This document shows, piece after piece, positions 1 through 64,000 of a stretch of DNA of 64,000 nt. Source of the stretch: Octopus sinensis (taxonomy: Eukaryota); assembly GCF_006345805.1 (NCBI RefSeq), contig NC_043002.1:96410001-96474000 (forward strand). The letters run 5' to 3'. Every line of letters begins with the position of its first letter. Within the stretch, counting starts at the first letter, position 1. The notes under the pieces are model-generated. The model saw only the letters and a program-made list of their open reading frames with translations, searched no databases and had not been told where the DNA came from. Position numbers and translations under genes: made by a program.

Positions 1-194
1 GTGACTATGCAACAGCAAAACTTAGTTGTACTCATATATCAACCCGTCTGTAACCAAAGATGTTTTCAACATCACCAAAAAAATGTAGTACACATCGTCA
101 TCCAGTGAGAAAGATAACAGGAAATAGAACTCTTGCAGTGGCTGATACAATAAAAATGATGTGGATGAAGAATAATGATTAAGCAAATACTTAC

Positions 195-310
195 AATTGC
201 TGCTGAAGCTTCATAGCCATTGGTGATCCATGACTTGGTACCATTTAGCACCCAATGGTCACCATGCAGGTGTGCAACTGTTGATGCTGCAGCTGCATCA
301 CTCCCATTAC
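195..310 (-). CDS. ACADS: Short-chain specific acyl-CoA dehydrogenase, coding exon 5 (gene continues off the left edge)
   Basis: Translates (G)[38 protein letters not shown], matching the ACAD GSDA and NGTKxWITN motifs. Acceptor tcattcag| and donor |GTAAGT are present. Phase 1 start matches the end of exon 4. Confidence 0.95.
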
Positions 311-780
311 CTGAATGATAAATAGACAGATTTAAATAGAATCTTATCACTAAGTTTCATGCTATAAATTCATAGAGGTCTGGCTCACATACACACACGA
401 ATAAAAAAGCTACAAGCAAGAACTGTAGGTGTACAAGGAATAAAAGGAATGTTTAACATCATCATTTAACATCCTTTTTCCTCTGCTGGCATGGGTTGGA
501 CAGTTTGATAGGAACTGATGAGCTCCAATGTCTGGTTTGGCATGGTTTCTATCGCTGGTGCCTTTCCTGATACCGATTACTTTACAGAATGTACTACGTA
601 GTTTTCTTTCCTTTTTTTTAAAATTTTTATTTCATGGCACCAACACTTGTGAGGTTGCCAAGTACTCACAAGACAAGACCCCCTCAACCGAGTGGAGTAT
701 AGTATTGAAGGATGTGAAAATATGAAAGAGGGACAAGAACAAGTATCTTACTGAAGAGGTGAATACATGGGTTCCTCAGC

Positions 781-789
781 TGGAGAGAG

Positions 790-851
<62 letters not shown>
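781..851. repeat. (GA)n microsatellite
   Basis: About 70 nt of nearly pure GA repeat. Confidence 0.95.
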
Positions 852-859
<8 letters not shown>

Positions 860-1585
860 TGGTGAGGGCATACTTTCAAAGTTCAAGGTGAATATGCGAG
901 AGAGAGAATAGGGATAGGGGAACAGAAAAGGTGAGTGAGTAGGTAGGTGTAAAAGAGTGAGAAAGTGTGGACAGGCACAACAGGATTGCACTACTCTTGC
1001 CTTACTTTCCTCCAATAGTGGCTTTTTTTTTTTTATAAGCATTTCTCTTTTAGGACTGAATTAATTCTTGAAGACTTTCTTGAACTCTAATGATTATCTT
1101 TGATTATCAGATAAATCGTCACTATATAAATCATATGCAAAAACTCAGTTTTCTAATAACACTTTAGCCATTTTCAGGAAAGAATTATAACTCTAAAAAT
1201 ATTTTATATAAAATTAACAAAATAGTTAGAAATAGAGAAGATGAAAGTGATTTATGCTAATTGAATGACCAACTTATATCTCATTAGACAATAATATGGA
1301 TAGTATAGGGGTCATGAGTTACTAAGGTCCTTGGACATCTTATTAGCTTTGGCATCAAGACCAAATAAACTAGTTGGCTCAACAGCAAGTAGAGTTAGTT
1401 TTCCTTACCCAAAGCTCAAGATAATTATCACAGAATATGATACTGTTATCTATAAACAATCTATAACCAAGAAAACTTTAATATATCAGATGTAATTTTT
1501 CAATATTACCTCATCATTAAATGATATACTCTGGTATGTAGTTAACAAATGTGATATTTTCTTAGTTATTATCACTTATTTACAA

Positions 1586-1802
1586 GGTGGGGAGCTGGAA
1601 GAAACATTAGCATGCTGGACAAAATGTTTAGTGGCATTTTGCCTGTCTTTATGTTGTGAGTTCAAATTCCACTTAGGCCAACTTTGTCTTTCATCCTTTT
1701 GGGGTCAATAAAATAAGTAAAAGTTGAGCACTGGGATTGATATAATTGACTAGACCACTCCTCCAAAATTTCAGGCCTTGTGACTATAAAAGAATGGATT
1801 AT
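1586..1802 (+). mobile_element. tRNA-derived SINE (octopus OK-like family), decayed copy
   Basis: ggtggggagctgg...gagttcaaattcc (B-box-like)...ctttcatcctttt ggggtc...aataagta. Homologous to 3218-3451, with CpGs decayed. Confidence 0.75.
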
Positions 1803-3217
1803 CATCTGTTTATATGTTCCCAACTTAATATTTAGCTTTTCTTAAACTAAATAAATTTCTCTGTTATCCCTGATATACTTAGGTGTTTTCTTGACCTTGA
1901 CCTAATACTTTACAAGACACTCTTATCTAATGTACATAAAACGTTTTATTTTTTATTTAACTGCACTACCTAACTTATTCTTCTCATAAAGTAATTTCTG
2001 ATGTCTGCACTTCTCATATACAGGTTTAGTGGGTTCGTTTGATGATGCATATTACAAATTGCTTGTCTTTCAATTACAAGACAGAACTCTCATCATGATT
2101 TCCATTGGCATTTTAAAACTTCTCCAATAAAACACAACAAAAACTTGATAACATACTAACACTTTTGTTAACATTTGAAATATCTACGTAATTGAGATAA
2201 GGAACCTATTTACAACTTCATTGTCCTTGTATCTCTAATAACTCAACTGTCACCATTATTATCAGCTTAATGCCACATCAACTGAAGACAAATGTGCTGG
2301 CTTAGAAACTAATATATTTCTATCTCTTCTCTTTTATTACAATTACTTGACTTCTTTCACTCTTGTTTTCGCCTTCCTCATTATACTACAATTTTCCACA
2401 ATTATGAAACCTGCATAACAATTAATCACTTTCTCTGCAATCACGTATATAAAGAAAGACATTTTTTTCAGTAAATTCAATTTTTAAAATTATTTTCATA
2501 ACCCTTTCATTTCTATATTCTTAATATATACTATTAAGATATACTATTCATATGTTTTAATTAATTTTGAAATAATCTGAAGTTTTAAGGAATTTTGTCA
2601 AATAATTAGTATTTTCATGATTAATTTGGTTTTTGGAACATAACTTAAAAAGGATCTTACATATCAATTATGTTTTAATTTAAAGCTGAAGACTTCAAAA
2701 CAAGAATTTTAGTATCAAAGATATCAACCAATTTGAGTTCTAGGATATAAAATCAATTTCTTTTGAATTAAAGAACTCAAGTAGGTTGGTATCAAACAAG
2801 GTTAAGTAAATAAGGTTATCTAATAAAGGCTATTATTAAAGGAGACTTTTTTTCCCCTAAAATGATGCAGATATGGCAGTGTAGTGAAGAAGTTTGCTTT
2901 GCAACCATGTGATTCCAGGTTTGCTCACACAGTATAGCATCTTGAGTGAGCACCTTCTGTTATAGCTTTGGTTGGTCAATGTCTTAGACAGGAACTATAC
3001 AGACACAAGATACAGACATAAGGTACAGCATGAAATGGTGAAAGTTAATCTCAGCATGTTGTTGAGCATCACAAAGGAGATGACCAGGACCAGTAACATG
3101 GTGAGATGCTGTGATGTAACAGACTTGTCCAAACCACACCCTCATAAAAAAAAATAAACCAGGCATGTAATGATAAATGGTATAAAGGAAATATAGAAAC
3201 AAAGATGATAACAGAGA

Positions 3218-3451
3218 AGGCGGCGAGCTGGCAGAACCGTTAGCACGCCGGGCGAAATGCTTAGCGGTATTTCGCCTGTCGTTACGTTGTGAGTTCAAAT
3301 TCCGCCGCGGTTGACTTTGCCTTTCATCCTTTTGGGGTCGACAAATTAAGTACCAGTTCCGCACTGGGGTCAATGTAATCGACTTAATACCTATGTCTGT
3401 CCTTGTTTGTCCCCTCTATGTTTAGCCCCTTGTGGGTAATAAAGAAATAGA
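3218..3451 (+). mobile_element. tRNA-derived SINE (OK-like), young CpG-rich copy
   Basis: ggcggcgagctggcagaaccgttagcacgccgggcg...gagttcaaattccgccg. Retains many CpGs that other copies have lost. Further decayed copies near 21555-21770, 44080-44680, 48770-49120, 49770-49950, 51650-52040 and 57330-57450. Confidence 0.8.
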
Positions 3452-3784
3452 TAACAGCCAGTTCAAACCCATTAATAGATAATTACAAATTTGATAATTT
3501 ACTCTTTTGTAATGAAGTAATGACCTCCAACCAAGAACATGAAATTGCACTTAATGGAAAGATTCCCCAACAACTGAAGTCTTTTTATAGCAATTAAGAA
3601 AGTTGTAACAGACTAAGTTAATAGAGGAAACTTACATTTATGTTTTGGTTATATTTACTGATTTATGTAAAGTAATTTCCAATTAACTGGGTATAAGAGA
3701 AATGTGTAAGAGTTCTGTATTGCACTCTATGTCTGAGTTGGTATGGACATGTGATCTATATGGAAGATGATAGATGGATAGAGT

Positions 3785-3950
3785 GTCAAGCAGTCTAAGT
3801 GAAAGGAATTTGCAGGAGAATAAAACCAAGGAAGGTAAGGGAAGAAACAGTGAAAACTGATCTCAGGTGGCTTGTCCTCTTGAAGGAGATGACAAAAAAT
3901 TGCAACAAGGTGACAGATCTTCTCTGATAGACAAAGCCTGTTCATAATTG
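3785..3950 (+). mobile_element. RTE-clade LINE ORF2 C-terminal remnant
   Basis: Degenerate translation resembling ...KPRK(TW)EETVKTDL(R)...EMTKN, like the RTE C-terminal RGRPRKTWxExVxxDL motif. Frame is broken. Confidence 0.45.
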
Positions 3951-4072
3951 TGTTAGAAATTTCCACAATAACCATTCAATTACTGCATCTTGTTGTAAAT
4001 TTGGACTCAGCCCGCAATAAATCTGATTATTTTAATGAGATTTCACAGTAAACATTATCAACAATACATTAC

Positions 4073-4184
4073 CTGGTTCACTTAAGGCAAAACATCCTAT
4101 TTTATCTCCATCTATGTAAGATGAGATGTATTCTTTTTTCTGTGATGAATTTCCAAAGTCTTTAATTGGTGCTAAGTAAAGAGA
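4073..4184 (-). CDS. ACADS: ACADS coding exon 4 (112 nt; not in the ORF track)
   Basis: [37 protein letters not shown](G), compared with human [38 protein letters not shown] as recalled. Acceptor cttcag| and donor |GTAATG; phases 0/1. Confidence 0.95.
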
Positions 4185-4745
4185 CTGAAGGTTAGAATAA
4201 AATTAATCCGTTGAGAATTTTTTTTTTATCATAATATATCAATTTGGGGTATTGTTCTAAGAAACTATTTTTCTTTACTCATTAAAATAATTTGGCATTT
4301 CTAAATTTGAATGGATGAAATGAGATTACTGAGAACAACTGTATATTAATATCAATGTTTGAAATGAATTATTAGCAAGTAGTTTGGAACTTCTGAACTG
4401 ATCAACCAAATAACTTACATTTCTGTTTACACATTTTGATTAGTAAATATTCGTATCTATAGGTGCAACAGTTCAACATTTATTCAACTTCTTTACCTGA
4501 GCTGGAACTTGGTTATGACATTCGCTCTTTTTGCATTCAGTTATTATTTTACTAATTTCAGTCATGATGGGGAATCACTTTCGAGGATTTTAGTCGATTG
4601 ATCATATCAATCTCACTATATATTTCAATCTGGGTTCTCCTTTTAGTGATCTCTATATGGTAAATGGCTAAGTTATCTTTTAACATAAATGGAGGCAACT
4701 TGACACACTTTTACATAATCATATACAAACATTCATGCAAATATT

Positions 4746-5175
4746 GGATCTTTTTCGTTTGAACGACAGTTTTTAACATAATTTCTAGGTTATTTTAAAA
4801 TATTTTAAACTTCGTATACTGATAGAATGTGTTTATAAAACATCTTTTTCTCTTGGCTTTATTGAGAAAATTCTATAGTTTGTAAGATATTTGTTGGTTT
4901 TTTTCTTCAATTTCTGCAATTTCAACCAATCACTGACGTCTATTGAGGTAAAAAAACATTCTGTGCCGAATGAATATGTCCCTCGTTTAAGAAACAGATT
5001 GGGTTTATTTACACTTGTGAAGAAAAAAACTACCCTTCCCCCCACCCCTAACCCTAACTAACCCTAACCCTAAAACAGATTGGAATGCAATAGATCGATA
5101 CTAGGGTCATAATTATGAGTGACAATTTCATATGACACCGCTAGAAAAAAACTGCCGTTCAAACCGAAAAGATCC
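4746..5175. mobile_element. MITE with GGATCTTTT TIRs and internal (CCCTAA)-like repeats, copy 1
   Basis: ggatctttttcgtttgaacgacagttttt ... aaaaactgccgttcaaaccgaaaagatcc. Near-identical to 31556-31966. Confidence 0.85.
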
Positions 5176-5829
5176 GAAATATTTATATATGTGCATGTGT
5201 TTTTGTGTGTTTGTTTGTGTACATGTGTGGCCTAGTGTTGGGCCCATGGTAGTATGGTTTAGCAGCTTTGATAATGTGATCACTGCCATCTATTATTGAA
5301 ATAATCTGTAAAGGGGCCTTTTCTAGCCTAAAATGAATTATTCTGTCACACTCTTTGACGACCTATATTACTTATGTTATTCAATTCTCTGTTAGCAGTG
5401 TGACTATTTTACCAGGTCCAGTGTGGCACCACCTTGGAGAGTTTAGTAGAATAAATCGTTCCCCAGTTGCCATGATAGATCGTTAGCCACTACACACACT
5501 TGTTTTTTCTGTGTCCCTTTCTGTAGAAGAGCGTAGGCTTGAAATGTAAAAGACTTTTTCTATTCCTGAGCGTTATACTAATACATCTGTTTGTTTTGTA
5601 CACCACCTGTCTTCGTCTTTTTAGTTTTTTCGTAAACTCTCCCTTTAAAATTTAACTTCCAACTTTCCTCTAGTAGTTAGCATATGCCTATACTCCGCTA
5701 TTCTAGCATCGCTATAATTTCTCCCAGGGCTACCTTATATATTGTGTCAGTAATATAGCTCAAAACATGTCATCAAATATACAAATGATGAGATTGTTAT
5801 TAGTCAAGCTTAAACTATTCTGACATTTG

Positions 5830-6140
5830 AAGGTGTGTGGCTTAGGGGTTAGGGTATTCGGCTCATGATTGTAAGGTAGTGAGTTTGATTCCCGGCAGTG
5901 GATTGTTTCCTCGAACAAGACACTGTATTTCACATTGCTCCAGTCCACTCAGCTGCATTTCAAAGGAATAGCCTTGTCACATTCTGTGTCATGCTGAATC
6001 CCGCCTGAGAACTATGTTAAGGGTATGCATGTCTGTAGAGTGCTCAGTCACTTATATGTTACATGTTAATTTCTTGAGCAGGCTATTCTGTTGATCAGAT
6101 CAACTGGAACCCTAGTTGTCATAACTGACAGGGTGCCAAT
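5830..6140 (+). mobile_element. tRNA-headed SINE of a third family (duplicated at ~7296-7603)
   Basis: Head gtgtgtggcttaggggttaggg...gtttgattcccggc; central aagacactgtatttcac...gctccagtccactcagctg. An inverted tail homolog lies near 45340-45510. Confidence 0.6.
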
Positions 6141-6397
6141 TTTATTCTGACATTTACATAAAGGTACGTACATCCTCTTGATTTAACTTGGTTTTACAAA
6201 CTATTTTGTAATTTGTGACTTCATATGATGCAATCTAACTAAACAAACTAAGCACTGAAAAAAAAAAATATATTAATGATTTCAGTGGACAATAATGAAA
6301 TATTTATAATATTGCAGTAATCATATTTTTTGAGAATCTTTAACAAGGCAAAAAAAAAAAAAAAAAAAAAAAAAAAGGAAGAATTTTGAAAACTTAC

Positions 6398-6547
6398 ATT
6401 ATTGACACTCATAATAACTCCACATGTAGCACAACCACGACTAATCTCTTCCATTGCTATAGCATAAGCAAGAGAATCTAATCCAGTGCCACCATCTTCT
6501 GAAGGTATAGTAATAGCCAAAAGTCCAAGGTCCCCGAGTTTTTTTAT
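6398..6547 (-). CDS. ACADS: ACADS exon 3, downstream duplicate copy (150 nt)
   Basis: [50 protein letters not shown], identical by eye to 7863-8012, with intact attcag| and |GTAAGT sites. Whether it is used, or is real rather than an assembly artefact, cannot be seen from sequence. Confidence 0.7.
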
Positions 6548-6649
6548 CTGAATGTCAAAAGATAAATTATTATACATAAATGTGACTATGTTAGCATACA
6601 CACACACACAAATACATATATACATTTTATATATATATATAATATATAT

Positions 6650-6695
<46 letters not shown>

Positions 6696-6700
6696 ATAAC

Positions 6701-7111
6701 GGGAAGCTTTATGAAAATAGACAAAAGACGAAGGCAGGTTTACGGAAATAAACAAAAGACGAAGGCAGGTGGAATACAATCAAACAATTGTATTAGTATG
6801 GCGCTTAGGAAATATAAATAAAACAAGTCTTTAACGTTTCGAGCCTACGCTCTTCAACAGAAAGATACACAGAGAAAAAACACAGAAAGAAGGAGAGAAA
6901 AAAAATATGCGTGCAGAGGCTAGCGAATCGCCATAGATCGTTAGCCACTACACACATTTTTTTTCTCTCCTTGTTTTCTGTGTCCTTTCTGTAGAAGAGC
7001 GTAGGCTTGAAATGTAAAAGACTTTTTCTATTCCTGAGCGTTATACTAATACATCTGTTTGTTTTGTACACCACCTGTCTTCGTCTTTTTATTTTTTTCG
7101 TAAACTCTCCC
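6701..7111. mobile_element. Foldback (palindromic) non-autonomous element, copy 1, with Penelope-LTR-like hammerhead motifs
   Basis: GGG...CCC termini. The left arm (6701-~6930) is an imperfect reverse complement of the right arm (6933-7111), e.g. tttcgagcctacgctcttc versus gaagagcgtaggcttgaaa. Confidence 0.75.
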
Positions 7112-7862
7112 TTTAAAATTTAACTTCCAACTTTCCTCTAGTAGTTAGCATATGCCTATACTCCGCTATTCTAGCATCGCTATAATTTCTCCCAGGGCTA
7201 CCTTATATATTGTGTCAGTAATATAGCTCAAAACATGTCATCAAATATACAAATGATGAGATTGTTATTAGTCAAGCTTAAACTATTCTGACATTGAAGG
7301 TGTGTGGCTTAGGGGTTAGGGTATTCGGCTCATGATTGTAAGGTAGTGAGTTTGATTCCCGGCAGTGGATTGTTTCCTCGAACAAGACACTGTATTTCAC
7401 ATTGCTCAAGTCCACTCAGCTGTATTTCAAAGGAATAGCCTTGTCACATTCTGTGTCATGCTGAATCCCGCCTGAGAACTATGTTAAGGGTATGCATGTC
7501 TGTAGAGTGCTCAGTCACTTATATGTTACATGTTAATTTCTTGAGCAGGCTATTCTGTTGATCAGATCAACTGGAACCCTAGTTGTCATAACTGACAGGG
7601 TGCCAATTTTATTCTGACATTTACATAAAGGTACGTACATCCTCTTGATTTAACTTGGTTTTACAAACTATTTTGTAATTTGTGACTTCATATGATGCAA
7701 TCTAACTAAACAAACTAAGCACTGAAAAAAAAAATATATTAATGATTTCAGTGGACAATAATGAAATATTTATAATATTGCAGTAATCATATTTTTTGAG
7801 AATCTTTAACAAGGCAAAAAAAAAAAAAAAAAAAAAAAAAAAGAAGAATTTTGAAAACTTAC

Positions 7863-8012
7863 ATTATTGACACTCATAATAACTCCACATGTAGCACAAC
7901 CACGACTAATCTCTTCCATTGCTATAGCATAAGCAAGAGAATCTAATCCAGTGCCACCATCTTCTGAAGGTATAGTAATAGCCAAAAGTCCAAGGTCCCC
8001 GAGTTTTTTTAT
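7863..8012 (-). CDS. ACADS: ACADS exon 3, upstream copy (150 nt)
   Basis: Same peptide, with the [10 protein letters not shown] signature of SCAD-type ACADs. Phase 0/0 and canonical splice sites. Confidence 0.92.
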
Positions 8013-8086
8013 CTGAATGTCAAAAGATAAATTATTATACATAAATGTGACTATGTTAGCATACACACACACACAAATACATATAT

Positions 8087-8127
<41 letters not shown>

Positions 8128-8128
8128 C

Positions 8129-8543
8129 GGGAAGCTTTATGAAAATAGACAAAAGACGAAGGCAGGTTTACGGAAATAAACAAAAGACGAAGGCAGGTGG
8201 AATACAATCAAACAATTGTATTAGTATGGCGCTTAGGAAATATAAATAAAACAAGTCTTTAACGTTTCGAGCCTACGCTCTTCAACAGAAAGATACACAG
8301 AGAAAAAACACAGAAAGAAGGAGAGAAAAAAAATATGCGTGCAGAGGCTAGCGAATCGCCATAGATCGTTAGCCACTACACACATTTTTTTTCTCTCCTT
8401 GTTTTCTGTGTCCCTTTCTGTAGAAGAGCGTAGGCTCGAAACGTAAAAGACTTTTTCTATTCCTGAGCGTTATACTAATACATCTGTTTGTTTTGTACAC
8501 CACCTGTCTGCGTCTTTTGTTGTTTTTTTTCGTAAACTCTCCC
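8129..8543. mobile_element. Foldback element, copy 2, embedded in (TA)n
   Basis: Same architecture as copy 1, with arms 8129-~8357 and 8361-8543. A lone right-arm copy also lies at 5475-5643. Confidence 0.75.
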
Positions 8544-8911
8544 TATATATATATATAATCCATATAAGAAGAGAAAGAGATGTTAACACATTTTTAATGA
8601 TCAGCTGCAATTGTTTCTGTAGTAATTCTGCTTTCAGCACCAGTTCATGCGCAAAAGCTCCAAGTGAAAATTTACATATCATCAAAGATCATTAAAGACA
8701 TGTCAAAGCGTTTCTCTGTCTTTTCGTTTGGATTATATTTCACTCTATGTTAAGCCCACACAATTGTTTTACCATTGTAAAACCTGAATTTTCTATGCCT
8801 GAAAAATTTTGATATTAGTCTGAAATCTGACAGTGTACGTAGCATAAAACTTGGGTTGAGTGCTGCATTGGAAATACCCTATCTTTCTACCCTCCCAGGA
8901 CCTTATATACA

Positions 8912-9165
8912 TCATCATCATCATCATCATCATCGTTTAACGTCCGCTTTCCATGCTAGCATGGGTTGGACGGTTCAACTGGGGTCTGGGAAGCCAGAAG
9001 GCTGCACCAGGCCCAGTCTGATCTGGCAGTGTTTCTACAGCTGGATGCCCTTCCTAACGCCAACCACTCCGTGAGTGTAGTGTGTGCTTTTTACGTGCCA
9101 CCGGCACAGGTGCCAGACGAGGCTGGCAAGCGGCCACGATCGGATGGTGCTTTTTACGTGCCACC
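8912..9165 (-). mobile_element. RTE-type LINE 3' end with (ATG)n tail
   Basis: (CAT)n cgtttaacgtccgctttccatgctagcatgggttggacgg...ggatgcccttcctaacgccaacc. Highly similar copies at ~10065-10335, 12160-12325, 20605-20945 and 54840-54985 (same orientation), and ~24770-24935, 29130-29320 and 61805-61945 (opposite). Extended copies join RTE-like coding (LGLTEAMT..D..LW). Confidence 0.75.
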
Positions 9166-9169
9166 AATT

Positions 9170-9250
<81 letters not shown>

Positions 9251-9439
9251 GATATATATCATCATTGTTTTCGGGTCCAATGCTCTTTCTGGGATCACCC
9301 TCACTTGTTTCCAAGCAAAGTTATATTTACCTGTCTTTTGCAGCTGAATAGCACAATGGCTGGACATGTTTTCATAAGGAATGGAAAATGAACAACATCA
9401 CTTGTATGTTGGTGATGTCTGTTTACAATTAGACAAGCA

Positions 9440-9614
9440 CAGGTGTGGCTGTTTGGTAAAAAGCTTGCTTCCTGACCACATGCTTCTGGGTTCAATCCCA
9501 CTGTGTGGCACTTTGGGTGTCTTCTACTGTAGCCTTGGGCTGACCAAAGCCTTATGAGAGGATTTGGTAGATGGAAACTGGAAGAAGCATGTCATATATT
9601 TATACATATGTATG

Positions 9615-9675
<61 letters not shown>

Positions 9676-9850
9676 GTGTGTGCCTTTGTGTCTGCGTTTG
9701 TCCCACACCACTGCTTGACAACCAGTGTCGGTATGTTTGTATCTTCATAACTTAGCAGTTTGTCAAAAGAGACCAATAGAATAACTACCAGGCTTAACAA
9801 AAAGATAAGTACTGGGGTCGATTCATTCAACTAAAAAGTTCTTCAAGTTA
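9440..9850 (+). mobile_element. Bipartite tRNA-derived SINE with central (TA)/(CA) microsatellite
   Basis: Head gtgtggctgtttggtaaaaagcttgcttcc...gggttcaatcccactg, then (TA)n, then tail ...aagtactggggtcgattc...gtgccccagca. Minus-strand copies at ~14400-14730, 15490-15895, 34090-34560, 39290-39680, 42940-43360 and 62620-62770. Confidence 0.75.
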
Positions 9851-12800
9851 GTGCCCCAGCACAGTAAAAGATAAACAAGTAAAAGAATAAATACAAAAGA
9901 TACGACAATATATTAGTGATCAACTGGTTGTAATACGATGGAGAGTTTGTTTTGTATAATACACAAAACAAACTGAATGGCCTTCTTTTGGCTGTAGTCT
10001 GTGATATTTGCACACGTAACAACAGCAGCACTATAATAATGTGAATCACACAAAAACTTAGTAATGATGATGATGATGATCATCATCATCGTTTAACGTC
10101 CGCTTTCCATGCTAGCATGGGTTGGACGGTTCAACTGGGGTCTGGGAAGCCAGAAGGCTGCACCAGGCCCAGTCTGATCTGGCAGTGTTTCTACGGCTGG
10201 ATGCCCTTCCTAACGCCAACCACTCTGTGAGTGTAGTGTGTGCTTTTTATGTGCCACCGGCACAGGTGCCAGATGAGGCTGGCAAACGGCCACGGGCAGA
10301 TGGTGCTTTTTACGTGCCACCGGCACGGAGGCCAAAGGCTGCAGTACTTTCTGATCCTGAAGATGAAGTTTAGTCCTGAATGCAAATTTAGTATGCGATG
10401 TTAGCATGACAGGACCTCATATATTTGTAGCAATACTGAACTTTTGAGTATTCATACATGGAGAGAGTGAAGTATGGGAAGGTTTCTTTATATGTGTACT
10501 ACTTGACATGCAACTTTTCTGCTGTTGAAGAAGTCTGGGGTACCATGTCCACAGTGAAGGATAATTGTGGAGTGCAGAGAGCAAGATGAGACAAGAAAGA
10601 CATATTGGTTATCTACTGCATTTGTCTCCATCCCCGGTTGCCTTGACCTAGTCTGGCCATTGGATTAAAGAGTAAGATCAATGGTGCGCAACTATTTTTC
10701 ACTTTAAATAAAGTCACCTCACAAGTCATCAATCATATTCTTAAGGCTGACTAAATGGTCCTCATTGCTCCAATGAATGAATACATGGAGGATATTTACA
10801 GGTCTCTATTCAGTGTATATCTAGCATAAGATGGATTATCAAGAGTGGCATCTTTTGTATAGAAGTTTGATAAGTTAGAAGTGACATTAACTCCGACATT
10901 GAGGTAGAAAGAAAAGACAAAGAGAGACATACCCATACATAAATACAGCAAAGATTAGAGAGAGAGACTGGTTAGTGCATGTTGTAATCTAATGAATCTA
11001 ACAGTTACAACAGTTTTAGTGCCCCCACCCCATCTAAATTTTGGTCAACAAAATGACCAAAATAATTACACACACACTCACACACAGAGGTATATATATC
11101 ATCATCATTATCATCAGTTAACGTCCGTCTTCCATGTTGGTATAGGTTGGACAATTTGACAGTAGCTGGTAAGCCAGAGGACTGTGCTAAGCTCCACTGT
11201 CTGTTTTGGCATAGGTTTTATGGCTGGATGGCCTAACACCAACCACTTTACAGTGCCTGTATGCATATATGTATTTAGATTTTTTATCGTTAAATAAAGA
11301 TTCATCTAAATATTTCTGTCATTTATTACTATATGTATATATACCTACATATATATAAACAAAGGATGCGTGTGTGTGTGTAGTATGTATGCATTTCTAC
11401 AGTTTTCAATTGATTTTCACCAAACTTTACACACACATTACTTCTGTGCCAAAGACGGTCATGTACTATAACACTTTGCCCAGAGCTCCCATGTAAAGTG
11501 AGAATCTGGGAAAAACAGTGTTTTACACGGGTTTTTCTCAAAAAACTTCTGCAGCTTTCGACCGATCCTCTCCCTTTTCTCTCTTTGTTTATTACTCTCT
11601 TCTCTCATTCTCTGTTTCTCTTGCTTAAACATATTCTTATCTACCCTCTGTAATAGTTCCTCTCTTTTAGTCTATGTCTGTTTCTCTCCGTCTCTCTCTC
11701 TTTAACTCACATACTAACTTCTGCCTATAAATTGATTTCTGTGTATTTCAATTAGTTTGTACACAAAAGTCTCTGTTGTTACAGTTTTTGTAAGTTCTCC
11801 CTGAAAAATAATTTAATTATTTTTAACTTTTGTTCACCCAGTGTGTTTAAATTCTGTTTTGCCACATCTTCCTAAAAACTGAATTCAATGTATTTCAGTT
11901 TTGTCATGCATAAATATCTTTGTCTTTATGGTATTTCATGTTCTCCCTACAACATTACTTATTTAAAATTTTTTACACTCCGTTTATTTAAATATACTAT
12001 TTACATTTCTCCCTCTATCAAAAACCATTGTGCGTGCAGTTATGCATGAGTACATATGACTGCTATGGGCTTTTCACTCAAGCTATTTTCTTCTAGAGCT
12101 TTATACACTCAAACGGGGTTTGTAAGTTCTGTCAACAAACTGACTTCCTTGTCTCATCATCATCCTCATCATCATCGTTTAACGTCCGTTCTCCATGCTA
12201 GCATGGGTTGGACGGTTCGACCGGGGATCTGGGAAGCCAGAAGGCTGCACCAGGCTCCAGTCTTATCTGTCAATGTTTCTACAGCTGGATGCCCTTCCTA
12301 ACGCCAACCACTCCGTGAGTGTAGTAAAATTCTTTGTCTGTCTGTCTGCTCCCTATGCATTCTTAAATGGCTTGACCAAATCAAATCAAATTTTACAAGG
12401 TAATAGTATCAGATCCCGTGAGTATCAACATGTATTTTTTTTACATTTGTAAAAAAAAAATATAACATTGGCATTGGTTCAGTATTACATGTCAAAAGTG
12501 AAAGAATAAGATCTATATTGTAATGTCATGATATATTGTTTCGCTTTTGTTCTTTCACTTATCATTCTAAGCCTATAATATTGTTACACCTTTATTCTTT
12601 CATTTTTAATTCTTCTGTGATAAATAAATGAATAATTTATATCCTTATGTGAACAATATTACACATTGGCAACTTTCCGTCTTGGCATCGTGACAGCAGA
12701 ATGGTGTGTCAGTGTATGTGTGTTGACTGACATAACGAACAGCTGCAGGTGAAACTCTCGACAAAAAACAATTAGGTGGCAGGTCCAAGGTATATAAAAA

Positions 12801-13168
12801 TACAAATTTACCGTTCAGTTACCAGTTAATAATTATTGCAGCAGTTGCAAGGTTGCAAGATATTTACAATTACAAATTTACCCTTAAATTAATGGAGTCT
12901 CAACAGAGAAGGATGATGAAACTTCCCAAGATCAGCAAACACATTCTGCAGCATGTCAAATGGAGTCTCAAGGGAGAAGGGAGATGAGATTTTCTCAAAA
13001 TCAGCAAAGGCATGCACATACCCTCCCCACACCAATTTTCCCTGAGAAGCTAGGGTCTGGAATATGGAAGCATGACATGTCGCTTAGCTGAATTAGCCCA
13101 TTATTTACTCCACAAATGTTTTATTGTCAATGCTGCACTTTTCTGTATCACCTGTTTCAACATAACTG

Positions 13169-13205
<37 letters not shown>

Positions 13206-13455
13206 GCCATTTTAATACCAAGCAATGCCATGTATCTCTGTTAGAATATATATATATATATATATATATAGTTCCATTTGAAAAATCCACCAGAATGGAC
13301 GAAAGCGCTAATATATGATATAAGTTATATGATGTATAAAAACATGTAATATACAAATAAATATCTGTAAATATAAAACCATCCAAATTTCTGAGTACCT
13401 CATTTCTTCTAATATAAAATACCTGTACATCATCTCCAAACCTTCTAATATATAA

Positions 13456-13487
<32 letters not shown>

Positions 13488-16400
13488 CTTTCCTAATGCC
13501 AACCACTCTGAGAGTGTAATGGGTGCTTTTACATGTTACCAGCACAGGTGCCATTTACATAACCCTAGTATCTGCCACGACTGTGATTTTGCTCAGCTTG
13601 ATGGGTCTTCTTCTCAAGCACAGTATAATGCCAAAGGTCTCAGTCATTGCCTCCATGAGGCCCAGCACTCGAATGGAACTCAGCTGCTTTGCCTCCCTGA
13701 GGCCCAACACATGAAAGGAACTCAGCCACTTTACTTCTGTGAGACCCAATGCTCAAAAGGTACTCAGCCAATTTACCTTCATGAGTCCCAACACTCAAAA
13801 GGTGCTCTTTACATGCTGCTGGCATGAATGTTTGTTTATATATTTATTCATTTGTTATACAGAAGAGAAAGTGCAGTGATTATTGTCTTCTTAAGCCCTA
13901 TTGGATCAAAGTTTTGGGACAAATGACTTTGGCCAAACTAAGATTAATTTAGAAGTGCAACACAGTAGAATCAGAAGAAATTAGTGATGGATTATGTTGG
14001 TAAATACTAAGTGCAAAAATTTCACAAAATGGAATAAATTATTTTTGCAGGAAGAAAGAAGAGAAGTATAGTATTTTAGACAGAGCCTTTTGTTGGAAAG
14101 AAATTTAATTTTTGCTATTAGTTCTGGATAAATAAATTGTAGTAGTACTGGACAAATAGATTCTAGTAATGTTGAATACATTGTTGTATTGATATCAATA
14201 GACTTTAATAATTTTCGATAAATAGAATGTAGTATTGTGGGATAAATAGATTGTAGCAGTGTTGGATCAATAGACTGTGATCCACCACTACCAATAAACA
14301 TTGTATCTCTCTCCAACTAAAAGCTCTGCCTGAAATGTTAGATGATATTAAACTTACTTCATTTTGTAAACTGCTTGTGAAATTTACTTTATCTTTTATT
14401 TTCTACTTGTTCCAGGCATTAGATTGTGGCCATGCTGGGGCACTGCCTTGAAGAACTTTTAGTCAAATGAATCAACCCCAGTACTTTCTTATTTTTTAAG
14501 CCTTGTACTTATTCTATTGCTGTCTCTTACAGAACTGCTGGTTGTCAAGCAGTAGAAGTGGGGACAAACACAGACACAAAGACACACACAAATCCTCTCT
14601 ACCAAATCTACTCGCAAGGCTTTGGCCAGTTCAAGGCTATGGGAGAAGATACTTGCCCGAGGTGCCACACCGTGGGACTGAATCCAGGATCATGTGATTG
14701 GGAAGTAATTTTCTTACCACACAACCACAGTTCCATTTTATTTTGAAATATTGTAAAGTAATAGAGTAGTTGAGTATGGATTAGTTCCGAAAGAATATAG
14801 TTCTAGGGAGGAAAGATTGGTAAAATACCTGGTATGAAACTATTATTATCAAATAGAAGTTAATAGAAGCAACAGAGTGTATGTCCATGGATGTAAAGAA
14901 AATAGAAGTTCATGGAAATAATTAAATTATGTGGTTCTTCTAAGTTAATAGTGTCTATTGTTTCTAAGTTACACAAAAATCCATGATATCAGTTATCAAT
15001 TTTGTTGATGTTAAAAGTTATTATTTTCTTTCTATCAAAGTTATCTGGGACCCCGGATGAGTAGCATGTAACGTGCAGTAGTTTATCTCAGTAAACCTGC
15101 TTTCTCAGCAATGTCTCACATGATTATTTGTGGTCAAGATAACATAAATGCTTCTCTTCTTGATTGGGTGTATAACCTTGGAAATAGGCATAGGAAGAGA
15201 AGCTTTTGTATAGAATAGTAGAGAGAGAGAGAGAGAAAGAGAGAGAATGTAAGATTTATTGAAAATAGAAACCATAGAGCTTTTCACTAATAGCTAGGAT
15301 ACCATCATGTCATGTTATATTAAAGGTTTTATTTGTGGGCATGGTATGCAGGCTTAAGTGTAATAAAAAGTTGTACAATATGCATAAAGAACTGAATAGA
15401 TAGAAAATGTAGCCACTGCAGTAACAACAGTATCAAAATGAAAAGAAAAAAATCTCTGGATAAGAACTTGGATAAAATTGGTAGGAGCCTAATTACTCTT
15501 TTACTTGTTTCAGTCATTTTGACTGTGGCCAAACTGGAGCACCGCCTTTAGTCGAGCAAATCGACCCCAGGTCTTATTCTTTGTATGCCTAGTACTTATT
15601 CTATGGGTCTCTTTTGCTGAACCGCTAAGTTACGGTGACGTAAACACACCAGCATCAGTTGTCAAGCGACGTTGGGGGGACAAGCAAAGACACACAAACA
15701 TATACACACACATATATATATATATACATATATATTACGGGATTCTTTCAGTTTCCATCTACCAAATCCACTCACAAGGCTTTGGTTGACCCGAGGCTCT
15801 AATAGAAGACACTTGCCCAAGGTGCTGCACAGTGGGATTGAACCTGGAACCATGTGGTTGGTAAACAAGCTACTTACCACACAGCCACTCCTATGCCTAT
15901 AATTGGTAAAGAAGCACTAGGTAAAGCTACACTTGGGCTTGGATGAGAGATTAAAGGCTATACAATGCATCATCATCATTTAGCATCTATCTTCCATGCT
16001 GGCATGGGATTGATGGTTTAATAGAAGTTGGTAAGCCAGTGAACTGCACCAGGCTCGATTGTCTGCTTCTGCATGGTTTCTATGGCTGGATGCCCTTCCC
16101 AATGCCAACCACTTTACAGAATGTACTGTTTTTCTACGTGGCACCAGCACCAGCAGGGTCACCAAGTAACTTGCAAGACAAAGATGCCTCAGCTGAGAGG
16201 GAGTGGTACTGAGGAGGGTGGCTTTGTGCTTGCTGAGAGGTTGAAGTATAATAGAGGGATAGACTGTAGAGGAGTTACTTGGTTGACCCAATAGGGAAAA
16301 AAAGAAGAAGGGGAGATAGAAAGAAAGAGAGAGAGAGAGAGATAGACAGAGTGAGAGAAAGAAAAAGATGGCGTTCAAGATGCATTCAAACACATCCACA

Positions 16401-16696
16401 AGATACAGTGGGGAAAATACAGGTGGTACAGAGGAGGACAGGGGGATGTTTAGAGATGGACAAGAGATGACTGTAACATGTGAGAGAAACTGGAGTGGCA
16501 TGGGGTTGCTATGGTAGCTATGTGAGGGCATGGAGAGTGTGTGGGTAGGCATGAAAGGGAGAGTGGAGGAATCTGCAATGGGTGGTGATCATAGGTGGGG
16601 AAAAGGGAGATGTCGGGAAACAAAGTTGTGTGGGAGTTTTGATATTTAATCCCCCACTAAATTACATCTAACATTTGGAGAGATAAATTGAGAAAC

Positions 16697-16842
16697 CTGT
16701 TCTGCTGGGAACTTCTTTAATTTGTCAATTTCAGCAGCTACTGGCATCAACTCTTTCTCAGCAAATTCATGACATGTTTCTTGCAGCATTTTGTGTGTGT
16801 CTGGAAGATCCACTAAGGATGAGAAAGCTCTTGCAGGTACTC
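16697..16842 (-). CDS. ACADS: ACADS coding exon 2 (146 nt)
   Basis: (R)VPARAFSSLVDLPDTHKMLQETCHEFAEKELMPVAAEIDKLKKFPAEQ matches the ACAD N-terminal helix (human [34 protein letters not shown]). Acceptor tatttcag| and donor |GTTTCT; phases 1/0. Confidence 0.95.
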
Positions 16843-16882
16843 CTGAAATAAAGGGGAAAATATTGCATATATCATCATCCTT

Positions 16883-17013
<131 letters not shown>

Positions 17014-17300
17014 TTAGAGACAAAACCACTATTTTGTAAATCAAACAAGGAAAGACTTAATCAATACATAAAAATTTTAATATAAAGTAAATAAATCGCC
17101 ACTACAATTGTTTCCTGTCTTCAAATGACATTCATCAGGTGCAATTGTTTCCTGTCTTCAATTTGTGGTTTTGTCTCTAATTAATATTATATAATATTTT
17201 ACTATAAAATTGGATTCAATCCTAAATCTGATTTTTCCCTGTAAATTTGGATTTATTCCCTAATATCTTATTATATATATATATAAATATATATCTTACA

Positions 17301-17705
17301 TCTATATATATAAAAGAGAGATTCTGTCCATTTGTATGTTTGTTTGTCCCATAAAGCGAAAGTAAATGGTTCAAGGGAGGCAACACTAATTATGCACAAA
17401 TTTATGATGAACTGCATTGAGGCAAATATTCTCACTGATTGTGGTAAACATCCCAGAAAGTGAAAGTAAATGGTTCAAAGGAGGCAACACTAATTGTGCA
17501 CAAACCTATGATGAACTACATTGTGACAAATATTCTCACTGGTTGTGGTAAAGGTGAGACTGTCTTCATTCCTCACATACCAGTTACACCATCTAATGTC
17601 CCATTCCAATTTAAGCCCTTACAGTTTCCTATCCCACTTTCTTTTGCTATAAGCATTAATAAAAGGCAGGACCAAACACTAAAAGTTGCTGGATTGCAAC
17701 TAGGC
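17301..17705 (+). mobile_element. Helitron remnant: 5' TC end plus PIF1-type helicase fragment
   Basis: a|TCTATATATATAAAA 5' end. NILTGCGKGETVFIPHIPVTPSNVPFQFKPLQFPIPLSFAISINKRQDQTLKVAGL matches the RepHel helicase C-terminal motifs (FIPRI, LQFP, FAMSINKSQGQT). Confidence 0.85.
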
Positions 17706-20700
17706 CACACATGTACATAAACACCTTGATTTGAAACTGAATCTCTCAATTCTCCTTGACATACAGCCTATTCAAATGTCAAAACAAACCATGACAAATG
17801 AGTCTTCCACTTCACCTGTGGCCTTCTCAGTGCCATTGCACAGTCACCTGGATTCCCTAAAGTTATTCTTCTAGCTTCATTCACAATACACCACCAATTC
17901 AAACGTCAAAAGGAACAGCAACAAATGGATGTTCCATTTAATTAGTAGCCTTTTCAGGGCTATCACAGTCATCTGGATTCTGTAAAGCTATTCTTCTATA
18001 TGATATATCCTTTTTTTCTAGCTTCTTGGTTTTAATTATGAGCATTAATAAAAGTCAGGACCAAACACTCAATGTTGCTGGATTGCAACTTCAAGAACAA
18101 ACAGAAGTTCATATAACAAATCCATCATTTTTCTACTTCAATTATTACATGTTTTTCTCTTATATAATACACACATGGAAGACAAGTAAACCTAAATCTG
18201 ACTGACAGGACACAGCATTTGTAAATTCATTGGACTATTACTTACTGTTGCCTTGCCTTCCATTCCTGTAATATAGCATTGGAATTTCAACACTAACACT
18301 GACAGGTGACAGCATTTGTAATTTCATATCACTATTACTTACTGATATTCCTAAAAGAGAGCTTTTTTTTTATGGCACCAACGTTACAGAGGCATTATAT
18401 CCTCGACAAAACTTTACAGCATATTGGATGCATTGTTATTTATAGTAGCACCAGAGAGATAGATATGTCCTTGACTCAGAGGTATGGCAAGCTCTTTTGA
18501 ATCCATTGTAATTTCAGTATCATCAGCAGGTATCTCAGGTTCATAAGCATTCCATCCCTTAGCCTGTACACTTCTCCAGACTGTGGCAGCAAGGACTAAA
18601 TTATCTTCACATGTGGTCTCTTGTCAATCACAACCACCTTGATCTGGTTTCAGCTGCCATGTGCCAATCTCCTTGGTGGCTTTCTTCACTTGATTGGGTT
18701 CCAGATCAATCTTCTGAAGGAAACAGTGCACTGTTCTTGCTGAAAAGCTGAGGTAGTTGACTTCAACAGGGTATGTGGCTACATGCCATCCCCTAACAAG
18801 GGTCTCATCAAGTCTTGGTTTTTGTTAGCTGGTAAGAAATATTTGAAAGAGCAGAGAATTCTCATGTCACATATAGTTTGAATTGCAAGTGATTAAATAA
18901 TCAGAAATAATATTTAATCATCAGTATAATCTTGCCTCAAGTGACACCTCTGAATATATCAGTACAATCATCTCTTCTGTATATAATTAATGAAGCTTTT
19001 AATACCAGTTGTCCTTATGCTTTGCTTTCATTAAATTTAACATCATACAGCCAATCAATCATGTTCACATCATTAAAGCCACGTCTCTTTGTTCCATCAG
19101 ATCTCTCTTCATTTCTTTCACACCATCCTATCCTTTTATTAGCACTAATTAAATTACCTAGGTAACAGAAATTGTTGACAACATCCAGCAAGCCATCAGA
19201 GTAGTTCATTTCAGGTGTGTTTCTACTGCTAATTATTTCAGTACGTGTATCACATTTAAATATCTAATTAATCCAGTACACATATCACATATAAATAACT
19301 TTCTTTTTAATCTTTAGATAGCAATTCATAAATGGATCTCCTTTCTTTTTTCCATTTAATTTTACCTTTTTCCTGCTCTTTGAACCCAGCATTACACATC
19401 TGACCTGAATATTTACACATATTTCTGACTACGCATCACATTGTCTATGGACCCTGGGATACTAAGAGTAAGAAACCATTCTGTTCTATACACTACAGAC
19501 TTATAACCTAATTTCTATGGCCATTTGATATACAAAATCTGATCAAAAAGTATCAGTAATAGTGCTATGAAAAGAAAACTACCACACATCAATTCAGCAT
19601 TTAATCTCTTTCAATGTAGTCCCCTTCTGAAGCCACACCCACTTTATCCAGCATTGTTTCCATTGATGGAAACATTTCTGGAGCTCTTTTGGGGGGATAG
19701 CAAGCAGCTACCTCATCACAATCTCTAGGATTTGCACAATGTCTTGAAATCTTGTTCCTTTAAAAGGGGTTTGATTTTGCCATGACCGTTTTCGAAATGT
19801 TTTTGCCTTCCTTGACACAATCAAGGAGATCCTGCACAGCTGAAACCCTCTCTTCTTTTTGAGACGACTACACTCTACACCCTTTACTTCCAAGCACTGC
19901 TATAAACAATGGAAGTGAGTGAGAGAATTATAACTTAGTGCACATGCACGACAGAGTTCAAGGTCAATCTGTGCCAAGTGGATTCACTCTGCACACTTTA
20001 GCTCTGTTACCGTAGCAACAGTCCTGATACTTTTTGAACAGACCTCATATCTATGATTTTTTACTATATTTTCTCTGTAGACTACAAGCTAAATAACATC
20101 AGAGTTGATTTCAAATCAGAATGTTTGATTAACCTTGACTAGACTTCACCATTTCAATCCAGAGTTTTGTATTCATTTTAAGAGGAATTCTTAAATTAGT
20201 TCATCTATTTAAAGAGTATTCCTTTTCCTGATTCATCTCAATGCATATATCAATGAGTGCAAGAACTGAAATTAAATCTAAGAGTGAAGCTCAGGATGAA
20301 TATTTGCCACTAAAGGTCTTCTTACTTTCTTTTTACAAAGATGTTATTGATGCATTCCTGAATGTTCTCTTTTATTGTCAAATTCCAAATAGTCTTCAGT
20401 AAAGGAAAGTCAAATATTGTTGGAATGATTGTTCAGACTTAGATTAGTATGCCTCTGTTATGCAAATAACGTTGATATAAAGAGCATGCACATTTGACTG
20501 GAAGGGGAAGCAAGAGAATGTCCATTCGGAATAACATGCAGGACTATGACTAAAAATTAGTTTCTTTGAACCAGGATTTACTAGTTATACGTTACAACTT
20601 CTTTTATCATCATCATCATCATCATCATCATCTAACGTCCGCTTTCCATGCTAGCATGGGTTGGACGGTTCAACTGGGGTCTGGGAAGCCAGAAGGCTGC

Positions 20701-23215
20701 ACCAGGCCCAGTTTGATCTGGCAGTGTTTCTATGACTGGATGCCCTTCCTAACGCCAACCACTCCATGAGTGTAGTGGGTGCTTTTTACGTGCCACCGGC
20801 ACAAGTGCCAGACGAGGCTGGCAAACGGCCACAATCGGATGGTGCTTTTTACGTGCCACCGGCATGGAGGCCAGGCGAGGCTGGCAACGGCCACGATCGG
20901 ATGGCCGTTGCCAGCCTCACCTGGCCTCCGTGCCGGTAGCACGGTTAATCTCCAATAAGTATCAGGTACCATATTTGCTCTATACATAAACAGTTCCAAC
21001 AATGAATTGAAACTGAATTGTTGATGCAGTAGTAACAGAACACAGACCTACAGACTAGCCTATGAGGGACTATCTCTATAGACACTCAACCTGCAAGAAA
21101 GAACAGCCAGAATTTTTCAAAACATATAATACCTTTAAAAAAATGAGATACTGAATAATAAAGCCTACTTTATTTTTATATGATGCAGTCAAAGTAACAT
21201 CCATGATCTATTTTCAAGATCTCTGAGAGTGATGGGAGGAAATTATCCTCAGTCAGGAGATCTGATTCCAATGGATGCAACAGTGCAAAAGCAAACTGCA
21301 ATTGTGAACAAAAAAAAAAAAGAAATGGTAATTGGTCATTGATGGGTAGATCACCACTGACCTAGAGAAAACAATGACAGTGATGCCTCATGGGACACTC
21401 CACATCAAATAGCTCTGATTAAACTGAAGTAGCAGTGTGTAACTTTGCAGTGTGTAATTTTGAACAATAAATTTTGGGCAAAATGTAGAACATGTCATCC
21501 TTCACAACTCTGCCTAACTTTCGATTCATTACAATAATATTTGATAAACAAGGCAGCAAGTTGACAGAATCATTAGCATGCTGGGCAAAATGCTTCATGG
21601 TATTTCATCTGTCTTTATGTTCTGAGTTAAAATTTCACTGCAGTCAACTTTGCCTTTCATCTTTCCAGGGTCAATAAAATAAGTACCAGTTGATCACTGG
21701 GGTTGATGTAATTGACTTACACCCTTCCCCAAAACTGTTGGCCTTGTGCCAAAATCTAAAATCAATATTTGATAAACAACAACAGTCTTTTCAAATTAAA
21801 TGTCTAAATGTACATGAGTATACATAAAAATATTAGTATTTTAGCATATCACCCTTTTGAGTTAAACTTACAGGGTATCAAGTTTTAACCAAGCAGCCAG
21901 AGGAGGGAATAGGATAGTGTGATGTCAAATAATGACTACAAAACTAAGCTGGGAATTTAAATACCAGTGCTAAAAAATAAAAATGTCTCTCTTTTGCCTC
22001 TACATGGTCATTAGACCGAGAAATAGCAGCTAAGTCTCTTAATTCACACACTGCTGTCTTAAAAACCACGCCCTCTCAACACCTGGTACAAAACCACCTC
22101 CCTGCCTAAATATTCCCCAACCCCATTTAGTCCAGCAGGCTTTTCAAGTTCTTGTCCTGTTCTGCAAGTTACCAGTGTTCAATGGCATAAAAATGCATCC
22201 ATTACATACCATAATGTGGTTGGTATTAGGAAGGGCATCCAATTGTAGAAATCACGCCAAATCTGACAATGCCTCTACATAGTCATTAGACCTAGTAATA
22301 GCAGCTAAATCTCTCTTAAATCACACACACTGCTGTCTTCAAAACAGAAGAAGGACAATATACTATTTTCACTGATCACCTCTTCTCTGTGCTTTCAGTT
22401 ATCTGTTCCTCTCTTCTGCCATACTTTACCTTAACAGCTCTCATATCTGCTATCATTCACAATGTCCTCTATAATCCACCATCATGCTTCACTCCTTACA
22501 GCCACCCTTATGTGCCTGTGCATCTCCCTCCTAACTGCTCCAACATCTTGCACATCAATCCTCTGCTTCCAAATGTATCCTCTCTTACCTACCCTCTCTC
22601 CATACTGGTATTTTCAATCAACAACACCTCCACCCTTGTTTATCACTCATTACATTCACCTCTACCCCCATCTCTAAACATGTTCTTTCTTCACACTATT
22701 TTGAAACTATCCCTCCTACCACTGATTCACTTTCAGTATCCTCTCTTATGCTGGGCTTTTTGCTCCTTAAAGGTTTGCTCAGGCACCCCATCATTACCAT
22801 CTTTACCTTCTTCTCAGCCATTCCCACCCTTATATAATGCAAGGTGCCTATGTATCTTTTCTATAGTAAGACATCTGTGTTTGTGTCTTGGCTTCTCAAC
22901 CCCTCGTATAAAACCAACTCCCCACTTAAATACTTCCCCAATCCCACTTAGTCACACAGGCTTTTTCCTCTTTTGCAAGTTACTTGTTGACTTCACTACT
23001 GCCCAGTGGCATTAAAAAGCACCCACAGTACACACTGTAATGTGGTTGGCATTAGGAAGGTCATCCAGCTGTAGAAACCATACCAAAAATGACAATGGAA
23101 CTTGAAGCAGCCCTGCAGCTTACTGGTGCCTATCAAATCTTCCAGCCCATGCTAGCATGAAAAATAGATATTAAATGATGATGATGCATATAGTCCCTAA
23201 TATATAAACACACAC

Positions 23216-23261
23216 ATGTATACAAACATACACATATACACACACACACACAAACATACCC

Positions 23262-23304
<43 letters not shown>

Positions 23305-23416
23305 CATATACATATATACATACATACATATATATATATATACATATATACATACATACATACATATATATATATATACATACATACATACATACATATA
23401 TAATATATATACATAC

Positions 23417-23449
<33 letters not shown>

Positions 23450-23764
23450 CATACACATATATATATACATACACATATATATATATATACATACACATAT
23501 ATATATACATACACATATATATATACATACATATATATATACATACACATATATATATACATACACATATATATATACATACATATATATATATACATAC
23601 ACATATATATATACATACATACACATATATATATACATACATATATATATATACATACACATATATATATATACATACACATATATATATACATACATAC
23701 ACATATATATACATACATATATATACATATATATATATACATACATTCATATATATACATATAT
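23216..23764. repeat. Long compound (TA)/(TACA)/(CA) microsatellite
   Basis: About 550 nt built almost entirely from A, T and C on the + strand. It is the source of several spurious YIYI ORFs. Confidence 0.95.
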
Positions 23765-24935
23765 AAATCAAAATAGATGAACATCAATGGAATTTGTATC
23801 TTTGTGGTACCAGTACCTGTGGCACACAAGAAAACCATCCGAACGTGGCCGTAGCCAGTACCGCATCGACTGGCCTCTGTGATGTGGGCACATAACAAAC
23901 ACCATCCGATCGTGGCCGTCCGCCAGCCTCATCTGGCACCTGTGTCGGTGGCACATAAAAACACCAACCGAAGACCCGGCAAGACTAGTCAGGCCATAAC
24001 CCGTGGCCCCTACTTGGGACGTAGTCAGTCCACCTGTGCATACCTTCCTTCCTTCTTGTGACACTTGTGAAGACCTGTGAAGACCTGTTGAGGCAAGTGA
24101 AAATCAAATCAAATCAAATCAAAATAGATGAACATCAATGGAATTTGTATCTTTGTGGTACCAGTACCGGTGGCACACAAGAAAACCATCCGAACGTGGC
24201 CGTAGCCAGTACCGCATCGACTGGCCTCCGTGCTGTGGGCACGTAACAAACACCATCCGATCGTGGCCGTTCGCCAGCCTCATCTGGCACCTGTGTCGGT
24301 GGCACATAAAAACACCAACCGAAGACCGGCAAGACTAGTCAGGCCATAACCCGTGGCCCCTACCTGGGACGTAGTCAGTCCACCTGTGCATACCTTCCTT
24401 CTTGTGACACTTGTGAAGACCTGGTGAGGCAAGTGAAAATCAAATCAAAACAAATCAAAATAGATGAACATCAATGGAATTTGTATCTTTGTGGTACCAG
24501 TGCCGGTGGCACACAAGAAAATCATCCGAACGTGGCCGTAGCCAGTACCGCATCGACTGGCCTCTGTGATGTGGGCACGTAACAAACACCATCCGATCGT
24601 GGCCGTTCGCCAGCCTCATCTGGCACCTGTGTCGGTGGCACATAAAAACACCATCCGAGCGTGGCCGTCTGCCAGCCTCGTCTGGCACCTGTGTCGGTGG
24701 CACATAAAAACACCATCCGAGCGTGGCCATTCGCCAGCCTCGTCTGGCACCTGTGTTGGTGGCACATAAAATCACCCACTACACTCTCGGAGTGGTTGGC
24801 GTTAGGAAGGGCATCCAGCTGTAGAAACACTGCCAGATCTGACTGGCCTGGTGCAGCCTTCGGGCTCCCCAGACCCCAGTTGAACCGTCCAACCCATGCT
24901 AGCATGGAAAACAGACGCTAAATGATGATGATGAT
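23765..24935 (+). repeat. Tandem array of RTE-LINE 3' sequence (~340-350-bp units x3, plus ~62-bp subunits)
   Basis: The anchor atagatgaacatcaatggaatttg recurs at 23773, 24124 and 24460. The ~62-bp unit accatccgatcgtggccg...ggcacataaaaac is repeated 3-4 times at 24590-24770. The array ends in an (ATG)n tail. Confidence 0.9.
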
Positions 24936-25126
24936 GATATACATACATTCATATATATACATATATATATACATATATATATACATACATTCATATATAT
25001 ACATATATATATATACATACAGTCATATATATACATATATATACATACATTCATATATATACATATATATACATACATTCATATATATACATATATATAC
25101 ATACATTCATATATATATACATACAT

Positions 25127-25173
<47 letters not shown>

Positions 25174-25834
25174 CACACATACACAAAAATATGCATATAC
25201 ATAAATATAACAACTTTGACTACTGTTTTACACAAGCATAAATTTGTCAGAAGAATTTGACCTTGATAAGCTGTTATCATCCTAGATTTTGACCCGACAT
25301 TCAAGTATCAAAGTCCAGATAACAGCTACTGACATTATATAGTCCACGTGCTTGTGCATGTGGATGGTAAAGTAACAGAGTATATTCTAAGTTATGCCCC
25401 ACATTTAGTTTTACAATTGAAACTTATCAAGCTTATCGCTGAGCAAGTTAATTTTTTACGCTAGTAGGTGTATGACAGCTGCTATAAATCCTTTATGCAC
25501 CAAACTCAGCATGGATACTAAAAGATCTAGCCCACTAAAGTATAAGTTATGTTTAAGATTTAAATAATTTCACCCACTTTGTATGCTAAACAATATTTTT
25601 ATGTTGCTGTATATAAGCTTTGGGTTTCTTGACGGAATGGCAGTAACTTAAAAGGCTTTAGTATTCAGATTGCTTTGTCAAATGTAATAGTTATTCATAC
25701 ACATTTTATAAAATCAATCCTGTATTATCTCATAACATTGAGATTTCGAAGATATGATTATTTATTTTTAGAATGACATTGCAGGGTAGGTGTGAGAAGC
25801 TGGATCTGGTTAGTTCACTGATTGCGGATCCTGG

Positions 25835-26150
25835 GTGGATGTTGTTTACCTGGACTTTGCTAAGGCTTTTAATTCTGTGCCACACAAAAGACTTATGGTG
25901 AAACTCTCTGCAATGGGTGTAAGAGATGATCTCTATAACTGGTTGAAGTCCTTCATTATCAGCCGAAAAGAGGTTGTCACAGTTCTAGGACAGCACTCTT
26001 CACCCTATGAGATGACATCTGGTGTACCACAGGGATCTGTTCTTGACCCCCTTTTATTTGTTGCACATGTTAATGACATAGATGCCAACTTAAAGAATGC
26101 CACAGTGCTGAAATATGCAGATGACATCAAGCTGTACCTCGAAATAAAGA
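25835..26150 (+). mobile_element. Non-LTR reverse transcriptase fragment (CR1/L2/Jockey-like)
   Basis: DVVYLDFAKAFNSVPH...TSGVPQGSVLDPLLF...LKYADDIKLY contains the RT motifs DxxKAF, GVPQGS and YADD. No endonuclease or LINE ends are present. Confidence 0.9.
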
Positions 26151-26625
26151 GGACAGATCCTGTACACTATAGATCTTTATTGCAATCAGTTCAAAAAGAA
26201 ACTGAAATACCAAAATTACACACTGTTCCTTTGTGGATGACTTACGACGAGATGAAAAAGAGCCTTGTCCTAGTTACAACATTCCCAAAGGATATAGGGT
26301 TGGAGTTATTATTACCTTATTAATACTATTAATAACGGTAATAATACTTCTTTATTTAAATTTTTCTTGTTCACAAGAGTTTCTTTTAAACAGAGTGGGA
26401 CATTTAAAGTAAAGAATACACACGAGATAATGTAGTGAATATTTTAGAAATAGATGTTAAAATGTTATTTTCAACTGAAGATCATAGAGTATATTCGTCA
26501 TGCAAAGCGTGAAATCAACTGATAAATACTGCATCAATTACAGAATTTATTTTTTGATCCATGTAGAAAAATACAGCAATTACAAATCTGGGAATATATT
26601 TGTTTTAATGTTTAATTTTTCTTAA

Positions 26626-26909
26626 AGAAACACTCAATGGTTCTTCCACCCATCTCACCCACCCACTACCTACCTGCTTTCAAAAAAGTTTAAAGTAACC
26701 TATGTTTCACTTTTGTCCGATGTTCCTTGCATGCATAGAATTGTACTGAAATAGCAGTCATAAAAAATATTAGAGCATCATCAAAAAACCTGACATGCTA
26801 GAAACAACAGGTAAATCACAATATTTCTGAAGAAACTTCCCCACTTTCTAAAAAGCTAAAAGTGGTGAGGTGATGGGTGGATGTTTGGGAAGGAGATTTT
26901 AGTGTTTCT
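26626..26909. mobile_element. TTAA-flanked MITE with AG...CT termini (Kolobok-like)
   Basis: TTAA|AGAAACACTCAA ... TTAGTGTTTCT|TTAA. A related copy lies at ~32045-32375. The superfamily is inferred from the TTAA target and RR termini only. Confidence 0.6.
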
Positions 26910-27089
26910 TTAATAAAAAAGAGAGAAGAAAATTCTTAAAGGTGCGTACCCTCTGTTTTTTTCTCCATGGATTACCAAGAATAAATTCTAAAAAAGTGAA
27001 AAAAATTAAGGAATTGGGATATCTTAATCTCCGTATGATAAATATAGGAATTGGAAAAAATTTAGATAAAAAGTCGGGGGATTGTTTGT

Positions 27090-28300
27090 TAATTTCTGTA
27101 AAGATTTCTCATTTCTTTATGCTTTGAAGAGAGCAGAAATTGAAAGAGAAGAGAAAGTGAAAAGGTAACATTTGCTTTGAGGTGAGAGCAGAGAGTGAAA
27201 GATCTATGTGTATATGAAATGGATGTGTGTGTGCATGCATGCTTGAGAGAGAGAATGAATGTGTGTGCTGTCATGTATGTACTTTTTTGCATGTATGTGT
27301 AAGTTGCACTCACTCGATCTCATTCTCTCTCTCTCTCTCTCTCATACACACACACATTATCTTTCATATACACATACATAAATACATATGCATACATCGT
27401 TCTTGTATATATTTGTGTATGTGCACATGAGAGAGAAAGTGAGTGACTGCATTTCCTCATAACATATAGAGAAATGGATGTCTACATTTGATGTCTGTTA
27501 AGGTACACACCCATAGAAAATGTGACGGCATCATCATTGTGGTATATTATGTTGTTTAGACTAGTTGAATTATAGAAAATTTATAGTGTTAAATTTTTGT
27601 AATGCCAATATGTAAATGAAAATAAAGTTTATTTGTTAGCCGAAAGATTACTGAATCTTTTGATAACCCATACGTCAAAATTGGCAACTCAGTTTTCGAA
27701 TGTATCCATTAATTTCCGTAAAATTTTTTATTTCACTATGCTCTGAAGAGAGCAAAAATTGAAAGAGAAGAGCAAGTGAAACCATGACATTTACTTTGAA
27801 GTGAGAGCAGAAAGTGAAAGATGCATGTACATATATATGAATGGATGTGTGTGTGTGTGTGTGTGTACGTGAGAGAGGAAGAGAGGAGAAAGAGTGAGTG
27901 AAGGTGTGTGTTGTTATATATGTGTAAGTGGCACTCATTCAGTCTCTCTGTCTCACACACATCTTTTATATACACATACATAAATACATATGCATACATC
28001 TTTTTTGTATATATGTGTGCATGTGTGTGTGCATGTGAAAGAGAAAGTGAGTGACCATATTTTGTCATAACATATAGAGAAATGGATGTCTTTTAAAGTA
28101 CACACTCATATAGAAAATGTGACATCGTTGTTGTCATTGTGGTATAAAAAGCTTACAATAATTGACTTATGGAAAAGATTATAATGTAAAACTTTTGTAA
28201 TGCAAATATGTAAATGAAAATAAAGTTTATTTGGTAGTCATAAGATTACTGAATCTTTTGATATCCCATACATCAAAATTAGCAACTCAGTTTTTGAATG
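27090..28300. repeat. Diverged ~600-bp tandem duplication
   Basis: gaagagagcagaaattgaaagagaagag occurs at ~27126 and ~27744; tgaaaataaagtttatttg at ~27617 and ~28214. An inverted third copy of the right part lies at ~36135-36325. Confidence 0.85.
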
Positions 28301-30489
28301 CATAAGGAAAACATGCACACACAAATTCTCTTTTATATATATGGAAGACGTCCCTGTCTATCATTCTCTCTGTCTCTCACATTCCTTGTGTGTCTATCTC
28401 ATCCTGTCTCCTCCCCTTCCCTGATATCATCCACCCTCATTATGTCACATATCCCTGAATCTAAAATTTTTGCACCCCTCTCATTTTATCATGTAATAGC
28501 CCAACCCCCATAGTCGGTTCAATACCATTTTTTATTGAAATCCAATTAGCCTATAATTGAACTGGATGTTAGTTCAACATGTATACAAAGTTTGGCAAAG
28601 ATTGGTTCCCAGGTTTGGGCAGCAAGAGGATAACAGACAGACAGAAATTATCACATATATATATATACATATACTCAAACATTGGGCTTCACAGAGGCAA
28701 TGACTAGTGACCATGACCTTTGGTGATATGCCTTGCTTGAAAAGAACTGTCAAGCCATTTGAAATTGTAGTCAAAGCTGAAGCTGGTGTCACGTAAGTGG
28801 CATCTGTGCTGGTGGCACATAAAAAGCACCTTTTGAGCACTGGGCATCACAGAAGCAATGTGACTGATGTCAGTGTTACATAACTAGCACCTCTGCCGGT
28901 GTAATGTAACTAGCACCTCTCAAGCATTGAGCCTCATGGAGGCAATGTGGCTGATGCTAATGTTATGTAACTAGCCCCTGTACTGGTGGCATGTAAAAAA
29001 CATCTTTTGAGTCTTGGGCTTCAAGAAAGCAATGACAAATAACCAAAACCTTTGGCAATATGCTGTGCTTGAGTAGAAGACCCATCAAGCCAGATGAAAT
29101 TCTAGTCATGGCAGATACTGGTGTCACGCAACTGGCACCCATGCCAGTGGGACATAAAAGCACCCATTGCACTCTTGGAGTGGTTGGCGTTAGGAAGGGC
29201 ATCAAGCCATAGAAACCATGCCAAATCAGACTGGAGTCTGTGCAGCCTCTCAGCTTGCCAGCCCTGGTCAAGCCATCCAACCCATGCCAGCATGGACAAC
29301 GAATGTTAACTGATGATGATGGAAGATAGAGCATTCAGTCATAAACTGCATTCATTTTGTTCAAGTGGTGGTTGTGTAATAAACGCATATGTATTTTTTT
29401 TATTTTTAATTGCCAAATCAGAGGGGAAAAGGGCTATGTCTATTACTTCTTTCGGGGTTACTGAAGCAGAGAAGAAGAGAGAAAATTATCTTCAGACCAG
29501 AAACCTGACCTGAATGCTTGCAACATAATGGACTCTGCAAAAGACATCTAATGGCCAAGTAGTGGCTGTCACTCATGAAATGGACTGCCTGTTAGGATAT
29601 AAAGAACTCTGTTGTGTTTTGTAACAGAGAGGATTTTATTGGATAGTACCAGTCAGTTGTGACATTATAGATTCTAAGGATTGCAAATGGTAACTGATCA
29701 AAGGTTAGTAGCTAAGCACGGGTCTATTATATGGACCAACATATAGATATATATCTTTTTGTATATCAGAGACTTATAATGTCTCGTATATCGTTTTTAT
29801 TTAAAAGAAGTATTATGTGATTTAAGGGAAATTGGGTGCTATTTCTAGTAAGTTGAGCAATTACACTGAGGTTCCCTTTTAAACTCATGGGACTCATATT
29901 GAGTAAGTTGAATGACTATGTAGAAGCTGCAGTGAGTGATTAAAAGCTAGTATAATACATAATAAAGAAAGGCAAGTATAATACCTAATAATAAACCCAT
30001 GATATTTGTCTACAAATATTTATGGACAGATAGCGTGAGTTTCTTATTTTATTCTAATGCACCAGTCTTTTTTTGAACAAAGTTGTAATGTTAGAGTTCA
30101 ATCTGTTACAAAATTTAACTTTACCCAATAGTACTCCAGCTGTAGTCCTCAAACTGACAAGTACCGGACATTTCCTCCCCCATCCTAGTAAAATATATTA
30201 ATGAAAAGTCAAGATAGAATTTGCATCCATATCATTCTTCTTTCTTTGCCATGGTGGTGTTGTTCAGGTGAAAATGTTTAAAACCATCTTAATCTTATTA
30301 AATGAGACAATTTGTCTACAGATTTTTCCATCCCCCAGAATATCCCCTGCTCCCATCAAGAGCCTAATATCCCCCTATAGGAAACACTGTTCTAGAGTAA
30401 TACAAATGTTAGAATAAATGAGAATTTCTGACACCTCTTAAATCCAGATTCATGCATTTTGATATTTTCAAGGCTAGAACTGCACAGTA

Positions 30490-31105
30490 CAAGGGTAGGC
30501 TGAAAAATTCATGGGCTGACTAGTGAGTGATACTAGAACTGTGAAAGCTTGCATGCATTAATTTCAACTCTTCTTATTAATAGATTCATTGTTTCTGTCA
30601 AGGTAAATTGACATTTGACATTTCAAAGAACATTTCAAAAGTAACTGGTTGTGACTTCTCTTGAAAATGTACGAAATTTGGCATTATGGTGTTATCAAGT
30701 ACCTGCAGAAAAAGGGTTTAGCCCCAAGGACATTTAGGCAGACATGGTTGCTACATTAGAGGATAAAGTTCCAGCTTTATCAACAGTGCAAAAGGGGGCA
30801 GTTGAATTTAGGAGGGAAAGGGAAATCTTGAAGATGACCCAAGGTTTGGATGTCCTGCATCTGCCACCACTGAGGAAAACATTGATCATGTTCACCACAT
30901 GATGACAGATGACATGTGATTGACTAAAAACCAAATATAGCCAATGCTATTAGCATATTCTTTATATTCTGCACAACAAACTTGGCGTGATGAAAGTTTC
31001 TGCTTAGTGGGTCTTCTGACACCTAATCAAAAGTGCACCAGGCTGGGAAAATCTGACATTGTTTGAGGCAGGTCCAGCTGGTTTCCTTGAATGTTTCCTA
31101 ACAAC
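30490..31105 (+). mobile_element. Mariner-family transposon remnant (5' TIR and HTH region)
   Basis: TA|CAAGGGTAGGCTGAAAAATTCATGGGCTGAC end. Broken frame reads GVIKYLQKKGLAPKDI..DMVATLEDKVPALSTVQK..AVEFRR..LEDDPR.G.PASATTEENIDHVHHM, typical of the mariner N-terminal HTH. Confidence 0.85.
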
Positions 31106-31176
31106 ACCACGGTGAAATCGAAGTAAGCTTAAATAAAAAACCGGGATAGGTGAACCGCGATATGGTGACGGATTAC

Positions 31177-33080
31177 TGTATTTCTTTCTCACACCCAATC
31201 AAAGTTTCTCAATATTTTGATTATAAACATCATCCAAGGTCTTACTTCACAAAGTTATGCTTATAAATCACGGAATATAGCCTTTTTTTTCATTTGTCAT
31301 AGGGTTGTTATGTTCAGTGAAGTTAATTCAATTTAATCAGTCAAATTAAAGCTATACCATCAAGTTCATCGAATTTTTTTTCCTTGTTTGTTTCGTGGAA
31401 TGGTGATGGTGAAGAATGTGCACATCACCCATTTCCGGTGGACATTTTTCGAATTTGTGTTTTCAATATAAGAGAATACAATTTTGCCCCGAAAACCACG
31501 TTTTCAAAATTTTAACTTTCCCCATCCCAATTTATAAATTTCTAACTATTTTTCAGGATCTTTTCGGTTTGAACGGCAGTTTTTAACATAATTTCTAGGT
31601 AATTAAAAAATTTTAAACTTCGTATACTAGTAGAATGGGTTTATAAAACATTTTTTTCTCTTGCCTTTATCGAGAAAATTCTATAGTTTGTAAGATATTT
31701 GTTGTTTTCTTTCTTCAATTTCTGCAATTTCAACCAATCACTGACGTCTATTGAGTTAAAAAGCATTCTGTGCCCTATGAATATGTCCCTCGTTTAAGAA
31801 ACAGATTTATTTACATTTCTGAAGAAAAAAAGATACCCTCCCCCCACCCCTAACCCTAACCCTGAAATAGATTGAAATGCAATAGATCGATTCTAGGGTC
31901 ATAATTATGGGTGACAATTTCATATGACACCGCTAGAAAAAACTGCCGTTCAAACCGAAAAGATCCACTTTTCGAATTTTTTAAAAATTCATACAGAGAT
32001 TACAATTCTGGGATTGTTTTGTTTTTTCAAAATTCTAATTTTTCTTTCAGAAACATTCAATGTCCCTTCCCCACAAAACCCATCCCTCATCTCCCTGTTT
32101 TCAAAAACTAAAAACTCAGAATGTTTCACTTTCGTCTGATGTTTCACGCATGCGTAGAATTCTACTGAAATAGCAGACGTCAAAAATATCAGACCATCAC
32201 CAGTAAACCCGACATGCTAGAAACAACAGCTAAACGACATTATTTCTGGAAAAACTTTCCCACTTTCTAAAAAGCTAAAAGTTAAACATTTGGAGTTTTT
32301 AGCCTTTTGAAAGTGGGGTAGTGATGGGTGGTGGAGGTTGGGGAACAGGGTTTGAATGTTTCTTTAAGAAGAATTAAAAAATCCTTAAGGATTTTTAATC
32401 TCTATTTTCCAAGGGGATTACAAAAAAAAAAAAAATTCAAAAGGCTAAAAATTGTCAAAATATGCGGAAAAATACAGAAATTTTGAGTCTGAAAAAATTT
32501 CCAAAAATTTTTGTACCTAGGGTTAGCGTTACGGAAAAAATTTCAAAATGAATTGGGGGGGGGGTGCTAAGGGGGAGGGGGCAAAAAATTTCAAAATTCC
32601 GAATTTTGGTAATTTTCCGGAATCTCCGTATCCGAAAACGTGGGTTTTTGGCAAAAAAAAATTTTTTTTTAACAATAATTTGCGAGAAAATGGGGGGAGG
32701 GGCGGGATGAAGTCATTCCTGAGTGTTTCTTAATCTTTTTAAATGGAAATGGGAGAAATTAAAATTTTAAAAACGTGGGTTTATGGGCAAAATCGTATTC
32801 TATATCGAAAACATAGAGATCCGAAAAAAATTTTGGAAACCCCCACCGCCCGCGAATCAAAGAAAAATTAAGTGTTATATAACTATTCAATGAACTTGAT
32901 GGTATAGCTTTTAATTTGACTGATTGAATTGAATCAACTTCACTTGAACATAACGATCCTATGACAAATGGGGAAAAAGGCTACATTTCGTGGTTTACAT
33001 GTATAACTTTGTGAAGTAAGACCTTGGATGGTGTTTATAATCAAAATATTGAGAAACTTCGGGTGCGAGAAAGAAATACA
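31177..33080. mobile_element. Non-autonomous DNA transposon with ~200-bp TIRs, carrying nested MITEs
   Basis: Left arm tgtatttctttctcacaccc...gctataccatcaagttcat (31177-~31370) is the reverse complement of atgaacttgatggtatagc...gggtgcgagaaagaaataca (~32888-33080). Confidence 0.8.
31556..31966. mobile_element. GGATCTTTT-TIR MITE, copy 2
   Basis: Near-identical to 4746-5175; nested inside the long-TIR element. Confidence 0.85.
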
Positions 33081-33847
33081 TACAGAGTAAACAAGAGATA
33101 TTTGAGGTCATTCACCGCGTTAAGTCTGTGAAAGCAATTTATGAACCAACGAAGTAGACTCTACGTGTTTGCTGGATCTGCTAGAAATAGCAGATAAATC
33201 ATTTCCTATCATCTTAAATAAGTGCTAAATAACATTAATGAAGATCACGCCCCTGGCGAGAAAGTCACTCGATCAACACTGGGCTAGGGCAAAACAGGCC
33301 CTATACACTCAGCTAAACATTTTAAATAACATATGAGCATAACAGTAGATATATATGTAAGCGGTTAGAAGGAAGTGTTATACTTATTTATTTAAGAATA
33401 TCGCACTAAAACAATAAAACAATACTATTATAGATAGAAGAGTTGCAGTAACTTTTAACGCTGAAATATAAAGCTTGTAAATCTCTAATTACTTTGTTTT
33501 GATTAAAACTTCAATTAATAATGGAATGACATGTAAAAGAGAGAGAGGAAATAGAAAGTAAACAAATACGCCTCTACAGAAAGGTTTTCAAACATGATAC
33601 TATATATATATATATATAAAGAATATGAGGGGTTTAGTTCACTGGTGATCTAAACGAATAGATACGCTGAGTAAGTTCTATAATTAATCATCCATAAGGT
33701 TCGAAGTTCACAGCTGAGGCTGGAGCCAGGGATCCGTATTAAGTTTCAGTGTTAGCGGGTATATATTATAATTCCTCGGTACTAGTACCTAATTCCTCTA
33801 ATACAACACACACACACATGTACATACGAAAGATAAATGAGGCTTAC

Positions 33848-33893
33848 TGGAATATGCCTTCTGGACATATCTTAGAAGACAGGTAGTTGCCAT
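33848..33893 (-). CDS. ACADS: ACADS coding exon 1 (start codon; putative mitochondrial transit peptide)
   Basis: cacaATG GCA ACT... gives MATTCLLRYVQKAYS plus one base, then |GTAAGC. The 46 coding nt end in phase 1, join exon 2 in frame, and equal the human exon 1 coding length as recalled. The peptide is basic, hydroxylated and acid-free. No other candidate was seen between 16.9 and 34 kb. Confidence 0.8.
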
Positions 33894-34780
33894 TGTGATA
33901 GTCGAAAAAAACTTGGAAAAGTGACCGGTGAGAGAAGACTTCGTATCAAATCAGTTATCGCAACTGAACACAGATCGGTGCTCTTTCACTAACTGACGCC
34001 TGCTATTTTCTAACCCCGCTTTATATGTTTAACTGTGGAGCATATTTGTATGGATGTAAATGCGCTACGCTCCTCCCTCTTTCTATGTATAAGATATCTC
34101 TTATCTTCTGTGTTTCGGTCACTGAACTGCAGTCATGCTGGAGCACTACATTGAAGAGTTTTAATCTAACAAATCAACCTCAGTACTTATTTTTCATACT
34201 TATTCTATCAGCCTGTTTTGCAGAACTGGCGAAGGTAAAGAATACGCATACCCGGTGTTTAGAGTTAGGGTTACGCCATGAACAGGTGATGTGCGTATTC
34301 TTTGCCTCTGCCGCAGAACCACTAAGTTGAACAGACATAAGCAAAGTTGTCAAATGGTAGGAACAAACATAAACATAAAGACACACACACACACACATAC
34401 ATACGAAGGGCTTTCACTTAGTTTCCGTCTACTAAAATTTGCTCACAAGGCATTAGCCGGCTCAGGGCTATAATTGAAGTAGTCACTGGCTTAAGGTGAC
34501 GTACAGTGGAACTGAACCCGAAGCGACGTGGTTGCAAAGCGAGCTTTTTAATAACACAGCCATGCCTAAAAATTTCAATTCCTTCATGATATTTTTCATG
34601 TTTAATCATGTTTAATTCTCTCGAGCTGATCAAACACAATGTCATGTTTGATCTACTCGAAAGAACTGAACAGTCAAACACACGCCCACAGATATATACA
34701 TAAATACATACATACATACATCCTCTTTTGTAAGTTTTTACGATTCGCTTATGTTTATATATTTCTTTTACGATGCGTAA

Positions 34781-35055
34781 AGTGGAGGCGCAATGGCCCA
34801 GCGGTTTCGATTCCCAGACCGGGCGTTGTGAGTGTTTATTGAGCGAAAACACCTAAAAGCTCCACGATGCTCCGGCAGGGGGTGGTGATCCCTGCTGTAC
34901 TCCTTCACCACTCATTCTCTCACTCTTTCTTCTGTTGGTCTGCTCACTTAGCCAGCGGGGTGGCATCATTTGAAAGCTAAAAACAATGCGAAATCATTGT
35001 GACCAGCGATATGTAACAACATCTGATGGTCTGGTCGGTCACGTGATCACGTGAT
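34781..35055 (+). mobile_element. tRNA-derived SINE (fourth family) with an internal deletion in the head
   Basis: gtggaggcgcaatggcccagcggtttcgattcccagaccggg has a partial A box fused to a B-box-like ggtttcgattccc. Ends in cacgtgatcacgtgat. Confidence 0.55.
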
Positions 35056-35257
35056 ATCTAATTGTTTTATCGATTTAAAAATGTTCCCCCTTCTTCTGGA
35101 TCTTGAAAATTTCACACACACATCTTTCTACATCCCTTCTCCTCCAGTCAGCAACTGGGGTTCGTTCCTCCCTAATGTCACCAATTTTTCTTTTCTCAAG
35201 AAAATGAAAATCATCTTCATTTGTATTTTTTTTTTTACGATTCATTTACTGTATGTA

Positions 35258-35340
<83 letters not shown>

Positions 35341-35395
35341 GTGTATGTATGTATGTATGTATGTATGTGTGTGTGTGTGTGTGTATGTGTTTGTG

Positions 35396-35635
35396 TGTGT
35401 GTCGGGCATGTGGAAGAGAGTGTAATTCGGCAGGAGGACTTAAACGACATGCAAAGGTACATGAAGCCCAGTTACAACTACAGCCGGTAATTACCAGTAA
35501 AGGTTTTAGTTGCCAATTCTGTACAAGACATTGTAGATCTTTAACTGGGCTAAAAAGTCACATTCGATCACAACACCAGTAACAGTTAGGCTTCATGCAA
35601 TGGCCATATTCGATAATGAGTGGGCAGCCATAATA
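35396..35635 (+). mobile_element. LINE 3' end encoding two C2H2-like fingers (RTE-like C-terminus)
   Basis: [21 protein letters not shown]...FSCQFCTRHCRSLTGLKSHIRSQHQ*. The Cx2C...GLxSH pattern resembles the C-terminal finger of RTE ORF2. Truncated on the 5' side by a (GT)n array. Confidence 0.6.
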
Positions 35636-36419
35636 TATGTACGTACGTACGTACGTATGTATGTATGTATAAATTTTCTATTACATTTATCTTATATACT
35701 GCTGTGAGTATACACATGCACAGAGTAGTACCTGGTTTTGTAGAAATCATCAGAAAAAGTCATTTAGTTTATGACTTGGACCTCTGAGAGAAATTTAGCG
35801 AGAAGGGATGAGACTGCATTTTCAGATCCTAGGAATGGAAAGGAGGTTGTCTCAAAATTTAAGATTATGATATTTGAATAGAGTGGCCTCGTAAATAGTT
35901 ATGGGTCCTTCTTTGATCCTCAGACCCCATACCAATATACTGACTCTTATAGGTCCTGCCTAAAAGTTTATCTTTGAAGATATGTCCCTTTCCCCAAATT
36001 TCAGATACATTGGTGCAAAACAGAGGCTAAAAGTCACATTACCAACATTTACATGCATATATCCATTTATACATAAATTCAGTATATTTTTGATATGTGT
36101 GTGTGTGTGTGTGTATGTGCGTATGTTCCTTATGCATTCCAAAACTGAGTTGCCGGTTTTGATGTATGGGATATCATAATATTCAGTACTATTTCCGCTA
36201 CCAACTAAACTTTATTTTCATTGACATATTTCCATTACAAAAATTTAAAATTATAATCTTTTCCATAACTCAACTGTCGTAAGCATTTTATACAACGACG
36301 ACGTCACATTTTCTATGAGTGTGTAACGAACTTGTGAGTGTGAATATCTTCTCTTGTACTTTCGGGGTACAAGAAAGCAATCACTAGCCGTTGCTTTAAT
36401 AATCCAGAATTCTACCAGT

Positions 36420-36930
36420 CAGAAACAACAAGACGCAGACGTAAAATATATATATACTACTTTATTCTCTTTCTTGGTAACAATAACAATAAGTGGTTAT
36501 CTGATGTCCTTGGTTCGGGGCGCGCAAGGCTGAAAGTTAATCGATTGTAATATTTACAATATTCAGCCGCTAAAACCAGAACGGGTTCAAGATGGCGTCG
36601 AACAGGGAAGTTGAATGTGGTCGGCAACAATTTGGTTAAAGGCATTCGGCCGACTGCTGCTAGAATCAAGTCCTGACGGAGAGAGAATATACGTGACCGT
36701 TGCTTTGATAGCCATGTCTCAAAGTCTCCGCTGACTGCTGCTAGTGGTCAAACGTTCTACGACCCCCTTGCCTCGCTAACTGCTACGTAGGCAATAGGGT
36801 TCTTCTTCCGGTGCTTCACGCATGCGCGAGAGGGCCCTTCCTTTCTGTGCCTTGGTGAAGGCACCAACACTCGCACGCGCGAAATAGAAAATGGACGGTG
36901 CGCGCGTGCGCACCGTTATAGGATCACTAC
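36420..36930. promoter_or_regulatory. CpG-rich promoter-like island with YY1, ETS and NRF1-like motifs
   Basis: Locally high CpG in an AT-rich background. CAAGATGGCG at 36588-36597, CTTCCGG at 36805-36811, ACGCATGCGCG at 36818-36828, GC palindrome at 36895-36916. Confidence 0.55.
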
Positions 36931-37062
36931 AAGTGTGTACTTTAAAAGACATCCATCATTTCGACACACATCTTCACTCACTCACTCTCTCTCTCTTTCT
37001 TTCTTTCTCTCTCTCTCTCTCTCTCTCACCCACCTCCATTTCATATACATGTACATACATTT

Positions 37063-37471
37063 TACCTGGAGATGCTTCAACATTTGTCTCTATTGATACT
37101 ACCATCGGCGAATATGCCATTGTTGACTATCCAGTTGAATTTCTCAACTTTCTACAACCCACAGGACTTCCACCGCATTAGTTTTTATTAAAGAAAGGTG
37201 CACTGAGGAATTTCGACCCACCACGACTATGCAATGGTACTAGATTGACTGTAACTACAGTGACAAGTCATGTCCTACAAGCAACTATTATTGCCGGTTG
37301 TCACCGAGGAGAGATTGCATTCATTCCACGCATGCCCCTTATTCACTCAAATGTGTCATTTCAATTCAAGTGCTTCCAGTTCCCAGTGCAATTATGCTTT
37401 GCTATGACAATCAACAAAGCCCAGGGTCAAACTTTAAAAATTGTGGGTCTCAATTTACAAATATCCTGCTT
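37063..37471 (+). mobile_element. Helitron helicase pseudo-fragment
   Basis: YPVEFLNFLQPTGLPPH*...RLCNGTRL..V..HVLQATIIAGCHRGEIAFIPRMPLI.SNVSFQFK.FQFPVQLCFAMTINKAQGQTL are classic RepHel PIF1 motifs, with a stop and a deletion. Confidence 0.9.
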
Positions 37472-37744
37472 GGATCTTTTCCTTTTGAACGGCACTTTGT
37501 AACATAATTTCTAGGTAACTAAAAAGTTTTAAACTTCGTATACTAGTAGAATGTGTTTATAAAACATCATTTTCTCTTGGCTTTATTGAGAAAATTCTAT
37601 AGGTTGTAAAATATTTCGTCTTTAATTTCGAGCATTTCGGCAATTTTAACCAATCGGTGACCTCCATTTAGGTAAATAACATTCTGTGCATAATGACTAT
37701 GTCCCTCGTTTAAGAAAATTCTGTTCATCTTTTAGAAAAGATCC
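37472..37744. mobile_element. GGATCTTTT-TIR MITE, internally deleted copy 3, inserted into the Helitron remnant
   Basis: gctt|GGATCTTTTCCTTTTGAACGGCAC ... GAAAAGATCC|aaag. The internal sequence matches copies 1 and 2. Confidence 0.75.
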
Positions 37745-38611
37745 AAAGCCAGGCTGAAACAAGCGGGTGAATGACATCGCCCCCTCATAACTGACACTGT
37801 ATATCAAAGTTTTTATTTTGTTCTTAAGAATTGTCTGGGAACATGACAGTTATTGGTAATTATGAACGTATATGCAACACGAAATAACTAAACTGATGTG
37901 AATATTGTTTTATTTTCTTCGCATGTATCCACATGTTCTTAATATTTTATACACGTGGACTCGTATCATTTACTTTGATAAAATTTTACTCGTGCACATC
38001 CGAATCATTTGCTTTGTAAACAAACAGGATAATTGAGTGCATTGCACTAGCACCGTAATTATATTAACATTGGTTCATTATTCTTCTGGCATAGGCCAAT
38101 GCCTATTGCTGTAGATTTCCAGCTCATAGCTTGTACTCGTTTTATCGACCCACCTGTAACTGGCATATTTTGAACTTGATAAACATATATATGTAAACCT
38201 GAAAACATCTCGAGTATGTTATATATTTGTAGGGAACGGACGTGAAACCCAAGGCAATCCCATAAATCGGCCTTACCTAACTTTAATATATACTGTTCTA
38301 TAACTATAAAGGTGAAAGGAAAGAATACGTACACCTGGTGTTTGGGGTTAGGGTTTAGGATTAGGATTTTTGTTACGCTGAAAACAGGTGGTGGGATCTT
38401 TTCTAAAAGATCCATATAGGATCTTTTCTGTTGCATAATTGCAGTGCCTCCATTGACTCTTCTTGTATACTTTGCATTTGCATCATCACAAATTGTAATA
38501 TCCTGCATTAAAATTGATTTACTCTTTATTTGGTTTTGTTTCTCTTTTTGTTTACATTGTGTGCATGCCTTGTTATGGTTTATGTTAGGGTTAGAGCTAT
38601 GGTCTATATAT

Positions 38612-38823
38612 AGCTCTCCCTATATATATTATATAATGCGTGTGTCTGTCCCCACACCTCCGCTTGACATTCGGTGTCGGTTTGATTACGTCCACGTAAC
38701 CTAGTGGTTCAGAAATACGATGGTCTAGAATTGGCATCAGATAGCATACTAAATTGTAAATGGCCACGTTTACTGTATGCTAAACTGGCACTAGAGATTT
38801 AATGAAACAGTTTACCTATCAGA
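38612..38823. repeat. Inverted repeat, left arm (partner at 42174-42389)
   Basis: About 212 bp and nearly an exact reverse complement of 42174-42389, with only a handful of substitutions. Confidence 0.95.
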
Positions 38824-39123
38824 GCAATGTGAAACAAAAAATACATAAATGAATTACTGCTCCAACGATGTAATTTTAGTATGTGTGTATGTATGTATGT
38901 GTGTGTATGTATGGATCAAAACAGTTTGATTCAAATTCTGTGGTACTTATATATTCATACATACATATACATGTAGATGTATATAACATATATATATATT
39001 GTATGTAAACATCTTTTATATATATATAATGTATGCATCTATAATACACACACATTATAAATATATACACATATATGCATATGCATTAGAATATGTGTGT
39101 ATAGGTGTGTGTATGTATATATA

Positions 39124-39176
<53 letters not shown>

Positions 39177-40162
39177 TATGTTTGTATACATGCGTGTGTG
39201 TGTGTGTGTGTGTGTAAAAATAAATATATGCATATATCAATATGTGTTTGTGTGTATGTGTAAATAGGTAAGTAAGACTCTCTCTTTACTCTTTTACTCT
39301 TTTACTTGTTTCAGTCATTTGACTGCGGCCATGCTGGAGCACCGCCTTTTAGTTGAGCAACTTGACTCTGGGACTTATTCTTTTTGTAAGCCCAGTACTT
39401 ATTCTATCGGTCTCTTTTTGCTGAACCTCTAAGTGACGGGGACGTAAACACACCAGCATCGGTTGTCAAGCAATGCTAGGGGAACAAACACAGACACACA
39501 AACACATATATATATATATATATATATACGACAGGCTTCTTTCAGTTTCCGTCTACCAAATCCACTCACAAGGCATTGGTCGGCCCGGGGCTATAGCAGA
39601 AGACACTTGCCCAAGATGCCACGCAGTGGGACTGAACCTGGAACCATGTGGTTGGTTAGCAAGCTACTTACCACACAGACATTTGTGCTGAGTTCTTAAA
39701 ACAGATATGATAGAAGTGAAAGTTTCTCTCTCCAGCCCTGACCATGTGGAGAATGCTCTACAATCATGAAACTTAGAGTCAAGTAAAAGTAGTGTTATGA
39801 TGTATCTACTACATTATAAATAAATTAGAATTATTGAGAAGTGTTTGAATTTGGGTTTTCTCTTGCAAAAGATGAATGGTGCTGCTGCTGCTGTTGTGGT
39901 TGCTGCTGGTGGTGGTGGTGGTGTTGGTTGTGGTGATGAGCAAGATTATGGTGATGATGATGATGAGATTGTTGCCATGACAATGATAATACACAATGTA
40001 TTGAGTGCTCATATTCATTTTTTTTGTTGTTGTAGAAACATTTACACTATCATCATTTTATATATGCTTTCCAGACTGGTTTGGGCCAAATAGGTTGTTG
40101 CTGCTTTCGTAGATGAGTCGAGAGATTACATCTCACTCCCAAGTGACATATTTTAATATATA

Positions 40163-40550
40163 CTAGCAGTATCGCCCAGCGTTGCTCGGGTTTGTAAGGG
40201 AAATAACTATATAAGCATTTTTAGAGAGTTATAGCCAAAAAATAGTTTTAAAAATGCATTAGAAATGGGAAAAAAATGATGGTAAATTTTTTAAAAAATC
40301 GTTGACTCATCGTAGACATTTTTAGAGAGTCACTTCCCTTATGTAATAGCGAAAAAAATGCATTAACATGGAAAAAAATGATGGTAATTTTTTTTTTAAT
40401 CGTAGACGCGCGCTAATACCCAGAAGGGCTCAATATGAATCACGACTATAAGATACCCGCTTTTGGTTACACTGCACCGCAAAATGTGGGAGTAGTTAGG
40501 AATCTAAATCGTAGGAGACAGACACACAACCTTACTTTTATATATAAAGA
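40163..40550 (-). mobile_element. Non-autonomous Helitron
   Basis: On the minus strand a|TC...CTAG|t (AT target, no TSD), with a 3' subterminal hairpin cccgagc-aac-gctggg. Confidence 0.85.
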
Positions 40551-41032
40551 TATAGTCAAATTTTTGCACAGGTTGTAGATGGTTGAGAGTCCCTCTTGTT
40601 GTTAAAGTCAAAATGACCCGATTTGATCATCTATTATTTTTTTTTAAATGAACATTTTAAATAGCGTCACCCTGTGTAATTAATCATTTCAAACTCACCA
40701 TTAAATTCCTGAATTAATTTAGATGACACCAGCCTGCTGGCTGTTTTGTGACCGATTGTTTTGCTGTTTGCTCTGCCTCACCCCGCATGACAGATTCGAT
40801 GAGGAGTTTGCCCAGCTCGAGCTCCACCTTGGCGGGACTCGGAAGCCGCGAGACCAACCATAATTGGATTCCCACGATTCCCAGGTCAAAGACATCCAGG
40901 ACGAAGACAATGCAAGGGGCTGCAAACGAAGTGCAGCTGAACGGGAGTGAGCATGAGATGATGGGCTTGGTGGTGTTGGTGGCGGTGTGGCTGGAACGGA
41001 TGACATAGAGTTGTGTGAAGTTAATGATACAT

Positions 41033-41461
41033 TCATAGTTGGGTGGAGGAGATGCTTGATGAGTAAACTGGTACAATTACTGTAGCAGCTCCAGAAGCAG
41101 TAGCAACAGAAGTAGAACTAGACACTACATTAGCTGCAGTTGACAATGTTGTACTTACACTTGTTGACGAATTAGAATTATGAGAGGTGTTTGAATTCGG
41201 GTTTTCCCTAGCAGAAGATGAATGGTGCTGCTGCTGTTGCTGCTGCTGCTGGTGATGTTGCTGCTGCTGTTGTTGATGCTGTTGGTGATGGTGGTGGTGT
41301 TGGTTGTGGTGATGACCATGATTACGGTGATGGTGGTGGTGGTGGTGATGATGGTGATGCGACTGTTGCCGTGACGATGACATGCTTGTTGTAGATGTGT
41401 CCTTTGACAGCTGCTCAGGTGACATCGCTCGACTGACTTCTTCACGAGTGTGAGAGCGCAT
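41033..41461 (-). other. Orphan His/Gln/Ser-rich ORF (142 aa from ATG) in an exon-like block; gene or pseudogene status unresolved
   Basis: MRSHTREEVSRAMSPEQLSKD...H11...Q-rich...SSSARENPNSNTS...TQL*. The block is bounded by tttgcag| (41510) and ATG|GTGAGT (40699). There is a synonymous bias versus the paralog at ~39.85 kb. No family was recognised. Confidence 0.4.
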
Positions 41462-42173
41462 GTGCAATGATACATATTATGTATGTATGTATGTATGTAT
41501 GTAATTCACCTGCAAACTAAGCATTAAATTCTTTCTTACCAGATTGTCAGCCTTCTGAAATTCCCTTGTTCATGTTATTTCCTCTGCAGCCATCCACACA
41601 TTTTATTCAAGATCAACTACGTCAATCTTACCAGTTTTGAAGGCACAGCTATTGCCTTTTGTCTCAGAAGGAATGCAAAAGGCAAGGATACAGCCCCCTT
41701 TATCCAGCCAAATTGTTCAAATAAAACATGGGAAAAAAACCCCTAACACTCACTACTATTCCTGTGAATTAGTAAGCTGTAAACTATATCAAACTGAGCC
41801 CACATCATCATCTTTAACATGTCTCACAGCTAGAACCTTTTACTAAATATTTTATCCAATCATTTATCTCCAGAATGGCAGCTTCTACATGGAATCACAT
41901 TCTCATCAGACATTAATTTACACAAGTTGAAAAAAGACATCATCTACATTCACATTAACAGTTTAGGAAAGCCTGCAGATGTTCTCTTGCTCGCACTTTA
42001 TATTAGTACAAATAAGAATTTCTAACAAAGGTACATAGCCAAAAATTTTATAGGAAGAAATAATGTCAACTATATTGACCCACTCCTTATCTAGTGTTTT
42101 ATTTCATTGCCCACAGAAACAGAGAAATGTGAAGTGTGTTGACAATGCTAACTAACCCTTTCATGACTTAAAT

Positions 42174-42389
42174 TCTGATAGGTAAACTGTTTCATTAAAT
42201 CTCTAGTGCCAGTTTAGCATACAGTAAACGTGGCCATTTACAATTTAGTATGCTATCTGATGCCAATTCTAGACCATCTTATTTCTGAACCACTAGGTTA
42301 CGTGGACGTAATCAAACCGACACCGAATGTCAAGCGGAGGTGCGGGGACAGACACGCGCATTATATAATATATATATATAGGGAGAGCT
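42174..42389. repeat. Inverted repeat, right arm (partner at 38612-38823)
   Basis: tctgataggtaaactgtttcattaaatctctagtgcc...tatagggagagct. Confidence 0.95.
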
Positions 42390-45300
42390 GGAGGACAGAA
42401 ACGGGCTTCTTTCAGTTTCTGTCAACCAAATCCACTCACAAGACAGACGAATCACCGATGTGCATTTAGCCCAGCGTGCTAACGATTCCGGGACTTGTAG
42501 AAATAAAGCTTTTGCAAATATTATTTCTATTTTGATGCATAAATTTACAGTTTTTCATAATATTGTTTCACTATTTTAAAGATATCGAGTGTTTGCGTTT
42601 CCGTTCGCCAGTTAACAGAATACATGACAAGCAGAATAATATAAATATGCTAATTTTAAAACAGGCACAAGACAAGATAGGAGTAAAGGGAGATAACTAT
42701 GTACCGTAAGTTATTTTGCATAGTTACTACAAGGCAGGAATTTTAAGGGAAGTAATGCAGTCGACCCATCGATCAATATTAATCACAGCGGAAGAACCCA
42801 CCAATGACGAAGTCTCTACGTGGTCATCCGGTCTGCTGGAAATAGCAATAGATTCGCCAACTAATCACATCACACCGTCTGAGAAAAAAACAACAAAAAA
42901 AAAAAAACAGACTGGATGATGTTGGTTTTGCGTTATTACTCTCTCTCTCTCTTCTACTCGTTTCAGTCATTTGACTGCAGCCATGCTGGAGCACCACCTT
43001 TTAGTCGAGCAAATCAACCCCAGGACTTATTCTTTGGAAGCCTAGTACTTATTCTACCGGTCTCTTTTGCCGAACCGCTAAGTTACGGGGACGTAAACAC
43101 ACCACCGTCGGTTGTCAAACGATGTCGGAGGGGGGGGGGGGCAAACACAGACACACAAACATGTATGTATATATATATTATATATATATATACATACACA
43201 TATATACAACAGACTTCTTTCAGTTTCCATCTACCAAATCCACTCACAAGGCTTTGGTAGGCCCGAGGCTATAGTAGAAAACACTTGCCCAAGGTGTCAC
43301 ACAGTGGGACTGAGCCTGGAACCATGTGGTTGGTAAGCAAGCTACTTACCACACAGCCACTCCTGTGCCTCATTTGTTAAACCAAAAGAGGCTCTCAAAA
43401 TTTCTTAGAATGCCTCCCACAAATTGCTGCATATCTTTGAGGGTATATGGTTCATATTCAAGTAGGTATCAATGCTGGAACAATTTCTTCCAGAACTATA
43501 TATGCCTCAGCTGTCAGTCATGTTCTATTTAAGTTGTTGTTTCGGCCATAAGGTTAGCTCTCATTCACCAGGCCTGTAAGCAAGTATTCCAGTTGTGACC
43601 ATCCCTTTTTTTTATGTATGTGTAAATAACCAAAAAAAATACAAAAAAACAAAAGCTACTCTCGCATAATGTACGTGACAGAGACAAGTTTATGAAATAA
43701 TTAAGTTGTACAATTTTGAACATTTACAAGAATTCCATCGATTCGTTTTTCACAGTAAAGTTTTACTACCTAGGAAGGTATTAAACAAAAAAATATTTTA
43801 CTTGGAATATATGCTGAACTTTTTGAAGGAAATCCAAGAGTGACTAATGTAACATCACACAAAATAACGTTTTTTTTGTATCTGGAAAAATTAACTGCTA
43901 ATTCCTATGAATTCCTTGAGAGCAGCATATAAATGCCTAATAGTATTTATTTATGCTGACTGAAATTTTAAAAAAACAAAAACATTAATGAAGGTCTCAA
44001 TTCTTGGTTTGACGTGCGTGTCAAAAATGGATGTGACATTTCTAAGGCAAATATTTTCTGTATGAAACAAGAAAGAAAAAACAGAGCTTTAAATTTTGGA
44101 ATGGGAGTTAGTTGATTACACTGACTCAGTACTTGGACTGGTGATTTATTTTATCAACTCCCAAAGGATGAAAGACGAAAATAACCTTAGAATGTAAAGA
44201 GTCAGAAGAAAACTGCAAGGCATTTTGTTTGAGACTAAGGATTCTGCCAATTCACTCCCTTAACTATAATAATTGTCCGTAATTTAGGCACAAAACCAGT
44301 AATTTTAAGGGGATGGGATTAGTCGATTCCATTGACCTTAGTACTTAACTAGTATTTTATTTGACTGACCCCAAAAGGACGATAGGCAAAGTTGATCAAA
44401 TTGGCAGGAGTTTAACTTGGATCATAAAAATTAATCTACATGGCCTTTTCCAACACTTTAACAATAATTCTTTTTAATTGTCGCACAAAGCTAACAATTT
44501 TGAGGGGAGAGGGGTTTGTTGATTTCATTGACCTCAGTGCTCAACTAATACTTATTTCATTGACCTCGAAAAGATGAAAGGTAAAGTCGTTGGTGACATT
44601 TGAGCTCAAAATGTAAAAGCACTGCTAGAAATGCTAAGCATTTTGTTCAGCGTGCTAATGATTCTGCCAGCTCACTGCTTTACTACTAATGATAAAAAAA
44701 AATTACCAGACACACTAAAGAGATGAGTTTTTAACAGTATAGTAAAGGTCCCCACAATTGTACACAACATATAATTCAGTAAACTCAACTCAATATATAT
44801 TGCCAATGTCAGAAGCTTATACTAAATTTATTAAAGGCAACTTTACAACTTCCTTTTATTCAACATTAACAATTTATGGATGAACATCACCAAATCTCTG
44901 TTACATCAAAAACTCGGGATTAAAATGTTTTTATTTTATAGTGGAAACCAACCAACTCCATCAGATTTTGAGTGTAGCAGCTAGTCAAGTTTTAAAGAGT
45001 GACAAGCGAGTGGTTGAACACACAATGGCACATGCCCTATTTCTGTCTATTATGGCAAAGCTACTTCACTTTCAAAATTGGCCCAGTTCGCTTAGATGTT
45101 ATCAGTGTTGAGTCAGAAATCTTGTAAGGAGTTGGTAAAAAGTGAGAAGAATGCACTGCAATGTACCTATCTCCCTCTGAAGCACTGCACAAGAATGAAA
45201 CCTTAATGGACTTCTCAAATGACTCAAAGGGTCGTGGTACTTTAAGACTTACATCAGACTACACACACCATTAATGCAAGGATGCTTAGGGTCTTTTTTA

Positions 45301-45931
45301 GTGCACTTTTATATCTTTGTACCACATAAAATATAGTGGATCTCTGTCACTCAACGATCAGTAGCCAGTTCTTTGATCAACCGAATTAGATGCTATTGAA
45401 TTAATGTGCAAGTGGTTGAGCATTGAAAAGACATGTGAACCCTTAATGTGATTCTCAGGTAGAATCAGTTTGACACAGTGTGACAAAGCAGTACCTTTTG
45501 AACTACAAGTACAATCCGTTCAATGTGCTTCTATACAGTTTCTGTCTATCCAATTTTGCTCAGAAGATATGAATGGACTTAAGGCCATAAAAAATTACAT
45601 TTGCCCAACATGTTACACAGGGTGATTGAACCTAAGACCTCATGGTTGTAAGGTGAACTTCTTAATCATTAAGCCATACTGTGCCTACACATTATATACG
45701 TATGCTCTTCCTTTCTCAATGAGGGAAGAGCATCATTCATCACCCTATATATTTTTTCAGGTTCTCTCAGACTGGTTAGAAGTTATCCTTAAACTGAAGA
45801 CCTTGTCCGAATACTTCCAACAGAGTGAACTTCACATAAGGAACCCAAGGATCAAGGTTAAATGATGGTGTTAATCCAAGCCACAGATTACATCTACCAC
45901 ATACATTTATATATATATCCTTAAGTTGTAA

Positions 45932-46210
45932 TCTTTATATATAAAAGTGAAGTTGTGTGAGTGTCTGTCTCCTATGATTTAGATTCCTTACTCCCACATT
46001 TTGTGGTGCAGTTTAACCAAAAGCGGGTATCTTATAGTCGTGATTCATATCAAGCCCTTCTAGATATTAGCGCGTGTCTACGATGAGTCTACGATTTAAA
46101 AAAAAATATACCATCATTTTTAATGCATTTTTTGCTATTATATAAGGGAAGTAACTCTCTAAAAATGCTTATATAGTTATTTCCCTTACAAACCCGAGCG
46201 ATACTGCTAG
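45932..46210 (+). mobile_element. Non-autonomous Helitron of the same family
   Basis: a|TCTTTATATATAAAA...CTGCTAG|t. Homologous to 40163-40550, with internal deletions including part of the hairpin. Confidence 0.85.
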
Positions 46211-48143
46211 TACAAAATAAAGCTATTTTGATATAGTAGCTTTACTATCAGAGATTTGGGGGGCAACATTGAACATTTATACAAAACGTAGTACATTATA
46301 CAGTAAGGTAAATTTACATAACTGATCAAATTAAAAAACTAAAAGAAAAAATGCCATGCTTTCAATACAAATATTACATGTTGGTTTACTTTACACAAGG
46401 AAAAACCTTGAAGTCATCATCATTGTTTTTATGCCAGGCTTTCCATGTTGGCAAAGATTGGAGGTTTTAAGCTGATGAACTGACGAAGAAAAATAATTTA
46501 ATAAATAAATAAAACCAACAGTATTTTATAAAATTATTTCATCTGAAGATATATAGTTGTATGTTGCCTTTTGTTTTTTTCATTATAGATACCATTTTGG
46601 TAGCTGGGATGTAGTCAAGAATATTACTGGTACTTATTTAACTGGATGTTGAAACAAACTTTCATGGAATGTTCAAAAACCAAATGCTGTAAGGCAATTT
46701 AGTCTAGTGTGCTATCATCATTTCAGCTATCTCACATGTCCCTGATGTCACTGTAATATTTCAGCTATCATTCAAACTCCACAATTAAATTGAAAAAACA
46801 GCAAAAACTATGGAAGTCACATACATGATATTATACAAAAAATATAATCTCAAAGCTTTTTTTTCTTTCTAATTTATTTGTTTCCCGTTTACCCAACTCC
46901 TCAAGTTTATATTCCAATATTTAGCTACATGTCACTTCAAAAAAAAAAAAAAACTAAAAAAACTAAAGTTTTTAAATAATAAAAGGTAAACCCATATTGA
47001 AAAATGGGGTGGGTGTAGTGGAAAGAAACTTTTGATTTGTTATTAAATGACCAATCAATTACACAAAGTAGTTAACTAAAATACCAAGAAATAGCTTTCT
47101 AGAGATAAAGGGATCTATCTAATCTGTCTATCAAGAATTTAAGTTTCAGTTTGTAAATTTGTCTTTTAGTGCAATCATTCAATAATTAATTTATATATAT
47201 AATATATATATATATATATAAATCAAAGTATACAGTATTATAGATCCATTTAAGCTGATCTTACCTACCAGTTTCACACTGGCTATTAGATAACTGGATA
47301 TTAGCAGATATTAGATAACAGAGTGGTTAGCTAGCACCACATGCGCGTCAGAGATGACGGGTGCAGAAAAATATGGCAATTTAGCTATCACATACGCGTG
47401 TGCGTTATATGATACCCAAGTTCTTTTATATAAGCAATATCAATTGCTTCTCATTTGTAAGTATACTCTGAAGTAAAAAATAATACAAGAATCACAGACA
47501 GCGACTGAACAGAGCCATGCATACCTGCACACCTGGGTAGCTGGTATAGCATGTAAATCTCATCATCTGACATTTTGAACACCTTGCCATTCTCACAAAA
47601 TGAAATACATATATATATATATACACGTATTTACCTGTCATTCACCAATGGGCAATGTCATCATTAAACTCATACACAATTTTGTATATATACACTCACA
47701 CATGCAGGGTTAGGTAAATTATTTGCAATGTTTAAAAACACAGCAAAATATCTCATCTTAATAAATATGAAAAAAAAAAAAAAATATATATATACAAAAT
47801 AACATTTTTGTGGTCACTTTTGCTTTCAAAGTATTGTTCAGAAATGCGTACCCTCACACACAGATCTACACATATTTGTGTGAGAACAGGCATTTTATAT
47901 ATTACATGCTATTAAAAACAGTTAAAGGGGAAATGCTTTCCCTTCAATGAAATATAAACATGAAGTTGGCAAAAATTATATTTTGCTTCCAAGAAATGTA
48001 TAAAGGAGAGGAAAACAGATCTTGAATGTTGGCATAAAATCCTTTACATACAAACAACTATATATCTAATATATTATATAGACACACTGTTATGTTATGG
48101 AACACCTGGAAATCTTCCATATTATAGCAACATTTTCAGGATA

Positions 48144-48145
<2 letters not shown>

Positions 48146-48182
<37 letters not shown>

Positions 48183-48247
48183 TGAGTGAGTGAGTGAGTG
48201 AGTGAGTGAGTGAGTGAGTGAGTGAGTGAGTGAGTGAGTGAGTGAGT

Positions 48248-48287
<40 letters not shown>
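48146..48287. repeat. Compound (GT)n-(GAGT)n-(GA)n microsatellite
   Basis: Directly visible. Confidence 0.95.
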
Positions 48288-48290
<3 letters not shown>

Positions 48291-50764
48291 GATCTTTAAC
48301 ATTTCCTGTTGTATATTACACAGGCCTAAAATGTAAATAATAAATGATCTTAAAAATATAACTGTTTGGTTTGATGTTATTATTACAACTTATATATATA
48401 TATGAAATCAAGTACATAAACAATAACTGGATACATATTAAACTGTAGAAAGCTCAGCTGATAGATGATATTAATCCCTATAAACCAATTTCATAGAGAC
48501 AAAAGTTGATGATGAGAGAAAAATAAACTTTCTGGTAAATGTTTGAGATGGCCAAGAAAAATTCTAGATGACATTCAAGACAAAAAAAAAAGTGAAAATA
48601 TATAGCTTAAATTGTGGGTAATATATTCCATAACAAGTGGAGAGAATATATAATAAATATACTCAAACAGCACAGAATTACTTGATTTTCTTTTCCCTCC
48701 ATTTCTTAAAATGGTAAATGAAATAACCTTAATGTGGACACAAAGCCAGCAATTCTGAGGACAGAAGGTTAATCCTTTATTGATTATACTGTACCCCCCA
48801 CTCCAATTCTTGACTGGTAGTTTATTTTATTGGCCCTGAAAAGATGAAAGACAAAGTTGACCTCAGTGGAATTTGAACTTGGAATGTAAAGAACCAAGAG
48901 ATACAGGTTTCAAATTTTAGTACAAGGCCAACAAGTATGGGGAAGGAGATAAGTTGATCACATCGACCCCAGTACTCAACTGGAAGTTAATTTTATTGAT
49001 CCTGAAGGGATGAAGGGCAAAGTTAACCTGGGTGGAATTTGAACTCAGAATGTAGAGACGGATGAAATGCCACTAAGTATTTTGCTTGGTATGCTAATGA
49101 CTCTGCCAACTTGCCACCTTAACAAGGAAGAATATTGCAAGGCAATTTGTTTGATGCTATAGCAATTCTACCGATTAATTGTCCTTAATATAGCAAAAGA
49201 AATAATAAAACAGAAAAATAAAGGAAATTCATCTATCTATCTGTATATATATACAGATAGATAGATAGAGATTACTGAATCAAAAAACTAAAAATTCTCT
49301 AATTCAAATAAGAGATTCAATGCATATGACACACAGATTATATAAATTTTATTTAGTTATATAGAATTTTTATTTATATTATATAAGACTAAGAACTCCC
49401 ATGATATAAATAACAAACTCAATATGCAAAAATAGAGAGCATGTAAAATTTTTTCAGTTTATTTTTTTTATAAATTGCAACTTGTTTTGACTTAAAGAAT
49501 TTGCTCTAAAGCCAAAACAAGTTGAAATTCTTAAGAATAAAATTATGTATTTGTGTGTTTGATAATCGAGATTGTTTACAACTTTTAGCCATAACTTTAT
49601 ATTCCAGCCAAAGATGGAAAAAAAAAAATTGCTTTACTAAAAGCTGTTAAGAAGTGTGGCCCAAGTTTGTCAGAAATGTGACGCCAAAATCCCTGTCTTT
49701 GATGATGTGACAAAGACAACAATAATAATAATATTTTCTACTACAGGTACAGAACCTGAAATTTGTGGGGAGGTGGGGTAAGTTGATTACATTTATTCCA
49801 GTGCTCAACCAGTGCTTATTTTATCAACCCTGAAAGAATGAAAGGCAAAGTCGACCTTGGCAGAATTTGAACACAGAATGTATTGACGGACGAAATGCAG
49901 CTAAACATTTTGCCCGGTGCACAAATGATTCTGCCAGCTCACTGCCTTGATAACAATAATAATAATAATGACACCTTTCATTCATACAACATCACAAATT
50001 TGTGGAGACAGTGTGTGTGGTTGTACATTAAACTGAACTGACCCCAGGATGTAACTGGTACCAGTTATTTTAGCAACTCCAGAAAGATAACAAGTGGGTA
50101 ATCAATAAAAAGATATCTGAGATCTATACGAATTTATCTACCTTTACAGCTAATTAATATATAGAGTTATCAAAAAAAAATAAAAAAAATCAAATAATCA
50201 TGGTATCAGTACCATGGTCTTATTATTCTCTGGGTCGTGCTGTAGTACAAAGAAGCTCTCAGCAATCTGGTTTCAATACTGGATTAGTATTACTTTGTCA
50301 ATAATGCTCTAAAGAAAAGGCATAAATAGCAAAACCACCTTCAAAAAGAATCTCAATCTTCAGGCTTATGTAAAGAAATAATTTTTTTTTTCGATGTCAC
50401 AATAAACTGCTTTAGTTTGGTTAACAACAAATTCTTCATTCAACATAAGAATGTTCCAACAAAGGGAAAGGAAATATCAAGAAAAAAAAAAAAAAACCCA
50501 ACAAAAATTAGATTACCAATTTTTTTGGATTGTTTTTTTTTTTTGGTATTTCCATTGGAATGACTCTTGTAGTTTGTTAGATAAAATTGTCAGAATATGA
50601 TACAACAGCTAACAAGAGCATCAGAGAACAAATGAAGTCATCACTGTTTAGCAGTAGTAGAAATCTTAGTAGAGAGCACTTCATACCAATATCTTATACA
50701 ATTGTGAACCTCATAGAAACACACCAACATCATCATTATAATAATAATCAACAACTGTAGCTGT

Positions 50765-50780
50765 CTTGTGTGTGTGTGTA

Positions 50781-50813
<33 letters not shown>

Positions 50814-50901
50814 CTGTTAGAGAAAAGAGTGTGTATGAGTGAGTGAAAGAAAGAAATAAAGAGGAGAGGCTATCAGAAAAAGGTAAAATGGGTGAATGAA
50901 T

Positions 50902-50943
<42 letters not shown>

Positions 50944-51157
50944 CAGAAAAAGTAAAGAGGGTGAATGAATGTTTGTGTGTGTGCATGTGAGAGAGAGAGA
51001 GAGAGGGAGAGGCTATCAAAGATAGGTAAAGAGAGTGAATGAATGGTTGAGAGAGAGAGAGGGAGAGAGAGAGAGAGAGAGACTGTCAGAGAAAAGTAAA
51101 GTGAAAATGTGTGTGGGAAAGATAAAAGAAGATTGCACAAAAATGTGATGTGTGAGA

Positions 51158-51195
<38 letters not shown>
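50765..51195. repeat. Purine-rich minisatellite with embedded (GA)n/(GT)n
   Basis: Alternating motifs gactgtcagaaaaagtaaa and ggctatcagaaaaaggtaaa...gtgaatgaatggtt, separated by GA runs. Confidence 0.8.
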
Positions 51196-52982
51196 TGAAA
51201 GAAAACAGGTGTCTTTAGAACAGGAGAATATTCTGAAAGACTTAATTCTAATTGTAGTGAAACCAAAATTCTACAAAGAACTGATAGTGAACAGTAACAA
51301 GTTCAAATTGTTGAACCTCTGCTATCGAAATAAAGAATAAAAGCTAAACTAATACAAACATCACCTGAAGCTGTTATATTTCTCAATTACTGATATTAAA
51401 ATTGATTAAATAAAAATAAAATTAGAAAATTAATAAAACAAAAATAGGAAAAGAAAAATATGCAGTAAATTACAAAATAAATAGAAAAATGGAGAAAAAG
51501 AAACTATTTGATAAGTTAAACACAATTCATTTTTTTTTTTGTAAGAAAAAATAAACCCACAAAAATTAAAGCAAAGAAGAAAAAGGAAATAGTGAATGGT
51601 TTGTATTTGAGGGAATATTCTTGTATTCTTTTACTGACTTCACTCGGACTGTAACCATGCTGGGGTACCACCTTCGAGGATTTAGTTGGTCAATCAGTAT
51701 TTGATTGATATTTATTTCATTGACCGTGGAAGAACAAAAGGCAAAGTTCAACTGAACTTCAAATGTAAAGGGATGTAAAGAGAATACTGTAAGGTATTTT
51801 CCACAAAAGTTTTTCTGATTCTTCCACCAACTGCCTGTACATGGTTTCTGATTTAGGCACAAGGCCAAAAATTTAGAGGGAAGGGGACTTAGTCAATACC
51901 ATCAACCACAGTATTTGACTAGTATGTTATTTTATCAACCCTGAAAGGGTGAAAGGCATTGCTGACCTCAACAGGATTTGAACTCAGATTGTAAAGAGAC
52001 AGAAGGAACATAGCAATGCATTTTTCCCCAATGCTGTAATGATTCTGCCAGCTCACTTCCTTCTCACTGTCTATATACAATGAGAACTTAAACAGATACA
52101 GAAAAACATTGGAAACTTCTTAGAAGACACTACACAAGAAATTGAAATTATTTCAGGTAGGATAAAATAAAAAGATAATATATAAGGAATTTTATTATTG
52201 TACATATGTTTTTATTGTTTTTAAGATGAAGCAAATAAGGAAATTTAGTTCATTACTACTTTTATTCATAAATTTTAAAAATAGCTAGATATTGAAAAGA
52301 TTTACATTTTCTTAAACTGTATATCTAGAAATATAAATCGCCACAAATCATAGCAAAGCAAACCTGATAATTAAACAACTCGACAAGGTCGTTATGTTTA
52401 GTTTTTAAACTCTGATAGTTTAATTACCACCCACTGTATTCTTGTTTTTGTTTATTTGCTTGTTAAAGTTTTAAATAAAACGTCTTCTGTTTTACTCTTG
52501 TCTTTTGCTTTTCCCCCTTCTCGGTGCAGAACAGAAGAATGGGACAGCTATGAGACTGTTGATATAAAAAAATGAGAATATTTATATGTATGTATGAATA
52601 AATAAAATAAAACCATTTCTTCTGACCAAAATATTAAAAAAAAAAAAAAAAAATTTCAAAATCAGAAATATTATAAAAAAATACCATCAAAATATTAACT
52701 GCATTATCTACCCGAATGGCAAGATGTATATATATATATATTATTGCAGATTTTAAGAAAACATAAAAAGAAAAAAAAGCTCATAATGTTAATTCATACA
52801 GGTAAATTAGCAGAGTATTTCAGAAATTATTATCTAAACAAAACAGTTACAAAAAAATTATTTTTAAAGCAGAGGAGTCAAAAAAGGAAATTAACCTAAG
52901 CAATACAGAGGAATAATAAACATTTTTACCATCCTCATATTTACCACCATCTTATGTTAATTCCAAGATAGCTATATATATA

Positions 52983-53036
<54 letters not shown>

Positions 53037-53243
53037 ATATTGTTCATTATATTATGATGTTTTGTGATATGCCTTTTGCAGTAGTTTGACATGCAAGGTA
53101 ACCCTTGAAATAAAACAAGCAAAACAAAGGAAGAAAATAATAATTTAAACTCCACACTCAAAAGGAGTAACAAACATACAAACTCAGAGTTTATCTAAAT
53201 CAAGTTTCTTTAATTAATCATAGGCAAAAACCAATATATACAC

Positions 53244-53288
<45 letters not shown>

Positions 53289-53934
53289 TACTTTAAAATG
53301 TGTTTGACAAAAGTTTATCACACACAAACACAGACAGTATGGCATGCATACTCAAGTCAAACTTAGAATCCAATGCGTGTTTGTGTGTGCATGTGTGTGT
53401 GTCAGTGCCCGCATACACCTTGAATGAAATATTGCATTCACCTGTATAATGCATTCAGATATATAAAATAGAGTTCTGATTTAAAAACACTTTACAATAA
53501 CTATAAGAACAATGTGAATGCAATAAAGGTGAACTTCCAAAAGTTTGTGTTCTGACTGTCTCACCCCAACCTGTAAAAAGCAGGCTGTGAAAGCAATATT
53601 TTGGTATTCTGTTGAAGGCCAGATACGAAAGTGTAGCTTAGACAAAAGTGCTGGGAAGCAGCAACAGCAGCAGCAGGTATTCTCATTTAGACTCAGATCA
53701 CATTCAAGTGTTTTTATTTATTGAGTATTATCATCATTCCAGTTCTCTCTTCTCCCACTAACAGAACGATAACTGGGTGCAGGGTGTTATGTAGCATGTT
53801 CTACACCCTAGAGGGAGGGTAGAAGAAAGCAAGTGAACTCCAGGTAAAGAGAGAAAGGGACAAAAATATGAAATAAGAAGTCACGAAGAAAAGAAAATTT
53901 TGGAGAGGAGCAATTGAATTTCTGGGGATGAATT

Positions 53935-54070
53935 TCATGTGTTCTGAGGTAGCTGTTCTTGCATTCGCCGTCTTGCTGCTTGATATGCCAATTCTCTCAT
54001 GTCTGAAGTAATTGAATCATAGCCTTCCAAATCTTCACGGTTCGTTTCTCTCGGAACATTTAAGTAACGT
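53935..54070 (-). CDS. AMFR: E3 ubiquitin ligase AMFR/gp78, terminal coding exon with VCP/p97-interacting motif
   Basis: (R)RYLNVPRETNREDLEGYDSITSDMRELAYQAARRRMQEQLPQNT*. RELAYQAARRR fits the VIM consensus R-x5-AA-x2-R. Acceptor tttacag|; stop TGA at 53937-53935. Confidence 0.9.
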
Positions 54071-54763
54071 CTGTAAATTAGAGAAAGAATTTTACTGAAA
54101 TTTTTTTTGAAGAAAAAAAAAAAAAAAAAAATTACAAAGAAACTTCAGTGAAATAACCAACCTAAATAATTACTAAAAGAACTCAATCTAAGAATTAGAG
54201 AAAACTCTTGTGCAAATTAGTTCTGTTAAGAATTTGTAAGTAACAATAGAATATCAAATAAATTATTTATTGTTGCTTTCTTTACACAGAAAAAAAAAAG
54301 AATAATAATTAGTACCTTGTAAATATCACTTTCAAATTAGAAAGGCTAATCTAAGACCTCTTTAAATAATTTTCTAATATACACTGACAAACAATGCTCT
54401 TCAGCAGTAGTGGAAATCACATCTACTTAAGGTAACAAATTGTTTCTTTCATCAAGAACATTGCTATAGGGCATGCCAGACACTTGTGAATACAGCTTTA
54501 ACAGGCTACAAATGAAAGATAACCAAACATAGTGTTATATGGCATGTATGAAATTTTAACTTTCACCATTCTCTTTCCAATATATTGACAGCATCAACAT
54601 GGTAAATCCCAGTATGACACAGGAAATGAGTAAGCACATCATACTTTTGCCTCCAACAATAACTCAGAGATCACCAGGTTCTTGAAAGTAGTCAGGTCTT
54701 ATGTTCAAGGTTGGGAAAAAGTGTATGTTTGTTTGTATGTATGTATGCATATATATATATATA

Positions 54764-54802
<39 letters not shown>

Positions 54803-56227
54803 ATATATATATATATATATCTATATATCTATATATATATCATCATCATTTAGTGTCCGTTTTCCAAGCTAGCATGGGTTGGACGGTTTAACTGGGGTCT
54901 GTGAAGCCGGAAGGCTTCATCAGGCCCAGTCAGATTTGGCAGTGTTTCTATGGCTGGATGCCCTTCCTAACACCAACCACTCCGTATATATATATATATA
55001 TATATTCTTTTACCTATTTCAGTCATTTGACTGCAGCCATGCTGGAGCACCACCTTCACTCGAACAAAATTGACTCCAGCACTTATTCTTTGTAACTTAT
55101 ATATATATGTTTGTGTGTCTGAGTTTGTTCTCCCAACCATCTCTTGATAACTGATGTTGATGTGTTTATGTCCCTGTAGCTTAGCAGTTCAGCAAAAGAG
55201 ACCAATAAAATAAGTACTAGGCTTACAAAGAATAAATACTGGGGTCGATTTGTTTGACTAAAGGCAGTGCTCCAATGTGGTCACAGTCAAATGACTGAAA
55301 TAAGTAAAAGAGAAAAGAATACATTGATGGTATACATATATATGAACAGTGTGTGTGTGTGTGTGTGTGTGTGTGCACATATGTCTATTTACTTGCATGT
55401 AGGTGAGTGTATTTGTTCTACGTGAACAACTGCTTGCTACCATGTGCTTTTATAGTCACCAGTTGAGTAAAAGGTGATACTTGTGTACGTAAACAGTAAA
55501 CTTATAGCTTGGCAGTGTCATTGGTTTCAACATGTGAAAGAGAGACACCCTTCGGTCATAAATGACCATGAGATTGCACCTAGAAAGTTACCCTCTGAGG
55601 CATAAGTCTGGACAAGGTTGTTTATGGAAGACCAGCACTTACCCATGCATGCCAGTCTCCCTTCTATACATCACTGATGTTATCTAAGGCCAATACAGCT
55701 TGGCACCAGTGACATCGCAACTCATTTCAACAGCTGAGTGAACTTTGCCATTTCAGTCTAACATTGGGGTTCATTTAATCAACTAATCCTTTCCCTTTCT
55801 TCCAAAACTTGGCATTGTGCCTAATTTAAAAACCATTATTTCATTTTTTTTTTTCTTTGAGTCCTAGGACTCGTAAGGCTGATTACCTGATTTCCATGGC
55901 ATATAAGTGACCGAAATCACAACATTTTCCCTGAACATGAAAAATAAAGCGTCTTGCTCAAGAACACCACACACAGCCCAGTCCAAGAATCAAACTCACT
56001 ACCTCAAAACCACTGGAATAAAAACACCTAACATGAAAAAACAAGTAAAAGTTGGCAACAAGAAGAACATCCAACCATAGCACTGTATAGAATAATTTCA
56101 TTATTATTATTATTATTTTTTTTTTTAACTGCCCAGCTAAATTGTCTAACCCATGCTAGTCTGGAAACAGTAGGTACAGAACAATGACATCACTCCTAGG
56201 TTTATTTTAATTGCAAAATTGAATCAC

Positions 56228-56344
56228 CTTCTGGCATTTTCCAGCATATTGTTTTTTCTCTGTTGTAACATCCCTTCTCTTTCACTCGCTGACTTTGAGA
56301 ATCTTCCTCCAGTACACGTAGACGTAGGGAAGTCATCATGGGAA
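56228..56344 (-). CDS. AMFR: AMFR exon with the G2BR (Ube2g2-binding region)
   Basis: SHDDFPTSTCTGGRFSKSASEREGMLQQRKNNMLENAR, compared with human FSKSADERQRMLVQRKDELLQQAR. Acceptor ggttttag| and donor |GTGATT; phases 2/2. Confidence 0.93.
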
Positions 56345-57716
56345 CTAAAACCAGAATTGAGATTAAAAAAAAAACAAAAAAATAAATAAAATTCAATTGA
56401 AAGGAAATTTAAGACTGAAATAACAATCATAGGATCAGCCCTCTTAGCTCTCTGGGTCACATGTAATACACAGGACATATTTACTTGGTGTCCATGCAGC
56501 ATATACGATACACATTCCCAGATTTTTTTCAACAGTTAATTTATTTTATTGTAATGAATAAATTGAATATTGGGATCTGTGGTTGTCGTCGTTTGAACTA
56601 GATGTAACTCTGGTTATTTATAATATCTTTTTGTAGGTGTAATATGTAAAAATTTTTATTTAAATATCATAAATAAATAAGTGACTTAATAGTTGTGTAT
56701 AATTATAAGATTTTGAGTATAGACATGTCAATTATATACTTGTTTATTTAATGATACTTATTGATACAGTTGTTTTGTAAATGTTTTCATTCTATTAATC
56801 ATTAATATTGGTATGTATTATTATATTTGTTATAGTCAGTTTTGTTGTTAAAATAAATCTTTGATAATATTGTTTAAATGCATCTTAATTTTAAATAATA
56901 TATATTTACAATTGATTTGCTGTATAATTTTTTAGGTAATTGAGTAAATACTAAGTGAATAGTATTGTAGCTTCAGACTTATGAAAGGAATGTATGAAAG
57001 AAGAGCTGATTAAAAGACAGAAAAACAAGCATGGACGTTTAGGAGAAACTTATGAAAATGCTTTGGATAGGAAAAAGGTTAATATGAACTGAAAAACTGC
57101 ATGAATGTTTAATGTAGATTACACTAATAAATGAAGAAAGTTCTTATTGAACCAAATATCTTATGAACCAACCAACAAACACAGAATATAGATAAAACTT
57201 AATGAAAAAAATAAAAATTTACTTTAAAAAAATTAAAGCTTACAAACATTAGGGGACAAAGTATTTAATCACAAATATTTAGTCTAACAAAAGTACAAAG
57301 CCAGAAATTTTTGAGAAGAGAAATCATTTACACTCAGCTTTATACTGGTACTTTATTTTATCAACCCTAAAAGGATGAAAAGCAAAGACAATTTTGGAAG
57401 AATTTGAACTCAGAGCATAAAGGAATGTAATGAGATACTGCAATATATTTAGAATGATGCTCAACAGATTCTAAGAAAAAGAAAAAGTGAAGGGAAAGAA
57501 AACTAGGTCACTAAATACTCTAACTCGGCTTTCTCTCAATGTACCAAAAAAGAAATAATTTCTTCACAGTGCAAAACAGCTCAACAGCTGGAATTTTGAT
57601 TTACTGTCAGGTGACTTTTGGCCAACCCTGTATATATAAAAATTGTTAAAATTATCTCATTAAAGGTATTTTAAAAATGTTCAATTTTGAAAAAGGACAT
57701 GATGATGTTACGTTAC

Positions 57717-58057
57717 CTGCTAGATGAAGAAGCTGAATCAGAAACGGATACAAGAGACTGTTGACGAAATGAATGGAAACTTTCAGCTGAAGGCAGTTCC
57801 ATGCTGCTGCTGAGTAGAGGTGTGCTGTGTGGAGCCACCACTGCAGAAGTGGAAGGAATATCTGTGAGGTCACTGACACCATTGTTAAATGGAGCATCTG
57901 TCTGTGAAGAATTGATGTTCTCCTCACTGGGTACCTGATCTAGTTCATCACTGACAACTGCAGCAGCAGTCTGAACATCATGCTGTTCATTCAGAGTAGC
58001 AGATGATGCAGAAGGGGTTGAAATGAGGGTAGAAGAGGAGTTTGCTGACAGGGATGG
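57717..58057 (-). CDS. AMFR: AMFR Ser/Thr-rich linker exon between CUE and G2BR (341 nt)
   Basis: Open frame PSLSANSSSTLISTPS...SVSDSASSSS. Acceptor ctctccacag| and donor |GTAACG. Phases 0/2 join both neighbouring exons exactly. Confidence 0.85.
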
Positions 58058-58868
58058 CTGTGGAGAGAGAGAGTAAAACAGATACAATAATTAATATATG
58101 CATAATAAAAAATACTGTGTGTGTGTGTATGTATCATCATCCCCATCATCATCATCTTTATTATAACATCCACTTCTCTAATGCTTGCATGAGTCAGTTG
58201 TTGAGACATATTTTTGTTACTCTTGGATGCCCTTCCTGTCACCAACCCTCACTTGTTTCCAACAAAGGTAATATGACCAATCAAGTTTCTCAGGAAAGTT
58301 AGGAAATGAATGATACCATTTGTATGACAGTCATGCTTGTGTATAATTATCAAATAGTCAAGACAAACAAGCAACACACACATGTTGAAGAATTGCTATT
58401 TCAAATGAAATAGCACAATGGTTAACTGATGCTTAGAACTCCATGTAAATCCAAATTCAAATCAAGCATCAGACATTTGTCTTCCAATTTTCTTTTGGGA
58501 TTATGTATAATTTATAGAATATTTATCCAAGAGCAGAATAAAACAGATTTAGTTTATCATCACTAGCGAATACTAGTATGTTGTGTGGTAATCATTAGAT
58601 AGACTATTGCAACACCTTGAAACACTAGACCTTCAGAAGAAAATAGTAATTTAATCCATAGTTACTTACCAATCTCAGTTGGTCAGCAGTGCTAAATGAG
58701 AACAGCTCAGTCTAGCAAATTATGGTTCTTGCTAGTTGCTCACATAGTCAATCATATCCACTGCTATCATTTATAATTACCCAATTCTGTAATCTTTATA
58801 AGCTAAAAAGATCACAGCTTTTAAAGAATCAGTATAAAAAAAAAAAAGAAAAGATTTGAACGGCTTAC

Positions 58869-58994
58869 TGTTGGTATGGTTACACGTCCTTCCAGGATGT
58901 TGTCAATAGTGTGATCAACAGATCTTGTGATACGCAAGTCATCATTGATGACATTCAAAGGAATGTGAGGAAACACCAAGTGGACTTGACGAGC
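58869..58994 (-). CDS. AMFR: AMFR CUE-domain exon (126 nt; not in the ORF track)
   Basis: ARQVHLVFPHIPLNVINDDLRITRSVDHTIDNILEGRVTIPT, compared with human [38 protein letters not shown]. Has the FP and DNILEG CUE signatures; canonical sites; phases 0/0. Confidence 0.95.
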
Positions 58995-60069
58995 CTTAAG
59001 AATAGAAAAAAAAATTAATTAAAATAATGTTTCTGATTACATTATTTATGCTTTGTAAAACACAAAACAAATAAGATTGATAATTAAAACTATAAACATG
59101 TACACTCAAAACACACATCATAGAGATGAGAGCAAAATGGATAAACTGAACTGGTGGGTCTCAGGTTGAAGTTTTAATCCTTGCCATCCAGTTTCACATC
59201 CAGGCTCACTTTACAGGAATAGATTCTGCAAAGCTGGATAGGATACTTGCATATGAATTGTTTGAGCAAGTCTGGATGCTTGTATTCAGAGAAATAGATA
59301 GATGGTGAGATATATATCAGTACAGAGAGACACAGATATATAAATAGGGATAGTTTACCTTCACTAGCATAAAATTTAAAATATATTTCAATATTAACAA
59401 ATTGAGAAGGAGATTTCATTTTTCTCCTTTTTTATAAGAGCAGCATAAACAAAAAAGTTCATGAACTATTTCCTGATTTAAATCTGACCAACGGGTTAAG
59501 TTTCTGTAGAAAAATATTCAAATTTGGGAAGTAAGGAAATATAACAGACTGGTTTTAGTTATTTCTAATAACAATTAAAGCAGTACATTGGTGGCATTGT
59601 TAGAGAGTCAAATAGAATGTCACACACTGTATCCTCCAACTACCTGCATCACAAGTTCAAATCGCATTGAGGTCAACTTTATCTTTTGTCTTTTTAGGGT
59701 CAACAGAAAAGTATCAGTTCAAGGTGGTGGGTTAATGGAACTAAGAACATCAGGCTGTATGCCTTTTAGTATTTGTTCTGGTTCTTTGACTTGAGTTTTG
59801 CGAGAGCCAATTTGGAGGGCTGACTGAACTCAGCACCCAGTTTAACATTACCATCTTGTCCTTAGGTGTTTTTAAGGGAGCACACTATTACATGCATTTG
59901 GACCAGGTCTCCAGTTTGAGGATACCTTACCCCCTCCCTCCAACAAGTCCTTGAGGCTCCTGTAAAGAGTTACAAGCACTGCCTTCCCTTCTGACAAAAA
60001 TATAAAAAAAGAGAAAAATATTAAGAAAAATTTAAATGGTTAACAATGAGAACTCTTAAAACACTTTAC

Positions 60070-60176
60070 CATGCTATCCACTACAGAGGTTTGAGCGGCA
60101 GGCAGCCTGCTAGGTAAAAGTTGGGTATGTGTGACTTCAACAGAGAAACTTGGTAACCAGCTGACATATCGTGAAC
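60070..60176 (-). CDS. AMFR: AMFR exon preceding CUE (107 nt; upstream exons lie beyond the window)
   Basis: (G)SRYVSWLPSFSVEVTHTQLLPSRLPAAQTSVVDSM, compared with human GSRIASWLPSFSVEVMHT. Acceptor cttcttcag| and donor |GTAAAG; phases 1/0. Confidence 0.93.
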
Positions 60177-60524
60177 CTGAAGAAGGAATCAGCAAATACC
60201 TCAATCAGTAAAACACTTCAAACAATGACAAACAACAAAACAACTTTTATTTGTAGATAAGTTTGTAGAAACCAAAGTGTCATTTTTCATTGTTTCTTTG
60301 ATATAAATTCTTTATTCTAATGAATATTGTATGTATTTCACCTCCTAACATATGAGAGAAAGAAAATGGAATTCACAAGATTCTTTATTAATCACTATGG
60401 GAATTCCATTTTTTGTCTCTTTCTCTCATTTTATAAACTCTACAGGCACAAAGGAATTACTCAAGTAAACCCAATGGAACTTATATTCATACTGCTGATG
60501 AAGACAACAGGTAGCCAAATACAG

Positions 60525-60700
60525 TGAATGGGTTTTAAATGGCATACTACCAGCTGTATATCCAAATTCAAAACATGGGATGAAGTGGTGGGGACTGACC
60601 TTAAGATGCTGGGGCTCAGGGAGGAAATGACAAGATGTTTGGCAGTATGAGGTTCTTGAGAAGATCCATCCACGAAATTGAGTGCTAGAGGAGTTGTGTC
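60525..60700 (+). mobile_element. RTE LINE ORF2 C-terminal remnant in an AMFR intron
   Basis: KTWDEVVGTDLKMLGLREEMTR matches the RTE-like KTWDEVVxxDLxxLGLxExMT seen in other copies, e.g. ~28680-28750. Confidence 0.65.
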
Positions 60701-63700
60701 CCACCCACATGTAACAACACACTTTTCACCCACTCTACCCTGAGAAACCAAACTACAACCCCCCTCTTCTAAATTGCATCTTTCTCTTCCTCACATTTTC
60801 TCCTTATAAACTATGATTATTTTCCAATCCCCTTTCTTGCCCTCACTGCCCTGCTCACTGTATCACTACTCCCCAACACCCACACCCTATTTTTCTACCC
60901 ACATTCTGTGCTCAGATCCCTGTTATTTGTGAGTACACCCTAGCATTACAATATCTCTCTTCTGCTGTTTCCTACTCTCTCTCTCTCTCTCTTTCCCTTT
61001 GTCACACTCTCTCTCCTTCTCTTGTTTTTCTCTGACTAGGTAACTAAGTGTCTCCTTTACATCAGCACACTTGTTTCTGGCCTCTTTCTTGTGCCCCCTC
61101 TCTTTATTTTTTTCTCTCTTTCTCACACTGGGTAACCTCCTCTATAGCAAGACACCTATTTCTGCCTCTTTATTTCTGTTACACTGTAACCTTACATCCT
61201 CTGAAACTGGATCACCTCTTCTAATGCCCCCCTCTGCTATGGCAAGACACCTGCTGTCTCTTTGTCACGTTATCTTTTCATCCTCTGACACAAATGCCCC
61301 TGCCCCCTCTCATAATTCCTTGTCTAGCGAGTTACTTGGTTACCCTGCCAGTGCTGGTGCCACGTTAAAAGCATCCAGTCTACACTGTAACGTGGTTGGC
61401 ATTTAGAAGGGCATCCAGCTGTAAAAATCATGCCAAAACTAACCTTGTTTGTGCTAGTGCCACATAAAAAGCACTGAGTCCACTCTGCAGAATGACTGAT
61501 ATTAGGAAGGGCATCCAGCTGTAAAATCCCTACCAAAAAAGACAGAGTAGCATAGGGTAGTTTTTCTACTTGGCCAGCTCTTGTCAACTATCCTACCCAT
61601 GCATGCATGGAAAATGAAAGTTAAAAGATGATGATGAGGAGGAGGACACACACACATATCATCATCATCATTATTTTAACATTCACTTTTCCATGTTTGT
61701 ATGGGGTGGATGGAGTTTATTAAGGCAAATTTTCTATGACCAGAGACCATAGACCTTATTGCTAAGCCTCACTTGTTTCCAAGCAAGGCAATACTTCCCC
61801 ATGACCAGGGCGTTAGGAAGGGCATCCAGCTGTAGAAACTCTGCCAAATCGAGATTGGAACCTGGTGCAGCCATCTGGTTCACCAGCTCTCAGTCAAAAT
61901 CGTCCAACCCATGCTAGCATGGAAAGCAGACGTTAAACGATGATTGGAAATGAATGACACTCACAACTAATAGGAGGAATCAAAACAATGAGACACAAAC
62001 ATACATACACAGCAGATTTCTTTTAGTTTCTATCAATAAAATTCAATCACAAAGCACTGGTCAATCTGGTGCTATAATAGAAGACACTTGCCCAAAGTTC
62101 CACACAATGGAACTGAACCCAAAATTATGTGGTTGGCAAGCAAACTTCTTACTGAAGCAGATCTTCTCAGTAACAATATGCCAACAACACAAGAATATAC
62201 TATTATTCTTCAATCAGGGTGTAACTGTTTCAGTAAATGGTCTATAATATTTCTTAACATCTAATTATAAGTTATAAATATTTCCTTAGAGTAAAGTATT
62301 CATATTGCTAACTGCAAAGCACAAAATTCGTCCCTTTTTTTTTGTGTATTATACCATTCATTATAGACAAGTTTGTCATTTTTATGTTAAGTTGTCACAG
62401 AGAAGATATTGAAGAGGAAGAAATTCACTTTAAATTTTAAACCATCATTTGAAATGCAAGAGTAAACAAGAGATTCAGATGCAAACCTTTAAAACAAAGG
62501 TCAATTTTCACAGATTAACATGACAGGATGATATTTACATTAAGTCAAACCGTCCAACCCATGCCAGCATGGAAAGTAGATGTTAAATGATGATGATGAT
62601 ATACACATATACAATGAGCTTCTTTGGGTTTCTGTCTACTGAATACACTTACAAGGCTTTGGTTGACCCAGGGCTATAGTAGAAGACACTTGCATAAAAT
62701 GTCACACAGTGGGACTGAACCTGAAACCACATAGTTGCAAAGCAAGCTTCAAGACCACACAGCTAAGCCTGCGCTGCCTCAGCCAGAAAACTATGCCCAT
62801 ACCTTCTTGTAATATATTTTACTTTTGCAACAAATCATAAGAAAACCTTAAAAGCAACTTTCTAAACAACTAAATTGTAAGTTTAGTTTTAAGAACTACT
62901 AGGATAGCTTTTATTTTTTCCTACTATGAAACAAACCGTATGTAGAAATGATGGTATCATTTGTAATTAATCCCAAACAGTTCAGAATCATTTCTGAATA
63001 TCAATTTGGCCTTTACAAATAGATGATGCAACAATTATTCATCAACAGAACAGCAAATAATAAAACATCTGTTAAAATATTACTGTACAGGAAATTCAAT
63101 AAAATATTTTCCAACATTACAATTTGCATATTTATCTCCCTTATTCAACTGCATACCATTTAAGTCTAAGTTCTATATTGCAACTTAGCACAATTCCATG
63201 TCCATCTCTCATTGATAAAATAGCACCATGTTTTCATACATATCCTGCATGCAAGTTTATTTCCAACTTGAACTAAACTGTCTACTGAAATCCAAGATAT
63301 ACATGTTTTCACCCAACATAGATTAGCAGCAAAGATTAAAACCTTTTTGTCCTTATTGATTACTAATAGTAAGTTGTATCCGTTCTTTAAATCACCTGCA
63401 CTATTATCAGCTTGGCTAGCATTGCCAATTGTCTCTGCTGTAGGAAATGTTTCAACAGGATGTATAAAATATCAATTCATGCATAGACAAAGTGTACCAG
63501 CCAGGCATACAGGTGAAGATTCAAACATCAAATATCAGAACGGTTATGTCTTTTAGTTCTATTGCTCTTAACAACAATGGAACTTAATTATGAGAAATGG
63601 TAACATTTTGAGTTTAAAGCTCAGAAAATGTGACCAGCATGGCTGCACTGTTTAATTTCAAACAATCACTGGAAGGTTATAAAGCTTGATCTAAATGGAC

Positions 63701-64000
63701 TATTTTGGCTAATTGTCACAGCTAAAGACATTAAGATTTCAATAGGCACTGTGACAACACTATCAGTAATTTCAGTGGGAGAACCGACTCACATAAGGTG
63801 TTCTCTCTCTGATGAGTTCATATCTTATTCAGTTAAATTCTTCTGTGCTCCGTCAATTTCATAAAGTCATGTTTCTAATTTGTATATAGAACTTAAAATG
63901 AGTGATTACCAAAATATTCAAGAAGTAATGAATCCTAGAAAAGCAAAAAGAATGAATTTAACTATGCATGACAGTGACAGAGAAAGAGAGAGAGAGAGAG

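What the first reader, a model, noticed from the sequence alone, without database searches (positions are those of the whole stretch)
5475..8543. ACADS exon 3 is tandemly duplicated, and the junction is a chimera of two repeat copies
Seen: the order is R' (5475-5643), unique+exon 3, L-R (6701-7111), unique+exon 3, L-R (8129-8543). The middle right arm matches the 8361 copy at its 5' end (ttttttttctctccttg, absent at 5475). It matches the 5475 copy at its 3' end (gcttgaaatg instead of gctcgaaacg; then ccctttaaaattt). Inference: this is the footprint of unequal crossover between the two right arms, at about 6960-7005. Both exon copies are 150 nt, phase 0/0, identical, with intact splice sites. 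Including both would add a 50-aa in-frame repeat to the ACAD N-terminal domain; otherwise one must be skipped. It could be a very young, possibly polymorphic exon duplication in a core beta-oxidation enzyme. A repeat-induced misjoin of two haplotypes would look similar.
Basis: partly seen in the sequence, partly recalled or inferred. Interest (0 to 1): 0.72.

Follow-up and report, generated by a model that had tools for sequence, protein, structure and literature searches.

The report
Young tandem duplication of ACADS exon 3
In the Octopus sinensis reference assembly, a 1.4-1.5 kb piece of the short-chain acyl-CoA dehydrogenase gene that carries exon 3 is present twice in tandem, joined exactly as recombination between two flanking repeats would join it; three other octopods have one copy, and only sequencing reads can show whether this one is real or an assembly error.

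Summary
The window is Octopus sinensis GCA_006345805.1, chromosome CM016864.1. The gene, on the minus strand, is the ACADS orthologue. A 1.43-1.47 kb unit holding exon 3 (150 nt, phase 0/0) occurs twice in tandem. The exon copies and their splice sites are identical. The non-repeat parts differ by 2 substitutions plus homopolymer and TA-microsatellite length changes.

The junction repeat R* is a clean chimera. It matches R at its 5' end and R' at its 3' end, with the switch inside 6977-7007.

New evidence: O. vulgaris, O. bimaculoides and Argonauta hians each have one exon 3. O. vulgaris has the single-unit arrangement R'-U-R, which is the expected substrate. R* carries changes specific to the sinensis R', so the event postdates the split from O. 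vulgaris (put at 2.5 My in PMC10700109). All four annotated octopod ACADS proteins are 409 aa, which means one exon 3. No assembly gap lies within 28 kb.

Best reading (about 0.6): a real, very young and probably polymorphic duplication made by non-allelic homologous recombination. Rival (about 0.33): an assembly artefact. Reads were not available.

The mechanism is textbook and the interest is low to moderate.

The parts
5434..5643 (+). R' element. It appears to be an internally deleted copy of the foldback repeat: a left end GGAGAGTTTAG joined to the right half. It is the proximal recombination partner.
   Evidence: It is present at the orthologous site in O. vulgaris (L001 35279-35099) and absent in O. 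bimaculoides.
5516..6983 (+). Duplication unit, copy 1 (1468 bp): the 3' part of R', U, the TA microsatellite, L, and the 5' part of R*.
6984..8411 (+). Duplication unit, copy 2 (1428 bp). It is shorter mainly because its TA microsatellite is 36 bp shorter.
6398..6547 (-). ACADS exon 3, the downstream copy in transcript order. 150 nt, phase 0/0, encodes IKKLG...MSVNN (residues 65-114).
7863..8012 (-). ACADS exon 3, the upstream copy in transcript order. It is identical to the other copy, splice sites included.
6701..6932 (+). L arm, first copy. It is an inverted, roughly 75-80% identical relative of R.
   Evidence: Together with R* it folds as a 410-nt hairpin. It is absent from O. vulgaris.
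6933..7112 (+). R*, the chimeric junction repeat. It is R-like up to about 6976 and R'-like from 7008. It has two private changes next to base runs: CCC to CC at 6984, and G to T at 7092.
6977..7007 (+). The interval within which the switch from R-type to R'-type sequence must lie.
   Evidence: the last R-specific marker and the first R'-specific marker.
8129..8360 (+). L arm, second copy. It lies within a stretch (6685-6984 vs 8113-8412) that is 100% identical between the two units.
   Evidence: (family D2).
8361..8543 (+). R, the distal recombination partner. It is 99.4% identical to O. vulgaris R (L001 34059-33879).
16697..16842 (-). ACADS exon 2. It ends ...FPAEQ|gt, phase 0.
4073..4184 (-). 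ACADS exon 4 (SLYLAPI...SEPG).
195..310 (-). ACADS exon 5. The rest of the gene runs off the start of the window.
33848..33893 (-). Coding part of ACADS exon 1. The ATG is at 33893 (MATTCLLRYVQKAYS).

Best explanation
A real, very recent tandem duplication of a 1.43-1.47 kb segment of the Octopus sinensis ACADS gene, produced by non-allelic homologous recombination (unequal crossover) between two same-orientation copies of a short foldback or MITE-like repeat, R' and R, that flank exon 3.

The inferred ancestral state is R'-U(exon 3)-(TA)n-L-R. O. vulgaris still shows R'-U-(TA)n-R. A crossover within about 30 bp of identity, at 6977-7007, gave R'-U-L-R*-U-L-R.

The event happened in the sinensis lineage after the split from O. 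vulgaris. The copies differ by only about 0.2% in substitutions. The allele is therefore most likely still polymorphic, and possibly heterozygous in the sequenced animal.

Shown:
- the anatomy of the duplication
- the chimeric junction
- single copies in three other octopods
- the timing after the split

Inferred:
- that the structure exists in the animal's DNA
- that with two identical exons, identical splice sites and a 1315-nt intron between them, default splicing would include both. That would give a 459-aa protein with residues 65-114 repeated. The repeat would begin inside helix 62-70 and end inside helix 104-124 of the N-terminal domain, and would probably destabilise the enzyme.
For: -: the window is 100% identical to O. 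sinensis CM016864.1. tblastn finds two exon-3 copies in O. sinensis and one each in O. vulgaris, O. bimaculoides and Argonauta hians.
- O. vulgaris has R' and R flanking a single U, which is the substrate the model needs.
- R* has R markers at its 5' end and R' markers at its 3' end, with no added or lost bases at the switch. Its 3' part carries the sinensis-specific TpG states of R' (GGCTTGAAATG). O. vulgaris R' reads GGCTCGAAACA and R reads GGCTCGAAACG. The junction therefore formed after the species split.
- the two copies differ by 2 real substitutions in about 1015 aligned bases, against 2.4-3.1% between either copy and O. vulgaris. Each copy has its own derived state (5956 C in copy 1; 7408 A in copy 2).
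- there is no N in the window or in the 67 kb locus L002, so the duplication is at least 28 kb from any assembly gap. Ko et al. (PMC9516828) found that false duplications are most often separated by a gap.
- O. vulgaris carries its own 785-bp tandem duplication, 99.4% identical, in intron 1 of the same gene. O. sinensis has one unit there. Young local tandem duplications therefore look common in these introns.
Against: - No reads, read depth or second O. sinensis assembly could be examined.
- The annotated O. sinensis protein XP_029637893.1 is 409 aa, which means one exon 3. No 459-aa octopus isoform appeared among the top hits or in the cluster. A homozygous duplication spliced by default should have produced such an isoform.
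- Most differences between the copies are homopolymer or microsatellite lengths, which is also the typical error profile of a long-read consensus.
- An in-frame 50-aa repeat in a core beta-oxidation enzyme is likely to be deleterious. That lowers the prior for a fixed allele, but not for a heterozygous one.
Confidence: 0.6

Rival explanations
1. Assembly artefact. The O. sinensis genome has one unit, R'-U-L-R. On this view the assembler or consensus step passed through U twice, switching from R to R' inside their shared sequence. The two copies would be either the two haplotypes (a heterotype false duplication) or the same haplotype with consensus errors (a homotype one).
For: - The duplication is seen only in this one assembly. 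Three other octopods have one copy.
- All annotated proteins are 409 aa.
- Most differences between the copies are homopolymer or TA-repeat lengths, which fits long-read consensus error.
- One derived substitution in each copy is also what two alleles would show.
- False exon gains are documented in older assemblies (PMC9516828).
- The table in PMC10700109 lists this assembly as more fragmented and less completely placed on chromosome-scale scaffolds than the others it compares.
Against: - There is no gap between or near the copies. False duplications are usually gap-associated.
- The unit is much shorter than I would expect long reads to be, so single reads should span it. This rests on my recollection that the assembly is PacBio-based.
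- A repeat of about 170 bp at about 95% identity is a poor basis for a false long-read overlap (my knowledge of overlap assemblers).
- The junction is exactly homologous and in register.
- Substitution divergence is about 0.2%, roughly six times below the 1.22% heterozygosity reported for O. vulgaris. That argues against two average haplotypes. Two clean substitutions argue against a pure same-haplotype copy.
Confidence: 0.33
2. An older duplication shared with O. vulgaris, collapsed or secondarily lost there and kept near-identical in O. sinensis by gene conversion. It would then be possibly fixed and in use, for example as alternative exons.
For: The two copies are nearly identical, and L is missing in O. 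vulgaris. Some deletion or rearrangement has therefore happened at this site in one of the two lineages.
Against: - R* carries the sinensis-specific derived states of R'.
- O. vulgaris, O. bimaculoides and Argonauta all have one exon 3.
- Identical exon copies give no isoform diversity.
- The annotated proteins use one copy.
Confidence: 0.04

Closest known systems
Repeat-mediated (Alu-Alu type) NAHR exon duplications in human genes, such as the BRCA1 exon 13 6-kb duplication, KMT2A partial tandem duplication, and LDLR and DMD exon duplications (from my own knowledge of the literature)
   Same: Two same-orientation interspersed repeats sit in the introns flanking an exon. Unequal crossover between them duplicates the segment in tandem. 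The junction carries a hybrid repeat, with the distal copy at the 5' end and the proximal copy at the 3' end.
   Different: The repeats here are halves of a roughly 410-bp foldback or MITE-like element, not Alu. The duplication is in frame. It is seen only in a reference assembly and has no read-level confirmation.
False duplications in genome assemblies (Ko et al. 2022, PMC9516828)
   Same: An exon appears twice in one assembly and once in related assemblies. The copies are nearly identical.
   Different: There is no assembly gap between or near the copies. The unit is far shorter than typical haplotig duplications. The junction is a precise homologous chimera. Read depth and k-mer tests could not be run.
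Tandem exon duplication as the origin of mutually exclusive exons (Kondrashov and Koonin 2001; Letunic, Copley and Bork 2002; from my own knowledge)
   Same: Two adjacent homologous exons of equal length and phase 0/0.
   Different: The copies are identical, so there are no alternative protein products. The pair is not conserved in any other octopod, and no transcript evidence exists. At best this is the very first step of that route.
ACADS, short-chain acyl-CoA dehydrogenase (human SCAD 7y0a/2vig, rat 1jqi)
   Same: The gene that hosts the duplication is the octopus orthologue: E = 2e-184 to human SCAD, with the Acyl-CoA_dh_N, M and 1 domains.
   Different: None for the annotated 409-aa product. 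A 459-aa product with residues 65-114 repeated is not known for any ACAD.

Membership tests
ACADS / acyl-CoA dehydrogenase family | N-terminal, middle and C-terminal ACAD domains above Pfam thresholds | tested here: met
   on P0357 (identical to the window's exons): PF02771 121 bits, PF02770 98.6 bits, PF00441 166 bits.
ACADS / acyl-CoA dehydrogenase family | The closest solved structures are short-chain (not medium-chain, isovaleryl or branched-chain) dehydrogenases | tested here: met
   human and rat SCAD (7y0a, 8sgs, 1jqi, 2vig) score E of about 1e-184, against 1e-83 to 1e-86 for IVD, SBCAD and MCAD.
NAHR-mediated tandem duplication | Direct repeats flank the single-copy unit in the unrearranged state | tested here: met
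   O. vulgaris has R' (L001 35279-35099) and R (34059-33879) around one U. They are about 94% identical to each other.
NAHR-mediated tandem duplication | The junction repeat is a hybrid, distal repeat 5' and proximal repeat 3', in register and with no inserted bases | tested here: met
   the switch lies between 6977 and 7007. The only private changes are CCC to CC and one G to T beside a T run.
NAHR-mediated tandem duplication | The structure is present in genomic DNA (spanning reads, raised depth, PCR) | not testable with these tools
   No reads were available. The metagenome scan for the exon found nothing.
False (assembly) duplication | An assembly gap between or next to the copies | tested here: not met
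   zero N in the window and in L002 (67 kb). The criterion comes from PMC9516828.
False (assembly) duplication | Haploid or lower read depth on each copy, and haplotype-specific k-mers | not testable with these tools
   No reads.
False (assembly) duplication | The copies differ at about the level of allelic heterozygosity | tested here: inconclusive
   2 substitutions in about 1015 bp (0.2%), against 1.22% genome-wide in O. vulgaris. Local heterozygosity varies, and O. sinensis' own value was not available.
Mutually exclusive exon pair | Diverged copies that give alternative protein segments, conserved across species | tested here: not met
   the copies are identical; other octopods have one copy.
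Mutually exclusive exon pair | Transcripts contain one copy or the other, never both | not testable with these tools
   The only available evidence is that the annotated proteins are 409 aa.

The most novel reading that the evidence does not exclude
The duplication is real and at appreciable frequency, or fixed, in O. sinensis, and it is transcribed. Animals would then either make a 459-aa ACADS with an internal 50-aa repeat, or skip one of two identical exons. That would be a caught-in-the-act first step of tandem exon duplication, driven by a foldback element, in a core beta-oxidation enzyme. The long L-R hairpins (z of about -22) just upstream of each exon copy might influence which copy is chosen.
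Probability: 0.12. Interest if true: 0.45.

Novelty: new member of a known kind. Interest (0 to 1): 0.25.

Why it matters
- If real, this is a clean and datable example (under about 0.2 My, after a 2.5 My species split) of how repeats in flanking introns duplicate an exon. It would also be a natural in-frame insertion allele of ACADS in a cephalopod model species.
- If it is an artefact, it is a caution for anyone using the O. sinensis reference for gene models or for O. vulgaris read mapping. Reads over exon 3 would map ambiguously, and exon counts for ACADS would be wrong.
- Either way the mechanism and the gene are well understood, so the general significance is modest.

Tried and rejected
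- protein searches with the doubled exon and with exons 2-5 returned no cephalopod. The tool appears to list only hits up to about 1.75 times the query length. A longer chimeric query (window exons 2-5 plus the C-terminal part of human ACADS recalled from memory, used only as a probe) then found the octopod proteins.
- a human ACADS sequence recalled from memory served only to locate the exons. Exon coordinates were later fixed by exact matches to XP_029637893.1.
- the O. sinensis genome paper (Li et al. 2020) is not in the library, so the assembler and polishing steps could not be checked.
- a metagenome scan for the exon sequence found nothing.
- Rfam gave only sub-threshold hairpin and low-complexity matches.
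- my first chaining script mis-seeded. The list of colinear blocks it printed was still usable.
- I asked whether R is an abundant family. No further copies turned up in about 190 kb of octopod sequence, so its genomic copy number is unknown.
- I asked whether the L-R hairpin is strand-biased, which would hint at selection on RNA. Both strands fold about equally well, so I dropped the idea.
- An ancestral duplication lost in O. vulgaris is rejected, because R* carries sinensis-specific derived states.
Full report
**Source and gene**

The reverse complement of window bases 1-43893 is 100% identical, over 43,893 bases, to locus L002. L002 is Octopus sinensis assembly GCA_006345805.1, chromosome CM016864.1.

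A protein probe and then exact peptide matching place a minus-strand gene in the window:
- exon 1: ATG at 33893
- exon 2: 16842-16697
- exon 3: two copies, 8012-7863 and 6547-6398
- exon 4: 4184-4073
- exon 5: 310-195

The gene then runs off the start of the window.

The spliced product equals the first 190 residues of XP_029637893.1 (P0357, 409 aa), provided one exon 3 is used. P0357 matches human short-chain acyl-CoA dehydrogenase (7y0a) at E = 2e-184. It has the three ACAD Pfam domains. The gene is therefore the octopus ACADS orthologue, and the duplicated exon is coding exon 3, residues 65-114.

**Check of the observation**

- Self-comparison gives 5505-7112 vs 6974-8544 at 96.8% over 1612 columns.
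- The core, 5505-6661 vs 6974-8127, is 99.3% identical over 1158 bp.
- No other direct repeat longer than 1 kb exists in the 64 kb window.
- The layout is R' (5475-5643), U, L-R* (6701-7112), U, L-R (8129-8543).
- The exon copies are identical, 150 nt, phase 0/0, with cag| acceptors and |gtaagt donors.
- Between the two U copies there are 2 substitutions (5941 C/A, 5956 C/T), several 1-bp changes in or beside base runs, and a 36-bp difference in a TA microsatellite.
- A 300-bp stretch that covers L (6685-6984 vs 8113-8412) is 100% identical between the two units.

**The junction**

I aligned the three O. sinensis R copies with the two O. vulgaris ones.

- R* equals R from its start through the TTTTTTTTCTCTCCTTGTTTTCTG block.
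- R* equals R' from 7008 onward: GGCTTGAAATG, T at 7081, no GTTG insert, then CCCTTTAAAATTT leading into U.
- The switch therefore lies in 6977-7007, a stretch where R and R' are identical.
- R* has two private changes, both next to base runs: CCC to CC, and G to T.

This is the polarity and precision expected from unequal crossover between R' and R.

**Comparative evidence (new)**

tblastn with the exon 3 peptide finds two copies in O. sinensis. It finds one copy in each of three other octopods:
- O. vulgaris (L001, GCA_951406725.2)
- O. bimaculoides (L003)
- Argonauta hians (L004)

O. vulgaris is colinear with the window from 4000 to 6679, and then directly from 8361 onward. Its arrangement is R'-U-(TA)n(GATA)n-R, with no L arm. 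O. bimaculoides lacks R'. What lies downstream of its U is hidden by an N run.

The R' and R repeats therefore predate the sinensis/vulgaris split, which PMC10700109 puts at 2.5 My. They form the substrate that the crossover model needs.

The 3' half of R* carries TpG states (GGCTTGAAATG) that are specific to the O. sinensis R'. O. vulgaris R' reads GGCTCGAAACA, and both R copies read GGCTCGAAACG. The junction therefore formed in the sinensis lineage after the split.

Substitution divergence is 2.4-3.1% between either U copy and O. vulgaris. Between the two copies it is about 0.2%, counting the two clean substitutions. A rough scaling gives an age under about 0.2 My, with a very wide error on two events.

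Polarising the differences with O. vulgaris and O. bimaculoides shows one derived substitution in each copy.

**What the repeats are**

- L-R folds into a 410-nt hairpin on either strand: -193 and -207 kcal/mol, z of about -22.
- Its ends are GGGAAGCTTTATG...CGTAAACTCTCCC, and it sits in TA-rich sequence.
- R' keeps a short left end (GGAGAGTTTAG) joined to the right half.
- I read these as a foldback or MITE-like element and an internally deleted copy of it. This is inference.
- No other copies occur in about 190 kb of octopod sequence.
- Rfam has nothing above threshold.

**Real or artefact?**

This could not be tested directly, because no reads and no second O. sinensis assembly were available.

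Points favouring a real duplication:
- It lies inside a contig, with no N in the window or in the 67 kb locus. It is therefore at least 28 kb from any gap. Ko et al. found that false duplications are most often separated by gaps (PMC9516828).
- The unit is much shorter than I would expect long reads to be, so single reads should span it. This rests on my recollection that the assembly is PacBio-based.
- The junction is a precise homologous chimera.
- Divergence between the copies is well below the 1.22% heterozygosity reported for the sister species. This argues against two average haplotypes.
- The two clean substitutions argue against one haplotype written out twice.
- The O. vulgaris assembly has its own 785-bp tandem duplication, 99.4% identical, in intron 1 of the same gene, which is single in O. 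sinensis. Young local tandem duplications therefore seem common in these introns.

Points favouring an artefact:
- The structure is seen in one assembly only.
- Most differences between the copies are of the kind that long-read consensus errors produce.
- All annotated octopod ACADS proteins are 409 aa. No 459-aa isoform appeared in the search or in the protein cluster.

My estimates are:

| Reading | Probability |
|---|---|
| Real, most likely polymorphic or heterozygous | about 0.60 |
| Assembly artefact | about 0.33 |
| Older or shared duplication | about 0.04 |

**Consequence if real (inferred)**

The two exons have identical splice signals and lie 1315 nt apart. Nothing in the sequence would enforce a choice between them. 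Default splicing would include both and keep the reading frame (one search shows two partial Acyl-CoA_dh_N matches in the double-exon translation).

In an AlphaFold model of the 409-aa protein (pLDDT about 88-92 over this region), residues 65-114 begin inside helix 62-70 and end inside helix 104-124. A tandem repeat of this segment would break the packing of the N-terminal helical domain. It would probably yield an unstable or inactive subunit. That fits a rare or heterozygous allele better than a fixed one.

**Comparison with what is known**

The mechanism is the same as repeat-mediated exon duplication in human genes, with a different kind of repeat. The pair does not qualify as mutually exclusive exons: the copies are identical, they are not conserved, and no transcript evidence exists. 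It fails the one false-duplication criterion that I could test, which is the gap criterion.

**Verdict**

- The structural interpretation is supported.
- Whether the duplication exists in the animal is unresolved, but a real duplication is the more likely reading.
- It is a new instance of a known kind of event, of low to moderate interest.

Noticed in passing
L001 25254-26872 (O. vulgaris ACADS intron 1); orthologous to window about 17650-18090: O. vulgaris has its own 785-bp-period tandem duplication (25254-26088 vs 26039-26872, 99.4% over 835 bp). It is present once in O. sinensis. This is the reciprocal of the exon-3 case and involves no exon.
   Followed up: partly
window 8889-11014: A 2.1 kb block immediately next to R is absent at the orthologous place in O. 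vulgaris. It holds two copies of a roughly 255-bp SINE-like repeat (8911-9165 and 10067-10321, 95% identical) plus TA and CA microsatellites. Further copies of the repeat lie at 20606-20860 and 24696-24938.
   Followed up: partly
window 6701-7111 and 8129-8543: L-R is a 410-nt near-perfect hairpin on both strands (about -193 and -207 kcal/mol, z of about -22), 117-154 nt upstream of each exon-3 acceptor. The L half is missing in O. vulgaris, where a (GATA)n run sits instead. It could be a substrate for dsRNA-dependent processes, which I did not test.
   Followed up: partly
window 5040-5075: A short interstitial run of telomere-like CCCTAA repeats in the intron.
   Followed up: no
window 23765-24658: A tandem array with a roughly 351-bp period (23765-24322 vs 24116-24658, 95%) in ACADS intron 1.
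   Followed up: no
window 5835-5960 and 7302-7427: A SINE-like element lies inside U. It shows about 78% similarity to a second site in the O. bimaculoides locus. Both substitutions that distinguish the two duplicated copies (5941, 5956) fall inside it, 15 bp apart. This would fit gene conversion or mis-polishing from other copies of the element as well as ordinary mutation.
   Followed up: no
window 38621-38823 and 42174-42376: A pair of inverted 203-bp repeats at 98.5% identity, 3.5 kb apart, upstream of ACADS.
   Followed up: no
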